64,000 nt of DNA, taken from the NCBI GenBank assembly GCA_002400495.2, contig NVQL02000076.1, positions 8,722-72,721 of the forward strand. Direction: 5' to 3'. This DNA comes from Alphaproteobacteria bacterium. Lineage in GTDB: Bacteria; Pseudomonadota; Alphaproteobacteria; Rhizobiales; OSC116. The notes below the pieces were generated by a model. The model was not told where the DNA came from. It did not search any database and worked only from the letters and a program-made list of their open reading frames with translations. Both the position numbers and the translations under genes were made by a program. This document shows positions 1 to 64,000 of this stretch, piece by piece; positions within the stretch are counted from its first letter, which is position 1; each line of letters starts with the position of its first letter.

Positions 1-1
1 A

Positions 2-187
2 CTAGACCCTGTAGAATTGCATTGGCAAATATCCGCATTGAGTTTTTTTAACGTGTCAAACAAACCAACTTTTTCGGCACTATTTGATAGTGAACTTTAT
101 TCGGATGAGGGGCAGCGGACACTTCGCGATCACGCTGTTGAAATGATATTGCTATATGTCAGCCATAAACAAGGAACGCAAAAATGA
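2..187 (+). CDS. TetR-family regulator, C-terminal part (truncated by window start)
   Basis: My translation of frame 2 gives LDPVELHWQISALSFFNVSNKPTFSALF...RDHAVEMILLYV, resembling the NicS/RutR-like TetR C-terminal domain; its TGA overlaps the next ATG (ATGA). Confidence 0.7.
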   Translation, partial: LDPVELHWQISALSFFNVSNKPTFSALFDSELYSDEGQRTLRDHAVEMILLYVSHKQGTQK

Positions 188-1113
188 TGAATCCAGAACT
201 GAAACCTTTTCTAAAACGCTGGGATGAGGAATGGGCAAGCCTTAAAATGGGTGCAACGCCCGCAGATCGACGCGCGCATTTTGAAATTTCTGCTCGTAAT
301 ATGCGCCTTCCTACACCAGAGGATGTTGATACAAGTGTTGAATATTGGATCGATAGCCCAAATGAACAGGTGCGTGTGCGCGTATTCCGGCACAATAGTG
401 AAGGAAAACAACCATGTTTGATTTACATGCATGGTGGTGCATTTATGCAGGGATCTCCAGAGACACATTGGGATATAACCTCGCGCATTGCTTCATGGAA
501 TCAACAAACTGTTATAAGCGTGGATTATGCTAAGGCGCCTGAAAAACCTTATCCGAGGGCGATTGACCAAGTAGGTGCGGTTGTTCATTGGGTAAATGAT
601 AATGCAGAAAAACTAAATATTGACCCTGCCAAAATCTCAATTGGTGGCGATAGTGCGGGCGGAAATTTAGCGGCCGCCGCCACTTTGGATACTCGAGGTG
701 ATGTTACTTTGATTGCCCAATTACTTATATATCCGGCTTGTGATTACGATCGGTCAAGACCATCGTATTTGGAAAACCCTAATGGTCCCATTGTAACTGT
801 TGCGGGAATGGCAGCTGTAGATGCAAATTATTGCCCTAATCTAAGTGACAGATTAAGCCCTAGATCAGCACCATTGTTAGCAAAAAGCCATGCTGGTTTG
901 CCACCAGCATTTGTTGCGGTAGCCGAATGCGACCCGCTACGTGATAGTGGTATTGTATATGCTGAGGCGCTAGAGTCAGCAGGGGTTTCTGTCGAACTTG
1001 ACACTGGTGATGGTCTGATTCACGGGTATTTGCGTTCTCTAGATTATTGCGAAGACGCGAATGCCAAGCTTAAAAAAATGGCTGCTTGGTTAAAACAGCT
1101 AAACGACTTGTAA
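184..1113 (+). CDS. Alpha/beta hydrolase, HSL-family esterase/lipase
   Basis: HGGA oxyanion motif, GDSAGG nucleophile elbow, DPLRD and HG catalytic motifs. Confidence 0.9.
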   Translation: MMNPELKPFLKRWDEEWASLKMGATPADRRAHFEISARNMRLPTPEDVDTSVEYWIDSPNEQVRVRVFRHNSEGKQPCLIYMHGGAFMQGSPETHWDITSRIASWNQQTVISVDYAKAPEKPYPRAIDQVGAVVHWVNDNAEKLNIDPAKISIGGDSAGGNLAAAATLDTRGDVTLIAQLLIYPACDYDRSRPSYLENPNGPIVTVAGMAAVDANYCPNLSDRLSPRSAPLLAKSHAGLPPAFVAVAECDPLRDSGIVYAEALESAGVSVELDTGDGLIHGYLRSLDYCEDANAKLKKMAAWLKQLNDL

Positions 1114-1123
1114 ACATAAGAAT

Positions 1124-1150
1124 CTGGCAAGCCTGTCATTGGCTTGCCAG
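1124..1150 (+). other. Intergenic hairpin (mRNA stabiliser or weak terminator)
   Basis: CTGGCAAGCC-7 nt-GGCTTGCCAG perfect 10-bp stem, no U tract. Confidence 0.5.
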
Positions 1151-1166
1151 CCGAAGGAAATATTCT

Positions 1167-2060
1167 GTGATTAATGAATTAAACACCCCAAATATCGAAT
1201 GCGTGGTTTCAGGAAATGATCAATTAGGGGAGACGCCCTTGTGGTGTGACCAAACTCAAAAATTGTGGTGGTTAGATATAGAGAAACCAAAATTGCAGTC
1301 TTTTGACCCCGAAACTGGGAAACATGATTATTTAGCCATGCCAGGAACTTATTTAGGCTCTCAAGCTTTGACAAATTCGGGTGATCACTTGGTGGCCATT
1401 GACTTGGATTTACACTTTTTAAATTTCAAAACGGGTGAAACCAAACCATTTGTTCAAGTTGAGTCTGGTTTTGATAACCGGCTTAATGATGGTCGTGTTG
1501 ATAGTAGAGGACGACTTTGGATTGGGACAATGGATAACCAATATATCCGCCCGAACGGGGGGCTATATAGGGTTGATCCTGATGGCACAGTGACCAAAAT
1601 GTTGGAAGGCATAAATGTCAGTAATGGCATTGCGTTTTCGCCCAACAATGATAAGTTCTATTTTACTGACACTCGCCGTTATCAAACATGGGTTTTTGAT
1701 TTTGATATCGATGAAGGTGTGTTATCTAACCAACGTTTATTTGCAGATTATAGCCAAACAGGAGACCGTCCTGATGGCGCATGTGTTGATGTAGACGGTT
1801 GTTTGTGGACAGCTTTTTTTGCAGGTTCTCGGATTGTTCGTTATCGGCCTGATGGTGAGATCGATAGGATGATTACCTTACCCGTCAGTAATCCGACTTG
1901 TATTTGTTTCGGTGGTCGGGATTTAACAACACTGTACATTTCGACTGCTTCAAAATTTCTGTCAGATGATCAGTTGAAAACTGAACCATTGGCAGGTGCT
2001 CTTTTGGCCATTCACGGATTGGGGCAGGGGCTTGCGGAACACAGATTTGATAGGCATTAG
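1167..2060 (+). CDS. SMP-30/gluconolactonase family protein
   Basis: LGETPLW, NRLNDGRVD, SNGIAFSP and PDGACVD motifs; start moved to the in-frame GTG at 1167. Confidence 0.9.
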   Translation: MINELNTPNIECVVSGNDQLGETPLWCDQTQKLWWLDIEKPKLQSFDPETGKHDYLAMPGTYLGSQALTNSGDHLVAIDLDLHFLNFKTGETKPFVQVESGFDNRLNDGRVDSRGRLWIGTMDNQYIRPNGGLYRVDPDGTVTKMLEGINVSNGIAFSPNNDKFYFTDTRRYQTWVFDFDIDEGVLSNQRLFADYSQTGDRPDGACVDVDGCLWTAFFAGSRIVRYRPDGEIDRMITLPVSNPTCICFGGRDLTTLYISTASKFLSDDQLKTEPLAGALLAIHGLGQGLAEHRFDRH

Positions 2061-2226
2061 TCGGAAGTTTTTTAACTCGAACATTTTGAGTGATTTTAAA
2101 TCAACATTATATATAAATCAATAATACAGCAATAAAGTAGCAGCTGTGGAGCCATTTTTCTCTTGGCCAAAGCCAATGTATTGGTTTGACTGTAGCAGGT
2201 CATTCAATTATTTAAACTAAGTTGTC

Positions 2227-3108
2227 GTGCATATGAATGTAAATTTTTCAAAACCTAGCAATACCAACGGAATTATTTTTGTTATAGCTGCCACTTTTTT
2301 CTTCGCGTTGGGCGATGTTGCTACCAAATATCTTGCAACTAGATATCCTGTTGAGGTTATACTTGCTGTAAGATATGTTCTTAATTTTGGGCTCATTTTT
2401 GTTTTCTTTTATCCTCGAATGAAATCAAGAATTTGGGCTATAAATAGAAGATGGCTTGTATTTTCTCGCGGCCTGTGTTTGGCTATGGCGTCACTTACTC
2501 TGGCTTTGGCCTTACGTGTCATGCCGGTGGGCGAAACAATAGCAATTATTTATCTCGCACCTTTTCTGGTCATGTTGCTGTCACCCTCCTTATTAGGTGA
2601 GAAAGTTCACAAAGGAGTGTGGATTTGGGCCATTGCTGGTTTTATAGGGGTTATCATAATTCTTCGCCCGGGCGCAGGATTGGATCCGATTGGCATTGCG
2701 CTTGCTTTGGCTAATGCAGGTCTTGGGACAGTATATCACCTGCTTACTCGCTTGCTTTCACGAACTGAGAATTCAGTACCATTGCTGTTCCATTCTGCTT
2801 GGGTCGGGTCGGTCATATTTGTGTTATGGAGTATGCCTTTATTGCCCACGCTTCACATCGAAATGGTGGATTTGTGGGTAATGTTGGGCCTTGGTGCAAC
2901 ATATTCTATCGGACATTATCTGTTTACAGTCGCTTATCGAGTTGCACCGCCTGCAATTTTAGCTCCGATCAATTATGTGCATTTGATTTGGGCAGGGGGG
3001 CTGAGCTTTTTTGTGTTCGGAAACCTGCCTGGTATTATCGGGTTGATTGGAATTGGCCTAGTTGGGTTTTCTGGGGTGGCCATTGCAATTGTTACTAGAT
3101 CAAAATAA
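2227..3108 (+). CDS. DMT/EamA-family transporter
   Basis: About 10 hydrophobic segments with LLGEKV and IILRPG motifs. Confidence 0.88.
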   Translation: MHMNVNFSKPSNTNGIIFVIAATFFFALGDVATKYLATRYPVEVILAVRYVLNFGLIFVFFYPRMKSRIWAINRRWLVFSRGLCLAMASLTLALALRVMPVGETIAIIYLAPFLVMLLSPSLLGEKVHKGVWIWAIAGFIGVIIILRPGAGLDPIGIALALANAGLGTVYHLLTRLLSRTENSVPLLFHSAWVGSVIFVLWSMPLLPTLHIEMVDLWVMLGLGATYSIGHYLFTVAYRVAPPAILAPINYVHLIWAGGLSFFVFGNLPGIIGLIGIGLVGFSGVAIAIVTRSK

Positions 3109-3346
3109 TTTTTACTGCGGTGTAAACATATTGGGACTGCGGGTTATTTCTCTGTACTTTCTTTTACAAGGGGAGATGTTTTATGAAACGGGATAAAAAG
3201 TGATTAATCGTAACTTGCATACAGTTTGCCATCTAGGTCGCTTAGTGCATGCTGCACTAGATCTTCGGAATGTCGTATAGTCTAAGAGACAGATTCAATA
3301 AAAATGTTAAAATTTGATGACTGCACCATTTGTACATGAGATTTAA

Positions 3347-3745
3347 TTGCCCCATGATCTAGAAATAGTGAAATATTTACTAACTTGCATGAACTCAAAT
3401 GAGATTTGCAAATTATCGCATGTCATCGCGCCAGATATTGAAATTATAGACCCTATTTTTAAAAAGAAAACATTCGAAGAATATGCAAAACATTTGGCGG
3501 GAATGGTTCAACACGTAGAATCAAAGCTTCTCAATATTCAAAAAATCGGCGGTGTTTATCAAGTGAATATGACTTTTACAATAATAGACAATTCAGACTC
3601 ATATCACTCCAAATTTGACGCTACTTTTCATTTTACAATTGCCAAGCAAATGGTCATTAAATCTGAATTGGTCAGGACGGCCACAAAAGAAGATTACAAA
3701 TATTTTAGGAAATTTGCAAATTTTTATAGTAAAATCAAAATTTAG
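3347..3745 (+). CDS. Hypothetical protein, possible SnoaL/NTF2-like fold
   Basis: 132-aa AT-rich ORF; IAPDIEIIDP resembles the NTF2-like DxxxxDP pattern; start uncertain. Confidence 0.45.
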   Translation: MPHDLEIVKYLLTCMNSNEICKLSHVIAPDIEIIDPIFKKKTFEEYAKHLAGMVQHVESKLLNIQKIGGVYQVNMTFTIIDNSDSYHSKFDATFHFTIAKQMVIKSELVRTATKEDYKYFRKFANFYSKIKI

Positions 3746-4228
3746 AATCAAAAAGGAAAAGGTGACGCCTTTGGCTAAACTTGAAGGAGATGTTTTTGTT
3801 AGGCCTCCTCATTTGAAGGGGCTTTGTCTCTTGTTTAGAATACAAGCCATGCATTATAATCTAAAATGTAAACATGTCCTGGTTCAAGGTGTAATTTAGA
3901 GTTTATTGTTCCAAATATTGGACACCATTCGCGAACTAAGGCAAAACATTTTTATTGGTTGAAAATCCATATGAAATGGAGAAGAATAAGTTTAATCAAA
4001 TTGGGTCTGATTAGGTCTTGAATATTCGGGTTTTAATTTATATAAGTAATTGATTTTGATAGGGAAAATGAATAGATCAAGCGGACTTTAAATAGCTGGT
4101 TTTAGCTGCTAAATTACGATCTTTTTTGCCCTTCACCCGCTCCAATTTTTCTGATTAATATTATTGAATCAATAATTTAGATTTTTTTGGCCCGAAAAAA
4201 AACTTTTTGAAATTGGCGCGGACCAAAA

Positions 4229-4557
4229 CTACCACTCGATTTTGCCCAAACTGGCCATCGTATCTGTCGATAATGACCACCTTTCTACCCCTTTGTATAG
4301 ACCTCAGAAGTCTTCGCTTGAGTGTGTCCATGGATGGCCATAATTTGGTATTGAGTACACCCTGCTTGGGCCAATAAATGACCTGCTGCTTTTCGGATTC
4401 CATGACTGGATAAATTGTAGAATCCAGCTTGATCACAGCACTTGCTAAATAGTTGTCCAAGAGCGTCGGATGTTCTATAAAATTTACCGTAAGCCGATAT
4501 AATGTAAGGCGATTCAGATTTTGCAGTTGCCCGAGTTGTATTGATCAATGAAAGCAA
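4229..4557 (-). pseudogene. Tyrosine recombinase/integrase C-terminal remnant, frameshifted
   Basis: SSHGIRKAAG...IMAIHGH...SEVYT carries the H-x-x-R, H and Y catalytic motifs. The N-terminus is absent. Restoring one G in AAGGGGTAG extends the frame to KGVERWSLSTDTMASLGKIEW*. Confidence 0.85.
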
Positions 4558-4903
4558 TATTAGTCCAATATGCTATGAAAAACTAATGGCTTAAGAAACA
4601 GGTCGTGTCCACTTTTATCAAACAAGTCCAAGTTGGCGAAAAGGGTATTATGCTGAGGTCTCATAACCAAATGAAATACCAAACTTGAGAGAAAAGATTA
4701 AGGCCAAAACAATACAAATGAAGGTTGCGATATCAAATTAATGCTGCATAATTAAACAATAGAGATCAACAAAACTCTGGCTTAATTCAAACAACTATTT
4801 GTCTCAATGCATTTGGAGACGGATGGGTGAATTTTTAGAGCTATGAGTATACCGGTGAAAAATATTTATGACCCTATTTGAGAAGAATTAATTGTAGGAG
4901 CGA

Positions 4904-5947
4904 GTGATGTCGGAACTTGAACTTAAAAAAATCGAAATTATGGCGCGTGAGGTGACGGTCAAGGAGAAGGAACTTGATCACAAAATATCTGCCGCTGATA
5001 AAAGCGCCTGGCGATCGCCTCTAGTTGTGGCTGTTCTTGCGGCCACATTGGCCGCGTTTAGTAATGCTGCTATCACCTATTATAGTTCTCACCTAGATCG
5101 TGAGGCTGCTGCCACCAAATTTGAAAGGGACAATAAGCTAGCTGAAAGTGCCGCCGAACGTGAGCGGATTCTAGAAATGATCAAAATTGGCGAACCTGAA
5201 CAGGTTCAGCGAAATTTGCAATTTCTTGTTGATACTGAGCTTGTTAAAGCCCCCGCGACAGTGGCAAGCCTACAAAATTACTACAAAGATAGAGAGCCCG
5301 GTACTGGTCCAGGTACCTCGCAAACTCAGCTAACCGATAGTGGAGGCTACAGCAGAAGGCAATTGTTTAAAAGTGGCACCACACTTACCTATGCATTTAT
5401 GGAAAAGCCATCTGCCGCCATGTTGGAAGCCGTCGGAGAAGCGGCAAATGAATGGATGCAGCATGCGAATATTCGGCTCGCTTTCATACAAAACGCAAAC
5501 GATGCGATCATCCGAATTATGCCGTCGCGTACTAGAAATGCATCAATGATCGGCAGGAGTGCTCTGAATGCATCGGCCGATAAACCGACAATGTGGTTGT
5601 TCGAACATCCATCTTTTGGCACAAGTGAGAAGGCAGTCATTCTTCACGAATTCGGCCATGCGCTAGGATTTGTACATGAACATCAAAATCCTTCTAGTGA
5701 AATTCCTGAGGATGTTAAGAAGGCTTACGAGTATTACGTAAAAATGTCCCCGAGGAATATGTATCTTCTCAATAAGAGCAATGTTTATCCTTGCATTCGT
5801 GATTTCGATCCAATTTCCATCATGATATCCACAATACCTTCTGAGTTTACTGTTGGTAAAGTCAAGTTCGGTGGAGCTACCGCACTCTCTGAATCTGATA
5901 AGCTATGCATTGCGCAAATGTATCCAAATCATACAGCTGAGGAATGA
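4904..5947 (+). CDS. Metzincin (M12/astacin-like) zinc metallopeptidase with N-terminal TM segment
   Basis: HEFGHALGFVHEH zinc motif, DPISIM Met-turn, LSESD tail; hydrophobic PLVVAVLAATLAAFS segment; AGGAG RBS. Confidence 0.85.
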   Translation: MMSELELKKIEIMAREVTVKEKELDHKISAADKSAWRSPLVVAVLAATLAAFSNAAITYYSSHLDREAAATKFERDNKLAESAAERERILEMIKIGEPEQVQRNLQFLVDTELVKAPATVASLQNYYKDREPGTGPGTSQTQLTDSGGYSRRQLFKSGTTLTYAFMEKPSAAMLEAVGEAANEWMQHANIRLAFIQNANDAIIRIMPSRTRNASMIGRSALNASADKPTMWLFEHPSFGTSEKAVILHEFGHALGFVHEHQNPSSEIPEDVKKAYEYYVKMSPRNMYLLNKSNVYPCIRDFDPISIMISTIPSEFTVGKVKFGGATALSESDKLCIAQMYPNHTAEE

Positions 5948-6710
5948 TGAAACTCATACGTTTTCTGTTGTCGGAAATTTCAGCCCTTTTAGGCGCACTT
6001 CGCCTCGCTTATAGTCAAGCTCATATAAGTTGATTAAACTGATAATATAACATATTCATTAGATTTTCGTCATAAAGTTCTGTCTGTTCGTGAGAAGGAC
6101 GGGCTTGCAATTTCCGAGGTTGCTTTGCGTTTTTATATTGGTTTAGCCAATGTGACTTCGTGAATGGAACAAAATAAAAAACCCACATGAACGGAACCGT
6201 AAGTAATGAAGAGATGGTGGATTTTTTATTTTAATTGTAAAAAAACATGAAATTTAGATACAAAGGCCAGAATAATATTTCCGAATAATTACACAAACAG
6301 TCGATGAAATTTCCTAGTTAATTATATTTAGCTGTCCATCTTCGAATGCTTTGAGATAAATCGGTGATTGAACTAAGCTAGAGCTTGGACTTGCCTGATG
6401 AAAGAGGGCACAACTCGTTTCTTAACCCACTAATTTTTCATAGCGCATTGGGTTGGCATTGCTGCTTCCTGTTTTTTTGTTTCAATTCACTGAAAACCTG
6501 GTTTTCCAAGGAAGCTGCTTTCGAAGCACTTAATCCGCGATGATTAATTTTAACGTTGTAGAAGCTGTATTTCAGCATCTTGAGCGGAATAAACAAAGTA
6601 GATTTTATACAAATGAAAATATATATTGACAATTGTACGGTAATGATGAAAATTATAAATAATTTGTTAGGGTTATTTTTTACCAATATTGTAAATTAAG
6701 TGAAATTTAT

Positions 6711-7544
6711 ATGCAGCAAGGTTTTTTTGACAAAGTAGAAAAATCGGTGGCGAGTATCCACGGGTATAGCACGCTTGTTCCTGAGATTGCGATTGTCACT
6801 GGCACTGGGCTTGGCTCGGTATTGGACGAGATTGAAATTGAAATTGAAATTGCTTATGGTGATATTGAGGGCTTTCCAGTTAGTACGGCGCCAAGTCATG
6901 CGGGTAAATTGATTTTAGGTCGGTTGCACGGATATCGTGTGGTGGCTTTGAGCGGTCGGTTTCATGCTTATGAGGGTTGGTCTGATGATGAGCTGGTTTT
7001 GCCGATTTATGTGTTAAAAATGCTGGGTGCGGATAGATTGATTGTGACCAATGCGGCTGGCGGGTTAAACCCGAATTTTAGTGTGCCAAGTGTTATGTTA
7101 ATTGAAGATCACTTGTCGTTTTTGGGGGTGTTTCCTTTGGCGGGGCCAAATGATGATCGGCTTGGGGTTCGGTTTCCGGATATGAGCCGTGCTTATGATC
7201 TTGATATGAGACATGCAGCCTTGGAGATTGCCGAAAAAGCTGATATTAAAATGGAAACAGGCACTTATATTGCGTGGCATGGGCCTGCGTTAGAGACAAA
7301 TGCTGAACGTAAATTTTGCCGTATGGCTGGTGGGGATGCGGTTGGTATGTCTACAGTTTTGGAAGTGGTTGCTGCCAATCATGCTGGCATTAAAGTGTTG
7401 GGATTTTCGGTCATCGCCAATGCCGCTACGGGCGGGGATGAGCAGCAAGTGGATACGCTTGAAGATATTTTAGTGGGGGTTGATTTGGTGGCTGGAAAAA
7501 TAGGCTACGTTATTGGTCAATTATTGAAAGAGAAGAGAATTTAA
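6711..7544 (+). CDS. Purine-nucleoside phosphorylase (trimeric, PunA/XapA-like)
   Basis: GTGLG, GRFHAYEG, TNAAGG, GPALET and VGMST motifs. Confidence 0.92.
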   Translation: MQQGFFDKVEKSVASIHGYSTLVPEIAIVTGTGLGSVLDEIEIEIEIAYGDIEGFPVSTAPSHAGKLILGRLHGYRVVALSGRFHAYEGWSDDELVLPIYVLKMLGADRLIVTNAAGGLNPNFSVPSVMLIEDHLSFLGVFPLAGPNDDRLGVRFPDMSRAYDLDMRHAALEIAEKADIKMETGTYIAWHGPALETNAERKFCRMAGGDAVGMSTVLEVVAANHAGIKVLGFSVIANAATGGDEQQVDTLEDILVGVDLVAGKIGYVIGQLLKEKRI

Positions 7545-7574
7545 AAAATAGGCAAATACCCGGAGGGAAAAGCC

Positions 7575-8585
7575 ATGAATATGTTTAAGAAAATATTGTC
7601 AACAGCTGTCGTTAGTCTCTGTTTGACGACAGCCGCTACTGCGGCAGAAAAGTCATTTTACTATATTTCGCCCAACCCAATTGGGGTGAATGCATTTTTG
7701 CAAATGGGTGAAGTTGGTATTAAATCTGCGGCCGCACAAAATGATGCTATTGCCAAAATTGTTGAAAGTGATACGCCGCAATCGCGGTTAGAAAATATTA
7801 GTGCAGCGGCCAATGATGGTGCTGATATTGTGGTGGTCTTAGGCTTCGCATTTAATGATATTCTTGAAGAGGTGGCGCCGTTATATCCTGATACGCAATT
7901 TTTAATTGTTGACCAATGTATTTGGGTTGATCGTCCTGAAAACGTGAGTTGTGCTGTGTTCCGCGAGCATGAAGCTTCGTTCTTAATGGGTGCGATTGCT
8001 GGCTTGAATACCAAGAATAATAAAATTGGCGCCGTGTCCGCGATGGACATTCCATTCTTGCATAGATATACAGATTCTTTTGCTGAAGGCGCTAAATATG
8101 TGAACTCAGATGTTGAATTTGAGGTGCGGTATGTTGGTGGGCAAAACCCATTCCAAGACCCAGTTCGTGCCAAAGAAATGGCAATTTCGCTAGCAGCTAG
8201 TGGTGTTGATACATTGTTTGCGGTCACTGCAGGTGGTGATTTTGGTATTTTTGAAGCAGCAGCTGAAAATGGCTTTAAAGTTTTATCGGTTGATGTGAAC
8301 CATTGCCCTGCGGCAGAAGGTCATATCATTGAAGGCACATTGAAGCATGTTGATGCGGTGATTGAGACTTCAATTGAGCGTATTTTGGCTGGCGAAACTA
8401 GTTTTGTTGCTAGCTACGGCCTTAAAGAAGGCGGCATGGGTGCGCAAATATTAAGAAGCGATGCTGAGCTTGCTGATAGTAAATGCCTGGTTGCAGATCA
8501 AGCTGATACGATTAAGGCAGTGCGGGCGATTGCGGCTGAGATTATTGATGGCTCGTTGGTTATCAAAGATCCGATGGCGAATTGA
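7575..8585 (+). CDS. BMP-family (nucleoside) ABC substrate-binding protein
   Basis: Signal peptide; FREHEASFLMGAIAG, FQDP and LKHVD motifs. Confidence 0.9.
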   Translation: MNMFKKILSTAVVSLCLTTAATAAEKSFYYISPNPIGVNAFLQMGEVGIKSAAAQNDAIAKIVESDTPQSRLENISAAANDGADIVVVLGFAFNDILEEVAPLYPDTQFLIVDQCIWVDRPENVSCAVFREHEASFLMGAIAGLNTKNNKIGAVSAMDIPFLHRYTDSFAEGAKYVNSDVEFEVRYVGGQNPFQDPVRAKEMAISLAASGVDTLFAVTAGGDFGIFEAAAENGFKVLSVDVNHCPAAEGHIIEGTLKHVDAVIETSIERILAGETSFVASYGLKEGGMGAQILRSDAELADSKCLVADQADTIKAVRAIAAEIIDGSLVIKDPMAN

Positions 8586-8592
8586 TCCAAAC

Positions 8593-10137
8593 ATGACGAG
8601 GATTGGTTTAAACAAAACTGAGGACAGCAAAGCAGTTTGCTGTCTTTTTAATGTCTGCAAATCGTTTGGCGCTGTGCAAGCGCTTCATCACGTGTCGCTT
8701 GAAATTAGGCGCGGTGAAACCTTGGCGATTGTTGGTGAAAATGGTGCGGGCAAAACCACTTTAATGAATATATTATTTGGTTTAATGGCGCCTGATGAAG
8801 GTAGTATTTCGCTTGATGGCCAAGAGGTTGTGTTTAAAAATGCAGCGCAGGCGATTGATGCTGGGATTGGTATGGTTCATCAACATTTCATGCTTTATCC
8901 GAACCTGACTGTTTTGGAGAATATTCTAATTGGCGCTGAAGGCAAAACGCGGTTTGGTCTGTTGGATTTTGAAAAAAGGCGGACGGAAATTTTAGCGCTG
9001 ATTGATGAATTCGAATTTAAATTGGCGGTTGATAAAAAGGTGTCGGAATTATCGCTCGATGCGCAACAGCAGCTAGAAATTATTAAAATATTATACCGTG
9101 GGTCGCAGATTATTATCTTGGATGAACCGACGGCTATTTTGATTCCTAAAGAAATTGAAGCTTTGTTTAATGTGATTAAGCGCTTAACCGATGAAGGTAA
9201 GTCGGTGATTATTGTCACTCATAAATTAGGTGAAGTGATGGAAAATGCTGATCGGGTGGTCGTGATGCGCAGTGGCGAGGTGGTTGATACGTTATTGATC
9301 AGCCAAACCAGTCAAGCCGAATTGGCAAAATTAATGGTGGGTAGAGAGATTGAACCGCTCAAGAAGATTGCATTCATTAAAGATGATGTGGTGCTTGAAG
9401 TGAACGGTTTGACGGTGCAAGGGACTGGTAAAGTGGCTATGCTTGACAATATATCTTTGCAAATAAAATCGGGTGAGATATTGGGCATTGCGGGTGTTTC
9501 GGGCAGTGGACAAAAGCAATTGGTGGAGGCGTTGGTTGGCTTGCGCAACCCAGATGGCGGTGAGATTTTGTTGGATGGGGTTAACGTGAATTCCAAATCA
9601 GTTAGGCAACGGCGGGATGTTGGGCTGGCGTATATTGCCGAAGATAGAATGATGGTGGGCTTGGCTGTGGATGCATCTGTTGCTGAAAACGCCATAGCAG
9701 GACGTGAGGCGAGTGGTCAATTTACTAAATATGGGCTGTTTAATTTCCAGAAAATTAGAGAATTCACTCGGGATTTAATTGAGCGATTTGACATTCGAAC
9801 CACGGGTTCTGCGCAAATTGTGGATGACCTTTCGGGCGGTAACAAACAGAAAATAATTGTTGCGCGGGAACTGAATGGATCGCCGCGGCTTATCATTGCA
9901 GAAAACCCGTGTTGGGGTGTTGATATTGGCGCGATTAGTTTTATTCAGCGGCAATTGTTAGACTGCGCTAAGGATGGCGCAGCGGTATTATTGATCAGCA
10001 CAGAGTTGGAAGAATTATTTGATTTAAGTGATCGATTGTCGGTTTTTTACGAAGGTCGGATTAGTGCTACATTTACGAGGGCAGAATTGGATATCGGCCG
10101 CGTCGGCGAAGCTATGGCGGGAGGGGAGGCGGCATGA
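8593..10137 (+). CDS. Nucleoside ABC transporter ATP-binding protein (two ABC domains)
   Basis: GENGAGKT, GMVHQHF, LDEPTA, LSGGNKQK; start moved to ATG 8593. Confidence 0.92.
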   Translation: MTRIGLNKTEDSKAVCCLFNVCKSFGAVQALHHVSLEIRRGETLAIVGENGAGKTTLMNILFGLMAPDEGSISLDGQEVVFKNAAQAIDAGIGMVHQHFMLYPNLTVLENILIGAEGKTRFGLLDFEKRRTEILALIDEFEFKLAVDKKVSELSLDAQQQLEIIKILYRGSQIIILDEPTAILIPKEIEALFNVIKRLTDEGKSVIIVTHKLGEVMENADRVVVMRSGEVVDTLLISQTSQAELAKLMVGREIEPLKKIAFIKDDVVLEVNGLTVQGTGKVAMLDNISLQIKSGEILGIAGVSGSGQKQLVEALVGLRNPDGGEILLDGVNVNSKSVRQRRDVGLAYIAEDRMMVGLAVDASVAENAIAGREASGQFTKYGLFNFQKIREFTRDLIERFDIRTTGSAQIVDDLSGGNKQKIIVARELNGSPRLIIAENPCWGVDIGAISFIQRQLLDCAKDGAAVLLISTELEELFDLSDRLSVFYEGRISATFTRAELDIGRVGEAMAGGEAA

Positions 10138-11150
10138 GTGATTTGTTGAAAAAGACTAATCTGGTTGGTGTGGCATCGGCGGCTTTATTGCTGAGTTTGA
10201 TATTGATCATCCCTGCGAGCAGAGACGTGGCTTTTGGTTTTTGGGATGGAGTGGTTGGCGGCAGGAATCATTTTAACCTATGGACAACGCTGAGCCGTGC
10301 GTCAATTATCATCGGCATGGCAATGGCTGCATTGGTGGCGTTTCGGGCGGGCTTGATAAATTTAGGCGGTGAGGGACAGCTGGTTTTGGGTGGGCTGGTT
10401 GCTGCATTGGTTGGTGTTTATGTGGATTTACCGCCAGTGTTATTGGCGGTTGTGGCGCTTGTCTCGGCAATGTTGGCGGCGGGGCTTTGGGCATTGCTAG
10501 CTGGTTGGCTTGACCGTGTGGTTGGTATGCCATTGCTGGTTGCCTCGTTATTATTAAACTATCCTGCGAATTATTTTGCTTCCTATTTGGTGTCTCATCC
10601 CTTGCGCGATGTGATGTCGGGCATATCGCAATCGCATAAAATTGACAAGGCGGCAAGGCTGCCGAGGTTTTCTGGCACTATATTGGATTATGGTATTTTT
10701 ATTGTGATCATTTTGGTGATTTTAATCGTATGGTTAGAGCGGAATTCGATATTTGGATATCGGCTTAGAATGCATGGTTATTCGGCTAAATTTGCTGAAG
10801 TGTCGGGTTTTCCGAGCGGTAAGATATTTTATCAGGCTTTGTTTATCAGCGGGGCGATTGCGGGTTTGGTTGGGTTTTTGGTGGTGTTTGGGTTTTCGCA
10901 GCGCTATATCGATGGGATGCTGACGGTGCCACTTTATGCGTGGACGGGTATTGTTGCGGTTTTGCTGGCAGCGATAACGCCGTGGATAGTGCCGATAACG
11001 GGCTTGTTATTTGCCATTTTGGCAACTGGGGCAGGCGGCATGGAACGGGTTGCGGGTATTCCGCGCGAGGCATCGCAAATTGTGCAGGGCATGATTATTT
11101 TATGGCTGGCGGCAACGGGTAAGCCGTTAAATTCAAAGGATGGACATTGA
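10134..11150 (+). CDS. Nucleoside ABC transporter permease
   Basis: FRAGLINLGGEGQ motif; multiple TM segments. Confidence 0.9.
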   Translation: MSDLLKKTNLVGVASAALLLSLILIIPASRDVAFGFWDGVVGGRNHFNLWTTLSRASIIIGMAMAALVAFRAGLINLGGEGQLVLGGLVAALVGVYVDLPPVLLAVVALVSAMLAAGLWALLAGWLDRVVGMPLLVASLLLNYPANYFASYLVSHPLRDVMSGISQSHKIDKAARLPRFSGTILDYGIFIVIILVILIVWLERNSIFGYRLRMHGYSAKFAEVSGFPSGKIFYQALFISGAIAGLVGFLVVFGFSQRYIDGMLTVPLYAWTGIVAVLLAAITPWIVPITGLLFAILATGAGGMERVAGIPREASQIVQGMIILWLAATGKPLNSKDGH

Positions 11151-12049
11151 ACATGATGCTTGATCCGACTTTTTTTGATTCAATCGCTCGGTTTATCACG
11201 CCGCTTTTGCTGGCTGCGTTGGGCGGGGCGTTATGCGATAGGGCGGCGGTGTTTAACATTGCGCTCGAAGGCATGATGTTGATCGGGGCGTTTTTTGGCG
11301 TGGTTGGCTCTTATTATTTTGGCAGTTGGCAGGCTGGCTTATTGTTTGCCATTTTATCGGGCTTTGCTAGTGGTGTGGTGTTTTCGTGGTTTTCGATCTA
11401 TCGCAAAGGTGATGATATTGTTGTCAGCATTGGTTTTAATATATTGGCATTGGGCTTGACGGTGTTTTTGCTGCGGTATTTGTTCAATACGCGCGGGCAA
11501 TTTGATGATCCTAATATTATTGGCGTGCCGCGCATTAGCATTCCGATTATTTCGGACATTCCTTATATTGGTAATTTATTTGCTAACCAGTCCATCTTAT
11601 TTTACTTCGCGATTATATTGGTGTTTCTGATTCAATTTCTATTATTCAGGCACAAATATGGGTTATATTTGCGGGCTGCTGGTGATAATATTATGGCGCT
11701 GCGCACTGCTGGTCTTTCGCCTGAGTTGATTCAAAGTGGGGCGGTGATTGCTTGCGGAATTTTATGCGCTTTGGCGGGGGCGCAATTGTCGATCTCGAGC
11801 GTGACATTATTTGCTGAGGGCATGAGCGCGGGGCGCGGGTGGATTGCCGTGGTGATCATTATGATGTGTGCGGGGCGGCCGTTGCTTATATTGCCTGCAG
11901 CGATATTTTTTGGCCTGTTGGACGCGATTGGTTTTCGCATTCAAGCTTTTGGTGTGCCGCAACAATTTACCGATTCATTGCCGTATGTTTTGGCCATATT
12001 CATCATGGCCATTGCGATTGGCCGAAGGCGTCGTAAGTTAAATAAATAA
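11147..12049 (+). CDS. Nucleoside ABC transporter permease
   Basis: FNIALEGMML, GRGWIA and LPYV motifs. Confidence 0.9.
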   Translation: MNMMLDPTFFDSIARFITPLLLAALGGALCDRAAVFNIALEGMMLIGAFFGVVGSYYFGSWQAGLLFAILSGFASGVVFSWFSIYRKGDDIVVSIGFNILALGLTVFLLRYLFNTRGQFDDPNIIGVPRISIPIISDIPYIGNLFANQSILFYFAIILVFLIQFLLFRHKYGLYLRAAGDNIMALRTAGLSPELIQSGAVIACGILCALAGAQLSISSVTLFAEGMSAGRGWIAVVIIMMCAGRPLLILPAAIFFGLLDAIGFRIQAFGVPQQFTDSLPYVLAIFIMAIAIGRRRRKLNK

Positions 12050-12077
12050 TTGATTTTATGGATGGGGGAAGATTTAC

Positions 12078-13400
12078 ATGACTGTATTTCCACAGGCAGC
12101 CGATATTTTAGTGCTTGGCGGTGAAATTTTAACCATGGATGGTAAATTTACTAGCTTTGAAGATGGGGCTATTGCGATATCGGACAGTAAAATTGTTGCT
12201 GTTGGGCATCAGGTAGACGCTGCAAATTGCGAGGCTTGTGATACCATAAATGCCGAAGGTATGTTGGTGACGCCTGGCCTGGTCAACACCCATTGCCATG
12301 CAGCCATGACTTTGTTTCGTGGTTTGGCCGATGATGTGCCGTTGGATTTGTTTTTAAAAACCGTATGGGCAGCCGAAGCTGAACATGTCAATTATAACAA
12401 TGTTTTTGCGGGGGCGACATTGGGCATTGCTGAAATGGCAATGGGCGGAATTACGCATTTTGTTGACATGTATATGGAACCCGAAGCGACAATTGCAGCC
12501 TCACGGAAAGTTGGCATTAGTTTAACTTCTGGGCCGATATTTATGGGTATAAATTCGGTGTCTAGCGATGAATGGCAGGAACAGATGCGGGTTGCTGATG
12601 CTTATTTATCGATAGCCAAAGACAAGCCTGACGTGCAGAATATGATTATGCCGCATTCGAGTTATGCGCTGGATATGGCGCAGTTAAAAGACTTGGTTGC
12701 ATTGGCGCAAAAATATGACATTCGGATGCACACTCATGGTGCGGAAGCGCCTTCGGAAATGAAATTGGTCGCGGCGCTGCATGATGGTGCGCGACCAATT
12801 GACGTGTTTGAAAGTGCGGGTGTTTTTGCGCAAGGTGGTACATTGATTGCGCATGCGGTGGATTTAACTGATGAAGAAATTACACGTATGGCGGATTGTG
12901 GCGTTTCGGTTTCTCATTGCCCATTATCTAACAGCAAACTGGCTTCGGGCATGGCGCGGGTGAGGGATTTGCGCGCTGCTGGTGTGACTGTTTCGCTGGG
13001 TACTGATGGAGCGTCTAGTGGAAATGATCTTGATTTGTGGAAGGCCATGCGGCTGGCGAGTTTTGTGTCGGCATTGTTAACCGAGCAGCCTGCGGTTTTG
13101 CCTGCGCGGGAAATATTTGCTATGGCGACACGTGAGGGTGCAAAAGCTCTCGGGCTTGAAGATGAATTTGGTACGCTTGAAGTTGGCAAACGTGCGGATA
13201 TTATGATGATTGATATGTCGGCTTTGCATTTAACGCCTAGCTATGATCCATATTCGTCGCTGGTGTTTGCAGCTGGGCGTGAGGATGTTTGCCATGTGAT
13301 TGCGAACGGTGCGCTAGTGGTCGAAAATAAGCAACTTATTGCCGATATTTCAAGCGAAATTATGCAGGTCAAAAGAGTTGCTGATCAGATATCGGTATAA
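12078..13400 (+). CDS. Amidohydrolase, MtaD/DadD-like nucleoside deaminase
   Basis: PGLVNTHCH, HGAE, AHAV, HCPLSNSKLASG and LGTDG metal-binding motifs; nucleoside operon context. Confidence 0.8.
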   Translation: MTVFPQAADILVLGGEILTMDGKFTSFEDGAIAISDSKIVAVGHQVDAANCEACDTINAEGMLVTPGLVNTHCHAAMTLFRGLADDVPLDLFLKTVWAAEAEHVNYNNVFAGATLGIAEMAMGGITHFVDMYMEPEATIAASRKVGISLTSGPIFMGINSVSSDEWQEQMRVADAYLSIAKDKPDVQNMIMPHSSYALDMAQLKDLVALAQKYDIRMHTHGAEAPSEMKLVAALHDGARPIDVFESAGVFAQGGTLIAHAVDLTDEEITRMADCGVSVSHCPLSNSKLASGMARVRDLRAAGVTVSLGTDGASSGNDLDLWKAMRLASFVSALLTEQPAVLPAREIFAMATREGAKALGLEDEFGTLEVGKRADIMMIDMSALHLTPSYDPYSSLVFAAGREDVCHVIANGALVVENKQLIADISSEIMQVKRVADQISV

Positions 13401-13431
13401 CCGTTGGGTGATGTTTATGGTGTTTTGAGGT

Positions 13432-13471
13432 GCCAAAACAATAGGTCAAGGGGGAGAATTATTGTTTTGGC
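13432..13471. terminator. Hairpin between convergent genes
   Basis: GCCAAAACAATA...TATTGTTTTGGC 12-bp inverted repeat. Confidence 0.5.
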
Positions 13472-13492
13472 TGTCGGGGGATGGAGTGTCTG

Positions 13493-15544
13493 TTAACGTA
13501 GACTGGCTTCGATATTACCGCCGTCAACAGTAAGAATATGGGCTGTCGTGCGCTCACTTTTGGCTAGCATCACAAAACCATCAGCGACATGTTTGGCTTC
13601 TACTTCACGATGTAATAAATTACCAGCCATATAGGTTTTTGTGTCTACGCCGCGGGCTTTGGAGCGGGTTTCGATGAATTCATCATCTAGTAAGCCCGAA
13701 CGAATGCGATCGGCATTAATGCCATTAACACGTATGTTATTTTCGCCTAGCTCTAGCGCGAGTTGTTTGACTAAAAATAGGGTTGTGGCTTTTGGTAGCC
13801 CATAAGCACCAAAACCTTTGCCGGGGTTTACGGCTTGTTTGGAGACGTTAAATAATAATTGCCCGCCAAAATCTTGTGTTTGCAGTATTTTGGCGGTTTG
13901 TTGAGCGAGTTTGTGATGGCTGAAAAAGTTCAAATTGAAGCTAGACATTAGTGTTTCATCATCCATTTCAACCATGCTGCTCTGCCACGCAGCGCCTGCA
14001 TTGCTGACCAAAATATCAACCCCACCAAAACGTTTTACGCACGCGGTCAATATATCATTTGCGGCATTTTCTTGGGTTATATCGCAAACCATATGTGCGT
14101 GGTCTTGGCCAAAATCGGCCTGAACTTGTTTTAAAGCGGCTTCATCTCTATCTACCAGAAACAGGTTTGCGCCTTGGTCTTTAAATGCTTTTGCGCTGGC
14201 TACACCTATGGCACCCGCAGCGCCTGTTACGACGACAATTTTGCCGTTAAAAACTTTGGGTTTTGCGCTGCCTAATTTGGCTTGCTCGAGTGACCAATAT
14301 TCCATTTCGAATAAATCTTTATCGCCAATTGGGTAAAAACCACCATTGGCTTGCGCCCATTGCATAACTTGGCAAGTTTGCTCGCCAATATCGGCGGCAA
14401 TGCGGGCTGCGCTGGCGTTTGCGCCTATGCCTAAAATACCTAGGCCTGGAATCCACGCTAAGTTTGGCGTGGGGCATAGCATTGTTTTGCTGTCTGCGGA
14501 GAGTTTTACTTGTTGGTTGAAATAGGCTTTATATTGTTGAATGAATTCTGCAACGGCGGTTTGAATGCCAGCTTTGCCTTGTGCCAATATATCGGCGGTT
14601 AATAGCAAGGGATGGCCTTTGGTGCGAATGACGTGGTCAGGTGTTGCCACACCGCGTGTCGCCAATTCTGCAAGATCATCACGCATTAAGAATGATAAGT
14701 TTTCGCTTGATGAGCGTAGGTCAAATATGGGAGCGGCACAGTCTGGATCTGCTGTATGTTTGGCAATTTCTGTCGATAAAACGCCACGTAGAATGGGTAA
14801 TATTTCTGAGGCGATTTGGATTTTTTGTGGGGTTTTGATTTCGGGTTTGGTGTTTTTGGTTAGCCAATCCTCGACTAAATTGACATGCTCGATCATTAAA
14901 TCGTATGATTTCTTGGCGCTATTTGCAAAGGTGAAATGCCCATGATTAATAAGCATCATGCCTTCGATATCGGGGTTGGCATCAAATATATCTGCTGCGG
15001 TTTTGGAGAGTGAGAAACCCGGCATAATGTAAGGCACAAGGGCAACGCGATCGCCAAAGATTTGTTTGGTTATTTTCTCGACATCAGGGAGGTTTGCCAA
15101 TGCTAACATCGAGGTTGCGTGGGTATGATCTACAAATTTATGGGGAATATAGGCGTGTAATAAGGTTTCGACTGAAGGGTTGGGTGATTTGCTATCTAAT
15201 AAGTTTGAACGTTGGATATTGACCATATCCTCATCTGATAGAGTTTCTAAATTTCGCAAATTGGCTAATGGTGCCATATTAACAGCGGGCAAGCCTGGGG
15301 CTTGGATGGTTTCTAAATCCCAACCGCTGCCTTTAACATGTAAAACCTTTATTGAGTTTCCAAAAATATCTGTCCGATCGACCTTAACCGAGGTATTCCC
15401 CCCACCATGCATGACGAGATCGGGGTTTTGCCCTAAAAGTTGAGATGTATAAACACGAAGTGCCAATTGTTGGTCTGCTGAATCTTCGCCCGCTTCAGTT
15501 AAAAATTGTTCTGCAATCTTTGTATTCCATAAATTTTCGACCAT
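13493..15544 (-). CDS. Bifunctional class II aldolase / short-chain dehydrogenase (RhaD-like fusion)
   Basis: GGGNTSVK, PSVETLLH, DHTH and NHG in the aldolase domain; TGAAGAIG, NAG and YGLPK in the SDR domain; start moved to ATG 15544 behind AGGAAA. Confidence 0.9.
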   Translation of the reverse strand: MVENLWNTKIAEQFLTEAGEDSADQQLALRVYTSQLLGQNPDLVMHGGGNTSVKVDRTDIFGNSIKVLHVKGSGWDLETIQAPGLPAVNMAPLANLRNLETLSDEDMVNIQRSNLLDSKSPNPSVETLLHAYIPHKFVDHTHATSMLALANLPDVEKITKQIFGDRVALVPYIMPGFSLSKTAADIFDANPDIEGMMLINHGHFTFANSAKKSYDLMIEHVNLVEDWLTKNTKPEIKTPQKIQIASEILPILRGVLSTEIAKHTADPDCAAPIFDLRSSSENLSFLMRDDLAELATRGVATPDHVIRTKGHPLLLTADILAQGKAGIQTAVAEFIQQYKAYFNQQVKLSADSKTMLCPTPNLAWIPGLGILGIGANASAARIAADIGEQTCQVMQWAQANGGFYPIGDKDLFEMEYWSLEQAKLGSAKPKVFNGKIVVVTGAAGAIGVASAKAFKDQGANLFLVDRDEAALKQVQADFGQDHAHMVCDITQENAANDILTACVKRFGGVDILVSNAGAAWQSSMVEMDDETLMSSFNLNFFSHHKLAQQTAKILQTQDFGGQLLFNVSKQAVNPGKGFGAYGLPKATTLFLVKQLALELGENNIRVNGINADRIRSGLLDDEFIETRSKARGVDTKTYMAGNLLHREVEAKHVADGFVMLAKSERTTAHILTVDGGNIEASLR

Positions 15545-15581
15545 TATGACATTTCCTATATATAATTTACCATTACCTCTA

Positions 15582-15610
15582 TTTGACAAATATCAGATAC
15601 ACTTGTCAAA
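15582..15610. promoter_or_regulatory. Palindromic site/divergent promoter, candidate SorC-family operator
   Basis: TTTGACA-N15-TGTCAAA between the divergent aldolase and regulator genes. Confidence 0.45.
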
Positions 15611-15712
15611 TGAAAAATAATAATTTCATACTGATTCTATTGTTGAATATTTTTTTTGGTCGGTTTAAGCTTAATACAAGTATTTGCTGCAAAAAGGAGC
15701 ATTGGGATTTAT

Positions 15713-16699
15713 ATGGCATCGATTAGTAAAAGGCGTTCATCAGGCCAAGTGAGTGGAGACGAAATAGTGGTTGAGACTGCTTGGCTCTACTATCATGACG
15801 AGCTGAACCAAACCGAGATTGCTAAAAAATTAGATGTCTCGCGGGCTACAGTGGTTAATTATTTGCAAGAAGCGCGAGAGAAGGGGTTTATACGCTTAAC
15901 CTTATCTCCCAGTGTGTTTTCTGGGCATAAATTATCGCATATTTTGCGCAAACGTTTTGGCTTGAAGTCGGTTTTGATTATTCCTGATGGGGACAAACAA
16001 GAAGCTCAAAAAAGTGAGCGTGTTGCCCGTGCTGCTGCTGAATGGTTGCCTGATTTATTGGAAGTTGGTGACACATTGGGTGTGGCTTGGGGGCAAACGT
16101 TATTTCAAGTTGCAGATAGCTTGGTGGCTTCACCCATTAAAGATTTAAAAGTTGTGCAATTGATCGGGTCGATGGCAACGCCTTATGGGTTTGATGCTGA
16201 AATTGTATCTGCTAATTTGGCTTTAGGGTTGGGCGCGCAGTGTGTGAACTTGCATGCTCCTGCAGTTTTAACCAGTGTTGAACTGGCCAAACAGCTCAAA
16301 GCTGAGCCGATTATTTCTAAACAATTAGAAGCTTTGAAAGATTGCAATAAAGCGATTTTTGCAGCTGGTTCTTGCACCCCAGAAAGCCATGTGGTTAGCG
16401 GTGGCTTGGCGACGCAGAGTGACCTTAAATATTATATTTCAAAGGGCGCTGTTGGCGTGCTATGTGGGCAATTTATTGATGGCAATGGCAAGGCTGTCGC
16501 AGGGCCGTTAGAAGAAAGAATAATCGGTGTAGAGCTTAAAAATTTGGTTGGGCTTGAAATGGGCTTGTTGGTGTCTGCAGGTGTTGACAAAGCAAGAGCT
16601 ATGCTAGCGGTTATGAAGGGCGGCTACACAACCCACCTTGTGACCAATGCAACCACAGCGGCCAAGATTATTACCTTGGCCGATGAAGAAAATATCTGA
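15713..16699 (+). CDS. SorC/DeoR-type sugar-binding transcriptional regulator
   Basis: AWLYYHDELNQTEIAKKLDVSRATV HTH; LGVAWGQT and GAVG sugar-binding domain motifs. Confidence 0.92.
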   Translation: MASISKRRSSGQVSGDEIVVETAWLYYHDELNQTEIAKKLDVSRATVVNYLQEAREKGFIRLTLSPSVFSGHKLSHILRKRFGLKSVLIIPDGDKQEAQKSERVARAAAEWLPDLLEVGDTLGVAWGQTLFQVADSLVASPIKDLKVVQLIGSMATPYGFDAEIVSANLALGLGAQCVNLHAPAVLTSVELAKQLKAEPIISKQLEALKDCNKAIFAAGSCTPESHVVSGGLATQSDLKYYISKGAVGVLCGQFIDGNGKAVAGPLEERIIGVELKNLVGLEMGLLVSAGVDKARAMLAVMKGGYTTHLVTNATTAAKIITLADEENI

Positions 16700-16701
16700 A
16701 T

Positions 16702-17796
16702 TTAAGCATGCTCTGGAAATAGTTTTAGCATCGCTTCATTATTGGCTGCACATACGCCGCGTTCGGTGATTAAGCCCGTGATTAAGTTTGCTGGTGTTAC
16801 ATCAAACGCAGGGTTGCCGCCTGGTGTGCTATCTGGCGAAATTTGCACAGATGTTACTGTGCCATCTGCCAATTTACCATATACATGCGTAACTTCTTTG
16901 CCTGTTCTCTCCTCAATGGGGATTTCTTTAATGCCATCATTAACCGTCCAGTCGATGGTGGGTGAGGGCAGAGCCACATAGAATGGAACGTTATTGGCTT
17001 TTGCTGCGAGGGCTTTTAAATAGGTGCCAATTTTGTTGCACACATCGCCTTGCGCTGTGGTGCGGTCTGTGCCGACAATCACCAAATCGACTTGCCCATG
17101 TTGCATCAAATGGCCGCCTGCATTATCGACTATTAAGGTATGTGGCACGCCATGGCCTGCCATTTCCCAACTGGTCAATTGTGCGCCTTGGTTACGCGGG
17201 CGGGTTTCATCGACCCATATGTGAATGGGAATGCCAGCTTCTTGGGCATGATACATGGCCGAGGTTGCGGTGCCCCAATCAACAGTTGCGAGCCAGCCAG
17301 CGTTGCAATGGGTGAGGATATTAATGGTTTCCCCCGGCTTTTTCTTGGCGGCAATCTCGCGAATGATAGCGAGGCCATTTTCGCCAATTTTTCGGTTAAT
17401 TTCGACATCTTCATCGCAGATTTCTATGGCTAATTTATAGGCGGCTTCGAGGCGCTCGTTTGGGGCGAGGGGCAATAAGACAGATTTTACACGGTCGAGC
17501 GCCCATCTTAGGTTGATGGCGGTCGGGCGAGTTTTGTTGAGCGCTTGCCAAGATTGTTCTACATATGCATCGCTCGTGTCTTCGGCCATGGCTAAAGCCA
17601 TACCATATGCTGCGGTTGCGCCAATAAGTGGGGCGCCACGCACCAGCATGTCGGCAATGGCTATTTCGGCATCTTTGCGGCTGGTTAAATCTACGATTTT
17701 AAATTCGTGTGGCAATAAGCGTTGTTCAATTATTTTTACAGTGCGCCCATCATCATCAAGCCAGATTGATCTATAATGTTTGTCTTGTACTTTCAT
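16702..17796 (-). CDS. mtnA: S-methyl-5-thioribose-1-phosphate isomerase
   Basis: [41 protein letters not shown] and NPAFDVTP motifs. Confidence 0.95.
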
Positions 17797-19061
17797 AGCT
17801 TGCTGTCTTTCTCAATTTTTACGATAAATTGGTTGATATTGTCTATATTTTCAAATTTTTTGCTTTGAGTTATGAGCTTGCGCCCCATGGCGATGCAGTT
17901 TTTTTCGACATTGGCGCGCGCTTTAATGTCTTCAATTGTATCAATTTCCATAATGTGCGCGAGGCCGATGGTGCGCCTGATCATCTCGGCACCCGCAAAG
18001 CCGATGGCGTCTTGCCAAATTGTGGTTAGCAGTTGGGTCAGAGCCTCGTCGCTAGCGTTTTGATGGCCTTGGTCTTTGAATAATTTGTCTTCAAATAAAA
18101 TACCATTGCGTTCTGTTTGCCAAAGGTTTGAAAATTCTTGGGTAAATGATATCCAAATTTTTTCGACTATTTTTAGAATCCATTTGCGGTAATCATCACG
18201 ATTGTCATCGGTAGTTTGATGACCTTGTTGCGCAAAATAGGCCATCCAAAAATTAGCGAGTAGCATGCCGACATCAAAACCTATAGGACCGTAAGTGGCA
18301 AATTCGGGGTCAATTATCGACGTTTCATTTTGCGTGACCATGATTGATCCTGTATGCAAATCGCCATGCAGTAGGGTTTCATTTTGAGTGAAAAATTTAG
18401 CTTTTAGAATTTGAACGGCTATTTTTAATTCAACGTCTTTACGTAGATCGCTGACCACTGCGTCTAAAGCTGGGGAATTAATATTATTGCTGTCAGCATC
18501 GTAATAGGGGTCGGTAAATACCAGATCTTCAGTTATGTTGCAAAGGGCTACATTGTCGGAAAATATGGCTAAATCGGCCTTAAAAGCAGGAGCGGTCAGT
18601 GAGTAACTTGAGCCTCGAAATAACGTTTGAGCGCAGAATATACCCATATCATGCGCTAGGTTTTTGTGTTTTATGCCGTCTTTTAAGCTATGGCGTAAAA
18701 TAACGTGTGGCTGCATAAATTGCATGACCAAAATAGCTTGTTTTTGGTTGAAATAATAAACCTCTGGAACCAAATTATTTGTGCGCTCTGCTTGACGCAC
18801 TAAAGCCTCATGTTCAAAGAAAGCGCGCTTTAAAGTTAGTGGCCAGCTTTCGCCCACCACGCGGACATAGGGCAGTGCTTGTTTGACGATTAATTTGCCT
18901 TTTGGGCCTTGTACAATGAAAACTAAATTTAAATTGCCATCGCCAACTTCATTTGAAGTCCATAAATTAGGGTCGTCACCAAGCCTTGCTTTTAGCGTGT
19001 TAATGTCGCCCAATCGGGTGCTAAGTGTTTCAATTGTTAACTCTTTATAGTCTTCCGACAT
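17793..19061 (-). CDS. mtnK: S-methyl-5-thioribose kinase
   Basis: [34 protein letters not shown] and EMIRR motifs. Confidence 0.95.
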
Positions 19062-19120
19062 TCAAAACTCCCTTTTATTGAATGTAATTGGTTTTGTTAG
19101 TTTCGCTTGATTTAGCAAGA

Positions 19121-19162
19121 GTGACAAAATTTATATCAATTGTCAATATGATTTGACATTTG
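19121..19162. promoter_or_regulatory. TGACA/TGTCA repeat cluster, candidate operator/promoter
   Basis: TGACA-N14-TGTCAA-N6-TTGACATTTG between the divergent mtnK and ABC genes. Confidence 0.45.
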
Positions 19163-19210
19163 ATATATTTTGCTTTTAAGTTAGGCGAAATAGAGGGACG
19201 ATTAAACCGA

Positions 19211-20764
19211 ATGGGTAAAGTTAATTCATCGATAAAACTAACTGGGCTTGAAAAGAGTTTCGGCTCAAACCGTGTTCTACGCGGCATAGATTTAGATATT
19301 CCTGCAGGGGAGGTCACCATTTTAATGGGCGCAAATGGTGCAGGAAAATCTACCTTGGTTAAAGTTATGTGCGGTGTGCATAAGGCGGATTCTGGCACGA
19401 TATATTTGGCGGGAGAAGAATTTAATCCACAGACACCCGCTGAGGCCATCAAGGCCGGCATCGTGACTGTGCATCAAAATATTAATGATGGTGTGGTGCC
19501 TGATTTAGATGTTGCGTCTAACCTTATGTTGGACGTATTGGCGAACCCTCATAGTTCGGTTTTTTTATTGCCGTCGAAAATTAGAAAATCGGCGAAACAA
19601 GCGGCCGAAAGGCTTGGGCTTGATTTGGATATGAGAGCGCCCGTACACAGCTTATCGCTTGCTGATAAACAGCTTGTTGCAATCACCCGCGCCATGGCTC
19701 ATGAGCCTAATTTACTTATATTGGATGAACCAACTTCGTCGCTGTCTTTATCGGAAACCCAAAGATTATTTGAATTGCTAGATAGGCTGAAAGCGCGTGG
19801 TGTGGCGATATTATATATTTCTCATCGTATGTCAGACATTAAACGTATGGCAGACCGCATTGTTAGTATGCGAGATGGCGAAGTGAGTGGTGTGTTTGAA
19901 GGTGATGATTTAGATTATATCGGTGCGGTAAATGCCATGCTTGGGCGTAAAATAGCGGATGTTGATATACAGATTCCTGAAGTTGGTGCGCCCGTATTGG
20001 AGCTTGAAAATATTCAATTATTGCCTAGCTCGAAGCCATTTTCGTTGGCAGCGCATAAAAACGAAATTATTGTGATTACAGGTTTGGTTGGCGTTGGGAA
20101 ATCGCTACTTGCTTCGGTTTTATTTGGGCGCGAAGCTTTGTTCAAGGGTGAGATATCCTTGAATGGCCAAAAATACAATCCTAAAAATATCACCGATGCG
20201 ATTAATGAAGGGGTGTTTTTATGCGCCAAGGACCGTGGCACGAATGGCATCATTCCAGAATTTAATATCAGTCATAATATATCACTGCCATTTTTATCGA
20301 CATTATCGAAATTTGGCTTTATTGGCCGCGGCGCGGAACGAGGTTTTGCCAAAACCGCCATAAAAGATTTGGGCATTATTTGCCAAGGTGAAGATGACAA
20401 TATTGAAGAACTTTCTGGCGGTAATCAACAAAAGGTCATGGTGGCTAGATGGTTGATGAAAAGCTCAAAATTACTAATTTTAGATGAACCTTTCCAAGGT
20501 GTTGATATTGCAGCGCGGCGCGATATTGGCAATAAATTACGCGAAACCGCCAAGGATAGAGCGACGATTGTTTTTGTCACAGAATTGGATGAGGCGCTTG
20601 AAATAGCCGATCGAATTTTTGTGATGTCAGAACATGGCGTGGTGGGCGAGCATAGAAATATGAATGCGGATGCTGATTTGATATTGGCGCAAGTTTTGGG
20701 TGATCAGGTTATGGATAAACGGATGAATAAGAATATTGGAATTAGTGAAGGAGCTGCCTTGTGA
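19211..20764 (+). CDS. Sugar ABC transporter ATP-binding protein (RbsA-like)
   Basis: GANGAGKST, LDEPTSSL, LSGGNQQK; start moved to ATG 19211. Confidence 0.92.
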   Translation: MGKVNSSIKLTGLEKSFGSNRVLRGIDLDIPAGEVTILMGANGAGKSTLVKVMCGVHKADSGTIYLAGEEFNPQTPAEAIKAGIVTVHQNINDGVVPDLDVASNLMLDVLANPHSSVFLLPSKIRKSAKQAAERLGLDLDMRAPVHSLSLADKQLVAITRAMAHEPNLLILDEPTSSLSLSETQRLFELLDRLKARGVAILYISHRMSDIKRMADRIVSMRDGEVSGVFEGDDLDYIGAVNAMLGRKIADVDIQIPEVGAPVLELENIQLLPSSKPFSLAAHKNEIIVITGLVGVGKSLLASVLFGREALFKGEISLNGQKYNPKNITDAINEGVFLCAKDRGTNGIIPEFNISHNISLPFLSTLSKFGFIGRGAERGFAKTAIKDLGIICQGEDDNIEELSGGNQQKVMVARWLMKSSKLLILDEPFQGVDIAARRDIGNKLRETAKDRATIVFVTELDEALEIADRIFVMSEHGVVGEHRNMNADADLILAQVLGDQVMDKRMNKNIGISEGAAL

Positions 20765-21774
20765 AGCAAGCAAGTTTGAGTAAAGACAAAATTAAAGCTG
20801 TTGCCATTCGCTATGGATTTTTAACCTTGCTCGCTGGGTTGGTGTTGTTTTTTAGCCTATCTGCGCCCGGTTTTGCGACACCGTTTAGTGCGGTGTTTAT
20901 ATTTCAGTCGGTGGCGATTACGGGTATTTTGGCGTTGGGTGTCACTGCAACTTTGGTGGTTGATGGGTTTGATTTGTCAATTGGTTCTATCGCCACATCT
21001 AGCTTGATGTTGTCGGCCTATATTATGGTGGTGCTAGAGCAGAATGCTGTTGTGGCAGTTATTGCTTGTTTGGCCATGGGGGCCATCGTTGGCTTGGTTA
21101 ATGGTGTTTTAATTGTCTATATGCGAGTGCCCGATTTGCTGGCTACTCTTGGTATGATGTTTTTGCTGATTGGTTTACAGCGCATTCCAACCGAAGGCCG
21201 CTCTATTGCTCAAGGCATGACACTACCTGGTGGCGAAACCGCTACGGGGGTGTTTTCTAAGTCATTTTTGGCATTGGGGCGTCATAAATTTGATTTTTTC
21301 ATAGAAAATTTCATTCCATTTTCAGTCATTATATTCGTGGTGATTGCGGTTTTAATTTGGTTGTATTTTGAATTTACCCGTTATGGGCGGGTTATGTATG
21401 CGATTGGCTCTAACGAGCGTGCCGCTGGCTTAGCTGGTGTGCCCGTGCATAAATATAAAATTATTGCCTATATGATTTCAGGCGTTTTGGCCTCAGTTGG
21501 TGGTATCTTGTTGGCTGCGCGTTTGGGTCGGGGGGACATCGCTTCGGGCAATAACCTATTGCTCGATTCGGTGGCGGCGGCGTTGATTGGTTTTGCGGTG
21601 CTTGGAGCGGCAAAACCTAATGCATTTGGCACTGCCATTGGTGCGTTGTTTGTCGGTATTTTATTGCAAGGTATGACGATGATGAACGCGCCTTATTATA
21701 CGCAAGACTTTGTAAAAGGCGCGGTATTGGTTGTGGCTTTGGTGTTTACTTTTTCACTATCAAATCGACGGTAA
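20761..21774 (+). CDS. Sugar ABC transporter permease (RbsC-like)
   Basis: GFDLSIGS, LATLG and YAIGSNERAA motifs. Confidence 0.92.
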   Translation: MKQASLSKDKIKAVAIRYGFLTLLAGLVLFFSLSAPGFATPFSAVFIFQSVAITGILALGVTATLVVDGFDLSIGSIATSSLMLSAYIMVVLEQNAVVAVIACLAMGAIVGLVNGVLIVYMRVPDLLATLGMMFLLIGLQRIPTEGRSIAQGMTLPGGETATGVFSKSFLALGRHKFDFFIENFIPFSVIIFVVIAVLIWLYFEFTRYGRVMYAIGSNERAAGLAGVPVHKYKIIAYMISGVLASVGGILLAARLGRGDIASGNNLLLDSVAAALIGFAVLGAAKPNAFGTAIGALFVGILLQGMTMMNAPYYTQDFVKGAVLVVALVFTFSLSNRR

Positions 21775-21845
21775 TTCAATTCAAAATAATATTAAACCTG
21801 ACCAATTTGATATTTTAAATAAGGTCATTATTAAGGGAGAATAAA

Positions 21846-22898
21846 ATGAAAATAACCAGACGTATATTCACTTCGATGGTAGCAGGCGTGGTGTTAGCCG
21901 CAACTGGGATCATTGGAAGTGTGTCTGCAGCGGATATGCCTGCGCCATTTGACAAGCCAAGCGAAGTGAAAATTGCTTTGGTGCGTTATCTTTCGACGGG
22001 TGATTTTTTCCAAGCTTATTTGGCGGGTGTTGAATCACAAGCCAAAATATTGGGTGTTGATTTGCGTATTTTGGATAGCCGTCAGGACGCGGCTTTGCAA
22101 GCTGATATGGTTGACCAAGCGATTGCCTTGGGTGTCGATGGCATTATTGTGCAACATGGTTTAACAGAATCTATGCAAGAAGCTGTGAAACGGGCGATTG
22201 CCGCTGGCATTAAAGTGGTGGCATTTGATGTGGACGTCGAAAACCCAGATGTGCCACAAATTGAACAGTCTGACTTTATGTTGGCTAAAATGGCGCTAGA
22301 TCAAGCCATTATTGACAATGGCACAACATTTAATGCTGGCTATGTTTATGTTCCGGGCATTGCGCCGCTTGACCGTCGTGATGTGGCGTGGAAAGAAGTT
22401 AAAGACGCCAATCCAGGCATTAAACAACTTGCAGAATTTGGTACGTTGGACAACCCCATCGCCAACTCTGTTGCCAACCAAGCGCGTTCTGTTTTGGCGG
22501 CTAACCCAACCATTACGGTTATGTTTGCACCTTATGACGAATTTGCCAAAGGCGTAAAGATTGCGGTTGATGAAGCGGGTATGACCAGCCAAGTTAAGAT
22601 TTATTCGGCTGATGTTTCGACTTCTGATATTTCTGCAATGCGTGAAGAAGGAAGTGCATGGGCTGCGACGGCTGCGACAAACCCAGCAGTTGTTGGTGAG
22701 GTTTCGGTTCGGGTGTTGGCAATGTTGCTTGCGGGCGAAGATCCTGGTCACAATGTTGTGGTTCCCCCAACTTTGATCACGCAAACAATGCTGAATGATG
22801 GTGACATTAAAAACATGAAAGAGCTATCTGCAAAGATACCTGCATTTGCGCATGCAGATGTGGCTGTTCCAGCATGGATGCCGCTACCTAAACGCTAA
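21846..22898 (+). CDS. Sugar ABC substrate-binding protein
   Basis: Signal peptide, Peripla_BP-type pattern (GIKVVAFD), GGGAG RBS. Confidence 0.9.
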   Translation: MKITRRIFTSMVAGVVLAATGIIGSVSAADMPAPFDKPSEVKIALVRYLSTGDFFQAYLAGVESQAKILGVDLRILDSRQDAALQADMVDQAIALGVDGIIVQHGLTESMQEAVKRAIAAGIKVVAFDVDVENPDVPQIEQSDFMLAKMALDQAIIDNGTTFNAGYVYVPGIAPLDRRDVAWKEVKDANPGIKQLAEFGTLDNPIANSVANQARSVLAANPTITVMFAPYDEFAKGVKIAVDEAGMTSQVKIYSADVSTSDISAMREEGSAWAATAATNPAVVGEVSVRVLAMLLAGEDPGHNVVVPPTLITQTMLNDGDIKNMKELSAKIPAFAHADVAVPAWMPLPKR

Positions 22899-22920
22899 AA
22901 TGTAGTAGATATGAATGATG

Positions 22921-22952
22921 GGTCGACAAATTAATTTTGTCGGCCTTTTTTT
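22921..22952 (+). terminator. Rho-independent terminator
   Basis: GGTCGACAAA-TTAAT-TTTGTCGGCC stem followed by T7. Confidence 0.8.
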
Positions 22953-23037
22953 ATGATTGGTTCAAATTATACAAATGAAAATACTACTTGACATTTGTTG
23001 AATATTCGGCAATTTTAGTTTAAATGAACTGAGGTAT

Positions 23038-23970
23038 ATGATGAAAAATTCAAGAACGACTGAGCAGGTGGCTTTGGGCATTCGGCGTCGAGTGTTTGAA
23101 CATACGATACTTAATAATGGTGGCTATTTAAGCCAAGCTTGTTCATCTGCCGAAATGTTGGCATGGTTGTATAATGAAGCGCTTACTATTGGCGATCCGA
23201 CCTTGCCGATGATACCACGTGATTTTTCAGGCGTGCCTTCGGTTAATAATCCTGACTATGTATCTGGCGCAGGATATAATGGCCCTGCAACGCCAGAATA
23301 TGACCGCTTATTCATTGCGCCCGCGCATTATGCCTTGGTGGCTTATGCCACCTTAATTGAAGTGGGGCGAATGGCACCTGAAGGGCTTGAGATGTTTAAT
23401 AAAGATGGCTCATCGGTCGAAATGATTGGGGCTGACCATTCTCCGGGTATGGAGGTTCATAACGGCACGCTCGGCATTGGCCTTTCGACTGCATCTGGCC
23501 TTGCCTATGGCCGCAGAAAACGCGGCGATAAAGGCGAAGTTTGTGTGTTTATGTCTGACGGTGAAGTGCAAGAGGGGCAAACATGGGAAGCGGTTCAAGC
23601 TTGCGCTCATCACGGTATTGATAATGTTTGGGCGATCATGGATGTGAATAATCAGCAATGCGATGGCGCGATGTCGAGTGTAATGGAAGTGCGCGATATT
23701 GCCACAAAATTCAGAGCTTTTGGCGCGGTTGCGGTGGAAATTGACGCCCATGATTTGGACGCTATGCGCCAAGCCAAAGCGGAGCCACATGAGGGGAAAC
23801 CGCTTATTATTTTGGCGCATTCATCGCCGATGAAAGGCATGAAGAAATTGGAAGAAAGATTCCCACGCCTGCATTATGTGCGTTTTAAAAGCCCAGAAGA
23901 ACGTGCTGAATATAATATATCAATCGCCGCGGAGCTTGGTGTTGACCCCGTTGTATATGAAACACATTAA
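23038..23970 (+). CDS. Transketolase-like ThDP enzyme, N-terminal (PP) subunit, divergent
   Basis: GTLGIGLS and the SDGEVQEGQTWEA...DVNN ThDP-binding motif. Confidence 0.88.
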   Translation: MMKNSRTTEQVALGIRRRVFEHTILNNGGYLSQACSSAEMLAWLYNEALTIGDPTLPMIPRDFSGVPSVNNPDYVSGAGYNGPATPEYDRLFIAPAHYALVAYATLIEVGRMAPEGLEMFNKDGSSVEMIGADHSPGMEVHNGTLGIGLSTASGLAYGRRKRGDKGEVCVFMSDGEVQEGQTWEAVQACAHHGIDNVWAIMDVNNQQCDGAMSSVMEVRDIATKFRAFGAVAVEIDAHDLDAMRQAKAEPHEGKPLIILAHSSPMKGMKKLEERFPRLHYVRFKSPEERAEYNISIAAELGVDPVVYETH

Positions 23971-23999
23971 GAATATGACATACATTAAAGGTAGCAAAC

Positions 24000-25004
24000 A
24001 TGGTTGAAATGGTAACACGCCCGTATGCGGGTGCTTTTGAAAAATACGCTTTGGCAAACCCCGATGTAATTTGTGTATCGGCCGATTTAACATCATCTTG
24101 CGAAATTGATGGTTTTAGAGACCGTCACCCTGAGCAATTTTTATCGATGGGCATGGCTGAACAAAATATGATGAGTTTTGTCGGCGGTTTGAACATGGCG
24201 GGATACAGGCCGTTTGTTCATACATTTGGAGTGTTTACCTATAGACGACCCTATGACCAGCTTATGGCATCCATTGCCTATGGGCGCAGGAAAGTGCGCA
24301 TTATGGGTTTTTTGCCGGGCATCACAACACCGGGCGGTATGACGCATCAGGCGATTGAGGATATTTCGGTCATGCGTGCCATGCCCAATATGACCATATT
24401 AGAAACTGGTGATGCCACCGAAGTTGAGTCTATTTGCGCAGCAGCAGATAGCATTGATGGCCCCGTTTATTGCCGTGTTTTGCGCGGCAATGTGCCTCGA
24501 TTATTTGACACGCCGATAAAAGTCGGCGAAATGCGTGAGTTAAGCTCAGGCAGCGATATATTAGTGGTCACTGCGGGCATCACAACCGAAGAGGCGATGC
24601 GCGCGCGCGCGGCATTACAAGATGCGGGTGTGTCTATACGTCATTTGCATTTAAACACGTTAAAGCCATTCGATTCTGAAACTTTGTTGGATCACTTGCA
24701 GTCGGTAAAATACGGGGTGATCACGCTTGAAAACCATGTCGTTACGGGCGGGATTGGTTCGATAGTTGCGGAAACGATTGCAGATGCGGGTATCGCCAAA
24801 CGGCTTATTCGTTTAGGTTTGCAAGATACTTATGCGCATGGTGGCTCGCGTGCTTATTTAATGCGTTATTATGGCCTAGATGCATTGGCCTTAATACATG
24901 CAATTGATGATATGTTGGGCAACTCGACAGGCATAGGTGAAGAAGATTTGAATGCAGCACGTGTAGACGCTGTGCATTCTCTGGCTAAAGCTGAAGGGTT
25001 ATAA
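24000..25004 (+). CDS. Transketolase-like ThDP enzyme, C-terminal (Pyr/C) subunit
   Basis: SADL, GMAEQNM, RRPYDQ, THQAIED and ENH...GGIGS motifs. Confidence 0.9.
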   Translation: MVEMVTRPYAGAFEKYALANPDVICVSADLTSSCEIDGFRDRHPEQFLSMGMAEQNMMSFVGGLNMAGYRPFVHTFGVFTYRRPYDQLMASIAYGRRKVRIMGFLPGITTPGGMTHQAIEDISVMRAMPNMTILETGDATEVESICAAADSIDGPVYCRVLRGNVPRLFDTPIKVGEMRELSSGSDILVVTAGITTEEAMRARAALQDAGVSIRHLHLNTLKPFDSETLLDHLQSVKYGVITLENHVVTGGIGSIVAETIADAGIAKRLIRLGLQDTYAHGGSRAYLMRYYGLDALALIHAIDDMLGNSTGIGEEDLNAARVDAVHSLAKAEGL

Positions 25005-25006
25005 TC

Positions 25007-26122
25007 ATGTCGCGGTTTAATGTGACCTATAAAATATTTGCGGATAATGATAAACATGCTTTGAGCCGTGCCGAAAATATAGCCTTGGAACAAACTGTAG
25101 AAATACCGCGTGACATCGTGCCAAAAGGTTATATTGAAGACAATATATTGGGCAAACTAGAGGATATAACGCGTGCCGATAACCAGAGTTTTAACGCTCA
25201 AATTAGCTACAGCCCTGACAGCGTAGGCAGCGAATTGCCGCAATTGCTAAATGTGATATTTGGCAATAGCGGCATCCAAAAAGGCTTGAAAGTTATCGAT
25301 CTCGAATTGGGTGATGTTTTATCCCAGCGCTTTACAGGTGCAAAATTTGGTATTGATGGCGTGCGTAAAAAAATTGGCCGTTCAAGCGGCGCATTAATTG
25401 CTGCGGTGATTAAGCCACAAGGGTCGAGTGTTGATGAGTTGGCGTTGATTGCCTATCGCTGTGCGTTGGCTGGTGCGGATATCATTAAAGACGACCATGG
25501 GTTAACCAATCAACATATGGCGCCATTTAAAGAGCGGGTTGAGAAGATTTGTGAAGCGGTGGCAAAAGCCAATTTAGAAACGGGACTCAATTGTTTGTAT
25601 TTCCCGAATATTGCAGGCCATAGCGCGGATTTAGAACGATATGCTGAATTTGCTAAGAATTCGGGCGGTGGTGGCGTGTTGGTTATGCCTGGATTATTTG
25701 GGTTTGATGCGGCTTTGCGTTTGGCAAGGGATGATGATTTTAATTTACCGATTATGACGCATCCGAGCTTTTTAGGGCCGTATATTTTGTCTGAAGACAC
25801 AGGTTTTAGCCATGCGATGATGTTTGGTAAAATACAACGTCTATGCGGTGCTGATATTTCGGTGTTTCCAAATGTTGGCGGTCGGTTTGGTTTTTCTGAG
25901 TTGGAATGCCGATCTATTGCCATTGCTTGCAAATCAGATGATGGCATTGGCAAACCAATCATGCCTAGCCCTGGGGGCGGGATGACCAAGGAACGTGCGG
26001 CAGATTTAAAAACCATGTATGGAGACGATGTGGTTCTTTTGCTGGGTGGTTCGTTGCTGCGTTATGGCGATAAAATTGGTGACGGAATTAAAGAAATGCG
26101 CACGGCGCTTGATGCTGTTTGA
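25007..26122 (+). CDS. RuBisCO-like protein (form IV RLP)
   Basis: IALEQTVE, IKPQG, GADIIKDDHGL, THPS and PSPGGG motifs; 371 aa; lacks canonical KPK and KDDE. Confidence 0.92.
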   Translation: MSRFNVTYKIFADNDKHALSRAENIALEQTVEIPRDIVPKGYIEDNILGKLEDITRADNQSFNAQISYSPDSVGSELPQLLNVIFGNSGIQKGLKVIDLELGDVLSQRFTGAKFGIDGVRKKIGRSSGALIAAVIKPQGSSVDELALIAYRCALAGADIIKDDHGLTNQHMAPFKERVEKICEAVAKANLETGLNCLYFPNIAGHSADLERYAEFAKNSGGGGVLVMPGLFGFDAALRLARDDDFNLPIMTHPSFLGPYILSEDTGFSHAMMFGKIQRLCGADISVFPNVGGRFGFSELECRSIAIACKSDDGIGKPIMPSPGGGMTKERAADLKTMYGDDVVLLLGGSLLRYGDKIGDGIKEMRTALDAV

Positions 26123-26145
26123 GTGTTTAGCAATCAATATGTGTG

Positions 26146-26700
26146 TTAGCAATTCTTGTAAGCTTGGCTTATCCATCCACTTAGCTGCTCATCAACTTCG
26201 TTGATAGAGGTGATGTTAATTCTGTGACTGCACATGTCTTTGACAACCTTGACCCTTGAGTGATTGGTAGAGGCTGGTAAATTAATACCTATTTGAATTC
26301 GTTTTGCTGAAGGCGCTTGGATCAAGGCAAACATTTTGTTTCTGCGAAAGGCAACACCAGTTTTTTGGATGACTTTGGTTATATCATCCCCCATTGCCTC
26401 GCAAATTGCTGCGATCTCATTATATATTGGTAAAAGATGGGCTTTAGAACCTGAATATTGAGTGTTGAAGAGGTTGTCTTTGGATTCGGGACCACCTGCG
26501 CTATATTCGCGAATTCTTGTTGCTAGCAAATTGGCATTTCCATGCCCAAGGCCGTAAGCCGACTTTAAATATTTTAATATTTCCATATGTTTATTCAAAG
26601 AGACAATTTTTGGTTCGGTTGCATGTTGCGCAACTGATTTACCTGTTTGGGTTAAAATATTTGATAACTGCGTTGCGGCAATTTGTTGGTTTTTGTCCAT
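26146..26700 (-). CDS. DUF4287/DUF5655-type protein
   Basis: TGKS...HMEILKYLKSAYGLGHGNAN N-terminal part; CSHRINITSINEVDEQLSGWISQAY C-terminal part. Confidence 0.75.
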   Translation of the reverse strand: MDKNQQIAATQLSNILTQTGKSVAQHATEPKIVSLNKHMEILKYLKSAYGLGHGNANLLATRIREYSAGGPESKDNLFNTQYSGSKAHLLPIYNEIAAICEAMGDDITKVIQKTGVAFRRNKMFALIQAPSAKRIQIGINLPASTNHSRVKVVKDMCSHRINITSINEVDEQLSGWISQAYKNC

Positions 26701-26856
26701 TGTTATTGGTTCCTGAGTGATTGGTTGTTTAAACAGTAATAAATGGGTCGCGCGAATAATTTACAGCTCTGCTTAATTCATATTCCATAAGCATCTGCGT
26801 TGTGTTGAATTTAGATTATCGGAAAATATAAATATGGTATTGTATGAATTTAACAG

Positions 26857-27708
26857 TCAAATTTCTGGTACAAAGCCTGCCGCGCCACTTGCGGTGTTTG
26901 CATTATAGAAAGCTTTTTGTGCCGCTACATATTGAGTGGGCGTATGCCCTGTATGGCGTTTAAAACTTCTAATAAAATGGGCTTGGTCAAACCATCCATT
27001 GTCATTTGAAATGGCTGTCCAATCAATCTCTTTGGAAACATCAAGGCGGTTGAGCACATTTCGCATGCGAAGTAAATTTGACAAGCTTCTTGGGCTTAGC
27101 CCTACCACACGCGTAAATGTACGCACTAACGAGCTGTTCTCCACTCCCATTTTCTGGGCAATATCGGCTATTGGGGTTTTTGGATTGGCTTCTAATATAG
27201 AAACAACGTCGCTACAAAGCTGTTCTCCTACAACTTTCTTGCCAATGTTTTGGCAGAGAAATTGCTCAATTAATCGTGTTTTTTCTTGACCATTATTTAA
27301 TGAGAGTAGCTGCTTCCTCAGGTCCTTAGCGGGTTGCCAAAAATCTAATAATTTTACAATTTTTCCTCTTAATGATGCGGGGGGAATGCCAAATAAACGT
27401 TCCGCACCAATGGCGGTGGCGACGATGCCAACGGCATGGGTTTCGCCAAGGGGTCGGTTGGTTATTGGGGCGTTATGTGGGCCGATAAGCAGGCCTGTTG
27501 AGCTCTGAACTGGTGACTCTAAATGTAATAATGGTGTCTGTTCAATTGCATCACCTAAGATAAATATGGCAACCACCGACCCTGTCGGGGCAATTTTTTC
27601 TTGTTTGTATGGCACGGTGCCTTTGGCAAACCAGATAGATTCAACATAAAGTTTTAAAGTTTCGCTTGGTTTTAATGAATAAAAATCAAATTGAAAATCG
27701 GCTGTCAT
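26857..27708 (-). CDS. AraC-family transcriptional regulator
   Basis: C-terminal GWFDQAHFIRSFKRHTGHTP; VGLSP. Confidence 0.9.
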   Translation of the reverse strand: MTADFQFDFYSLKPSETLKLYVESIWFAKGTVPYKQEKIAPTGSVVAIFILGDAIEQTPLLHLESPVQSSTGLLIGPHNAPITNRPLGETHAVGIVATAIGAERLFGIPPASLRGKIVKLLDFWQPAKDLRKQLLSLNNGQEKTRLIEQFLCQNIGKKVVGEQLCSDVVSILEANPKTPIADIAQKMGVENSSLVRTFTRVVGLSPRSLSNLLRMRNVLNRLDVSKEIDWTAISNDNGWFDQAHFIRSFKRHTGHTPTQYVAAQKAFYNANTASGAAGFVPEI

Positions 27709-27749
27709 ATATTATCCTTTCCATCAATCTTATGTCACATATTCGCTAA

Positions 27750-27778
27750 AAACACGCATTTTTAGTGAATGCGTGTTT
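27750..27778. other. Inverted repeat upstream of the AraC gene
   Basis: AAACACGCATT-N7-AATGCGTGTTT perfect 11-bp arms; function unclear. Confidence 0.4.
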
Positions 27779-28070
27779 CTTAAGGAGTTGACTAAATGAG
27801 AAGCCCATGAGTATTTGATGACGTTCTATACAGAAAAATTATTAGCGATGAATGTTATGAAACCATCAAAGCGGGAGGCGTTGTTACGCGCAGATTAGAG
27901 CTGATTATTTTCATAAAATATAAAATTTGTAATTATAATAAGTAAAGGAAATGACTTTTTGTTCACTATTAACTATGATAAAAGGTAAGAAATTTTAATC
28001 ACTACTAAAAAATTATTTTAGTCCTTGCAATATAATGCCCTAGCAAGTCGTATTACTTAGAGTGTAAACA

Positions 28071-29192
28071 ATGATGGAAATGAGTCATTCTCCGCTATTA
28101 ATTATTGCTTCTTTTGCGCTTGCAATTCTAGGCTCGTTTACAACATTACGTTTAACATCCAACCTTCGAAATTTTGATATAGCAGCTCGTAAAATACGGG
28201 TTGTGCAGGCTGCCTTTGTATTGGGGGTTAGCATATGGTCAATGCATTTTACTGCCATGTTGGCGGTTAAACTTCCTGTTGTTATTAGTTATGATCCAGT
28301 GCTTACATTGTTGTCGGCATTGATGGCGATTTTAGCCATTGAAGTGGTTTTTTTGTTTTTGCATTTTGGCAAGCGCACAAAATCTAAAGTTTTTATTGCG
28401 GGTATCATCACGGGTGCTGGCATTCTTGGTATGCATTATTTGGGCATGAATGCCATTTCTGCGAATGTGGTGATTGTTTATGATCCACTGGGTGTGGTGA
28501 TCACCATTATTGTGGGTGTTTTGTCTTCTATTTTGGCGATGAAGATTGCCTATGGTGGCGAAAGGTCGTTTTCAAATACCGTTTTAGGGGCGATTATTTT
28601 GGGTTTATCAATGTCTGCTATTCATCACACTGCTATGCATTTTACCATGATGAGTAAAAATGATGCGGTGGCAGATTTAGCGCTTTCACTGTTAAATGGC
28701 GAACAATTGGCTTTACTGGTGGCTATCTCGTCATTCACTTTATCTTGTTTGTTTTTACTTTTAGTGGTTCCTGCCGAAAAGCAGGTATTTGGTGCTGGCA
28801 CGAGTGAAGAGGTGGAAGCCCCTGTTGATATGCCGACAGCTGATGAGCCGCCTGTACAAGAAATTCAAATTCCTTATGAGCAAGAAAATTTACAGAGATA
28901 CCTTCCTATGGGTGAGGTTTATTTCATTCGCGCTAGTGGGCATTACACATATATTGATGATGGCACGAAAGAGCTTTTCTGCCCGTGGTCAATCTCGCGT
29001 TTTAAAGATTGTTTAGACCCCTTGTCATTCATTCGCATTCACCGCAGTTACATTGTGAATAAGGATTATATCAAAGGCATTAAGCGCCGTGGTGATAAAT
29101 CTTATTGCGTGGTGAATAATGACAATCAAGATGAAATCCCGATCTCTCGTTCGCGCATTCACGAGTTTAAGAAGATGCTGCAAGCGAATTAA
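28071..29192 (+). CDS. coxC: MHYT-LytTR membrane sensor/regulator (CoxC-like)
   Basis: MHFTAM, MHYLGM and IHHTAM MHYT repeats; C-terminal FIRIHRSYIVN and IPISRSR LytTR domain; directly upstream of coxM. Confidence 0.8.
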   Translation: MMEMSHSPLLIIASFALAILGSFTTLRLTSNLRNFDIAARKIRVVQAAFVLGVSIWSMHFTAMLAVKLPVVISYDPVLTLLSALMAILAIEVVFLFLHFGKRTKSKVFIAGIITGAGILGMHYLGMNAISANVVIVYDPLGVVITIIVGVLSSILAMKIAYGGERSFSNTVLGAIILGLSMSAIHHTAMHFTMMSKNDAVADLALSLLNGEQLALLVAISSFTLSCLFLLLVVPAEKQVFGAGTSEEVEAPVDMPTADEPPVQEIQIPYEQENLQRYLPMGEVYFIRASGHYTYIDDGTKELFCPWSISRFKDCLDPLSFIRIHRSYIVNKDYIKGIKRRGDKSYCVVNNDNQDEIPISRSRIHEFKKMLQAN

Positions 29193-29205
29193 TGCGATTC
29201 TTCCC

Positions 29206-29257
29206 CTGCATTTGGCGCAAAATAACTGCATTTCGTTAAAAACGAGCGGCAATCGTT
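29206..29257 (+). promoter_or_regulatory. Imperfect direct repeats, candidate LytTR binding site for the cox operon
   Basis: CTGCATTTGGCG, CTGCATTTCGTT and GCGGCAATCGTT at 20-bp period. Confidence 0.4.
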
Positions 29258-29361
29258 GCTCTGTGCTTCCTTTTTAGAATGGTTCAAAGGTCTACTCATA
29301 TTAGAGACTTTATAAACTCTAAAAAATTATAATTACGTAGATAATTATTGGGGAGGGACAT

Positions 29362-30225
29362 ATGATACCAGGTAGTTTTGAATACCATAGACCACCGACA
29401 ATTAGTGACGCCGTAGGCTTGCTTGTTTCGTTTGGTGATGATGCACTCATATTGGCGGGAGGTCACAGCCTCATCCCGATGATGAAATTGCGCATGGCAG
29501 TGCCAGAATATTTAATTGATTTGCAAGACATTAGTTCGCTTAAGTCTATTTCGGTTGAAGGCGACCAAATAACACTTGGTGCCATGGTGACGCAGGCTGA
29601 GCTGATTGCCTCTAGCGCACTTAGCGAAAAATGCCCTATATTACAAACCACATCTTTGCAAATTGCTGACCCGCAAATTCGTAATGTTGGCACTATTGGT
29701 GGCAATGTTGCCAATGGCGACCCTGGCAATGATATGCCTGCGGTTATGCAATTGTTGGATGCCACTTATACACTGGTTGGGCCAAATGGTGAACGTGATG
29801 TGAAAGCTCGTGATTTTTATGAAACGGCTTATTTTACTGAACGTGCCGATGACGAAATTTTAACGGCGATTAAATTTACCGCACCCGCTGCGGGACATGG
29901 CTCTGCCTATGAAAAGCAAAAGCGTAAAATTGGTGATTATGCCACGGCTGCGGCTGGCGTTGTGCTCACTATGGCAGATGGCATTTGCACTTCGGCTTCG
30001 ATCGGGCTTACTAATGTTGCTGATACGCCGCTTTGGGCTGAGGCTTCGGCCGCGGCTTTGGTGGGTACGTCAGTTGATGAGCCAGCTATAAAAGCGGCTA
30101 TGGACGCGGCGAAAGCGATTGCTGACCCTGCTCAAGATAGTCGTGGACCGCGTGAGTTCCGCATTCATGTCACGGGCATTATGGTGCAACGTGCCATTCA
30201 GCAAGCTGTTAAAAACGCCCAATAA
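29362..30225 (+). CDS. coxM: Aerobic CO dehydrogenase medium (FAD) subunit
   Basis: [29 protein letters not shown] and KRKIGDYA motifs. Confidence 0.93.
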
Positions 30226-30250
30226 TATAACCCCACAAAGGTTTGAGAAA

Positions 30251-30742
30251 ATGCAAAAATTAGATATTAAAATGAATATCAATGGTGCAGATGTCGAGGT
30301 AAATGTCGATTCGCGCACTTTGCTTATTCATATATTAAGAGAAGAGTTAAATATAACAGGCCCGCATATTGGTTGTGACACTACCCATTGCGGTGCGTGT
30401 ACGGTTGATCTTGATGGTAAATCGGTTAAAGCCTGTACAATATTTGCGGGTCAAGCCAATGGCACGACCATCAAAACTATCGAAGGTATGGCCAATGCAG
30501 ATGGCACATTACATGCGTTGCAGGCTGCTTTTAAAGACAATCATGGTTTGCAATGTGGGTTTTGTACCCCCGGTATGATTGTTCGGGCTTATCGTCTGTT
30601 GAAAGAAAATCCGAACCCGACTGAAACTGAAATTCGCTATGGAATTTCGGGCAATCTTTGCCGATGCACGGGTTATCAAAATATTGTCAAATCGATTCAG
30701 GTTGCCGCAACTGAATTGTCCCAACAGGAGGCAGCAGAATAA
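30251..30742 (+). CDS. coxS: Aerobic CO dehydrogenase small (2Fe-2S) subunit
   Basis: [20 protein letters not shown] and NLCRCTGY motifs; start at ATG 30251. Confidence 0.93.
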
Positions 30743-30743
30743 T

Positions 30744-33167
30744 ATGAATGAACAAGCTCCGATTTCGCGCGATGAACGCGTTAAAAAATTAGAAGGCCTT
30801 GGCAGTTCTCGCAAACGGGTTGAAGATGTACGCTTTACCCAAGGCGCAGGCAACTATGTTGATGACATTAAATTGGATGGCATGTTGTTTGGTGATTTTG
30901 TCCGCAGTCCTTATGGTCATGCGCGCATTAAGTCTATTAATACTGAAGCGGCGCTGGCCGTGCCGGGTGTGCTGGCGGTGATAACCGCTGCTGATTTAAA
31001 GCCACTTAATTTGCATTATATGCCGACGTTAGCGGGCGATGTGCAAGCTGTGTTGGCGGAAGAAAAAGTGTTATTCCAAGGCCAAGAAGTGGCTTTTGTG
31101 GTGGCGACAGACAGATATGCCGCTGCTGATGGTGTTGAACTGGTTGAAGTTGATTATGACGAACTTCCAGTGATTAATGACGCCTTTAAAGCCATGGATG
31201 ATGACGCGCCTGTATTGCGCGAAGACATTCAAGACAAAATGGAAGGCGCCCACGGCACACGTAAACATCACAACCATATTTTCAATTGGCAAGAAGGTGA
31301 CAAAGAGGGCACAGAAAAAGCCCTAGCCGAAGCTGATGTTGTGGTTGAGGAGATGATCACTTATCACCGTGTGCATCCTTGCCCGCTTGAAACTTGTGGC
31401 TCGGTTGCATCGATGGATCCAATCACTGGCAAACTTACCGTTTGGGGTACTTTTCAAGCGCCGCATGTGGTACGGACTGTTGCCGCGTTAATTACCGACA
31501 TTCCAGAACATAAAATCCGCATTATTTCGCCTGATATTGGTGGCGGGTTCGGTAATAAAGTTGGGGTTTATCCCGGTTATATTTGCTCAATTGTTGCGTC
31601 AATCGTTACGGGCAAGCCTGTTAAGTGGGTTGAAGACCGCATTGAGAATTTAATGGCTACGGCTTTTGCGCGTGATTATCATATGACGGGTAAATTATCT
31701 GCGACTAAAGATGGTAAAATTACGGGTTTATCGGCACATGTGTTGGCTGATCATGGTGCGTTTGATGCTTGTGCTGATCCTACAAAATTCCCTGCTGGTT
31801 TCTTTCACATTGTGACAGGTTCTTATGATATTCCTGTGGCTCATGTGTCGGTTGATGGTGTTTATACCAATAAAGCGCCGGGTGGTGTGGCTTATCGTTG
31901 CTCGTTTAGGGTGACCGAGGCGGCTTATTTGATTGAGCGGATGATTGATATTTTGGCACGTAAGTTAGATATGGACCCTGCTGAAATTCGGATGAAGAAT
32001 TTCATTAAGAAAGAACAATTTCCGTATAATTCTGCATTGGGTTGGGAATATGATTCTGGCGATTATCACACTGCATTAGAGCAAGCTTTAAAAGCTGTGA
32101 ATTATGATGATTTACGGGCTGAACAAACTGAAAATCGTGCTGCATTTGAGCGCGGCGAAACCCGCAGCCTGATGGGCATTGGTGTGGCATTCTTTACTGA
32201 GATTGTTGGCGCTGGCCCGGTGAAAAATTGTGACATTCTTGGCCTTGGTATGTTTGACTCGTGCGAAATCCGTATTCACCCAACTGGCTCAGCCACTGTT
32301 CGACTTGGTACGATTAGCCAAGGGCAGGGTCATGCGACGACCTTTGCGCAGATTGTGGCATCGGAAATTGGCATTCCTGCTGAAGCCATTACGTTGGAAG
32401 AGGGTGATACTGACACCGCGCCTTACGGCCTTGGTACATATGGTTCGCGTTCAACCCCTGTGGCTGGTGCTGCGACCGCGATGGCGGCGCGTAAAATTCG
32501 CGCCAAAGCGCAAATGATTGCCGCCTATATGCTTGAAGTGCATGAAGGTGACTTAGAATGGGACATTGATCGTTTCCAAGTTAAGGGCAATCCTGAGCTG
32601 CACAAAACCATGGTGGAAATTGCTTTTGCTGCATACAGCTTGGCCGTTCCTGGCTTAGAACCTGGTTTAGAAGCCGTGTCTTATTATGACCCGCCAAATA
32701 TGACTTATCCATTTGGTGCTTATATTAGTGTCGTCGATATTGATGTTGATACGGGCGTTGCCGATGTGCGGAAATTCTATGCACTTGATGATTGCGGTAC
32801 GCGCATCAACCCAATGGTGATTGAAGGCCAAATTCATGGCGGTCTGACTGAAGCGTTGGCCATAGTGATGGGGCAAGACATTAGCTATGACAAGCATGGC
32901 AACATCACTGGCGGTAGCTTGATGGATTTCTTCCTGCCGACTGCGGTTGAAACACCGACTTGGGAAACTGACTTTACCGTCACCCCGAGCCCGCATCACC
33001 CAATTGGTGCCAAAGGCGTTGGTGAAAGCCCCAATGTTGGCGGTGTGCCCGCGCTGTCAAACGCGGTGCATGATGCTTTTGCGCATAAAGGACTGACGCA
33101 TACCCAAATGCCGCATGACCATTGGCGTGTTTGGAAAACAGCTCAAAGCTTAGGCCTTACTGGGTAA
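30744..33167 (+). CDS. coxL: Aerobic CO dehydrogenase large subunit, form I
   Basis: Form I active-site loop VAYRCSFR; GGGFGNK; M-S-L gene order. Confidence 0.96.
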   Translation: MNEQAPISRDERVKKLEGLGSSRKRVEDVRFTQGAGNYVDDIKLDGMLFGDFVRSPYGHARIKSINTEAALAVPGVLAVITAADLKPLNLHYMPTLAGDVQAVLAEEKVLFQGQEVAFVVATDRYAAADGVELVEVDYDELPVINDAFKAMDDDAPVLREDIQDKMEGAHGTRKHHNHIFNWQEGDKEGTEKALAEADVVVEEMITYHRVHPCPLETCGSVASMDPITGKLTVWGTFQAPHVVRTVAALITDIPEHKIRIISPDIGGGFGNKVGVYPGYICSIVASIVTGKPVKWVEDRIENLMATAFARDYHMTGKLSATKDGKITGLSAHVLADHGAFDACADPTKFPAGFFHIVTGSYDIPVAHVSVDGVYTNKAPGGVAYRCSFRVTEAAYLIERMIDILARKLDMDPAEIRMKNFIKKEQFPYNSALGWEYDSGDYHTALEQALKAVNYDDLRAEQTENRAAFERGETRSLMGIGVAFFTEIVGAGPVKNCDILGLGMFDSCEIRIHPTGSATVRLGTISQGQGHATTFAQIVASEIGIPAEAITLEEGDTDTAPYGLGTYGSRSTPVAGAATAMAARKIRAKAQMIAAYMLEVHEGDLEWDIDRFQVKGNPELHKTMVEIAFAAYSLAVPGLEPGLEAVSYYDPPNMTYPFGAYISVVDIDVDTGVADVRKFYALDDCGTRINPMVIEGQIHGGLTEALAIVMGQDISYDKHGNITGGSLMDFFLPTAVETPTWETDFTVTPSPHHPIGAKGVGESPNVGGVPALSNAVHDAFAHKGLTHTQMPHDHWRVWKTAQSLGLTG

Positions 33168-33176
33168 TATTTAATA

Positions 33177-33220
33177 TTGAGCATTGGCCATCTAGTGATG
33201 TGGCCAATGCTTAATTTTTT
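33177..33220 (+). terminator. Hairpin plus T tract between coxL and coxD
   Basis: TTGAGCATTGGCCA-N10-TGGCCAATGCTTAA followed by T6. Confidence 0.7.
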
Positions 33221-33231
33221 GGATGATTTAT

Positions 33232-34110
33232 ATGAATGAACTAACTGATCTGCAAGATAAATTGGAGAAGGAAAATTATATTGCGGATGAAAATTTAGCC
33301 ATTGCATTGAAATTGTCACTCGACCTTAGACGCCCGTTATTGTTAGAAGGCGAGGCGGGAGTTGGCAAAACTGAAATTGCCAAAATATTAGCCGCTATAT
33401 TAGATACGAAGTTAATTCGCTTGCAATGTTATGAGGGGTTGGATGCCGCCTCGAGTATTTATGAGTGGAATTATCAAAAGCAATTATTATCGATCAAAGC
33501 CTCTGAAAAATTCAGCACTAATGTTGAAGATATTGAAGGCCATATTTTCTCGAAACAATTTTTAATGGAACGGCCATTGCTGCAAGCCATTAGTCAAGAC
33601 AAACCGCCTGTTTTGTTGATTGATGAAATTGACCGTGCGGATATGGAGTTTGAAGCTTATTTGCTCGAAATATTATCTGACTTTCAGGTGACCATACCTG
33701 AATTGGGCACCATTAAAGCCAAATCTATACCCTATGTGATTTTAACCTCAAATGGCACGCGTGAGCTATCAGATGCATTGCGCCGCCGCTGCTTGTATTA
33801 TTATGTCGATTTCCCGACCCAAGAGCAAGAATTGCAAATTATTTTGGCTAAAATGCCAAATATTGGGAGTGATATGGCGTTGCAAATTGTGAAATTTGTT
33901 AAGGCGCTGCGCCAAGAAAATATTGATAAAATACCTGGAATTGCCGAAACGCTAGATTGGGCGGCGGCGCTGTGCAGTTTAAACATTACTGACCTGCAAG
34001 ATGATTTAGACAAAATTCAATCAAGCCTCATTTGCTTGTTAAAGACCGAAGTTGATTTAAGATCCATTCAGGTTGAAGTGACGTCTCGGCTTATTGGTAA
34101 GGCAGTGTGA
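33232..34110 (+). CDS. coxD: MoxR-family AAA+ ATPase, CODH maturation
   Basis: LEGEAGVGKT, RLQCYEGLD, LLIDEIDRAD and LSDALRRRC motifs. Confidence 0.92.
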   Translation: MNELTDLQDKLEKENYIADENLAIALKLSLDLRRPLLLEGEAGVGKTEIAKILAAILDTKLIRLQCYEGLDAASSIYEWNYQKQLLSIKASEKFSTNVEDIEGHIFSKQFLMERPLLQAISQDKPPVLLIDEIDRADMEFEAYLLEILSDFQVTIPELGTIKAKSIPYVILTSNGTRELSDALRRRCLYYYVDFPTQEQELQIILAKMPNIGSDMALQIVKFVKALRQENIDKIPGIAETLDWAAALCSLNITDLQDDLDKIQSSLICLLKTEVDLRSIQVEVTSRLIGKAV

Positions 34111-35297
34111 ATATGACCGTTCCTTCAAACCCTATTTTAATTGGCATGGTCGAATTTATTGAGCATTTGAGGTTTAATGGCTTTGGCTTGGGGGTTTTAG
34201 ATACGCAGCAGGCTCTAAATAGCATTGTTGATACGCGAGGTAATCTGACTACAGACCGCAATTGTTTAAAAATCTTACTGACCAAAACGCACGAAGAATG
34301 GCTGAGATTTGATGATTTGTTTGAAGCCTATTGGTTTGAACGTGGCAAAGTGAAATCGAAACTTCAAAAAGCTTCGCAAAAATCACTTCAAGACAATAAG
34401 GCCGCAAAAAAGCTATCAAAACCTTGGCAAGATCATCTTGATGGTGAACAAGAAAAAGCTGAGTCTGATATTCCGCAAATCGAGGCCACTAAAAAACAAG
34501 ATTTAGATGGCGAAGCTTCGGGGCGGCTGATTGCGGCTGACAAGAGCGTTTTATTTAAAACTGATTTTCGTCAATTTGTTGATCCTGTAGAGATTGCCGA
34601 AGCTGAGCAATTGGCTTATCGGTTGGCATCGGCCATTCGCAACCGCAAAAGTCGCCGTTATATTAGCCAAAAACGGGGTCAAAAAATTGATTTAAGACGC
34701 ACCATTAGAGATAATCTTAAACATGGTGGTGAGATGATTGATTTGCGCATGAAAACCGCGCCAGAAAGGCCGGTTAGAATTGTTACCTTGCTTGATGTCT
34801 CAGGCTCAATGAAGCATTATAGTCGGTTTTTTCTGCAATTTGTTAAGGGCTTGGTTTGCTCGTGGATGGAAAGCGATGCTTATCTTTTTCATACTAAATT
34901 GGTGCGCATCACGGGGGCGATTAAAAATAAAAACTCGCTCAGAGCCATGACCCAGCTATCACTGCTTTCGCATGGTTTTGGCGGTGGTACAAAAATTGGC
35001 GAAAGCCTTGCGGTGTTTAATGAACATTATGCCAAACAGACGGTGAATAACCGCACTGTGGTGATTATTCTAAGCGATGGTTATGACATTGGTGCGCCTG
35101 AGAAAATGGCGCGTGAACTTAAGCAGCTTAAGCGAAGAAAATGTCGGATTATTTGGTTAAACCCTTTGTTGGGTTGGAAAAATTATAAGCCTGTCACCGC
35201 TGCCATGCAAGCTAGCTTGCCGCATATTGATCATTTTTTTGCTGCCAATACGGCGGCATCCTTGGCTAAGATTGAACCCTATTTGGCTCGACTGTAA
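34107..35297 (+). CDS. coxE: VWA-domain CoxE-like protein
   Basis: DVSGSM MIDAS, GGGTKIG, SDGYD and IWLNPL motifs. Confidence 0.9.
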   Translation: MNMTVPSNPILIGMVEFIEHLRFNGFGLGVLDTQQALNSIVDTRGNLTTDRNCLKILLTKTHEEWLRFDDLFEAYWFERGKVKSKLQKASQKSLQDNKAAKKLSKPWQDHLDGEQEKAESDIPQIEATKKQDLDGEASGRLIAADKSVLFKTDFRQFVDPVEIAEAEQLAYRLASAIRNRKSRRYISQKRGQKIDLRRTIRDNLKHGGEMIDLRMKTAPERPVRIVTLLDVSGSMKHYSRFFLQFVKGLVCSWMESDAYLFHTKLVRITGAIKNKNSLRAMTQLSLLSHGFGGGTKIGESLAVFNEHYAKQTVNNRTVVIILSDGYDIGAPEKMARELKQLKRRKCRIIWLNPLLGWKNYKPVTAAMQASLPHIDHFFAANTAASLAKIEPYLARL

Positions 35298-35307
35298 GGA
35301 TAGGAAT

Positions 35308-36117
35308 ATGACAACTACACAAAAAATATTAAATCTCATTGAACAATTACGGCAGCAATCCAAGAGTTTTTGTATCGCCACGGTGATTAATATCTCTGGT
35401 TCGACAGCCGCTGTGGTTGGCACAAAAGCGGTTATCACTGAGGATGGTGAAATGCACGGGTTTATTGGTGGTGGTTGTGTGACGGGGGCGGTCAAACGCA
35501 ATGCCTTGGAATGTTTAGAAAGCGGCACGCCTAAGCTCATTCGGGTTGCGCCTAAAGATAAGCAAAGCTTGGATGACGAGTTAAGCGATATGCAGTTATT
35601 TGTCTCGCATTGTGCCAGCGGTGGGACAACTGATTTCTTTTTAGAACCCATGAGTGCCAGACAAAGATTATTCATTTGCGGCGCGTCGCCAATTGCGCAA
35701 TCATTGCTTAATTTTGCTAAGGATCTTGGCCGTAGGGTTGTTGTCATTGCTGCACAAGATGATCAGGCTAAAATTGTTGGGGCTGATGAATATTATGAGG
35801 ATTATGAATTTGACCGATGGCAGGTTACTGCTGAAGATTCAATTGTCATTGCCACGCAAGGCAAGCAAGATTTAAAAGCTCTGCTTGCCACGCTGCACAG
35901 TTCGGCAGGTTATAAAGCTATGATTTGTAGCACTAAAAAGCTGGTGAGTTTGAAGCAGAAAGTTTTGGCTGAAACTGATGATGATAAAGCTTTATTCTCA
36001 AATTTATATGCGCCAGCGGGGTTGGATATTGGAGCGGTTTCACCAGAGGAAATAGCGCTGGCAATCATGAGCGAAATGGTGGCACACTATCGGAAAACTG
36101 CGGGGGATGGAGCATGA
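35308..36117 (+). CDS. coxF: XdhC/CoxF-family maturation factor
   Basis: GFIGGGCV, CASGG and APAGLDIGAVSPEEIALAI motifs; start at ATG 35308. Confidence 0.85.
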   Translation: MTTTQKILNLIEQLRQQSKSFCIATVINISGSTAAVVGTKAVITEDGEMHGFIGGGCVTGAVKRNALECLESGTPKLIRVAPKDKQSLDDELSDMQLFVSHCASGGTTDFFLEPMSARQRLFICGASPIAQSLLNFAKDLGRRVVVIAAQDDQAKIVGADEYYEDYEFDRWQVTAEDSIVIATQGKQDLKALLATLHSSAGYKAMICSTKKLVSLKQKVLAETDDDKALFSNLYAPAGLDIGAVSPEEIALAIMSEMVAHYRKTAGDGA

Positions 36118-36743
36118 CAGGACAGCAAACTGGATTGCAAATTATTTTACTCGCGGCGGGGCTTTCACGCCGAATGGGGCAGGAGAATAAGTTGTTATTG
36201 CCCTATTTTGGCAAACCAATTGTGCGCCATGTGGTGGAAACCATCATTCAAGCCAAAATTGGCAAATTGAATATTGTGACTGGCTTTGCGGCGGATAAGG
36301 TTGAAGAAGCGCTTGCGGGTTTGGATGTCGCATTTATTCATAATTCTGATTTTGAGCAAGGGCAGATGGGCACCGTAAAGGTAGCATACCAAAATATCGG
36401 CAAGCCAAATGACGATGTCATGATTGCTTTGGCGGACATGCCGCAAATTACCAGCTTGGAATATCAGCAACTTGTTGGGGCCTTTGAGCAGCAACAAAAA
36501 CAAAAGATTATCATTCCATATTTTGGAGATAAACGTGGCAACCCAATCATAATGCCTGCTAAATTTAATGCAGAGATTGGCAATGGCTCAATGAATGCGG
36601 GCTGTCGCCAACTGACTAAAAAACGACCTGCTGATGTTTGCAAATTTTCTGTTTCAAGCGCCGCTTATATTGCCGATATAGACACGCCTGAAGAATATGC
36701 CAATGTCGCGGCAAATCAGTACACATTCCCCATATGCTGTTAA
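36114..36743 (+). CDS. mocA: Molybdenum cofactor cytidylyltransferase (MocA-like)
   Basis: LLAAGLSRRMG, NKLLL, LADMP, RGNP and DIDTPE motifs. Confidence 0.8.
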   Translation: MTGQQTGLQIILLAAGLSRRMGQENKLLLPYFGKPIVRHVVETIIQAKIGKLNIVTGFAADKVEEALAGLDVAFIHNSDFEQGQMGTVKVAYQNIGKPNDDVMIALADMPQITSLEYQQLVGAFEQQQKQKIIIPYFGDKRGNPIIMPAKFNAEIGNGSMNAGCRQLTKKRPADVCKFSVSSAAYIADIDTPEEYANVAANQYTFPICC

Positions 36744-36770
36744 TAAAAATCTAAAATAAGGAAACTAGAT

Positions 36771-37331
36771 ATGGAACTTAAAGATCAACAAAAAATCAAT
36801 GCTTCGCGGGCCATTGTTTATGCGGCGTTGAATGATGCTGAAATTTTGCGCCAATGTATTCCTGGTTGCGAGGCCTTGGAAATGACATCTGAAACTGACA
36901 TGACCGCGACAGTGGTGCTAAAAGTCGGCCCGGTTAAAGCCAAATTTAAAGGGGTTATAAAACTTTCAAATTTAAATCCTCCTGTTAGCTACACGCTGAC
37001 GGGCGAAGGCAAAGGTGGTTCGGCTGGCTCGGTAAAAGGTACAGTCGATGTGAATTTGGAAGAAGATGGCAGTGCGACCATTCTTAATTATGAAGTGAGC
37101 GCTGTGGTGAGCGGAAAATTTGCTCAATTGGGCGGGCGTTTAATCGATTCAACCTCTAAAAAATTGGCAAGTCAGTTTTTCAAAAAATTTGGTGAAATTG
37201 TTGAAAATAGTGAAGGTTCTGCGGCGCAAATTCCTGCTGAAGTAAAATCAGAGTCTGGTATGAATTGGAAGCCAATTGTCATTGGCGGCATTGTTATTAT
37301 TGGTGCGATTATTTATGCCATGTCAAGTTAG
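36771..37331 (+). CDS. coxG: CoxG (SRPBCC) protein with C-terminal membrane anchor
   Basis: LNDAEILRQCIPGCE, GKFAQLGGRLID; hydrophobic C-terminus. Confidence 0.9.
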   Translation: MELKDQQKINASRAIVYAALNDAEILRQCIPGCEALEMTSETDMTATVVLKVGPVKAKFKGVIKLSNLNPPVSYTLTGEGKGGSAGSVKGTVDVNLEEDGSATILNYEVSAVVSGKFAQLGGRLIDSTSKKLASQFFKKFGEIVENSEGSAAQIPAEVKSESGMNWKPIVIGGIVIIGAIIYAMSS

Positions 37332-37334
37332 GTG

Positions 37335-38297
37335 ATGAAATTGTTAGATATTACATATAGTTCCGAACATGAAAATGAAATTGGCGCGCCTCACTCTATC
37401 ATTGAGCAAGTTGGCGCGATGTTAAGAAACCCATCGGCTGCGGTGATGGCAATTATTGTTGGTATTGATGGGCCTGCTTATCGCCCTTTGGGCGCGAGCA
37501 TGGTGTTTTTTGAAGGTGGCAAGCGGCTTGGCAGCTTGTCTTCGGGCTGCATTGAATCTGACCTTACCATTTATGCAAAAGACGCGTTGGTGGATGGAAA
37601 AACCGTGCAATTGCGCTATGGCGAAGGCTCGCGGTTTATTGACATAAGATTGCCTTGTGGTGGTGGTTTAGATATTTTGTTGATTCCGAAACCTGACATT
37701 GAGGCTTTGGAGAAATTACATAGAAATTTACTTTCACGCCAAGAATGCAGCCTTAAGGTGAATGTAAAAACGGGTCAAATTGGCTTAGTTGAAACCTGCG
37801 AAACCCAATCTATTGGTGATGATTTTTATATAAAATTTATGCCAGAAATTAAATTTTTAGTTTTTGGAAAAGGGCCTGAGGCCAGTACGTTTGCGAGCTT
37901 GGTGAATGTATCAAACTATCAGAATATTCTCTTTTCACCTGATGAAGAAACCATTGAAGTTGCCCAAAATAATGGCTGTTTTACGCAGCATTTGGTTAGC
38001 ACTAACATTCCACAAATTGAGCAAGCAGATAAATGGACGGCGATTGTTTTGTTTTTTCATGACCATGATTGGGAACCTGAGATTATTAAACAAGCCTTTA
38101 AAACCGAAGCTTTTTATATCGGTGCGCAAGGCAGTCGGCGCACCAATGAAGCTCGTATTGCGCGTTTGGTAGAGCTTGGGGCTTCATCTGAAGATTTGGT
38201 GCGATTATATGGGCCGATAGGCTTGATAAAATCGGTGAGGGATGCCCGAACCTTAGCGGTTTCGGTGCTTGCAGAAATTTTGGATTTAGCTATATGA
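37335..38297 (+). CDS. XdhC/CoxI-family protein
   Basis: GSLSSGCIE, LPCGG, FHDHDWE, FYIGAQGS and GPIG motifs. Confidence 0.85.
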   Translation: MKLLDITYSSEHENEIGAPHSIIEQVGAMLRNPSAAVMAIIVGIDGPAYRPLGASMVFFEGGKRLGSLSSGCIESDLTIYAKDALVDGKTVQLRYGEGSRFIDIRLPCGGGLDILLIPKPDIEALEKLHRNLLSRQECSLKVNVKTGQIGLVETCETQSIGDDFYIKFMPEIKFLVFGKGPEASTFASLVNVSNYQNILFSPDEETIEVAQNNGCFTQHLVSTNIPQIEQADKWTAIVLFFHDHDWEPEIIKQAFKTEAFYIGAQGSRRTNEARIARLVELGASSEDLVRLYGPIGLIKSVRDARTLAVSVLAEILDLAI

Positions 38298-38366
38298 ATT
38301 GAGTGCTGACATATATTGGTCATCACAGATGCTATCAAGTGGTTTTAACTTAAATGAGATAGCCAA

Positions 38367-38729
38367 ATGATTCCAAATTTATTTATATTATATGTAAAAG
38401 ACCCAATTGTAAGTCAGGTTTTTTATGAAAAGTTGTTTGAATGCAAAGCTGCCACTGCGTTCCCCCCATATGTTGCTTTTACGTTTGAGAACGGCATTAG
38501 CTTGGCTTTATGGTCAATTCATGCTGATAGTTTTGTATCGGGTGGAACGGGTCATAAATCGGAATTTTGTTTTATGTATTCGGAAGAAAGTAAAGTGCGT
38601 GACACTTATCAAAAATGGAAATACATGGGTGTTGAAATTGAACAAGAACCAATGAAAGCGGCTTTTGGATTGACATTTGTAGCGCTTGACCTTGATGGAC
38701 ATCGAATTCGAGTTTGTTTGGATAATTGA
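38367..38729 (+). CDS. VOC/glyoxalase-family protein (EhpR-like)
   Basis: ILYVKD...FYEKL, LALWS and FGLTFVALDLDGHRIRV motifs. Confidence 0.8.
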   Translation: MIPNLFILYVKDPIVSQVFYEKLFECKAATAFPPYVAFTFENGISLALWSIHADSFVSGGTGHKSEFCFMYSEESKVRDTYQKWKYMGVEIEQEPMKAAFGLTFVALDLDGHRIRVCLDN

Positions 38730-38859
38730 TTTATTAAAGTGAGATTTAATCGCTCCATACCAATTTTTATTTAGGCTATATGCATATGCTGAGTTGCTTG
38801 ACTTTGGCATATGTGTGCTTTACTTGACAAGTAACTTGAACTTGCGAAATGTGGCTAAA

Positions 38860-39525
38860 ATGACGATTAAACTTATAATTTTTGACTTTGATGGTGTGCT
38901 GGTCGACAGTGAATATATTGCAGGACAAGTGACCACCGAAGCGCTACGTAAGTATGGCGTAAAAACCGATTTAGACACCACATTAAGACGTTTTGTCGGT
39001 ATGCATGATACCGTAATGCGCGGGCATTTGGCCGAGGATGTTGGCGAAGCGCATGTTGATGAATTTTTAAATTTAGTTAAAGAAAACACACACTTGGCTT
39101 ATCGTGATCAATTAGTGCCACTGCCTGGTGCGGTGGAAATGCTAGCTGAGCTTGATTTGCCGTTGTGTATTGGCTCTAATAGTCGGCTTGCTGGCCTTAA
39201 AAGCAAATTGGAAATTACCAAATTAAATCGCTTTTTTAGTGAAGATAGGCTTTATGTTGGTTCCATGGTGCCAAAACCCAAACCTGCGCCCGACCTGTAT
39301 TTACATGTGGCTGAGCAGCATAATGTATTGCCAGCAGAATGCATAGTGATTGAAGACAGCGCTCATGGCATTAATGCCGCGGTGGATGCCAAAATGCCAG
39401 TTATTGGGTTTTATGGCGCTTCGCATTGTTATGATGGGTATGAGCAAAAGCTAAAGAAGGCTGGCGCTGATATATTGTTTAATCAGCTTCGTGAGATTCC
39501 TAATATAATCAAACAAATGGCTTGA
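38860..39525 (+). CDS. HAD-family phosphatase
   Basis: IFDFDGVLVDSE, KPAPD and VIEDS motifs. Confidence 0.92.
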   Translation: MTIKLIIFDFDGVLVDSEYIAGQVTTEALRKYGVKTDLDTTLRRFVGMHDTVMRGHLAEDVGEAHVDEFLNLVKENTHLAYRDQLVPLPGAVEMLAELDLPLCIGSNSRLAGLKSKLEITKLNRFFSEDRLYVGSMVPKPKPAPDLYLHVAEQHNVLPAECIVIEDSAHGINAAVDAKMPVIGFYGASHCYDGYEQKLKKAGADILFNQLREIPNIIKQMA

Positions 39526-39568
39526 ATCGATCAAAAACAATCAAATATGTGATTGACATTGATTTTTT
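39526..39568 (+). promoter_or_regulatory. Candidate DeoR/LacR-type operator overlapping a TTGACA -35
   Basis: ATCAAAAACAATCAAA direct repeats and inverted TGATTGACATTGATT upstream of the SIS-GatZ-DeoR operon. Confidence 0.45.
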
Positions 39569-39616
39569 TGCCTCATATAGTGTCGTTTAACAGCGATAAA
39601 CTTGTGAGGATTTTGC

Positions 39617-40585
39617 ATGGCGAACCCAACTTTAAACAGTATTTTTGGCCAATTTGGTTTTTGGAAAAAGGCAGAAATGCCCGCGAAATTGGTAGATGAC
39701 TCGCCTTTGCGCGTGGTTGTCGGCTGTGGCACATCTTATAATTTAGCGCTTTCGGTGGCATCAGCACTTAATGCTGCGGGGTTTAGAGCCATTGATGTGC
39801 CTGCTGGTGAATGGATTGTGCGGCCCGAGGCATATGCGCCGCAACAAATGAGCGATATTGAAGTGATTGCTTTGTCGCGCAGTGGCGAAACCACTGAAAC
39901 TGTGCAAGCGGCTAAAATAAGCCAAACGCGCGGGCAAAAAGTGATTGGCATTACTTGTGAACCTGGCTCATCATTAAGTGCAGTATCTGATGTGAAGATT
40001 GAATTTGTAACCCATGCAGAAGAGGGCATTGTGATGACTTGCTCGGCCAGCCTTATGTTGTTGGCTGGTTATGCTTTGGCGGGCCTGAGAATTGATGATG
40101 AACTGGCACAGCGGGCTGAAAAATTGGTATCGGCGATAGATGCTGTGGCAGTTGGCGATTATGCGGGACGTACGCATTTTGTATTTTTGGGTGGCGGCGC
40201 AAATTACGGTGTGGCGTTGGAAGGCGCGCTTAAACTACAAGAAATGGCTATCTGTTATACGCAAGCGTTTCACCCTGGTGAATATCGGCATGGGCCAGTG
40301 AGTTTGGTTGATGAGCGCACTGCCATTATAATGCTTTACCATTCTGATACGGCTGAGGACGAAGCAGTTTTGGTGAAAGAATTACAGGCCAAAGGCGCTT
40401 GGGTGTTGGGGCTTGGTGGGGCAGGTGATGTCGAGTTGAATGTTGCAAGTGACGGCGACCTTGCGGGTGTAGAAATATTACCAGCACTACAATTATTGGG
40501 TGAGCGTTATGCCTTGGCGCATAATATTGATACGACCGCACCACGCCATTTAACCAAAGTTGTGATGTTGGAGGATGGCGAATGA
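39617..40585 (+). CDS. SIS-domain sugar-phosphate isomerase/deaminase (AgaS/GlmS-like)
   Basis: GCGTS, SRSGETTE, ALKLQE, EYRHGP and PRHLTKVV motifs. Confidence 0.88.
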   Translation: MANPTLNSIFGQFGFWKKAEMPAKLVDDSPLRVVVGCGTSYNLALSVASALNAAGFRAIDVPAGEWIVRPEAYAPQQMSDIEVIALSRSGETTETVQAAKISQTRGQKVIGITCEPGSSLSAVSDVKIEFVTHAEEGIVMTCSASLMLLAGYALAGLRIDDELAQRAEKLVSAIDAVAVGDYAGRTHFVFLGGGANYGVALEGALKLQEMAICYTQAFHPGEYRHGPVSLVDERTAIIMLYHSDTAEDEAVLVKELQAKGAWVLGLGGAGDVELNVASDGDLAGVEILPALQLLGERYALAHNIDTTAPRHLTKVVMLEDGE

Positions 40586-41871
40586 ACCAAGCGTTACAAT
40601 ATTTACTTGATTTGCCAGAGCAGCATAATGATGGAGCTGCCCGCGGCATAACATCGGTTTGCAGCGCGCACCCTCTGGTGATTGAAGCGGCTTTAATAGA
40701 AGCGGCTGCAAATAATAGTGTGGCTCTGATTGAAGCAACTTGTAATCAAGTGAACCAAGATGGTGGTTATACGGGTATGCAACCACAAGATTTTAAAGAT
40801 TTTGTGCTAAAAATTGCTAAAAATATAGGGTTTGCGCATGATAATATTTTATTTGGCGGCGATCATTTAGGCCCCAACCCTTGGCGGCATTTAAAGGCTG
40901 ATGAGGCGATGGCAAAGGCCATTGATATGACGGCGGCTTATGCTGCGGCAGGTTTTTCGAAGATTTATTTGGATGCTAGCATGGCTTGCGCCGATGATGA
41001 AAACCCATTGCCAGCGGCAACAATCGCTGAACGTGCTGTTGAACTGGCTGCTTCGGCTGAAGTTACTGCACGGGTTCATGGGCATCCTTTGCCAGCTTAT
41101 ATTATTGGCACTGAAGTGCCAGTGCCAGGTGGTGCATCTGAAGAATTGGATGTGTTAGAGGTGACGACATCCATTAGTGCAACTGAAACATTGTCTCTAC
41201 ATAAGGCAGCTTTTGCGGCAGCAGGGTTAGAAAATGCATTTGCGCGCTCAATCGGTTTGGTTGTGCAGCCTGGGGTTGAGTTTGGCCATGCCAATGTCAT
41301 TCATTTTAAAGTATTCGACGCGCAATTATTATCCGCATGGCGTCCACTAAACCTAAATATTGTGTTTGAAGCGCATTCGACTGATTATCAAACCGCGCAA
41401 GCATTGAGAGAACTGGTTGCTGGTGGTTTTGCTATTCTTAAAGTTGGCCCTGGGCTGACATCTGCTTTGCGTGAGGCTTATTATGGGCTTGACCAAATTG
41501 CGGGTATTGTTTGTAATGGTTATGAAGCGGGCACATTGCCTGCTAAAATGGAACAAATTATGCTGAATCGGCCAGAATATTGGCAGGATTATTATGAGGG
41601 CACTGCGGCAGAAAAATATGTACAGCGCCATTATAGCTATAGTGACCGCATTCGATATTATTGGACAGATGCCGATGCGTTGCAAGCGGTGGATCGGTTA
41701 TTTGCTGCGTTGGATGGAGTCGTAATTGCTGAAACATTGATTAGCCAATATCTACCGCGCCAATATGCGGATATGGCTATAAATGGTGAGGAGGCTAGTG
41801 CAAAAAGCCTGGTTATTGCGGCTGTACGCACGGTGTTGAGCGGTTATTCGGAGGCGTGTGATTTTGATTAG
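40582..41871 (+). CDS. GatZ/KbaZ-family protein (tagatose-6-phosphate 4-epimerase-like)
   Basis: SVCSAHP, EATCNQVNQDGGYTG, GGDHLGP, GTEVPVPGG, FEAHSTDYQ and SDRIRYYW motifs. Confidence 0.9.
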   Translation: MNQALQYLLDLPEQHNDGAARGITSVCSAHPLVIEAALIEAAANNSVALIEATCNQVNQDGGYTGMQPQDFKDFVLKIAKNIGFAHDNILFGGDHLGPNPWRHLKADEAMAKAIDMTAAYAAAGFSKIYLDASMACADDENPLPAATIAERAVELAASAEVTARVHGHPLPAYIIGTEVPVPGGASEELDVLEVTTSISATETLSLHKAAFAAAGLENAFARSIGLVVQPGVEFGHANVIHFKVFDAQLLSAWRPLNLNIVFEAHSTDYQTAQALRELVAGGFAILKVGPGLTSALREAYYGLDQIAGIVCNGYEAGTLPAKMEQIMLNRPEYWQDYYEGTAAEKYVQRHYSYSDRIRYYWTDADALQAVDRLFAALDGVVIAETLISQYLPRQYADMAINGEEASAKSLVIAAVRTVLSGYSEACDFD

Positions 41872-42628
41872 TAATCGTCAGGACATGATCCGCAATTATT
41901 TGTTTGAAAAAGGCCAAACGCCGGTTCAAACCTTAGCTGATGTTTTGGGCGCTTCTTTGGCGACAGTGCGCCGTGATTTGGCTGAAATGGAACAAGCAGG
42001 CTCTATTGAGCGTTTGCATGGTTCGGCTAGAATCGCTAGTGGCGCTCAAGATGAGGTGGCTTTTGATGCGCGCGAAAGCGCCAACTTGCTGGCCAAGCGA
42101 GCGATTGCTTCAGAGGCAGCAAAAAACATAATTGCCGGCAGTACGATATTTTTAGATGCGGGTACGACGGTATTGCAATTGGCAAAGCGTATAAAATTGC
42201 TGGGCATGCCGTTGACGGTGTTTACCAATGGGGTGGTTGTGGCGCAGGAATTGGCGTATATCCCTGAAATTTCGGTAAATTTATTAGGTGGACGCATTCG
42301 GCCAGAAAATATGTCAATTGTCGGGCCATTGGCAGAACGGATGATTGATGACTTGTGGTTTGATCAGTTGTTTTTGGGCGCGAGTGCAATTGCTGATGAT
42401 GGCTGGTTGTCTAGCTATGATGCGGATGAAGCGCGACTGAATGCCTGCATGACAAAGCGCGCTCAAAGCGTCTATATTTTGGCTGATGGTGACAAATTTA
42501 GCAGCCGTGCCACATATAATGTTTTTTGCTTGTCGAATGCTATGAAATTAATCACTGATGTTGCACCCAATCAGGCGTTTGGGAGCTTTGCTCAAAAGGC
42601 AGATTTGGACATTATTTACGCGGAATAA
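41858..42628 (+). CDS. DeoR/GlpR-family regulator
   Basis: SLATVRRDL HTH, IFLDAGTT and LLGG motifs. Confidence 0.92.
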   Translation: MILISNRQDMIRNYLFEKGQTPVQTLADVLGASLATVRRDLAEMEQAGSIERLHGSARIASGAQDEVAFDARESANLLAKRAIASEAAKNIIAGSTIFLDAGTTVLQLAKRIKLLGMPLTVFTNGVVVAQELAYIPEISVNLLGGRIRPENMSIVGPLAERMIDDLWFDQLFLGASAIADDGWLSSYDADEARLNACMTKRAQSVYILADGDKFSSRATYNVFCLSNAMKLITDVAPNQAFGSFAQKADLDIIYAE

Positions 42629-43499
42629 GACCTTGTATGGTTTGTTTGGCTGTGCGGTTTGTGTCACGGGTTTGGCGGGTTTCGTTGCCAAAGGGGGACG
42701 CATCCAAAATCTGCATCATGTCTGCGGCGGCGAGATGAAAACCATTTGGCACACCGACTGACTCAAAAGTTTGAGCTATTTCACGCATTTCTGGCGCCCA
42801 ACGCCCTGCATCTGCAGGCAGGCGCTGAATGTTGGTGGTGGCGCGGATGAAAGTCTCATTTTGGCTGGATTCTAGTTCGGCCAATAATTCATCTAACAGG
42901 CCAAGATTATCGGCGGTTAAAAGTGCGCCTGCTAGTAGGCTGTTGATGCCTTTGGTGATGGCAGCATAGCTCATTTTCATGCCTGAGGCACGGCCAACTT
43001 CATCACCAAGTTGTTTGATTTGAAAAGCCGCGCCCGCCGTTTGGTTGAGCTGTTGGCAATCGGCGCCTGATACATAAAGACAAGGCAAATAGGGTTTATT
43101 ACGGTTGACCAGTGGTGGCCCGCCTATAATACCTGCGTCGACAAATTTAACATCGCTGTCATTAAACAGCTCGGCGATTTCTCGTGTGTGATCTGGCGAG
43201 ATGGCGTTGCATTCGACATAGGTGAATTTAAGGTGCGAGGCTTTGGCTTGTTCTGCCACCTGTGTGGCCAATTCGGTGGCCAAAGCGGGCGGTACGATTG
43301 ATAGGAAAATCTGGCAATCTGATAGCAGGCTTTCAAGATTTGGGCAGTCTTGCATTTGGGCTTGTTTGGCGCGCTCTAGGGTTTCGGGGCTGCGGCCTGT
43401 TAATATTGTGGTGATTTCATAACCTGCATTTGTATATGCTGCGGCAACGCCTGCGCCCATTACGCCCGCTGAAATGATGGAAATTGTTGGCTTGGTCAT
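42612..43499 (-). CDS. NAD(P)-dependent oxidoreductase (6PGD/HIBADH-like, DUF1932)
   Basis: SAGVMG, CNAISP, DAGIIGGPP, ASGMKMSYA and RWAPEMREIA motifs. Confidence 0.85.
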   Translation of the reverse strand: MTKPTISIISAGVMGAGVAAAYTNAGYEITTILTGRSPETLERAKQAQMQDCPNLESLLSDCQIFLSIVPPALATELATQVAEQAKASHLKFTYVECNAISPDHTREIAELFNDSDVKFVDAGIIGGPPLVNRNKPYLPCLYVSGADCQQLNQTAGAAFQIKQLGDEVGRASGMKMSYAAITKGINSLLAGALLTADNLGLLDELLAELESSQNETFIRATTNIQRLPADAGRWAPEMREIAQTFESVGVPNGFHLAAADMMQILDASPFGNETRQTRDTNRTAKQTIQGLIPRK

Positions 43500-43508
43500 G
43501 GTGTTTCC

Positions 43509-44360
43509 TTAAATGTCTTTAATAAAATCGGCATAGGCATCGGCATAATCTGGGTGCCAGCGTGATAGAGGTGGGCGATTTTTGATGATGTCATCTGCCG
43601 CCCAGCGCATGCGTAATTCATCTAGTGGGCGTTTTACATCATTGTCGGGGCAGAGAATGTAGAAATCGCCTTTTTCTAAGCTGGCGATCATGAATTCGGT
43701 AATTTGTTCTGGCAGCCACGCGTCGTCTGGAAGCTCGGTGCGGCCCGGGCAGGAGAGTGGGGTATATACAAAGCCTGGGATGAGCAAATGGGCGCTGATA
43801 TTCGCGCCGTCTGTATTGCGAAATTCATGTTGCAGAGCTTCGGTAAAGGAAATAACGCCGCTTTTGGCGACATTATAAGCAGGGTCACCTGGCGGTGTGG
43901 TGATGCCTTGTTTTGAGCCTGTATTGATGATCAAGCAAGGCCCTTTGCGTTTGAGCATATTGGGTGCGAAAACATGGCAGCCATTGATAACCCCATGTAA
44001 ATTGACATCTAATATACGTTGCCATGTTTGGCTTTTGTTGAGCATATCGCTTCCGGGTTGAACGGCGGCGTTATTCATAAGAATGTCTGTGCCGCCAAAT
44101 CGTTGTTGAACGGCAGCTTCTAAGGCGATTAAATCATCCATTTTACTGACATCGGTTTCGTGTGCCATGACATTATCCGCGCCTTTTGCGGAGGTGGCTG
44201 CAACGGTTTTTACGGCTTGGGCTAACCGATCAGCGCCTATGTCGGCAATGACAACATTTAAGCCCATTTTGGCAAATTGCACGGCGGTGGCCAAGCCAAT
44301 GCCTGATGCGCTGCCTGTGATAACGGCTGTAGAACCAGAAGATAGAGCAGGATGAGTCAT
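43509..44360 (-). CDS. Short-chain dehydrogenase/reductase
   Basis: TGSASGIG, NNA, TGSKQG and YNVAK motifs. Confidence 0.92.
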   Translation of the reverse strand: MTHPALSSGSTAVITGSASGIGLATAVQFAKMGLNVVIADIGADRLAQAVKTVAATSAKGADNVMAHETDVSKMDDLIALEAAVQQRFGGTDILMNNAAVQPGSDMLNKSQTWQRILDVNLHGVINGCHVFAPNMLKRKGPCLIINTGSKQGITTPPGDPAYNVAKSGVISFTEALQHEFRNTDGANISAHLLIPGFVYTPLSCPGRTELPDDAWLPEQITEFMIASLEKGDFYILCPDNDVKRPLDELRMRWAADDIIKNRPPLSRWHPDYADAYADFIKDI

Positions 44361-44474
44361 GAGTTTTCCAATCAGATAGTATAATTTAAGAATTATTGTA
44401 AAATAACATAAATAATAGACATCTGAAAGGTGAATTAACGTTAATCTTGCGGGTTTTTAACTTGGGTGAACGGT

Positions 44475-45386
44475 TTAAGACTTATACTGCGCGCCTATAG
44501 TGCCTAAATAGATGGCATATAGACTGGTAGAAGCGGTGATGAATAAGCGGTTGCCTTTGGGGCCACCAAACTCGACATTGGCGACAAGCTCGCCGATGGG
44601 AATTTCGCCAATTAAGCCGCCATCTGGGGCAAAACATTGCACTGATTTGCCTGCGCTGGTCCAGACATTGCCATTGACATCGAGCCTGAAACCATCGGAT
44701 AAACCGTTTTCAATATGGGTGAAAACACTGCCATTGGCGAGTGTTTTGCCATCTATAACGTCGAATTTTCTGATATATTTGGGGCAACTGTCATTATGGG
44801 TGTTGCCAGTGTCGGAGATGTATAGAATTGTTTCATCGGGCGAGAATGCCAAACCATTTGGTTTGTCGAAATCATCGGCGACCACAGTTAGCTCATTTGT
44901 TTGTGGGTCGAGCCTGAAAACGAAGCAGCCTGCTTGTTCTTGGTCGGCTGTTTTGCCTTCGTAATCGGTTAAAATGCCATAAGGTGGGTCGGTGAACCAT
45001 ATGGTGTCATCGGATTTTACGACCACATCATTGGGTGAGTTGAAGCGTTTGCCTTCAAATTGATCGGCCAAAATTGTGATGCTGCCATCATGCTCGGTGC
45101 GGGTGACGCGGCGGGCTAGATGCTCGCAAGTGATTAAGCGGCCTTGCAAATCTCGGGTGTTGCCATTGCTGTTGTTGGATGGATTGCGAAACACGCGGCT
45201 GCCTGCATCTGGTGTCCATTGATGCATAACATTGCTTGGCACATCGCTATAAAGCAGATAATCACCATGCGGAAAATAAACAGGGCCTTCGCCCCACAAC
45301 ATGCCAGTGGCTAATTTTTCTAAGTTTGCGGTTGGTAGATAGAGGCCTACAAAACGCTCATCGTGAATGATTATACTGTCTGACAC
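44475..45386 (-). CDS. SMP-30/gluconolactonase family protein
   Basis: WGEGP, NSPNDVVV, FTDPPYG, PNGLAFSPD and SDG motifs; start moved to GTG 45386. Confidence 0.9.
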   Translation of the reverse strand: MSDSIIIHDERFVGLYLPTANLEKLATGMLWGEGPVYFPHGDYLLYSDVPSNVMHQWTPDAGSRVFRNPSNNSNGNTRDLQGRLITCEHLARRVTRTEHDGSITILADQFEGKRFNSPNDVVVKSDDTIWFTDPPYGILTDYEGKTADQEQAGCFVFRLDPQTNELTVVADDFDKPNGLAFSPDETILYISDTGNTHNDSCPKYIRKFDVIDGKTLANGSVFTHIENGLSDGFRLDVNGNVWTSAGKSVQCFAPDGGLIGEIPIGELVANVEFGGPKGNRLFITASTSLYAIYLGTIGAQYKS

Positions 45387-45487
45387 ATTATTCTCGCTTT
45401 TATTTTGGTTGATAAAACAATATGCGGATTTATTCAATTGTATGCCTGAATAGCCTGATTGTTGATGCAGCTAATTGCAAAAGACAC

Positions 45488-45502
45488 TGCGGGTATCCGC
45501 AT
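45488..45502. promoter_or_regulatory. Palindromic operator copy 1 (TGCGG-N4-CCGCA)
   Basis: GCGGGTATCCGCAT, identical to 47572-47585. Confidence 0.65.
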
Positions 45503-45591
45503 GAAGTATAGCGGAAAATTGCTTTTTTAATATGTAAATCCCCTTCTTTGTTGAGCTTAACTGTGTATGATGGTTTTGAGGATTATCATCT

Positions 45592-46818
45592 ATGGACAGT
45601 TTGAATAAAGACGCTTTGTTAGACCGTGTATTGGCAATTTCGCATGCCATTGCAGGGCAGTTAGATTACCAAAGCGTGCTGCGTCAAGTGGCGGGCGAAA
45701 TATATGAATTGTTTGAATTTGACCATGTGGATGTGGCAATTATTAACCCAAGTGGCATAGATTTTACGGTTTATGAAGTGGGTATGGAGACGGAGTGGGG
45801 ACGTAATATTAAAGGCAATCATACGATTGTTAACAGTCCTGTGCGTTCGGTATTGCTAGGTGAATTGCCGTTTTTATTGACTGATGATGCGTTGATTGAT
45901 GAGAGGTTTCATTTTGAAGGGGCGTTTGACTCGCCGATTTTTGAAGCCGCGTTGCATAGCCGCATCATTGTGCCGCTGCATGCACATGGTTCATTGTTGG
46001 GCACATTAAATATTAGTAACAAACAGAAGCAAAAATATAACCAGACCGATGTGACTGTTGCCAATTATATTGCGGATTTATTGGCGACTTACTTTTTTGC
46101 TGTCTCACAAGGCGAGGAAGCCAAAGCCGCGGTGATTGCTGAAAACCAAGCTTTGAACCGTGAGAATATGTTGCGTATTGGCGCGTTGCGGCTTACCGAA
46201 GGTATGGAGCAAGAAAGAAAGCGCATTGGTATGGATTTGCACGACCAAACCTTGGCCGATTTAACCCGCACCGTGCGACATATATCGCGCTTACGGCGGC
46301 GCGAGGAGGTGAATGTGCATGATTTGGCATTGCTGGAAGATGAAATTGATACCTGCCTTAAAGAATTGCGTAACATTATTGAAGATACCAAGCCTGGCGT
46401 GTTAGAATTATTTGGCCTGTCGCAAGCCATTGAAGCGCAATTGTTGCGCGCGGTGGCGGGTATAAGGCCGTCTATTTCGATTGGCGTTATTGACAAAACT
46501 GAGGCATATTTAGATGCGGCTGATGAATCGCTGCAAACCACGATATTTAGGATTGTGCAAGAAGCTATTAACAATGCAGTAAAGCATAGCCGACCAACCT
46601 ATTTAAAGGTGGAAATGTCAAAGACCGAAACTGGCGCACGGATAGAGATTATGGATGATGGTGCGGGCATAGATAATGATGCTGATATGACAAGCGGCGG
46701 TTTGGGCAATATGAATGTGCGGGCTGCGTTAATTTCGGCAGAAATATCTTTTTTGCCAGTTAAGGCTGGTGGTACGCATGTGGTGTTAGACATTCCGTTT
46801 GAAGCGGTGGTTCAGTGA
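45592..46818 (+). CDS. Soluble GAF-domain histidine kinase (HisKA_3 type)
   Basis: ERKRIGMDLHD H-box, QEAINNAVKH N-box, DDGAG, GGLGNM; no TM segment evident. Confidence 0.9.
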   Translation: MDSLNKDALLDRVLAISHAIAGQLDYQSVLRQVAGEIYELFEFDHVDVAIINPSGIDFTVYEVGMETEWGRNIKGNHTIVNSPVRSVLLGELPFLLTDDALIDERFHFEGAFDSPIFEAALHSRIIVPLHAHGSLLGTLNISNKQKQKYNQTDVTVANYIADLLATYFFAVSQGEEAKAAVIAENQALNRENMLRIGALRLTEGMEQERKRIGMDLHDQTLADLTRTVRHISRLRRREEVNVHDLALLEDEIDTCLKELRNIIEDTKPGVLELFGLSQAIEAQLLRAVAGIRPSISIGVIDKTEAYLDAADESLQTTIFRIVQEAINNAVKHSRPTYLKVEMSKTETGARIEIMDDGAGIDNDADMTSGGLGNMNVRAALISAEISFLPVKAGGTHVVLDIPFEAVVQ

Positions 46819-46838
46819 ATGAGTGAGAAGAGGGATTT

Positions 46839-47564
46839 ATGGATATATTGATAACAGAAGATGATGCTTTGCATCGCTCGTTTTTACGTGGTGCGGTGGA
46901 GAATGCTTTGCCTGAGCTGGATCGGATTTTTGAGGCCGATGATGGTGATGTCGCGATTGATATTATTAAGAAAAATAGTACAAATTTCGTGGTGATGGAT
47001 TTGCAGATGGAGCGCACCAGTGGGGTTGAGGCGGCCAAGGAAATTTGGCGGTTAGAGCCTGATACACGGATATTATTTTGGTCTAATTATTCGGATGAAG
47101 CCTATGTGCGCGGTATTGCGCGGATTGTGCCTAAAGGTGCCGTTTATGGTTATTTGCTGAAATCGGCCAGTGAAGAAAGCCTAGAGCTAGCGGTGCGCGG
47201 CGTGTTTTTGCAGGATCAATGCATTATCGACCGCGAAGTGCGGGGCGTGCAATTGCGCACGGAGAATCGTTTAGAGGGTTTGACGGATGCTGAATTTGAA
47301 GTGTTGCATGACATTGCGCTTGGCCTGACAGATAAGATGATTGCGTCGATGCGCAAAATGTCGACACGTGGTGTACAGGGGCGGTTGAAACATCTTTATG
47401 ATAAATTGGGCTTGGACGCTAAGAATAATGACCCAGAGCTGGGGCCGATTTATAATTCGCGCACCCGTGCGGTGGCGATTGCATTGTCACGTGGCTTGCT
47501 GAATGTCGAAGGCATTGCCGCCAAACAAGAAAATCTTGATAAGTGGTTGCTGCAGAATAAATAG
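46839..47564 (+). CDS. NarL/LuxR-type response regulator
   Basis: EDD, MDLQM and GYLLK receiver motifs; LTDAEFEVL...GLTDKMIA HTH. Confidence 0.9.
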   Translation: MDILITEDDALHRSFLRGAVENALPELDRIFEADDGDVAIDIIKKNSTNFVVMDLQMERTSGVEAAKEIWRLEPDTRILFWSNYSDEAYVRGIARIVPKGAVYGYLLKSASEESLELAVRGVFLQDQCIIDREVRGVQLRTENRLEGLTDAEFEVLHDIALGLTDKMIASMRKMSTRGVQGRLKHLYDKLGLDAKNNDPELGPIYNSRTRAVAIALSRGLLNVEGIAAKQENLDKWLLQNK

Positions 47565-47571
47565 AGCAGAA

Positions 47572-47585
47572 GCGGGTATCCGCAT
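47572..47585. promoter_or_regulatory. Palindromic operator copy 2
   Basis: GCGGGTATCCGCAT upstream of the ABC operon. Confidence 0.65.
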
Positions 47586-47705
47586 ATTCATAGGTAAATT
47601 GACGCAGTGCAAATGCGCGTGGTGCGGTATATTTTTTGGCGGGAAGAATTAATCTATGTCCACGGTTGAGGGATCGTATGAAATTATAAACGAGGGAGAA
47701 GATTT

Positions 47706-48839
47706 ATGAAAAATTTATTGAAATCAAGCGTTGTTGGTTTGGCATTATGTGCCAGCCTTGGCGTCACAGGTGTCGCTTTTGCTGGCCCTACATATGTTGA
47801 TGGTCCAGGCGCTTTGCCTGCTTGCTTTACACCATGGGCAGAAGATACCAAATTTATGCAATGGGAAAAGAAAGAAGGCCCATTTAAAGTGGCTGTGGTC
47901 AACGGTTTTGTTGGCAATAGTTGGCGCATTCAAATGGTGCAAACTGCCAAAGCTTATGTTGAACAGCCTGAAATTGCATCGCAAATTTCAGAGTTTAAAA
48001 TTGTATCTACGGGTACTGATGCCGCTGCACAATTGGGCGCGATTGAAGATTTTATCAACCAAGGTTATGACGCGATTATTACCATTGCGGTGAGCCCAAC
48101 TGGTTTTGATCGGGCGATTAGAATTGCTGATCGTAATGATGTGGTTTTGGTGCCGTTTGATAACATTCTGGACACTGAAGCGGTGATGATGGTCAACGAA
48201 GATCAGCTTTTGATGGGTGAAATGGCCGCTAATCATTTGATTAAACATATTGGTAATTCAGGTAAAATCCTTGAAGTGCGTGGTTTGGCTGGTAACTCAG
48301 TTGACCGTGATCGTCATTTAGGTTTCCGCAAAATTATGGAAGCTGCTGGCAATGAATTTGAAATCATTGAAGTGGTTGGTAACTGGGATGATGGACAAGC
48401 GCAAAAAGTAACTTCTGATGCGTTGGCTGTGCATGGTTCTTTTGATGCTGTGTTCACACAAGGCGGCTCTACCGGTACAGTGCGGGCGTTTATGGAGGCT
48501 GGTCATAAGTTTGTGCCAACTGCTGGTGAAGCTGAAAATGGTTTCCGTAAATTAATTGCTTTGCATTCAGATGAAGGCCTAAAAGGCTTGTCAATGGGGC
48601 AAACTCCTGGTTTGGGTGCTATATCTATTAAAGCGGCTTTGTCGGCTCTAAATGGCGAAGTGATGCCGCAATTGATCTCTGTGCCAATCCCGTTTGCGGA
48701 TTATAACACTTTGGTGGATGGCGAGAATTTCTGGTCAGACCTTTCTGATAACTTCTTCACTGCCAATGAATTCCCACCTTGTGACGTGAATATTTCGGCG
48801 ATTGAAATTATGGCACAAAGCAAAGATGATTCTCAGTAA
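47706..48839 (+). CDS. Sugar ABC substrate-binding protein
   Basis: Signal peptide; GNSWRIQM and GYDAII; GAGGGAG RBS. Confidence 0.9.
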   Translation: MKNLLKSSVVGLALCASLGVTGVAFAGPTYVDGPGALPACFTPWAEDTKFMQWEKKEGPFKVAVVNGFVGNSWRIQMVQTAKAYVEQPEIASQISEFKIVSTGTDAAAQLGAIEDFINQGYDAIITIAVSPTGFDRAIRIADRNDVVLVPFDNILDTEAVMMVNEDQLLMGEMAANHLIKHIGNSGKILEVRGLAGNSVDRDRHLGFRKIMEAAGNEFEIIEVVGNWDDGQAQKVTSDALAVHGSFDAVFTQGGSTGTVRAFMEAGHKFVPTAGEAENGFRKLIALHSDEGLKGLSMGQTPGLGAISIKAALSALNGEVMPQLISVPIPFADYNTLVDGENFWSDLSDNFFTANEFPPCDVNISAIEIMAQSKDDSQ

Positions 48840-48860
48840 TCTAACACTCTCCTTAGAACG

Positions 48861-48887
48861 CACGACCAGCTTTAACGGCTGGTCGTG
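48861..48887 (+). other. Hairpin after the SBP gene (mRNA stabiliser/terminator)
   Basis: CACGACCAGC-N7-GCTGGTCGTG 10-bp perfect stem. Confidence 0.6.
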
Positions 48888-48919
48888 TTAATTATTTGCA
48901 TATCACCGAGACTTTATAA

Positions 48920-50485
48920 ATGGTTGAACAAGTTGCGCATAAGCGAGCCGATGATTCAGATTTGATTTTGCAGCTCGAAGGCATCAGTAAACGTTATGGC
49001 GGCGTGAAAGCGCTGAGCCAAGTTGATTTTAGCTGCAAAAAAGGCAGTATTCATGCCATTTTAGGCGAGAATGGTGCAGGCAAAAGCACGTTGATTAAAA
49101 TTATATCGGGCGTGGTACAGCCAACAGAAGGCACATTAAAAGTTGCTGGCCAAGTGCAGCAATTTGCTAGCCCCACCCAAGCAAGTGAATATGGGGTTGT
49201 GTGCATATTTCAAGAATTATCTTTAATACCAGACCTATCAGTTGCTGATAACATTTGCATCACCGATCCGCCGCGCAATCGCTTTGGCTTGATTGATAAA
49301 GCTGAGCAAATAAGAGTGGCGACAGACTTATTGGCGCGGGTCAATTGTGCTGATGTCAACCCGCGGGAATTGGTGAAAAATCTGCCGCTTTCGCGCCGCC
49401 AAATGGTGGAGATTGCCAAGGCATTGGGGCGCAAACCTAAATTATTGATATTAGACGAGGCGACATCAGCTCTATCGGCGGCGGATGTTGAAAAAGTATA
49501 TGAGATTTTGCGTGGTCTGCGTGAAGAAGGCCTGACCATGTTGTATATCTCGCATCGGATGCATGAGATTGAAGAGCTGGCCGATCGCTTGTCGGTGTTT
49601 CGTAACGGCGAGCATATTGAAACGTTTGATAAGGGCGCGCGCAGTAATGATGAAATCATTGAAATGATGATTGGCCGCGAATATTCGAGCGTGTTTCCGC
49701 CGAAACCAACTCATGATGATAAATTACTCACTGTGTTAGAAGTAGAGAATCTAAGCTGGGATGGCCGACTTAATAATGTGTCGTTAACGCTGGGTGAAGG
49801 CGAGATTATTGGGCTGGGCGGGTTAGACGGCCAAGGCCAACATGAAATATTGCTCGCGTTATTTGGTGTTTTGCGCGGTTATGAAGGCAAGATTAAATTG
49901 CATGGCAAAGAGGTTGCTATGGGCAGCCCAAAACAGGCAAAATCTGACGGCAGCATTGCTTTGATACCCGAAGATCGTAAAACCGAAGGCTTGATGTTGC
50001 CGATGAGCATTCAGGATAATATTTCAATTGCCACGCTTGATCAGTTAACCAAAGGCCTCATCATTGACAAATCGGCTGAGGCGGCCAAGATTGCCGAAAT
50101 GATCGAAAAAATGAGCATTAAAATTGGCAATGTTGATGATGCCGTGGCGACGCTTTCGGGCGGTAACCAGCAAAAAGTGGTGATTGCCAAATGGCTGATG
50201 ACAGGCGCAAAAATTGTGCTGTTGGACGACCCAACCCGCGGCATTGATGTTGGCACTAAGCAAGAGCTTTACCAATTGTTCCGCGATCTTGCCGATAGTG
50301 GGCATAGCATTATTTTATATTCAACTGATTATGATGAATTGATTGGTTGTTGTGATCGGGTGTCGATTTTCTATCAGGGCGAGATTATTCGCGAGTTAAC
50401 GGGTGATGAGATTAATGAGACTAATATTGTGGCGGCATCGCTGAATATGGAAATATCGGGGCAACAAGCAGGGACGATGCCATGA
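48920..50485 (+). CDS. Sugar ABC ATP-binding protein
   Basis: GENGAGKST, PEDRK, LSGGNQQK and DPTRGIDVG motifs. Confidence 0.93.
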   Translation: MVEQVAHKRADDSDLILQLEGISKRYGGVKALSQVDFSCKKGSIHAILGENGAGKSTLIKIISGVVQPTEGTLKVAGQVQQFASPTQASEYGVVCIFQELSLIPDLSVADNICITDPPRNRFGLIDKAEQIRVATDLLARVNCADVNPRELVKNLPLSRRQMVEIAKALGRKPKLLILDEATSALSAADVEKVYEILRGLREEGLTMLYISHRMHEIEELADRLSVFRNGEHIETFDKGARSNDEIIEMMIGREYSSVFPPKPTHDDKLLTVLEVENLSWDGRLNNVSLTLGEGEIIGLGGLDGQGQHEILLALFGVLRGYEGKIKLHGKEVAMGSPKQAKSDGSIALIPEDRKTEGLMLPMSIQDNISIATLDQLTKGLIIDKSAEAAKIAEMIEKMSIKIGNVDDAVATLSGGNQQKVVIAKWLMTGAKIVLLDDPTRGIDVGTKQELYQLFRDLADSGHSIILYSTDYDELIGCCDRVSIFYQGEIIRELTGDEINETNIVAASLNMEISGQQAGTMP

Positions 50486-51543
50486 GTAATTTTAAGATAT
50501 GGATGGCGAGCAATTGGCGGTTGTTTTTGGCCATTGGCATTTTTTGCCTGATTTATGGCACTTATAGTTTTTTGCATCCAGCAGGTGGCAGTAGCCGCTT
50601 ATTTGTACAAAATTCCAATGAGAGTTTTGTATTGATCAGCGTGGCGATGGCGCAGACTTTGCCCGTGCTCACTGGTGGGTTGGACTTGTCGGTTGGCTCG
50701 GTAATGACCATGATTAATGCGTTGGCCTCTAATGTGGTGAATGGTAGCCCAACCGAAGTGTTTTTGGGCATAATATTATGCTTGTGTTCAGCTGCCTTAG
50801 CGGGTTTTATCAACGGCTGTATCATTGTTTATGGCCGTTTGCAGCCAATCATTGTGACTTTGGCAACGGGTGCGGTGTTTATGGGCATTGCGTTATTTTT
50901 GCGCCCCACACCAGGTGGTGAGGTGGATGGAGATTTATCATTTGCTGCGACGTTTGATTTGAATGAGATTTTCTTCACCTATGGATGGCCTTTGCCAGAA
51001 TGGTTCGAAAATAGTTTAGGGCTTATACCCACGCCTGTTGTGTTGATTGTGATTGTGGTTTTGGTGATCTGGGTGCCGTTTAAAAATAGTGTGACGGGGC
51101 GTGGTTGTTATGCCGTTGGTTCGGCCGAAGGCGCGGCTTATATGTCGGGCTTGAATGTGGATCGCTCGCGTTTGGCAGCCTATACCTTGGCTGGCCTGTT
51201 TGCTGGTATTGGCGGTTTATATCTAGCCTTGCAAACTGGCAGTGGCAATGCTGATATTCCGCAAGCTGGGGCTTATACGCTTAACAGCATTGCGGCTGTG
51301 GTGATTGGCGGTACGTCGCTTTATGGCGGCATCGGCGGGGTGGTTGGCTCTATATTTGGTGCCATGTCATTGCGTGCAATCTCGTTTAATTTCAGGGTGT
51401 TTGATGCTGATGGGCCGTTGGGCTTTATTTCTGACCCGTTATTGCAACCGTTATTTGAAGGCAGTATTTTGTTGATTGCTGTCAGCGCTGGTGCTGCGCG
51501 GGTGTTCAGCATTAAAAACCGCCTCAATCTGTTTGGGAGCTAG
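50482..51543 (+). CDS. Sugar ABC permease
   Basis: GGLDLSVGS and IAAVVIGGTSL motifs. Confidence 0.92.
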   Translation: MSNFKIWMASNWRLFLAIGIFCLIYGTYSFLHPAGGSSRLFVQNSNESFVLISVAMAQTLPVLTGGLDLSVGSVMTMINALASNVVNGSPTEVFLGIILCLCSAALAGFINGCIIVYGRLQPIIVTLATGAVFMGIALFLRPTPGGEVDGDLSFAATFDLNEIFFTYGWPLPEWFENSLGLIPTPVVLIVIVVLVIWVPFKNSVTGRGCYAVGSAEGAAYMSGLNVDRSRLAAYTLAGLFAGIGGLYLALQTGSGNADIPQAGAYTLNSIAAVVIGGTSLYGGIGGVVGSIFGAMSLRAISFNFRVFDADGPLGFISDPLLQPLFEGSILLIAVSAGAARVFSIKNRLNLFGS

Positions 51544-51545
51544 CT

Positions 51546-52496
51546 ATGAAATCATGGATAGAAAATATTGACAAGCCGATAAAATATGCGCTTGGTTTCA
51601 TTGTCTTGGTGCTGATTGTCGGCAATATTTATACGCTGATTAATTTGGGCACAATGCCGTTCTTTTCGCCTAATTATTTGTTGCAACAGCTGCAAGTGGC
51701 TTCATTTTTGGGATTAATTGCCACGGGCATGATGGTGGTGATTTTGCTTGGGCATATCGATTTATCCGTGCCGTGGACATTAACTTGTGCGGCGATGACC
51801 GCCACAGCAGTTGGTGGTGATGGTGCGATGTTGGCAGGTTTAACTGCGGGCTTGATTATCGGCCTGATTAACGGCATCGGCGTGGCGTTTTTGCGGGTGC
51901 CTTCGATGATTTTTACACTGGGTGTTAACACCGTGGTGCAAGGTTTGATGATTGTGCATACGGGTGGCTACGCGCCGCAAACTGCATCAACACCGATTAT
52001 GAATTTTCTAGCCACAGGCTATATTGCGGGCATTCCAACCGCGTTATTTGTATGGGCGGCAATTGGCGGGCTGATTATATTCATGCTTAACCGCACACCG
52101 ATGGGGCGTTATTTATATGCGATGGGCAATCGTGAGGTTGCGGCCTATCTTTCTGGCGTCAATACGCGGCTTATACTGATTGCGGCCTTTGTGATTTGTT
52201 CGTTATGCGCGGCGATGGCGGGTATATTATTGGCGGGCTATTCGGCCAAGGCTTACCAAGGTATGGGTGATTTATATTTATTGCCTGCCATTGCGGCGGT
52301 GGTGATTGGCGGCACTAATATATTGGGTGGCAAAGGCACACTCGCTGGCACTGTTGTTGGGGCGATATTGATTGTTTTGTTGCAATCGGTGTTATCAGTG
52401 ATGCAAATGCCCGAAGCGGGTCGGCAAATTATTTATGGTTCGGTGATTATTGGCATGTTGCTGGTTTATGGCCGCGCAGAGAAAAAAGAAAGCTAG
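51546..52496 (+). CDS. Sugar ABC permease
   Basis: GHIDLSV and IAAVVIGGT motifs. Confidence 0.92.
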   Translation: MKSWIENIDKPIKYALGFIVLVLIVGNIYTLINLGTMPFFSPNYLLQQLQVASFLGLIATGMMVVILLGHIDLSVPWTLTCAAMTATAVGGDGAMLAGLTAGLIIGLINGIGVAFLRVPSMIFTLGVNTVVQGLMIVHTGGYAPQTASTPIMNFLATGYIAGIPTALFVWAAIGGLIIFMLNRTPMGRYLYAMGNREVAAYLSGVNTRLILIAAFVICSLCAAMAGILLAGYSAKAYQGMGDLYLLPAIAAVVIGGTNILGGKGTLAGTVVGAILIVLLQSVLSVMQMPEAGRQIIYGSVIIGMLLVYGRAEKKES

Positions 52497-52511
52497 GGGT
52501 TAGCCTAGCTT
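52490..52511. terminator. Small hairpin between convergent genes
   Basis: AAGCTAGG-GGTTAG-CCTAGCTT. Confidence 0.5.
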
Positions 52512-52521
52512 TCATATTTAT

Positions 52522-53436
52522 TTACATTAAATGTTTTTTGAAATGGTCAATGGTGCGTGTCCATGCCAACTCGGCCATTTTTTCATCATATCTTGGGGTT
52601 GAATCATTATGAAAACCATGATTCACGCCTTCATAAATATAGGCTTCATAATTTGTGCCACTGGCTTTAAGTGCTGCTTCATAGTCAGGCCAGCCTGCAT
52701 TCACGCGGCTGTCTAATTCACCATATTGCATCATCATTGCGGCTTTGATTTTGGGCACATCTTCGGCGCTAGGCTGGCGACCATAAAATGGCACTGAGGC
52801 TTTTAGCTCTGGATAGGCCACAGCTAATGCATTGCACACACCGCCGCCATAACAAAAACCAACACAGCCTACATTGCCCGTGCTGTCGGCGCTTTTGAGT
52901 AGATATTCAGTGCCTGCAAAAAAGTCATTCATTAGCTTTTCGCGGTCAACTGTGCGTTGTAAATCGCGGCCATCGGAGTCATTGCCGGGGTAACCGCCAA
53001 CACTTGTAAGGCCATCGGGTGCTAGTGCCATAAAGCCAGCTTTGGCGGCGCGGCGGGCCACGTCTTTAATATACGGGTTGAGGCCGCGGTTTTCGTGGAT
53101 GACTAAAACAGAAGGTAGTGGCCCTGTGGCATTTGCGGGGCGCACCAAATAGCCTGTCACTTCGCCATGGCCGTTGGGTGAGGGGTAAGTGATGTAAGTG
53201 GCTTTAATATCGGGGTCGTTAAATGAGACTTGCTCAGCAAGTGCATAATCGGGGCTGAGCATATTGAGCAAAGCCAGAGCGGTTACACCGCCTACGGCGA
53301 ATTTGCCCGCGCTATGTAAAAACTCACGCTTGGTGATTTTGCCATGGGCATAAAAATCGTAAAGGTCTAATAATTCTTGATCAAAATCGGCAGCAGTAAG
53401 ACGCTCGGTGCTTTGGCTAATGGCTACGGTATCCAT
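52522..53436 (-). CDS. Dienelactone hydrolase family protein (YghX-like)
   Basis: [22 protein letters not shown] and [11 protein letters not shown] motifs; start ATG 53436 behind GGGAG. Confidence 0.9.
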
Positions 53437-53548
53437 AATATTCTCCCTAAATATTTGTTGGTTTAAGTATATTCGCATTTATACTTAAGCCTAGCATTGT
53501 GACAAAAGTTTGTCGCAACACAATATTGTGAATAGAGAGTATTTGTTT

Positions 53549-54775
53549 TTAAATTACGCCATGTTGCTTGTGTGAAAGGGTGGTGATTATGCCGCGTAAC
53601 TCGGCAAGGCCACGCAAGCGGCCAATGGTTGGATAACCTGGTTGGCCTCTTCTGCCTAAATCTTCCATCAGGTCTTGGCCGTGATCTGGTCTGAACGGTA
53701 TGTTCCAATCGGCGCGGCCTTGGGCTTTGCGCTTTTCTTCTTGTTGCAAAACGGCTGCAATTAGGGTGACCATATCGATATCGCCGCCTAAATGTTCGGA
53801 CTCATAAAATGAGCCTCTGATGCCATCGGGGTCTCTTGGCTCGATGCGTTTTACATTGCGCAAATGTAGGAAATGTACATGCTCGCCTAAGCGTTGCATC
53901 ATGCCAGTTAAGTCGTTATCTGATCTTGCCCCGAGGGAGCCAGAGCATAATGTAATGCCGTTGGCAGGGCTAGATACGGTTTCGACTATATATTTATAGT
54001 CAGACTCAACCGACATGATTCTGGGTAAGCCGAGCAATGAAAATGGTGGATCATCGGGGTGGCAACACATGCGGATGCCCACTTTTTCGGCTGTGGGGAT
54101 GACTTGTTCGAGAAAATCGACAAAATTTGCGCGTAATTTATCTTTATTAATGTCATCATATTCGGCCAAATGGCTGCGGACATCATCTAAGCTTAATGTG
54201 TCGTTAGCGCCAGGTAAGCCGAAGGTGATGTTTTTAGTGAGCAGCGCAATCGTGTCATCATTCATGCTGGCAAAACGTGCATTGGCTTGCTCGATAATCT
54301 CATCAGGAAAATCGGCCTTGGCATTGGGGCGGGCTAGGATGTGAATGTCATAAGCCACAAAGTCGATATAATCATAATGCATGCAAGAGCCGCCATTTTG
54401 AAGCGGCATAACTAAATCTGTGCGTGTCCAATCTAAGATTGGCATGAAATTATAACATACGATTTCGATGCCAGAGGCGGCGATGTTCTCGAGGCTGGTT
54501 TTATAAGCTTCGATGTGAGCGCGCCAATCGCCTTTTTGTTTTTTAATGTCTTCGGATACAGGCACGCTTTCGACCACATCCCATGTCAGGCCAGTTGCTT
54601 TGCCATGTTGGTTGGTGGTGATTTGCTGATGGCGTTTGTCTAGCTCATCTTTGGTCCAAACCTCGCCATTGGGAATGTGGTGTAAAGCCGATACCACAGC
54701 TTCGACGCCGGCTTGTTGCATGTCGCTTGTGCTGGTTAAATCATTAGGGCCGAACCATCGCCATGTTTGTTTCAT
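53549..54775 (-). CDS. uxuA: Mannonate dehydratase
   Basis: TWRWFG, CYNFMP, HPDDPP, RPDHG and GYPTIGRLRGLAE motifs. Confidence 0.95.
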   Translation of the reverse strand: MKQTWRWFGPNDLTSTSDMQQAGVEAVVSALHHIPNGEVWTKDELDKRHQQITTNQHGKATGLTWDVVESVPVSEDIKKQKGDWRAHIEAYKTSLENIAASGIEIVCYNFMPILDWTRTDLVMPLQNGGSCMHYDYIDFVAYDIHILARPNAKADFPDEIIEQANARFASMNDDTIALLTKNITFGLPGANDTLSLDDVRSHLAEYDDINKDKLRANFVDFLEQVIPTAEKVGIRMCCHPDDPPFSLLGLPRIMSVESDYKYIVETVSSPANGITLCSGSLGARSDNDLTGMMQRLGEHVHFLHLRNVKRIEPRDPDGIRGSFYESEHLGGDIDMVTLIAAVLQQEEKRKAQGRADWNIPFRPDHGQDLMEDLGRRGQPGYPTIGRLRGLAELRGIITTLSHKQHGVI

Positions 54776-54786
54776 AGGGTATCTTT

Positions 54787-56070
54787 CTATCGGTTGAACA
54801 CTAAATTAGGCAGGAAGAGGACAACTTCTGGCAAGAAAAGCAGCACTGCCACTAAGCCTAAAATGGCCAACATAAAGGGTAGGGCTTCTTTGACATATTC
54901 TTCAATTTTTACATTGAGCAGGGAGCAAACCGTATACATGGCGACGCCGACGGGTGGGGTCATCGAACCAAAGGTGACGATGGTCATCATTAAAATGCCG
55001 AAATGCACGGGGTCAAAACCAAGTTGTTTGATGATGGGCACAAAGATAGGGGTTAGGAGTAATACCAAAATTGTGCTTTCGAAAAACAAGCCTGCGACAA
55101 ACAGGATGGCTAAAATAACCGCCACAATGGCATAGGGGTTGGTAAGGCCTTCGAGCAAGAATTTAGATAGGTCTTGCGGCATTTGTAAAAAGATGATGGC
55201 AAAACCAATCATGCCTGACATTAAGATGATCAGCATGATGAGGCCAATATCTGCAACGGCGTGAGAAAATGCGGTTTTGATTTTTTCGAAAGTTAAAACT
55301 TTATGGCCAAAAATACCGACAATGAGTGAATAAACCACGGCAAACGCGCCCACTTCGGACGGGGTGAAGAGGCCGCCACGAATAGAGGCGATGAGCAAAA
55401 CAGGGAATAATAATGCCCATTTTGCGTCCCATGCGGCTTGGCCTAAGGCTTTGGCGGTGGGTTTTTCTGCGCCTTCGGATATATAATTGCGTTTTTTAGC
55501 GATGATGTAAGTGGTGACCATGAGTACCAACATCATCAAAATACCTGGCACAATGCCTGCCATGAATAGGCGGCCGATGGACACTTGGCCGACATAGCCA
55601 TAAAGAATGAGGCCAATGCTGGGCGGGATGGTGGCAGTGATAAGTGAGCTTAGGGCAATGACCGCAGCGGTGAAACCTTTGCTATAGCCTTGGGATAGCA
55701 TTTGCGGGCCTAAAATGCGGGCTTCCATCGCGGCATCTGCCACGGCTGAGCCTGATACGCCGCCCATAAGGGTGGAAAGGATGATTGAAACTTGCGCCAA
55801 ACCGCCTGCCATCCACGCCACGGCAACGCGGGAGAATTTGAACAATCTATCGGTGATGTCGCTTTCATTCATTAAGTGGCCTGCTAACACAAAGAAAGGC
55901 ACAGCCAGTAGAGGAAAGCTTTGTGATACGGCGGCAATTTTTTGCACGCCAATGGAGAGCGGCATGATGTCTGAGGTGAGAAAAAACATGAAGCCAGACA
56001 CGCCAATGGCAAAGGCCACAGGTGCGCCAACCAGCAGAAGAACGAAAAATACGATGATTATGAGTAACAT
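54787..56070 (-). CDS. TRAP transporter large permease (DctM)
   Basis: LLAVPFF, GVSGSAVADA, IPPSI and TPPVG motifs. Confidence 0.95.
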   Translation of the reverse strand: MLLIIIVFFVLLLVGAPVAFAIGVSGFMFFLTSDIMPLSIGVQKIAAVSQSFPLLAVPFFVLAGHLMNESDITDRLFKFSRVAVAWMAGGLAQVSIILSTLMGGVSGSAVADAAMEARILGPQMLSQGYSKGFTAAVIALSSLITATIPPSIGLILYGYVGQVSIGRLFMAGIVPGILMMLVLMVTTYIIAKKRNYISEGAEKPTAKALGQAAWDAKWALLFPVLLIASIRGGLFTPSEVGAFAVVYSLIVGIFGHKVLTFEKIKTAFSHAVADIGLIMLIILMSGMIGFAIIFLQMPQDLSKFLLEGLTNPYAIVAVILAILFVAGLFFESTILVLLLTPIFVPIIKQLGFDPVHFGILMMTIVTFGSMTPPVGVAMYTVCSLLNVKIEEYVKEALPFMLAILGLVAVLLFLPEVVLFLPNLVFNR

Positions 56071-56081
56071 ATATGCCGCTC

Positions 56082-56597
56082 CTATAATTGTGTAGTGCCA
56101 TCATCAGATGGCTTAGGGGCGAAAATAAAAACTGGGTCATCAGTGTTGCGACTGCGCCACGCCTCGACCGCATTGGCGATGATGGCTAGTGACAAAAAGA
56201 AGCAACCGACAGACACTGCAATGGTGACATAATAATAAGATATACCGCTATCGCCAAACACCCGCTCTTTATTAAGTACAGCCAATTTATAGCCCTGAAC
56301 GGCGATGACGCTCATGAATGCGAGAAAGATGATGGCTAAAATGGATTCGATGATCAGGCGGTTTTTATGGCCAAGCCGTGCGACTAAATAATCGACACCT
56401 AAATGCGCCCGCAGGCGCATGGCACGTACGGCGCCAGTAAAGCATAACCAGATGAATAATAACTCGGCCAAATCTATCGACCAGATAATGGGGTAGCCAG
56501 CAAAGCGCATAACTGCGGCAATGAAAACTAAGAAGGTAATGATGGCAAGCAGAGTTGCGCCAATGAAAAATTCGATTTTAACCACGAGGGATGACAT
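56082..56597 (-). CDS. TRAP transporter small permease (DctQ)
   Basis: Four TM segments; WSIDLA...FIW and HLGVD motifs. Confidence 0.9.
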   Translation of the reverse strand: MSSLVVKIEFFIGATLLAIITFLVFIAAVMRFAGYPIIWSIDLAELLFIWLCFTGAVRAMRLRAHLGVDYLVARLGHKNRLIIESILAIIFLAFMSVIAVQGYKLAVLNKERVFGDSGISYYYVTIAVSVGCFFLSLAIIANAVEAWRSRNTDDPVFIFAPKPSDDGTTQL

Positions 56598-56622
56598 AGA
56601 ATAACCTAAGATTTTATAAGTT

Positions 56623-56653
56623 AATGGGCGACTTATTCAATAAGCCGCCCATT
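56623..56653 (-). other. Hairpin downstream of dctP
   Basis: AATGGGCGACTTATT...AATAAGCCGCCCATT inverted repeat. Confidence 0.6.
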
Positions 56654-56674
56654 GTTTGTTGTCAATTATATGAT

Positions 56675-57655
56675 TTATTCTGCAGCAATTTTGCGCAATA
56701 CATCACGTAATTCGCCATAACCAAGTAGGTCATATACAGGCGCTGTGGCTTCTTTAAATGGTGTGACATCAACTTCGTTAATGATCACGCCAGAGGCAAT
56801 CAGCTCAGCTTCGATGGTTTCGAATGAATCTCTTGTGCCATATGATGCAATGTCGCCCGCGATGAAACTTTCTTCACGTAGGATTTTTTGCAAATCTTCG
56901 GGTAGAGTGTTAAACCAAGCACCAGATGTAACCAAGCCTGTGATCAGGTTGATATGGCCAGTTTTGGTGATGTATTTAATCACTTCATTCAATTTCGCAC
57001 CACGGATGGCAGGAATTTGAGCTTCAGCACCATCAATTGCATTGGCACTTAGAGCTGAATATACTTCGCCCCAAGGGTATGGTGTTGGTGTGGCGCCCAT
57101 GGCTTTGATGGTTTCGATCCATACAGGTGCGCCAGGTGTCCGCATGCGGATGCCAGCTAGGTCAGCAGGTACTTTTACAGGGGTTTGAGTGAGCAGATGA
57201 CGCTCGCCTTGCCACCAGTTAAAGCTTAGCACTTGTAGGTTTGAACCAGAGTTAAGGTCTTCGACCCAACCTTCAAACATATCAGACATAACCACTTTAC
57301 GAATGCCATCATAGCCGCTAGCTAGGAATGGAGCGCCAAGTACGCCAAATTCGTTTTGGAAAACTGCCAAACGGCCGCCATCAACAACCACAGCTACTGG
57401 CACGCCAGCGCGAGCTTGTTCAAGCACGTCTTCATCAGAACCTAGTTGTGAATTTGGAAATAATTTAATTTCCAAACGGCCACCAGAGGCTTTATCAACA
57501 TTTTCTACCAAGGCTTCTAAACCTGCATATAGCGGGTCATTTGTTGCCAAAGCGGTGTTGACGCTCAGTGTAAAGTCGGCAGCAAGGGCACTGCCAGTTA
57601 CCATAACGGCACCAATTGCGGTGGCCATTAATAATTTTAGTGATTTTAACTTCAT
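56675..57655 (-). CDS. TRAP substrate-binding protein (DctP)
   Basis: FPNSQLG, DLAGIRMRTP (carboxylate-binding Arg), EVYSAL...IDGAE; GGGAGG RBS. Confidence 0.93.
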   Translation of the reverse strand: MKLKSLKLLMATAIGAVMVTGSALAADFTLSVNTALATNDPLYAGLEALVENVDKASGGRLEIKLFPNSQLGSDEDVLEQARAGVPVAVVVDGGRLAVFQNEFGVLGAPFLASGYDGIRKVVMSDMFEGWVEDLNSGSNLQVLSFNWWQGERHLLTQTPVKVPADLAGIRMRTPGAPVWIETIKAMGATPTPYPWGEVYSALSANAIDGAEAQIPAIRGAKLNEVIKYITKTGHINLITGLVTSGAWFNTLPEDLQKILREESFIAGDIASYGTRDSFETIEAELIASGVIINEVDVTPFKEATAPVYDLLGYGELRDVLRKIAAE

Positions 57656-57713
57656 TTTTGTATCCTCCCAGATTATATTCAAATTAAGCCATGAAATTTA
57701 TATCATTTCGTTA

Positions 57714-57727
57714 ACTTGTATGGTAGT
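57714..57727. promoter_or_regulatory. Candidate GntR (UxuR-like) operator, copy 1
   Basis: ACTTGTATGGTAGT; 13/14 identical to 63462-63475. Confidence 0.6.
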
Positions 57728-57753
57728 ATATTTGATAAATTAGGGATGTCAAG

Positions 57754-58464
57754 ATGAAAGTAAAGTTTGAACTGAGTGCTATACAAGATGATCATGGCAA
57801 TAGCCGTCGATCGACTATGGGGTTTCGGGTTTTTGAAATTTTAAAGCAAGCGATTGTGCAAGTGCAATTGCGGCCTGGAAACCTGCTTAGCGAGGCAGAG
57901 GTTGCCAAACAGCTTGGTCTGTCACGCCAACCCGTGCGTGAAGCGTTTATAAAATTAGCCGATGTCGGGCTGGTGGAAATTCGCCCGCAACGCGGCACAT
58001 TTGTGGTGTTTATTTCGGAAGAAGAAGTGAGAAATGCGCGGTTTATTCGTGAGGCGATTGAAGTGGCAATTGTTAAGAAAGCCGCGATGGAGGCGACGGA
58101 TGAAGACATTGCTAATTTGAATGATTTGCTGTTAAAACAGCTTGAAGACGAAAAAACTGGCGATATGTCCGCCTTTTTAGCCCATGACGAAGAGTTTCAT
58201 TTGGCGATTGCTTCAACGGGTGGCTGCCAAAAGGCATGGAGTATTATTGAGAATTTGAAAGCGCAAATGGATAGAGTGCGTTATCTTTCGATGGGCAACC
58301 AAACGCCGATAAAAACGTTGATTGCGCAGCATGAGCTGATTGTGAAAGCCATTGCGGAGCGAGCGCCTGAGCGGGCTGAGGCGGCGATGCGGTTGCATTT
58401 GAGTGAGATTTTGAATTCATTGCCAGGAATTCGCGAAGCCAATGCTGAGCTTTTTGTTGACTAG
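57754..58464 (+). CDS. GntR/FCD-family regulator (hexuronate regulon)
   Basis: LSEAEVA...SRQPVREA...PQRGTFV HTH; DEEFH and QH FCD motifs. Confidence 0.92.
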   Translation: MKVKFELSAIQDDHGNSRRSTMGFRVFEILKQAIVQVQLRPGNLLSEAEVAKQLGLSRQPVREAFIKLADVGLVEIRPQRGTFVVFISEEEVRNARFIREAIEVAIVKKAAMEATDEDIANLNDLLLKQLEDEKTGDMSAFLAHDEEFHLAIASTGGCQKAWSIIENLKAQMDRVRYLSMGNQTPIKTLIAQHELIVKAIAERAPERAEAAMRLHLSEILNSLPGIREANAELFVD

Positions 58465-58470
58465 CAGCAA

Positions 58471-58945
58471 GCTCTGAGTTTCTATCTGCCCGTCCTATCC
58501 ACAACTCCCATTCATTTCCGTGAGTGCGTGTTCGGCCGTTCGCAGCCGCTGAAGACGAACGCGCGGCCAGCTAGTAAGCCCAACTTGTTTGGGATTACGC
58601 ACGCAAGTGCTAACAGAGAGCCTTAAGGCGAACGTGAAAATGCAAACTTCCAGAGCTTAGGCAGGAGATTGCCCAGTGATGGCTGAAAAGTTGTGATGTG
58701 GATGGTTTGTGCAGGAGTTTCGGCGACTGAACCTGCGTTTGCCACTGCAAAGACATAAGAAAGTTAGCAGTCCTGCCTGTACTCAGGTACTTCATTTATA
58801 CGTTCGCTTAAGCTCACTGTTGACACTTGCGTGCGTTCGCTGCGCTCTCTAGCCTGCCGCGCGTAGGCTGACTGGGGCTGCGAATGGCTACTGGACGCGC
58901 TCACCGAAATGCAGGGGTGATTGGGGATAGATAGTGACTCAGAGT
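58471..58945 (+). repeat. ~475-bp imperfect long inverted-repeat element (candidate structured RNA or non-autonomous mobile element)
   Basis: Arms 58471-58672 and 58767-58945 pair colinearly, e.g. CTCTGAGT/ACTCAGAG, GGCCGTTCGCAGCC/GGCTGCGAATGGCT, ACGCACGCAAGTG/CACTTGCGTGCGT, AGGCAGGA/TCCTGCCT. Confidence 0.85.
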
Positions 58946-60363
58946 TAGTTGCGTAACTCGATAAGCGCTTGCGTTACCTTGGTGATGAATTCATCATTTG
59001 TGCCGAGCGCGTCGAAAATGCTAGTGATGGACGCATAGGCTTTGACCATTGTTGCGGCATCAGGCTCTTGGCCGATGAGTTTGAATTGGTCGGCTAATGG
59101 GTCGCGGACGAATATCTCATTGCCTTGTAAGTCTGAGGCACTGGCATATTGCATCCAGCCTGCAACGCATTTGGCCAAGCTGTCATATGGGCGGTTGGCT
59201 TTGATGTTGGCGCGGATCGTGTCGAGAATCCGTTGTGGTAGCTTTTGTGAGCCGTCCATGGCGATTTGCCAGGTTAGGTGGTTGAGTGCTGGGTTTTTAA
59301 AGCGTTCGATGAGTTGGTCGCGATAGGCGGGTAAATCAACATTTGGTAAATCTAGGGTGGGGATGATTTCATTGGTCATCATATTGGTGATTAGGGTTTG
59401 GAATTTTGGTTGCGCCATAACTTCGGCGACGGTCTTATGACCTGCTAGATAGCCGAGATAGGCGATGGTCGAATGGCTGCCATTGAGCATGCGTAATTTC
59501 ATCAATTCATATGGTTCAACATTATCGACCAATTGTGCGCCGACTTTTTCATATGCGGGGCGGGTGTTGCAGAAATTATCTTCGATCACCCATTGGCTGA
59601 ACGGCTCGGCCATGACGGGCCATTTATCTTCATAGCCTATAGCTTGGCTGATTTGTGTGCGGTTGTCATCGGTGGTGGCGGGTACAATGCGGTCAACCAT
59701 AGTGCTTGGGAACGTCACCTTTGCCTCAATCCATTTGGCAAGATCGGCATCATATAATCTGGCATATTGCAAAATGACTTTTTGGGTGACTTTGCCATTC
59801 ATTGGCAGGTTATCGCAGGATAGGACGGTAAAGGGGGCAGTGCCATTTTTGCGCCTTATGCGCAAAGCTTCGACAATATAACCCGCTGCGGTTTTGGGCG
59901 CTGTGGGGTTGGTAAGGTCGGCAATGATGTCGGCATGGTTGGCATCTAAATTGCCCGTTGCGGGGTCATGACAATAGCCTTTTTCGGTGATGGTCAGTGA
60001 GACTATTTTTGTGGCCTCTGCGGTTAAGGCATCCAAAACGGCTTGCGGGTTTTCGGGTGCGGTGATGATGTTAAGCACACTGCCAATGATGCGATTGCTT
60101 TGACCGCTTGCATCATTGGTGGCAACGGTGAACAGATTGTCTTGTGGGTTTAATGCTTTGGTCGTTGTGTTGCTGCGTAACGACACGCCCAATATGCCCC
60201 ATTGTGGTTGTTCGGCAAGCAAGCTGTCAATATAAACAGCTTGGTGGGCGCGATGAAAAGCGCCGATACCCAAATGTACAATACCGACGCTGATTTTTGA
60301 GCGGTCATAATTGGGTGTCTGGGCATCAGCTTGCGTTAGATTTTTGGAGGTTAAACGCATCAT
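58945..60363 (-). CDS. uxuB: Mannitol dehydrogenase family, D-mannonate oxidoreductase (fructuronate reductase)
   Basis: HLGIGAFHRAHQA, TITEKGY, SCDN, MVDRIVP and KLRMLNGSH motifs; next to uxaC. Confidence 0.85.
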   Translation of the reverse strand: MMRLTSKNLTQADAQTPNYDRSKISVGIVHLGIGAFHRAHQAVYIDSLLAEQPQWGILGVSLRSNTTTKALNPQDNLFTVATNDASGQSNRIIGSVLNIITAPENPQAVLDALTAEATKIVSLTITEKGYCHDPATGNLDANHADIIADLTNPTAPKTAAGYIVEALRIRRKNGTAPFTVLSCDNLPMNGKVTQKVILQYARLYDADLAKWIEAKVTFPSTMVDRIVPATTDDNRTQISQAIGYEDKWPVMAEPFSQWVIEDNFCNTRPAYEKVGAQLVDNVEPYELMKLRMLNGSHSTIAYLGYLAGHKTVAEVMAQPKFQTLITNMMTNEIIPTLDLPNVDLPAYRDQLIERFKNPALNHLTWQIAMDGSQKLPQRILDTIRANIKANRPYDSLAKCVAGWMQYASASDLQGNEIFVRDPLADQFKLIGQEPDAATMVKAYASITSIFDALGTNDEFITKVTQALIELRN

Positions 60364-61763
60364 AGTTTATAAGCCTTTTTTGCGAGGCCATAAGTCAACT
60401 CATGGGCTAATACTAAAGCCTCATCTTCATCCAATAAATGGCGTGCGACTTGGTCGGCCAGATAAGCGCAATCGACACGGCGGGCAACATCATGCCGTGC
60501 GGGAATGGAGGGGAAGGCTCTTGTGTCATCATTAAAACCGACAGTGTTATAAAAACCTGCTGTTTCTGTTACTTGCTGGCGGTAACGTAACATGCCTTCG
60601 GGCGCATCGTAAAACCACCATGCAGGCCCGAGTTTTAGTGCCGAATAAACGCCTGCTAATGGGGCTAGTTCGCGCGAATAGGTGCTTTCATCTAAGGTGA
60701 ATATGATGAGCGTGAGCTTGGGGTCAAAGCCATATTTATCGAGTAAGGGTTTGAGTGAGGTGACATAATTGACGCGTTGGGGAATGTCAGTGCCCATATT
60801 GGCGCCGAATTGATTAAAAATGCCTGCATGGTGGCTGCGGTGTGAGCCGCAATGTAATTGCATCACTAAGCCGTCTTCGCAACTCATACCGGCCATTTCG
60901 GTTAGCATTTGGGCGCGGAAAACTTCTATTTCGTCTTTAGAGGCACGCTGCATGATGATGTTTTCATAAAGCTGGGCGGCTTTGTCTTTGGGTAGATCGA
61001 CAGTGCGTGCGGTCGGGTGGCCGTGGTCGGTGGTGGTCGCGCCAAGCGCCTTAAAATACGCGCGGCGGTTGCGATGAGCGGCTAAATAGCCATCCCATGT
61101 GACAATATCTTCGCCCGTAATTTCGCCAAATTTTTGAATGTTTTGTTTGAAATTTGGGGTGTCAGGATCGATGACAATGTCAGGTCGATAGGATGAAATA
61201 ACGCGGCCGCTCCAGCTGCTATCATTGATGGCCTGATGATGAATGAGCGGGTCGAGCGGGGTTTCTGTGGTGCTTAAACATTCGATGTTAAATTGGTCAT
61301 ATAAAGCACGAGGCTTAAAACTGTCTTTGGCTAAATCTTCGGCGATTTTATCGTAATAATCGTTGGCATTTTTGGCGGTTAAGCGTTCGGTGAAACCGAA
61401 TAGGTTTTGGAAGGTATAATCTAACCAAAGCCTTGTGGGCGTGGCGCGGAATAGGTGGTAATTTTCGGCAAATAGTTGCCAAATTTTGCGGCCATTTTTT
61501 TGTTTGGTCACGCCTTTGGTGTCGGGAATGCCCAAATCTTCGAGTTTAATGCCTTGCGATAACAACATACGGAAAATATAATGGTCGGGCACAATTAGCA
61601 ATTGAGCAGGATCTACAAAATTTTCATTTTTGGCGAACCATTCTGGGTCGGTATGGCCATGTGGTGAGATGATGGGTAGGTTTTTAATCTCGCCAAACAG
61701 GCGTCGCGCAATGCTACGGGTGTCTGAATCGGTGGGGAATAATCTATTTTTATTCAGCAACAT
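60360..61763 (-). CDS. uxaC: Glucuronate isomerase
   Basis: ISPHGH, PDHY, GPAWWF and GFNDDTRAF motifs. Confidence 0.95.
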   Translation of the reverse strand: MLLNKNRLFPTDSDTRSIARRLFGEIKNLPIISPHGHTDPEWFAKNENFVDPAQLLIVPDHYIFRMLLSQGIKLEDLGIPDTKGVTKQKNGRKIWQLFAENYHLFRATPTRLWLDYTFQNLFGFTERLTAKNANDYYDKIAEDLAKDSFKPRALYDQFNIECLSTTETPLDPLIHHQAINDSSWSGRVISSYRPDIVIDPDTPNFKQNIQKFGEITGEDIVTWDGYLAAHRNRRAYFKALGATTTDHGHPTARTVDLPKDKAAQLYENIIMQRASKDEIEVFRAQMLTEMAGMSCEDGLVMQLHCGSHRSHHAGIFNQFGANMGTDIPQRVNYVTSLKPLLDKYGFDPKLTLIIFTLDESTYSRELAPLAGVYSALKLGPAWWFYDAPEGMLRYRQQVTETAGFYNTVGFNDDTRAFPSIPARHDVARRVDCAYLADQVARHLLDEDEALVLAHELTYGLAKKAYKL

Positions 61764-61787
61764 AGCGAGATTCCATAAAGTTGTTGT

Positions 61788-62792
61788 TTAGAGTAGGTCG
61801 TTTATTCTGCTGGCGGCGAGGCTTAGGCTTTGCACGGCACTGCCATCATCGGCGGTTTCGAGCATTTTTTCGACTTGTTTGCGGTGCGGTATGGCATTAA
61901 CAGCACCATAATTGGTGACGCAAATGGCCGCTGCTGCACAAGCATATTTTGCGGCTTGTTTGGCATCGTCGGTTTTTAGCAGTTCGGCTAAAAATGCGCC
62001 GCCAAATGTATCGCCAGCTGCGGTGCTATCGACTGCATTGACAGGAAAGGGGGCTATGTCATGGCGTTCATCGCAACAGGATAGGCGGCAGCCATCACTA
62101 CCCAATTTCAGTGCAACAATTTTTGCGCCTAAATCGTGATAAAAATCAATAACCTCATCATTATCAGTGAGGCCGGTCAGCAATGTGGCGTCATCATAGC
62201 TTGGCAAGGCGATGTCAATGTCCTTCATGGCTTGGTGGATTGTGGTTTGGGCATCTTCTAACGACCATAATTTAAGCCGTAAATTGGTATCAACACTGAC
62301 CATAACGCCATTGGCTTTGGCATGTTTAATGGCGGCAAAAACCGCATCACGGGCGCTATGAGATATCGCCAAGCTGATGCCTGAAATGTGCAGGATTTTG
62401 GCGCTGGCAATATAATCGAGCGGCAGGTCATCGGCAGTCATTAAAGCAGCGGCGCTGTTTTTTCTGAAATAAGTATATTCATGGCCATCAGGCACGGGAT
62501 CGACAAAATATATGCCTGTGGGGGCATCCTCACTCAAAGCTACGTGTTTGGTATCGACATTTTCACTGCCCCATAAATCTATCAAGCTTTTGGCAAACGG
62601 GTCATCGCCTAATGCGGTGATGTAGCCAGTGCAGGCGCCTTGGCGTGCGGCTGCGATAACTGCGTTGGATGTATCGCCGCCAAAACCTTGTTTGTAAAAC
62701 GGGCCATGGTCATGATTTTCGCCAATGGCGTCATCACGGCGGACAAATTCGGCCAATGGCTCGCCCATGCATAAAATATCTGGTTGGTTCAT
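61788..62792 (-). CDS. kdgK: PfkB kinase, 2-keto-3-deoxygluconate kinase-like
   Basis: GGDTSN, DTNLRLKLW and DSTAAGDTF motifs; pathway context. Confidence 0.8.
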   Translation of the reverse strand: MNQPDILCMGEPLAEFVRRDDAIGENHDHGPFYKQGFGGDTSNAVIAAARQGACTGYITALGDDPFAKSLIDLWGSENVDTKHVALSEDAPTGIYFVDPVPDGHEYTYFRKNSAAALMTADDLPLDYIASAKILHISGISLAISHSARDAVFAAIKHAKANGVMVSVDTNLRLKLWSLEDAQTTIHQAMKDIDIALPSYDDATLLTGLTDNDEVIDFYHDLGAKIVALKLGSDGCRLSCCDERHDIAPFPVNAVDSTAAGDTFGGAFLAELLKTDDAKQAAKYACAAAAICVTNYGAVNAIPHRKQVEKMLETADDGSAVQSLSLAASRINDLL

Positions 62793-63424
62793 GATGTGGC
62801 TCCTGCCAAAATGGCTTGCACTTGTTGCGCGGCTTTGCGGATCACATCATCATCGCCAGCTTGTAGGGCTTTGTCGTTAACCAGATTGCCGCCCATGCCG
62901 ACACATAACGCGCCAGCGGCTAGATAATCGAGCATATTTTCGGGCGTTACGCCGCCTGTTGGCATAAATATAATATCAGGGAATACGGACAGCATGGTTT
63001 TGACAAAAGCGGGGCCACCGAGCAGGCCTGCGGGGAAGAGTTTTACGACTTCGGCACCATCTGTGTGGGCGCGTAAAACCTCGCTGGGGGTTGATGCGCC
63101 AGGCATATAGGGCAGGCCGAGTTTTTGGCAATCTGCTGCCATGCCATCGACAATGGCGGGGGAGACGATGAATTTTGCACCTGCATCAGCCACCGCGTGC
63201 AGATCGGCTTGGTTTAGCACCGTGCCTGCGCCAACTAAGATACCTGATTTTTGTGATAGGTTCTTGATGATATTGACGGCGTCTGGCGTGGTCATGGTCA
63301 GCTCAAAACAAGTGAAACCTTGTTCGTTGAGAATGTCGACTGCGCGCTCGGCGGCTTTGGCAGTGCTGGTGCGAATGACAGGAACGGTTTTAACGGCGCG
63401 CAATTGGCTTATGATATTTGACAT
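62789..63424 (-). CDS. eda: KDPG/KHG aldolase
   Basis: VPVIR, ELT, GAGTV, VKLFPA and PTGGV motifs; start ATG 63424. Confidence 0.9.
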   Translation of the reverse strand: MSNIISQLRAVKTVPVIRTSTAKAAERAVDILNEQGFTCFELTMTTPDAVNIIKNLSQKSGILVGAGTVLNQADLHAVADAGAKFIVSPAIVDGMAADCQKLGLPYMPGASTPSEVLRAHTDGAEVVKLFPAGLLGGPAFVKTMLSVFPDIIFMPTGGVTPENMLDYLAAGALCVGMGGNLVNDKALQAGDDDVIRKAAQQVQAILAGATS

Positions 63425-63461
63425 AGATCTCTGACCCTCTGGTAATTTAATCAGGTTTAAC

Positions 63462-63475
63462 ACTAGTATGGTAGT
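63462..63475. promoter_or_regulatory. Candidate GntR (UxuR-like) operator, copy 2
   Basis: ACTAGTATGGTAGT upstream of eda-kdgK-uxaC-uxuB. Confidence 0.6.
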
Positions 63476-63532
63476 GATGCAATTTATAATTTTAGCTATA
63501 AACAGTTGATTCATCATACCTTAGTTATGAAT

Positions 63533-64000
63533 CTATTGAGTATCAAATAGTTTTGTATGGTCAAACAGAGTTTCTAGGGTTTTCATGCGTTGTTTGGTGT
63601 CTTCCCACGTGGCGCTTTGCACGCCAGCTAGCAGAGATTCGAGGATAAACATGGTGACGATGTTGCTATCCCAAGCGCTTGGCACCTCGATGCGCGCATG
63701 AAATGCATGATCGGCATATTTGGCAACGGGAGAGCCCCATTGATCGGTGAATAGGATTAGTTTGAGTTTTTTCTTTTTAGCCATTTCGGCTAGATGCAAA
63801 ATGTCGGTTTCATAGCGTCTAATATCAAACGTAATGAGGGTGTCGCCCTCTTGCATATTGATGATATAATGCGCCCATGTGTTGGAATTGGGAGCAATGA
63901 GGGTGAGGCCATCGCGCATCACTTGCATTTGGGTGTAGAAATAATCGGCCAATGAGCGCGTGATGCGGCCACCAACCACATAAATGTCGCTTTTTTTATC
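63533..64000 (-). CDS. MurR/RpiR-family regulator, C-terminal SIS domain (truncated by window end)
   Basis: IYVVGGR, DIRRYE and FTDQWGSP motifs; the frame is open to the window edge. Confidence 0.85.
   Translation of the reverse strand, partial: DKKSDIYVVGGRITRSLADYFYTQMQVMRDGLTLIAPNSNTWAHYIINMQEGDTLITFDIRRYETDILHLAEMAKKKKLKLILFTDQWGSPVAKYADHAFHARIEVPSAWDSNIVTMFILESLLAGVQSATWEDTKQRMKTLETLFDHTKLFDTQ

Follow-up and report, generated by a model that had tools for sequence, protein, structure and literature searches.

What fills the spacer of a convergent pair of sugar-acid genes, and why the whole of that spacer folds back on itself, is the question raised by one locus in the 64,000-nt stretch of alphaproteobacterial DNA analysed here (the window). 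An earlier note, made from the sequence alone, had read it as an undescribed large structured RNA or as a non-autonomous palindromic mobile element of the REPIN or MITE kind. We hold with good confidence that positions 58465-58953 are a full-length copy of a genus-restricted, non-coding, interspersed repeat family whose members are palindromic over their whole length (foldback, MITE-like). The bounding genes, and the part of one of them which the element encodes, are the following.

57754..58464, + strand: GntR/FCD-family regulator gene (Pfam GntR 2.7e-17, FCD 1.3e-26)
58945..60363, - strand: mannitol-dehydrogenase-family gene, uxuB-like (Pfam Mannitol_dh 2.6e-54, Mannitol_dh_C 2.6e-60), convergent with the regulator gene
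58945..58953, - strand: element-encoded end of the uxuB-like gene, its last two sense codons and stop (Arg-Asn-stop)

The spacer element proposed at 58471..58945 is real, its true limits being a little wider: a 489-nt imperfect palindrome runs from 58465 to 58953 and matches the family profile as a full-length member (nhmmer profile positions 2-491, score 500.9), its limits being fixed by the family termini and by an empty site in the congener G001. It is built from the parts listed here.

58465..58500, + strand: left terminal inverted repeat, from the alignment of 66 family ends, pairing with 58918-58953; it contains the 16-nt terminal motif (family consensus GCAAACTCAGAATTTC, window version CAGCAAGCTCTGAGTTTC), followed by TATCTGCCC
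58465..58666, + strand: left arm, about 200 nt, with several local hairpin modules; the same arm unit occurs singly elsewhere in the genome
58574..58598, + strand: side hairpin GCCCAAC-TTGT-TTGGG, swappable, with no counterpart in the right arm
58667..58770, + strand: central non-palindromic core (…GAAAAGTTGTGA…TAAGAAAGTTAGC…), from alignments of full copies
58771..58953, + strand: right arm, the complement of the left one; aligned with each other, the two arms have 142 matches, with 9 mismatches of G-T type, 4 of A-C type and 24 transversions

The nine colinear helices described earlier were found where they had been placed, their 94 paired positions comprising 88 Watson-Crick, 4 G-T, 0 A-C and 2 other pairs; the same arms were recovered by an independent repeat finder (I3, 58464-87/58929-52; I1, 58535-82/58841-88; I2, 58597-621/58812-36; I7, 58628-42/58793-807; I4, 58645-66/58771-92). 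When compared with shuffled controls, the + strand (58465-58950) has a predicted fold of -234.1 kcal/mol, where the 100 shuffles average -165.0 (z -11.7) and none of them folds as well, and the - strand one of -213.0 kcal/mol (z -10.3). The element is also, as had been remarked, the GC-richest spacer of the window (53.1% G+C versus 19.7-47.8% in the 24 other spacers, the whole window having 44.8%), and neither a credible ORF nor an adjacent transposase was found for this copy, in agreement with the earlier description. The side hairpin at 58574-98 is likewise real and behaves as a swappable module of the repeat family; indeed, at least three alternative tip modules occupy its place in other copies, and in this hairpin (helix 6) both sides have changed in 5 of 5 pairs. 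The apex helices CAGTG/CACTG and GCAGG/CCTGC, also part of that description, are present in the window copy and are not kept across copies, RNAalifold predicting neither; in the central core, the sequence is conserved between full copies and the local helices are not.

The search for other copies, which the earlier note had put forward as a check, returned 104 BLAST matches in the genome that carries the window, with 72-87% identity for near-full-length matches (>350 nt) and up to 93% for short pieces. With nhmmer, 214 hits in the same genome merge into 112 loci on 36 of the 122 contigs, amounting to 24,464 nt or 0.62% of the assembly: 17 full palindromes (466-548 nt), 45 loci with a terminus (mostly single arms of ~200 nt) and 50 inner fragments, with termini-only minis also among the forms of the family. 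Single arms of at least 150 nt number 40 in the genome, and the single-arm alignment took in 29 arms. The termini are conserved: in 56 of 66 ends GCAAACTC serves as the anchor, no more than 2 mismatches being present, and ...TTTCTATCTACCCC comes next; the 16-nt terminal motif is often in tandem, and is common to other sub-families. The copies are mosaic, hairpin modules having been replaced patchwise, and no two of them were near-identical by BLAST within the genome, so that there is no sign of recent transposition. The presence of more than 100 copies scattered over the genome, and of many more in relatives of the same genus, therefore points to selfish or formerly mobile DNA and not to a one-off RNA gene.

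Nearly all copies stand on the downstream side of genes. Among 61 strong loci, 24 lie in convergent spacers, 30 in tandem ones and 2 in divergent ones (of the other 5, 4 are at contig edges and 1 is inside a doubtful ORF), as compared with a genomic background of 250 convergent, 1056 tandem and 245 divergent spacers; the family is thus strongly enriched at the 3' ends of genes and depleted from divergent, promoter-bearing spacers, and many copies start 0-5 nt from a stop codon. No consistent open frame runs through the copies: 12 of 26 copies have an ORF of 56-62 aa at one and the same position on the - strand, and among 20 aligned copies there are 7 whose frame is shifted by a 1-nt indel. A plasmid collection gave no match to the element. 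In metagenome contigs, depth over the element is ~100 times that of the flanks and contigs break at the element ends; an autonomous copy, sought in the metagenome contigs with the arm-core pattern, yielded 2 loci, both at contig ends.

How the window copy reached its place can be read from the congener G001, which supplies the empty site that the earlier note had asked for: there the element is missing, and the gntR-like and uxuB-like 3' ends overlap by ~15 nt (GTCGAC-TAG-TTCTTG). Where G001 has this single TAG, the window reads GTTGAC-TAG-[element]-TAA-CTCGAT. The stop codon TAG of the regulator gene (58462-58464) directly adjoins the element, and the ortholog of the regulator in G001 has the same ...LFVD-stop end; the uxuB-like protein ends in ...ALIELRN-stop in the window versus ...ALQELVDK-stop at the element-free G001 site. 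This comparison shows that the last uxuB codons were rewritten by the window copy, and the family can thus alter gene ends. The element, being non-autonomous, would have arrived by insertion into a TA(G) target, the two candidate copies of which are given below.

58462..58464, no strand assigned: left copy (TAG) of a possible 2-3 bp target duplication, suggestive, from one site
58954..58956, no strand assigned: right copy (TAA) of the possible target duplication; a Leu codon of uxuB on the - strand, corresponding by homology to CTA/TAG in the overlap region of G001

It had been stated earlier that there is no clear target duplication; for the window copy this calls for a qualification, in view of its TAG/TAA against the single TAG of G001. 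No general direct repeat accompanies the 17 full copies (several lack one altogether, both flanks of all 17 having been inspected). Across the family, 15 of the 56 ends have TA where the offset matches, control offsets giving about 3. In four metagenome DNA runs no contig joint skipped the whole window element, uncovered parts counting as no evidence; no RNA run was listed among those that contain it.

Among relatives, matches to the element occur in the same-genus genomes G001, G002, G004 and G005 (the four genomes whose matches were checked against the element) and also in G003, and no match was listed for any of 23 genomes from other families of the order; a degenerate pattern made of the right end of the core and the first right-arm bases retrieved 18 loci in 3 named MAG records, and the arm-core pattern 34 loci in 4 named MAG records, in addition to 1 chance-like hit. 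Four genomes of the genus are rich in copies, few or none being present in G001, G004, G006 and G007. The family is, in all probability, restricted to this genus. Within the genus, orthologous sites are polymorphic. At C67:12467 G000 and G005 carry a full copy, and G002 one with an internal deletion, of 136 nt in length; at C121:52946 the full copy of G000 corresponds to a termini-only form in G002; at C36:36833-37791 G001 has none, G005 a termini-only palindrome of ~90 nt, G002 and G003 an arm-centre-arm unit and G000 an arm-gene-arm unit. Most of the 'empty' sites in relatives are not clean, terminal remnants having been kept or unrelated DNA being present; two further loci were searched for clean ones in G001 and G006, where spacer identity of ~75% left the breakpoints unfixable. 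Orthologous arms are 69-89% identical versus 91-98% for their flanks, and the elements sit at synteny breaks and in variable gene slots.

The best reading of these data is that of an orphan, mosaic, intergenic family of MITE/foldback type. Bacterial MITEs, of which the Correia/NEMIS elements of Neisseria are an example, are similarly small, non-coding, multicopy and mostly intergenic, with terminal inverted repeats, and the likeness extends to insertion polymorphism, to internally deleted derivatives and to the possible TA/TAR target duplication at the window copy; at 489 nt and without a coding frame the window copy lies under the limit of about 600 bp, and the terminal inverted repeats are conserved and the copies dispersed and polymorphic. 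Unlike in MITEs, complementarity spans the whole 490 nt, the 200-nt arms are stacks of local hairpins that also occur alone, target duplication is not general, and the copies are mosaic and only 72-87% alike near full length; nor was a cognate autonomous IS with the same ends found in these incomplete MAGs (71-98% complete). The proposal of a non-autonomous palindromic mobile element is supported in its broad form, by the 112 loci, the conserved inverted termini and the polymorphic orthologous sites. The palindrome would then belong to a DNA element rather than to an RNA gene. Transcription of either convergent gene must run into the element, and hence the ~200-bp stem probably serves in passing as a two-way barrier or as a hairpin protecting 3' ends, as in REP/BIME sequences. 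BIMEs of enterobacteria and RIMEs of rhizobia are mosaic intergenic repeats; as commonly described, they share with this family the mosaic palindromic modules, the position after genes, especially convergent ones, and the likely passive role as a hairpin at the transcript 3' end, the present family being much larger, with defined inverted termini and a conserved asymmetric core.

The enzyme that might have mobilised the family was sought with six Pfam families, in MAGs that are 71-98% complete and in which IS copies often fail to assemble. The Y1_Tnp search (PF01797), positive in 6 of 14 control genomes, gave 0 matches in G000, G001, G002, G003, G004, G005 and G006, i.e., in 7 of the 8 genus genomes; within the genus, matches are found only in G007, a genome without a listed match to the element. 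With the exception of one broken IS110 match in G005, the four high-copy genomes yielded nothing for Y1_Tnp, DDE_3, IS110 or TnpB, and no RAYT, IS630, IS110 or TnpB gene was found in carrier genomes. DDE_Tnp_1 is present only as fragments, and rve genes occur in every genome whatever its copy number. No transposase family was represented among 74 ORFs beside 30 loci, and the terminal motif was not found within 5 kb of 11 rve, DDE or resolvase genes of G000, save for one chance-like hit with 3 mismatches. Two candidates were discarded: a resolvase lying between arms at C79:16037-17366, because homologs are missing from the high-copy G002 and G003; and a Tn7/Mu-like system, suggested by the tandem terminal motifs and by ~725-aa rve proteins, no motif being present near those genes. 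The lack of a cognate transposase among the finds, a possible target duplication known from one site, the absence of near-identical copies and the unclean state of most 'empty' sites speak against the MITE/foldback explanation.

The alternative that survives best, in our view an unlikely one, takes the ~200-nt arms as the working unit: ends with arrays of the 16-nt motif, recognised by a putative recombinase which would bracket and shuffle genes. On the same doubtful footing, the motif arrays would be recombination sites, and genes, including toxin-antitoxin pairs and a Thoeris-like ThsB/ThsA-Macro pair, might be captured, lost or exchanged between inverted arms; the 490-nt palindromes, the window copy among them, could then conceivably be the cargo-less form of an arm-gene-arm cassette. 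What gives this proposal its appeal is the arrangement of 13 neighbouring single-arm pairs within 3 kb, a small sample with crude ORF calls, where 8 pairs have inverted termini facing outward, none has them facing inward and 5 are direct. The eight outward-facing pairs bracket one or two non-transposase genes, with the central core replaced by other DNA; these genes are varied and often accessory (a resolvase, a Gp49-like toxin with its antidote, EamA, MFS, an AAA_33 kinase-like gene, ThsB_TIR with ThsA_Macro, DUF1203, and LysE with a methyltransferase). In its favour too, the AAA_33 gene, preceded by the terminal motif, lies between arms in G000 only at one orthologous site where G002 and G003 have arm-centre-arm; an arm-540 nt-arm unit occurs twice in G000 (74.5% identity over about 930-960 nt); and elements are found at breaks of synteny. 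Against it, no recombinase tracks the family, the sole resolvase between arms being the one already discarded, and at least one bracketed gene, DUF1203, is a syntenic resident without arms in G001 and G003, so that 'cargo' may be a misnomer. Mobile insertion cassettes (MICs) are described by Varani et al. (2011; PMC3129680) as IS ends around passenger genes without a transposase. The eight arm pairs resemble MICs in bracketing one or two non-transposase genes with their termini outward; they differ in that the DUF1203 gene is resident in species without arms, and any mobility of the arm-gene-arm units as wholes would be hypothetical.

Less probable still is that the copies are structured RNAs or cis-acting 3'-UTR elements kept for their fold, that is, domesticated REP-like terminators or mRNA stabilisers and not selfish DNA. 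Large structured non-coding RNAs such as OLE, GOLLD, ROOL and HEARO/omega RNA also measure several hundred nt and have highly stable predicted folds, and both strands of the window copy do fold very stably; moreover, paired cells make up 96.7% of the consensus structure derived from 20 copies, hairpin tips covary, and the bias towards gene 3' ends, with many starts close to stop codons, could be read in the same sense. Purifying selection that removes insertions from promoters and genes would give such a bias just as well, and compensatory pairs number 0 in helices 7-9, the long-range stems of the inner rod. The excess of G-U-compatible mismatches from which selection on the + strand had been deduced is real in the window copy, with its 9 G-T-type against 4 A-C-type arm mismatches (and 20 vs 7 G-U pairs in the minimum free energy folds of the + and - strands), and is not family-wide: over the family the arm mismatches are 197 G-T-type vs 184 A-C-type and, copy by copy, 12 favour the former, 13 the latter and 1 is equal (n=26), the + strand being the more stable in 12 of 26 copies only. 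The orientation of the element does not follow the flanking genes, and a search for Rfam families, suggested earlier, found no match within the window element (4227 models, E up to 1); at 18 other loci no element had an Rfam match at gathering thresholds, tmRNA elsewhere being the sole hits. The claim of a large RNA selected on the + strand is thus not supported by family strand bias, orientation, speed of divergence or Rfam match; orthologous copies diverge faster than their flanks and are freely lost or shortened between sister species, a rapid turnover that sets them apart from the large RNAs named above. A U-tract terminator was sought and 1 weak site was found in the element (58774-58789) vs 1.2 expected from shuffles, with none at the element ends; the promoter scan of the element gave 0 sites. 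Two observations do count against the main explanation: sequence is conserved in the central core and in several stems, and compensatory variants in the hairpin modules could reflect selection for structure.

It is highly improbable that the family is of the REPIN type and owes its spread to a REP-associated tyrosine transposase (RAYT). According to Bertels and Rainey (2011; PMC3116915), REPs and REPINs are extragenic sequences occurring as singlets, as inverted doublets able to form hairpins in ssDNA or mRNA, and as clusters; to that extent the family, with 17 doublets and 40 singlets, is alike in organisation, in clustering and in long vertical persistence. The unit of ~200 nt, with doublets of ~490 nt, is far longer than a REP as generally understood, no RAYT accompanies it in carrier genomes, and the absence of Y1_Tnp from 7 of the 8 genus genomes, the four high-copy ones among them, removes the REPIN part of the earlier proposal. 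Finally, the element might be a local inverted duplication, neutral and decayed, that exists in this spacer alone. Nothing more than the palindrome itself can be adduced for this reading, which is refuted by the 112 related loci and by the empty site in the congener, and its probability is negligible.

The lead of a 'giant structured RNA' is thereby removed, the locus being a repeat copy whose strand-specific G-U signal vanishes family-wide. No description of the family was met with in the literature on OCS116 repeats or on palindromic and mosaic intergenic elements of alphaproteobacteria, and it appears to be undescribed so far, this search being no proof that it is unpublished. In the genome of this uncultured marine alphaproteobacterial genus, of which it makes up 0.62%, the family breaks metagenome assemblies and marks synteny breakpoints and variable gene slots; because of its long structured arms with tandem terminal motifs, its outward-facing arms that bracket genes, and the fact that no transposase was found, it may serve as a model for how palindromic repeats persist in small genomes and reshape them.

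The spacer between gntR and uxuB is an imperfect palindrome along its entire length, and the repeat copy that fills it lies among the following features:

57754-58464, plus strand: GntR/FCD regulator gene (gntR), left flank of the spacer
58465-58953: the element, 489 nt, with left arm 58465-58666 and right arm 58771-58953
58945-60363, minus strand: mannitol-dehydrogenase-family gene (uxuB), right flank of the spacer

All nine helices that had been proposed from the sequence in an earlier note were found, their 94 paired positions comprising 88 Watson-Crick, 4 G-T, no A-C and 2 other pairs, and the same arms were recovered by a repeat finder. Both strands, folded as RNA, are far stabler than shuffled controls (plus strand -234.1 kcal/mol, z -11.7, with 0 of 100 shuffles equally good; minus strand -213.0 kcal/mol, z -10.3); the GC-richness remarked upon is also real, the 53.1% G+C of this spacer being the highest among the window's 25 spacers (others 19.7-47.8%). 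The palindrome is real and striking, but its meaning is ordinary: the spacer holds a copy of an intergenic repeat that is large, mosaic, non-autonomous and foldback/MITE-like. Elsewhere in the window, 3746-4903 and 5948-6710 (1158 and 763 nt, 36% and 34% G+C) are unusually long and hold no ORF of at least 100 aa by a crude call.

The existence of other genomic copies, which the earlier note had left to BLASTN, is clear in the genome carrying the window (G000; 3.96 Mb, 122 contigs, 91.6% complete): BLAST of the element returned 104 matches, the near-full-length ones (>350 nt) being 72-87% identical, while a profile made from 14 full copies gave 214 hits, merged into 112 loci over 36 contigs.

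Classes of loci found by the profile search
Full-length palindromes: 17 loci, 466-548 nt
Terminus-bearing pieces: 45 loci, mostly single arms of ~200 nt
Inner fragments: 50 loci

With 24,464 nt in total, the family makes up 0.62% of the assembly, and the window holds one copy only, 58465-58953. In four metagenome runs contig depth was ~100x as high over the element as over the genes beside it, and contigs ended at the element ends, as is expected of a high-copy repeat.

Each end carries a conserved terminus, with consensus GCAAACTCAGAATTTC followed by TATCTACCCCTCGTTTCC, which anchors 56 of 66 ends; its motif often occurs two or three times in tandem, immediately outside or inside the element end, and recurs in at least two other sub-families whose interiors differ. 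Short local hairpins are stacked along each ~200-nt arm, and alternative "alleles" exist for several of them (GCAC-GCAA-GTGC or GCCC-GCAA-GGGC; GAGCC-TTAA-GGC or GAGGC-TTAA-GCC). The side hairpin described at 58574-98 is present, with three different tips across the family, whereas the apex helices, seen in the window copy, are not retained in the family. Two full copies share an identical extra 23-nt module at mirrored positions of both arms; the ~100-nt core between the arms is non-palindromic, yet sequence-conserved. At least one further sub-family in G000 combines the 16-nt terminal motif with a different interior (…GTAGCCTTGTGCTTATCGTGGGAAAAGGGTCC…), for example at contig positions C16:10194, C16:14495, C21:6291, C31:12519, C72:11325 and C118:54881; its other end bears three tandem motif-like units that end in …CTCCAGCTCACTAAGCATAATGCGG, and some single arms are joined to a partner with this interior in place of the second arm.

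Among relatives, in which empty sites had been thought worth seeking, the same-genus genome G001 holds the same two genes adjoining (78% and 74% DNA identity) without the element; there they overlap (GAATTATTTGTCGACTAGTTCTTG), the uxuB stop lying inside the gntR end. In the window the gntR end is unchanged (...GTTGAC-TAG) and is followed by the 489 nt of the element, to the right of which stands TAA-CTCGAT, the TAA being a uxuB Leu codon and the counterpart of TAG/CTA in G001; the uxuB C-terminus reads ...ELRN against ...ELVDK in G001, its last two residues and stop coming from the element terminus. To judge from this comparison, the window copy was inserted where two convergent genes overlapped at their ends. 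The statement that there is no clear target duplication needs a caveat, since a trinucleotide that the empty site has once stands on both sides of the window copy, as would follow from a target duplication of 2-3 bp (TA or TAR). Several full copies lack any direct repeat at their flanks. Across the family, TA stands at the matching offset of 15 of 56 ends, against ~3 at control offsets; for the window copy, a single case, a target duplication is suggestive only.

By crude ORF calls (>=120 aa), 24 of the 61 strong loci lie in convergent, 30 in tandem and 2 in divergent spacers, the background on the same contigs being 250, 1056 and 245 spacers respectively; of the other five loci, four are at contig edges and one falls in a doubtful 128-aa ORF. 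Many copies begin a few bases from a stop codon; the neighbours are ordinary housekeeping genes (leuB-like, queF, thyA/folA, dnaJ, recR and sdhCD, for example), and no transposase was found among 74 ORFs scanned at 30 loci. REP, BIME and many MITE families show the same 3'-end bias; it is consistent with insertions tolerated only where genes and promoters are spared, and likewise with a secondary function as a hairpin at transcript ends.

Comparison of orthologous sites with other same-genus genomes shows turnover, not conservation. At C67:12467 G000 and G005 have a full-length copy, and G002 has a 136-nt form with an internal deletion; at C121:52946, with flanks 91-93% identical, the copy is full-length in G000 and a termini-only mini-palindrome in G002; in the slot C36:36833-37791 (loci L135 and L137-L140) the same two genes flank four different states across sister species.

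States of the slot C36:36833-37791
G001: 94-nt spacer, no element
G005: ~90-nt termini-only palindrome
G002, G003: arm-centre-arm
G000: arm, extra terminal motif, AAA_33 gene, arm

Copies kept in both G000 and G002 have arms only 69-89% identical, whereas the adjoining genes and even non-coding DNA are 91-98% identical, and the arm differences are block replacements of hairpin modules; this faster divergence by blocks points to patchy gene conversion among copies rather than purifying selection on RNA.

The synteny of G000 with G001 and G002 breaks exactly at the repeat copies C67:3231-3451 and C67:15324-15854 (locus L071), which suggests that dispersed copies recombined or that the relatives' assemblies are broken there. 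A variable slot at C121:63946-64898 (L084), with flanks ~90-94% identical, holds a single arm and a 196-aa ORF in G000 and an unrelated 143-aa ORF in G002; a 666-nt G000 segment unrelated to the repeat (C67:17944-18610, L071) is cleanly missing from G002, the aligned blocks overlapping by ~7 nt at the junction.

As regards the type of mobile element, the suggestion of a palindromic, REPIN/MITE-like one stands in that the family is multicopy, non-autonomous and MITE-like with an empty site in G001; membership of the REPIN/RAYT class fails, since Y1_Tnp/RAYT has no match in G000-G006. DDE_3 (IS630) and the TnpB zinc-ribbon domain are likewise unmatched in these genomes, and all three are present in G007, which has no element match listed. 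IS110 occurs in G007, its only other match (G005) being broken by a stop codon, and DDE_Tnp_1 occurs as fragments only, in G000 and G002. Genes with rve are found in eight of eight genomes, and within 5 kb of those of G000 there is no terminal motif save one chance-like hit with 3 mismatches. A resolvase gene between two arms (C79:16037-17366) was rejected as mobiliser, since G002 and G003, both high-copy genomes, lack a homolog of it. With no candidate enzyme found in the carriers, the family is an orphan for now, in draft MAGs where IS copies are often missing; MITE membership is incomplete, with a partner IS lacking and target duplication unproven.

Thirteen pairs of single arms lie within 3 kb of each other, eight inverted with termini outward, none with termini inward and five direct. 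Between arms are found genes for a resolvase, a Gp49-like toxin with its antidote, MFS, EamA, AAA_33, ThsB_TIR with ThsA_Macro, DUF1203, and LysE with a methyltransferase. Arms bracketing varied genes resemble mobile insertion cassettes, and an arm-540 nt-arm unit is present twice (74.5% identity); against this likeness counts the DUF1203 gene, a syntenic resident of G001 and G003 without arms, and a cassette-like recombination system behind the bracketed genes seems quite improbable. The Thoeris-like pair, outside the window near a contig end (C79:33780-35750; L023, L030), consists of ThsB_TIR (3.6e-21) and then a ThsA_Macro-domain protein (1.8e-27) between outward-facing arms. Toxin-antitoxin genes directly beside single arms (C67:2244-3151, C67:25237-25662, C79:316-1126) are RES paired with an Xre-type antitoxin, a gene of PIN/VapC-like type, and a Gp49-like gene together with its antidote.

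The reading of a large structured RNA under plus-strand selection, like the mismatch argument behind it, is not upheld by family-wide tests. The G-U excess exists in the window copy (9 G-T-type against 4 A-C-type mismatches), but in the family the arms hold 197 against 184, and of 26 copies 12 have more of the G-T type, 13 more of the A-C type and one the same number of each. The plus strand is the more stable in 12 of 26; full copies between tandem genes lie with the genes in three of nine cases and against them in six, and those between convergent genes (n=7) split 3 and 4. RNAalifold on 20 of the 26 full copies (six with a different left arm omitted) gave a consensus of 80 pairs, in which 96.7% of cells are paired; pairs that changed on both sides cluster in the side hairpin, a swappable module (5 of 5 pairs), and in the three inner long-range helices no pair of this alignment changed on both sides. 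Since compensatory change can also arise in a DNA palindrome, via template switching or arm-to-arm conversion, it is not an argument for RNA. Rfam gave no match in the element at E up to 1, nor in the elements of 18 other loci at gathering thresholds; scans of the element gave no promoter-like site and a single weak terminator-like one, with 1.2 expected. In 12 of 26 copies an ORF of 56-62 aa occupies the same place on the minus strand, its frame being shifted by a 1-nt indel in 7 of the 20 copies aligned. Some 1.3 kb from a full repeat copy, and cut by the locus edge, lies an alphaproteobacterial tmRNA gene of the two-piece (permuted) type (L005:1-138; C31:41156-41293; Rfam RF01849, 102.8 bits).

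The relatives search gave element matches in the same-genus genomes G001, G002, G004 and G005, a separate search gave them in G003, and none is listed in 23 genomes of other families of the order; in G007 and G013 only uxuB matched, with no element match listed. G002, G003 and G005 gave many matches, and G001 and G006 gave few, though match numbers are not copy numbers; G004 has a few short fragments only. A degenerate pattern of core and adjacent right arm was found at 18 loci in three named MAG records (13 in Hyphomicrobiales bacterium NORP94, 4 in OCS116 cluster bacterium NORP83, 1 in Rhizobiaceae bacterium NORP335); a 19-nt arm string was found at 34 loci in four, 15 of them in Hyphomicrobiales bacterium DT_99, and once, chance-like, in a Muribaculaceae MAG. 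No description of the family was found in the literature on OCS116 repeats or on alphaproteobacterial palindromic intergenic mosaic elements, and as far as these searches show it is previously undescribed. On these matches the family is limited to a single genus of marine alphaproteobacteria, which are uncultured. The element behaves like REP/BIME/MITE-type elements and is best placed in that general kind.
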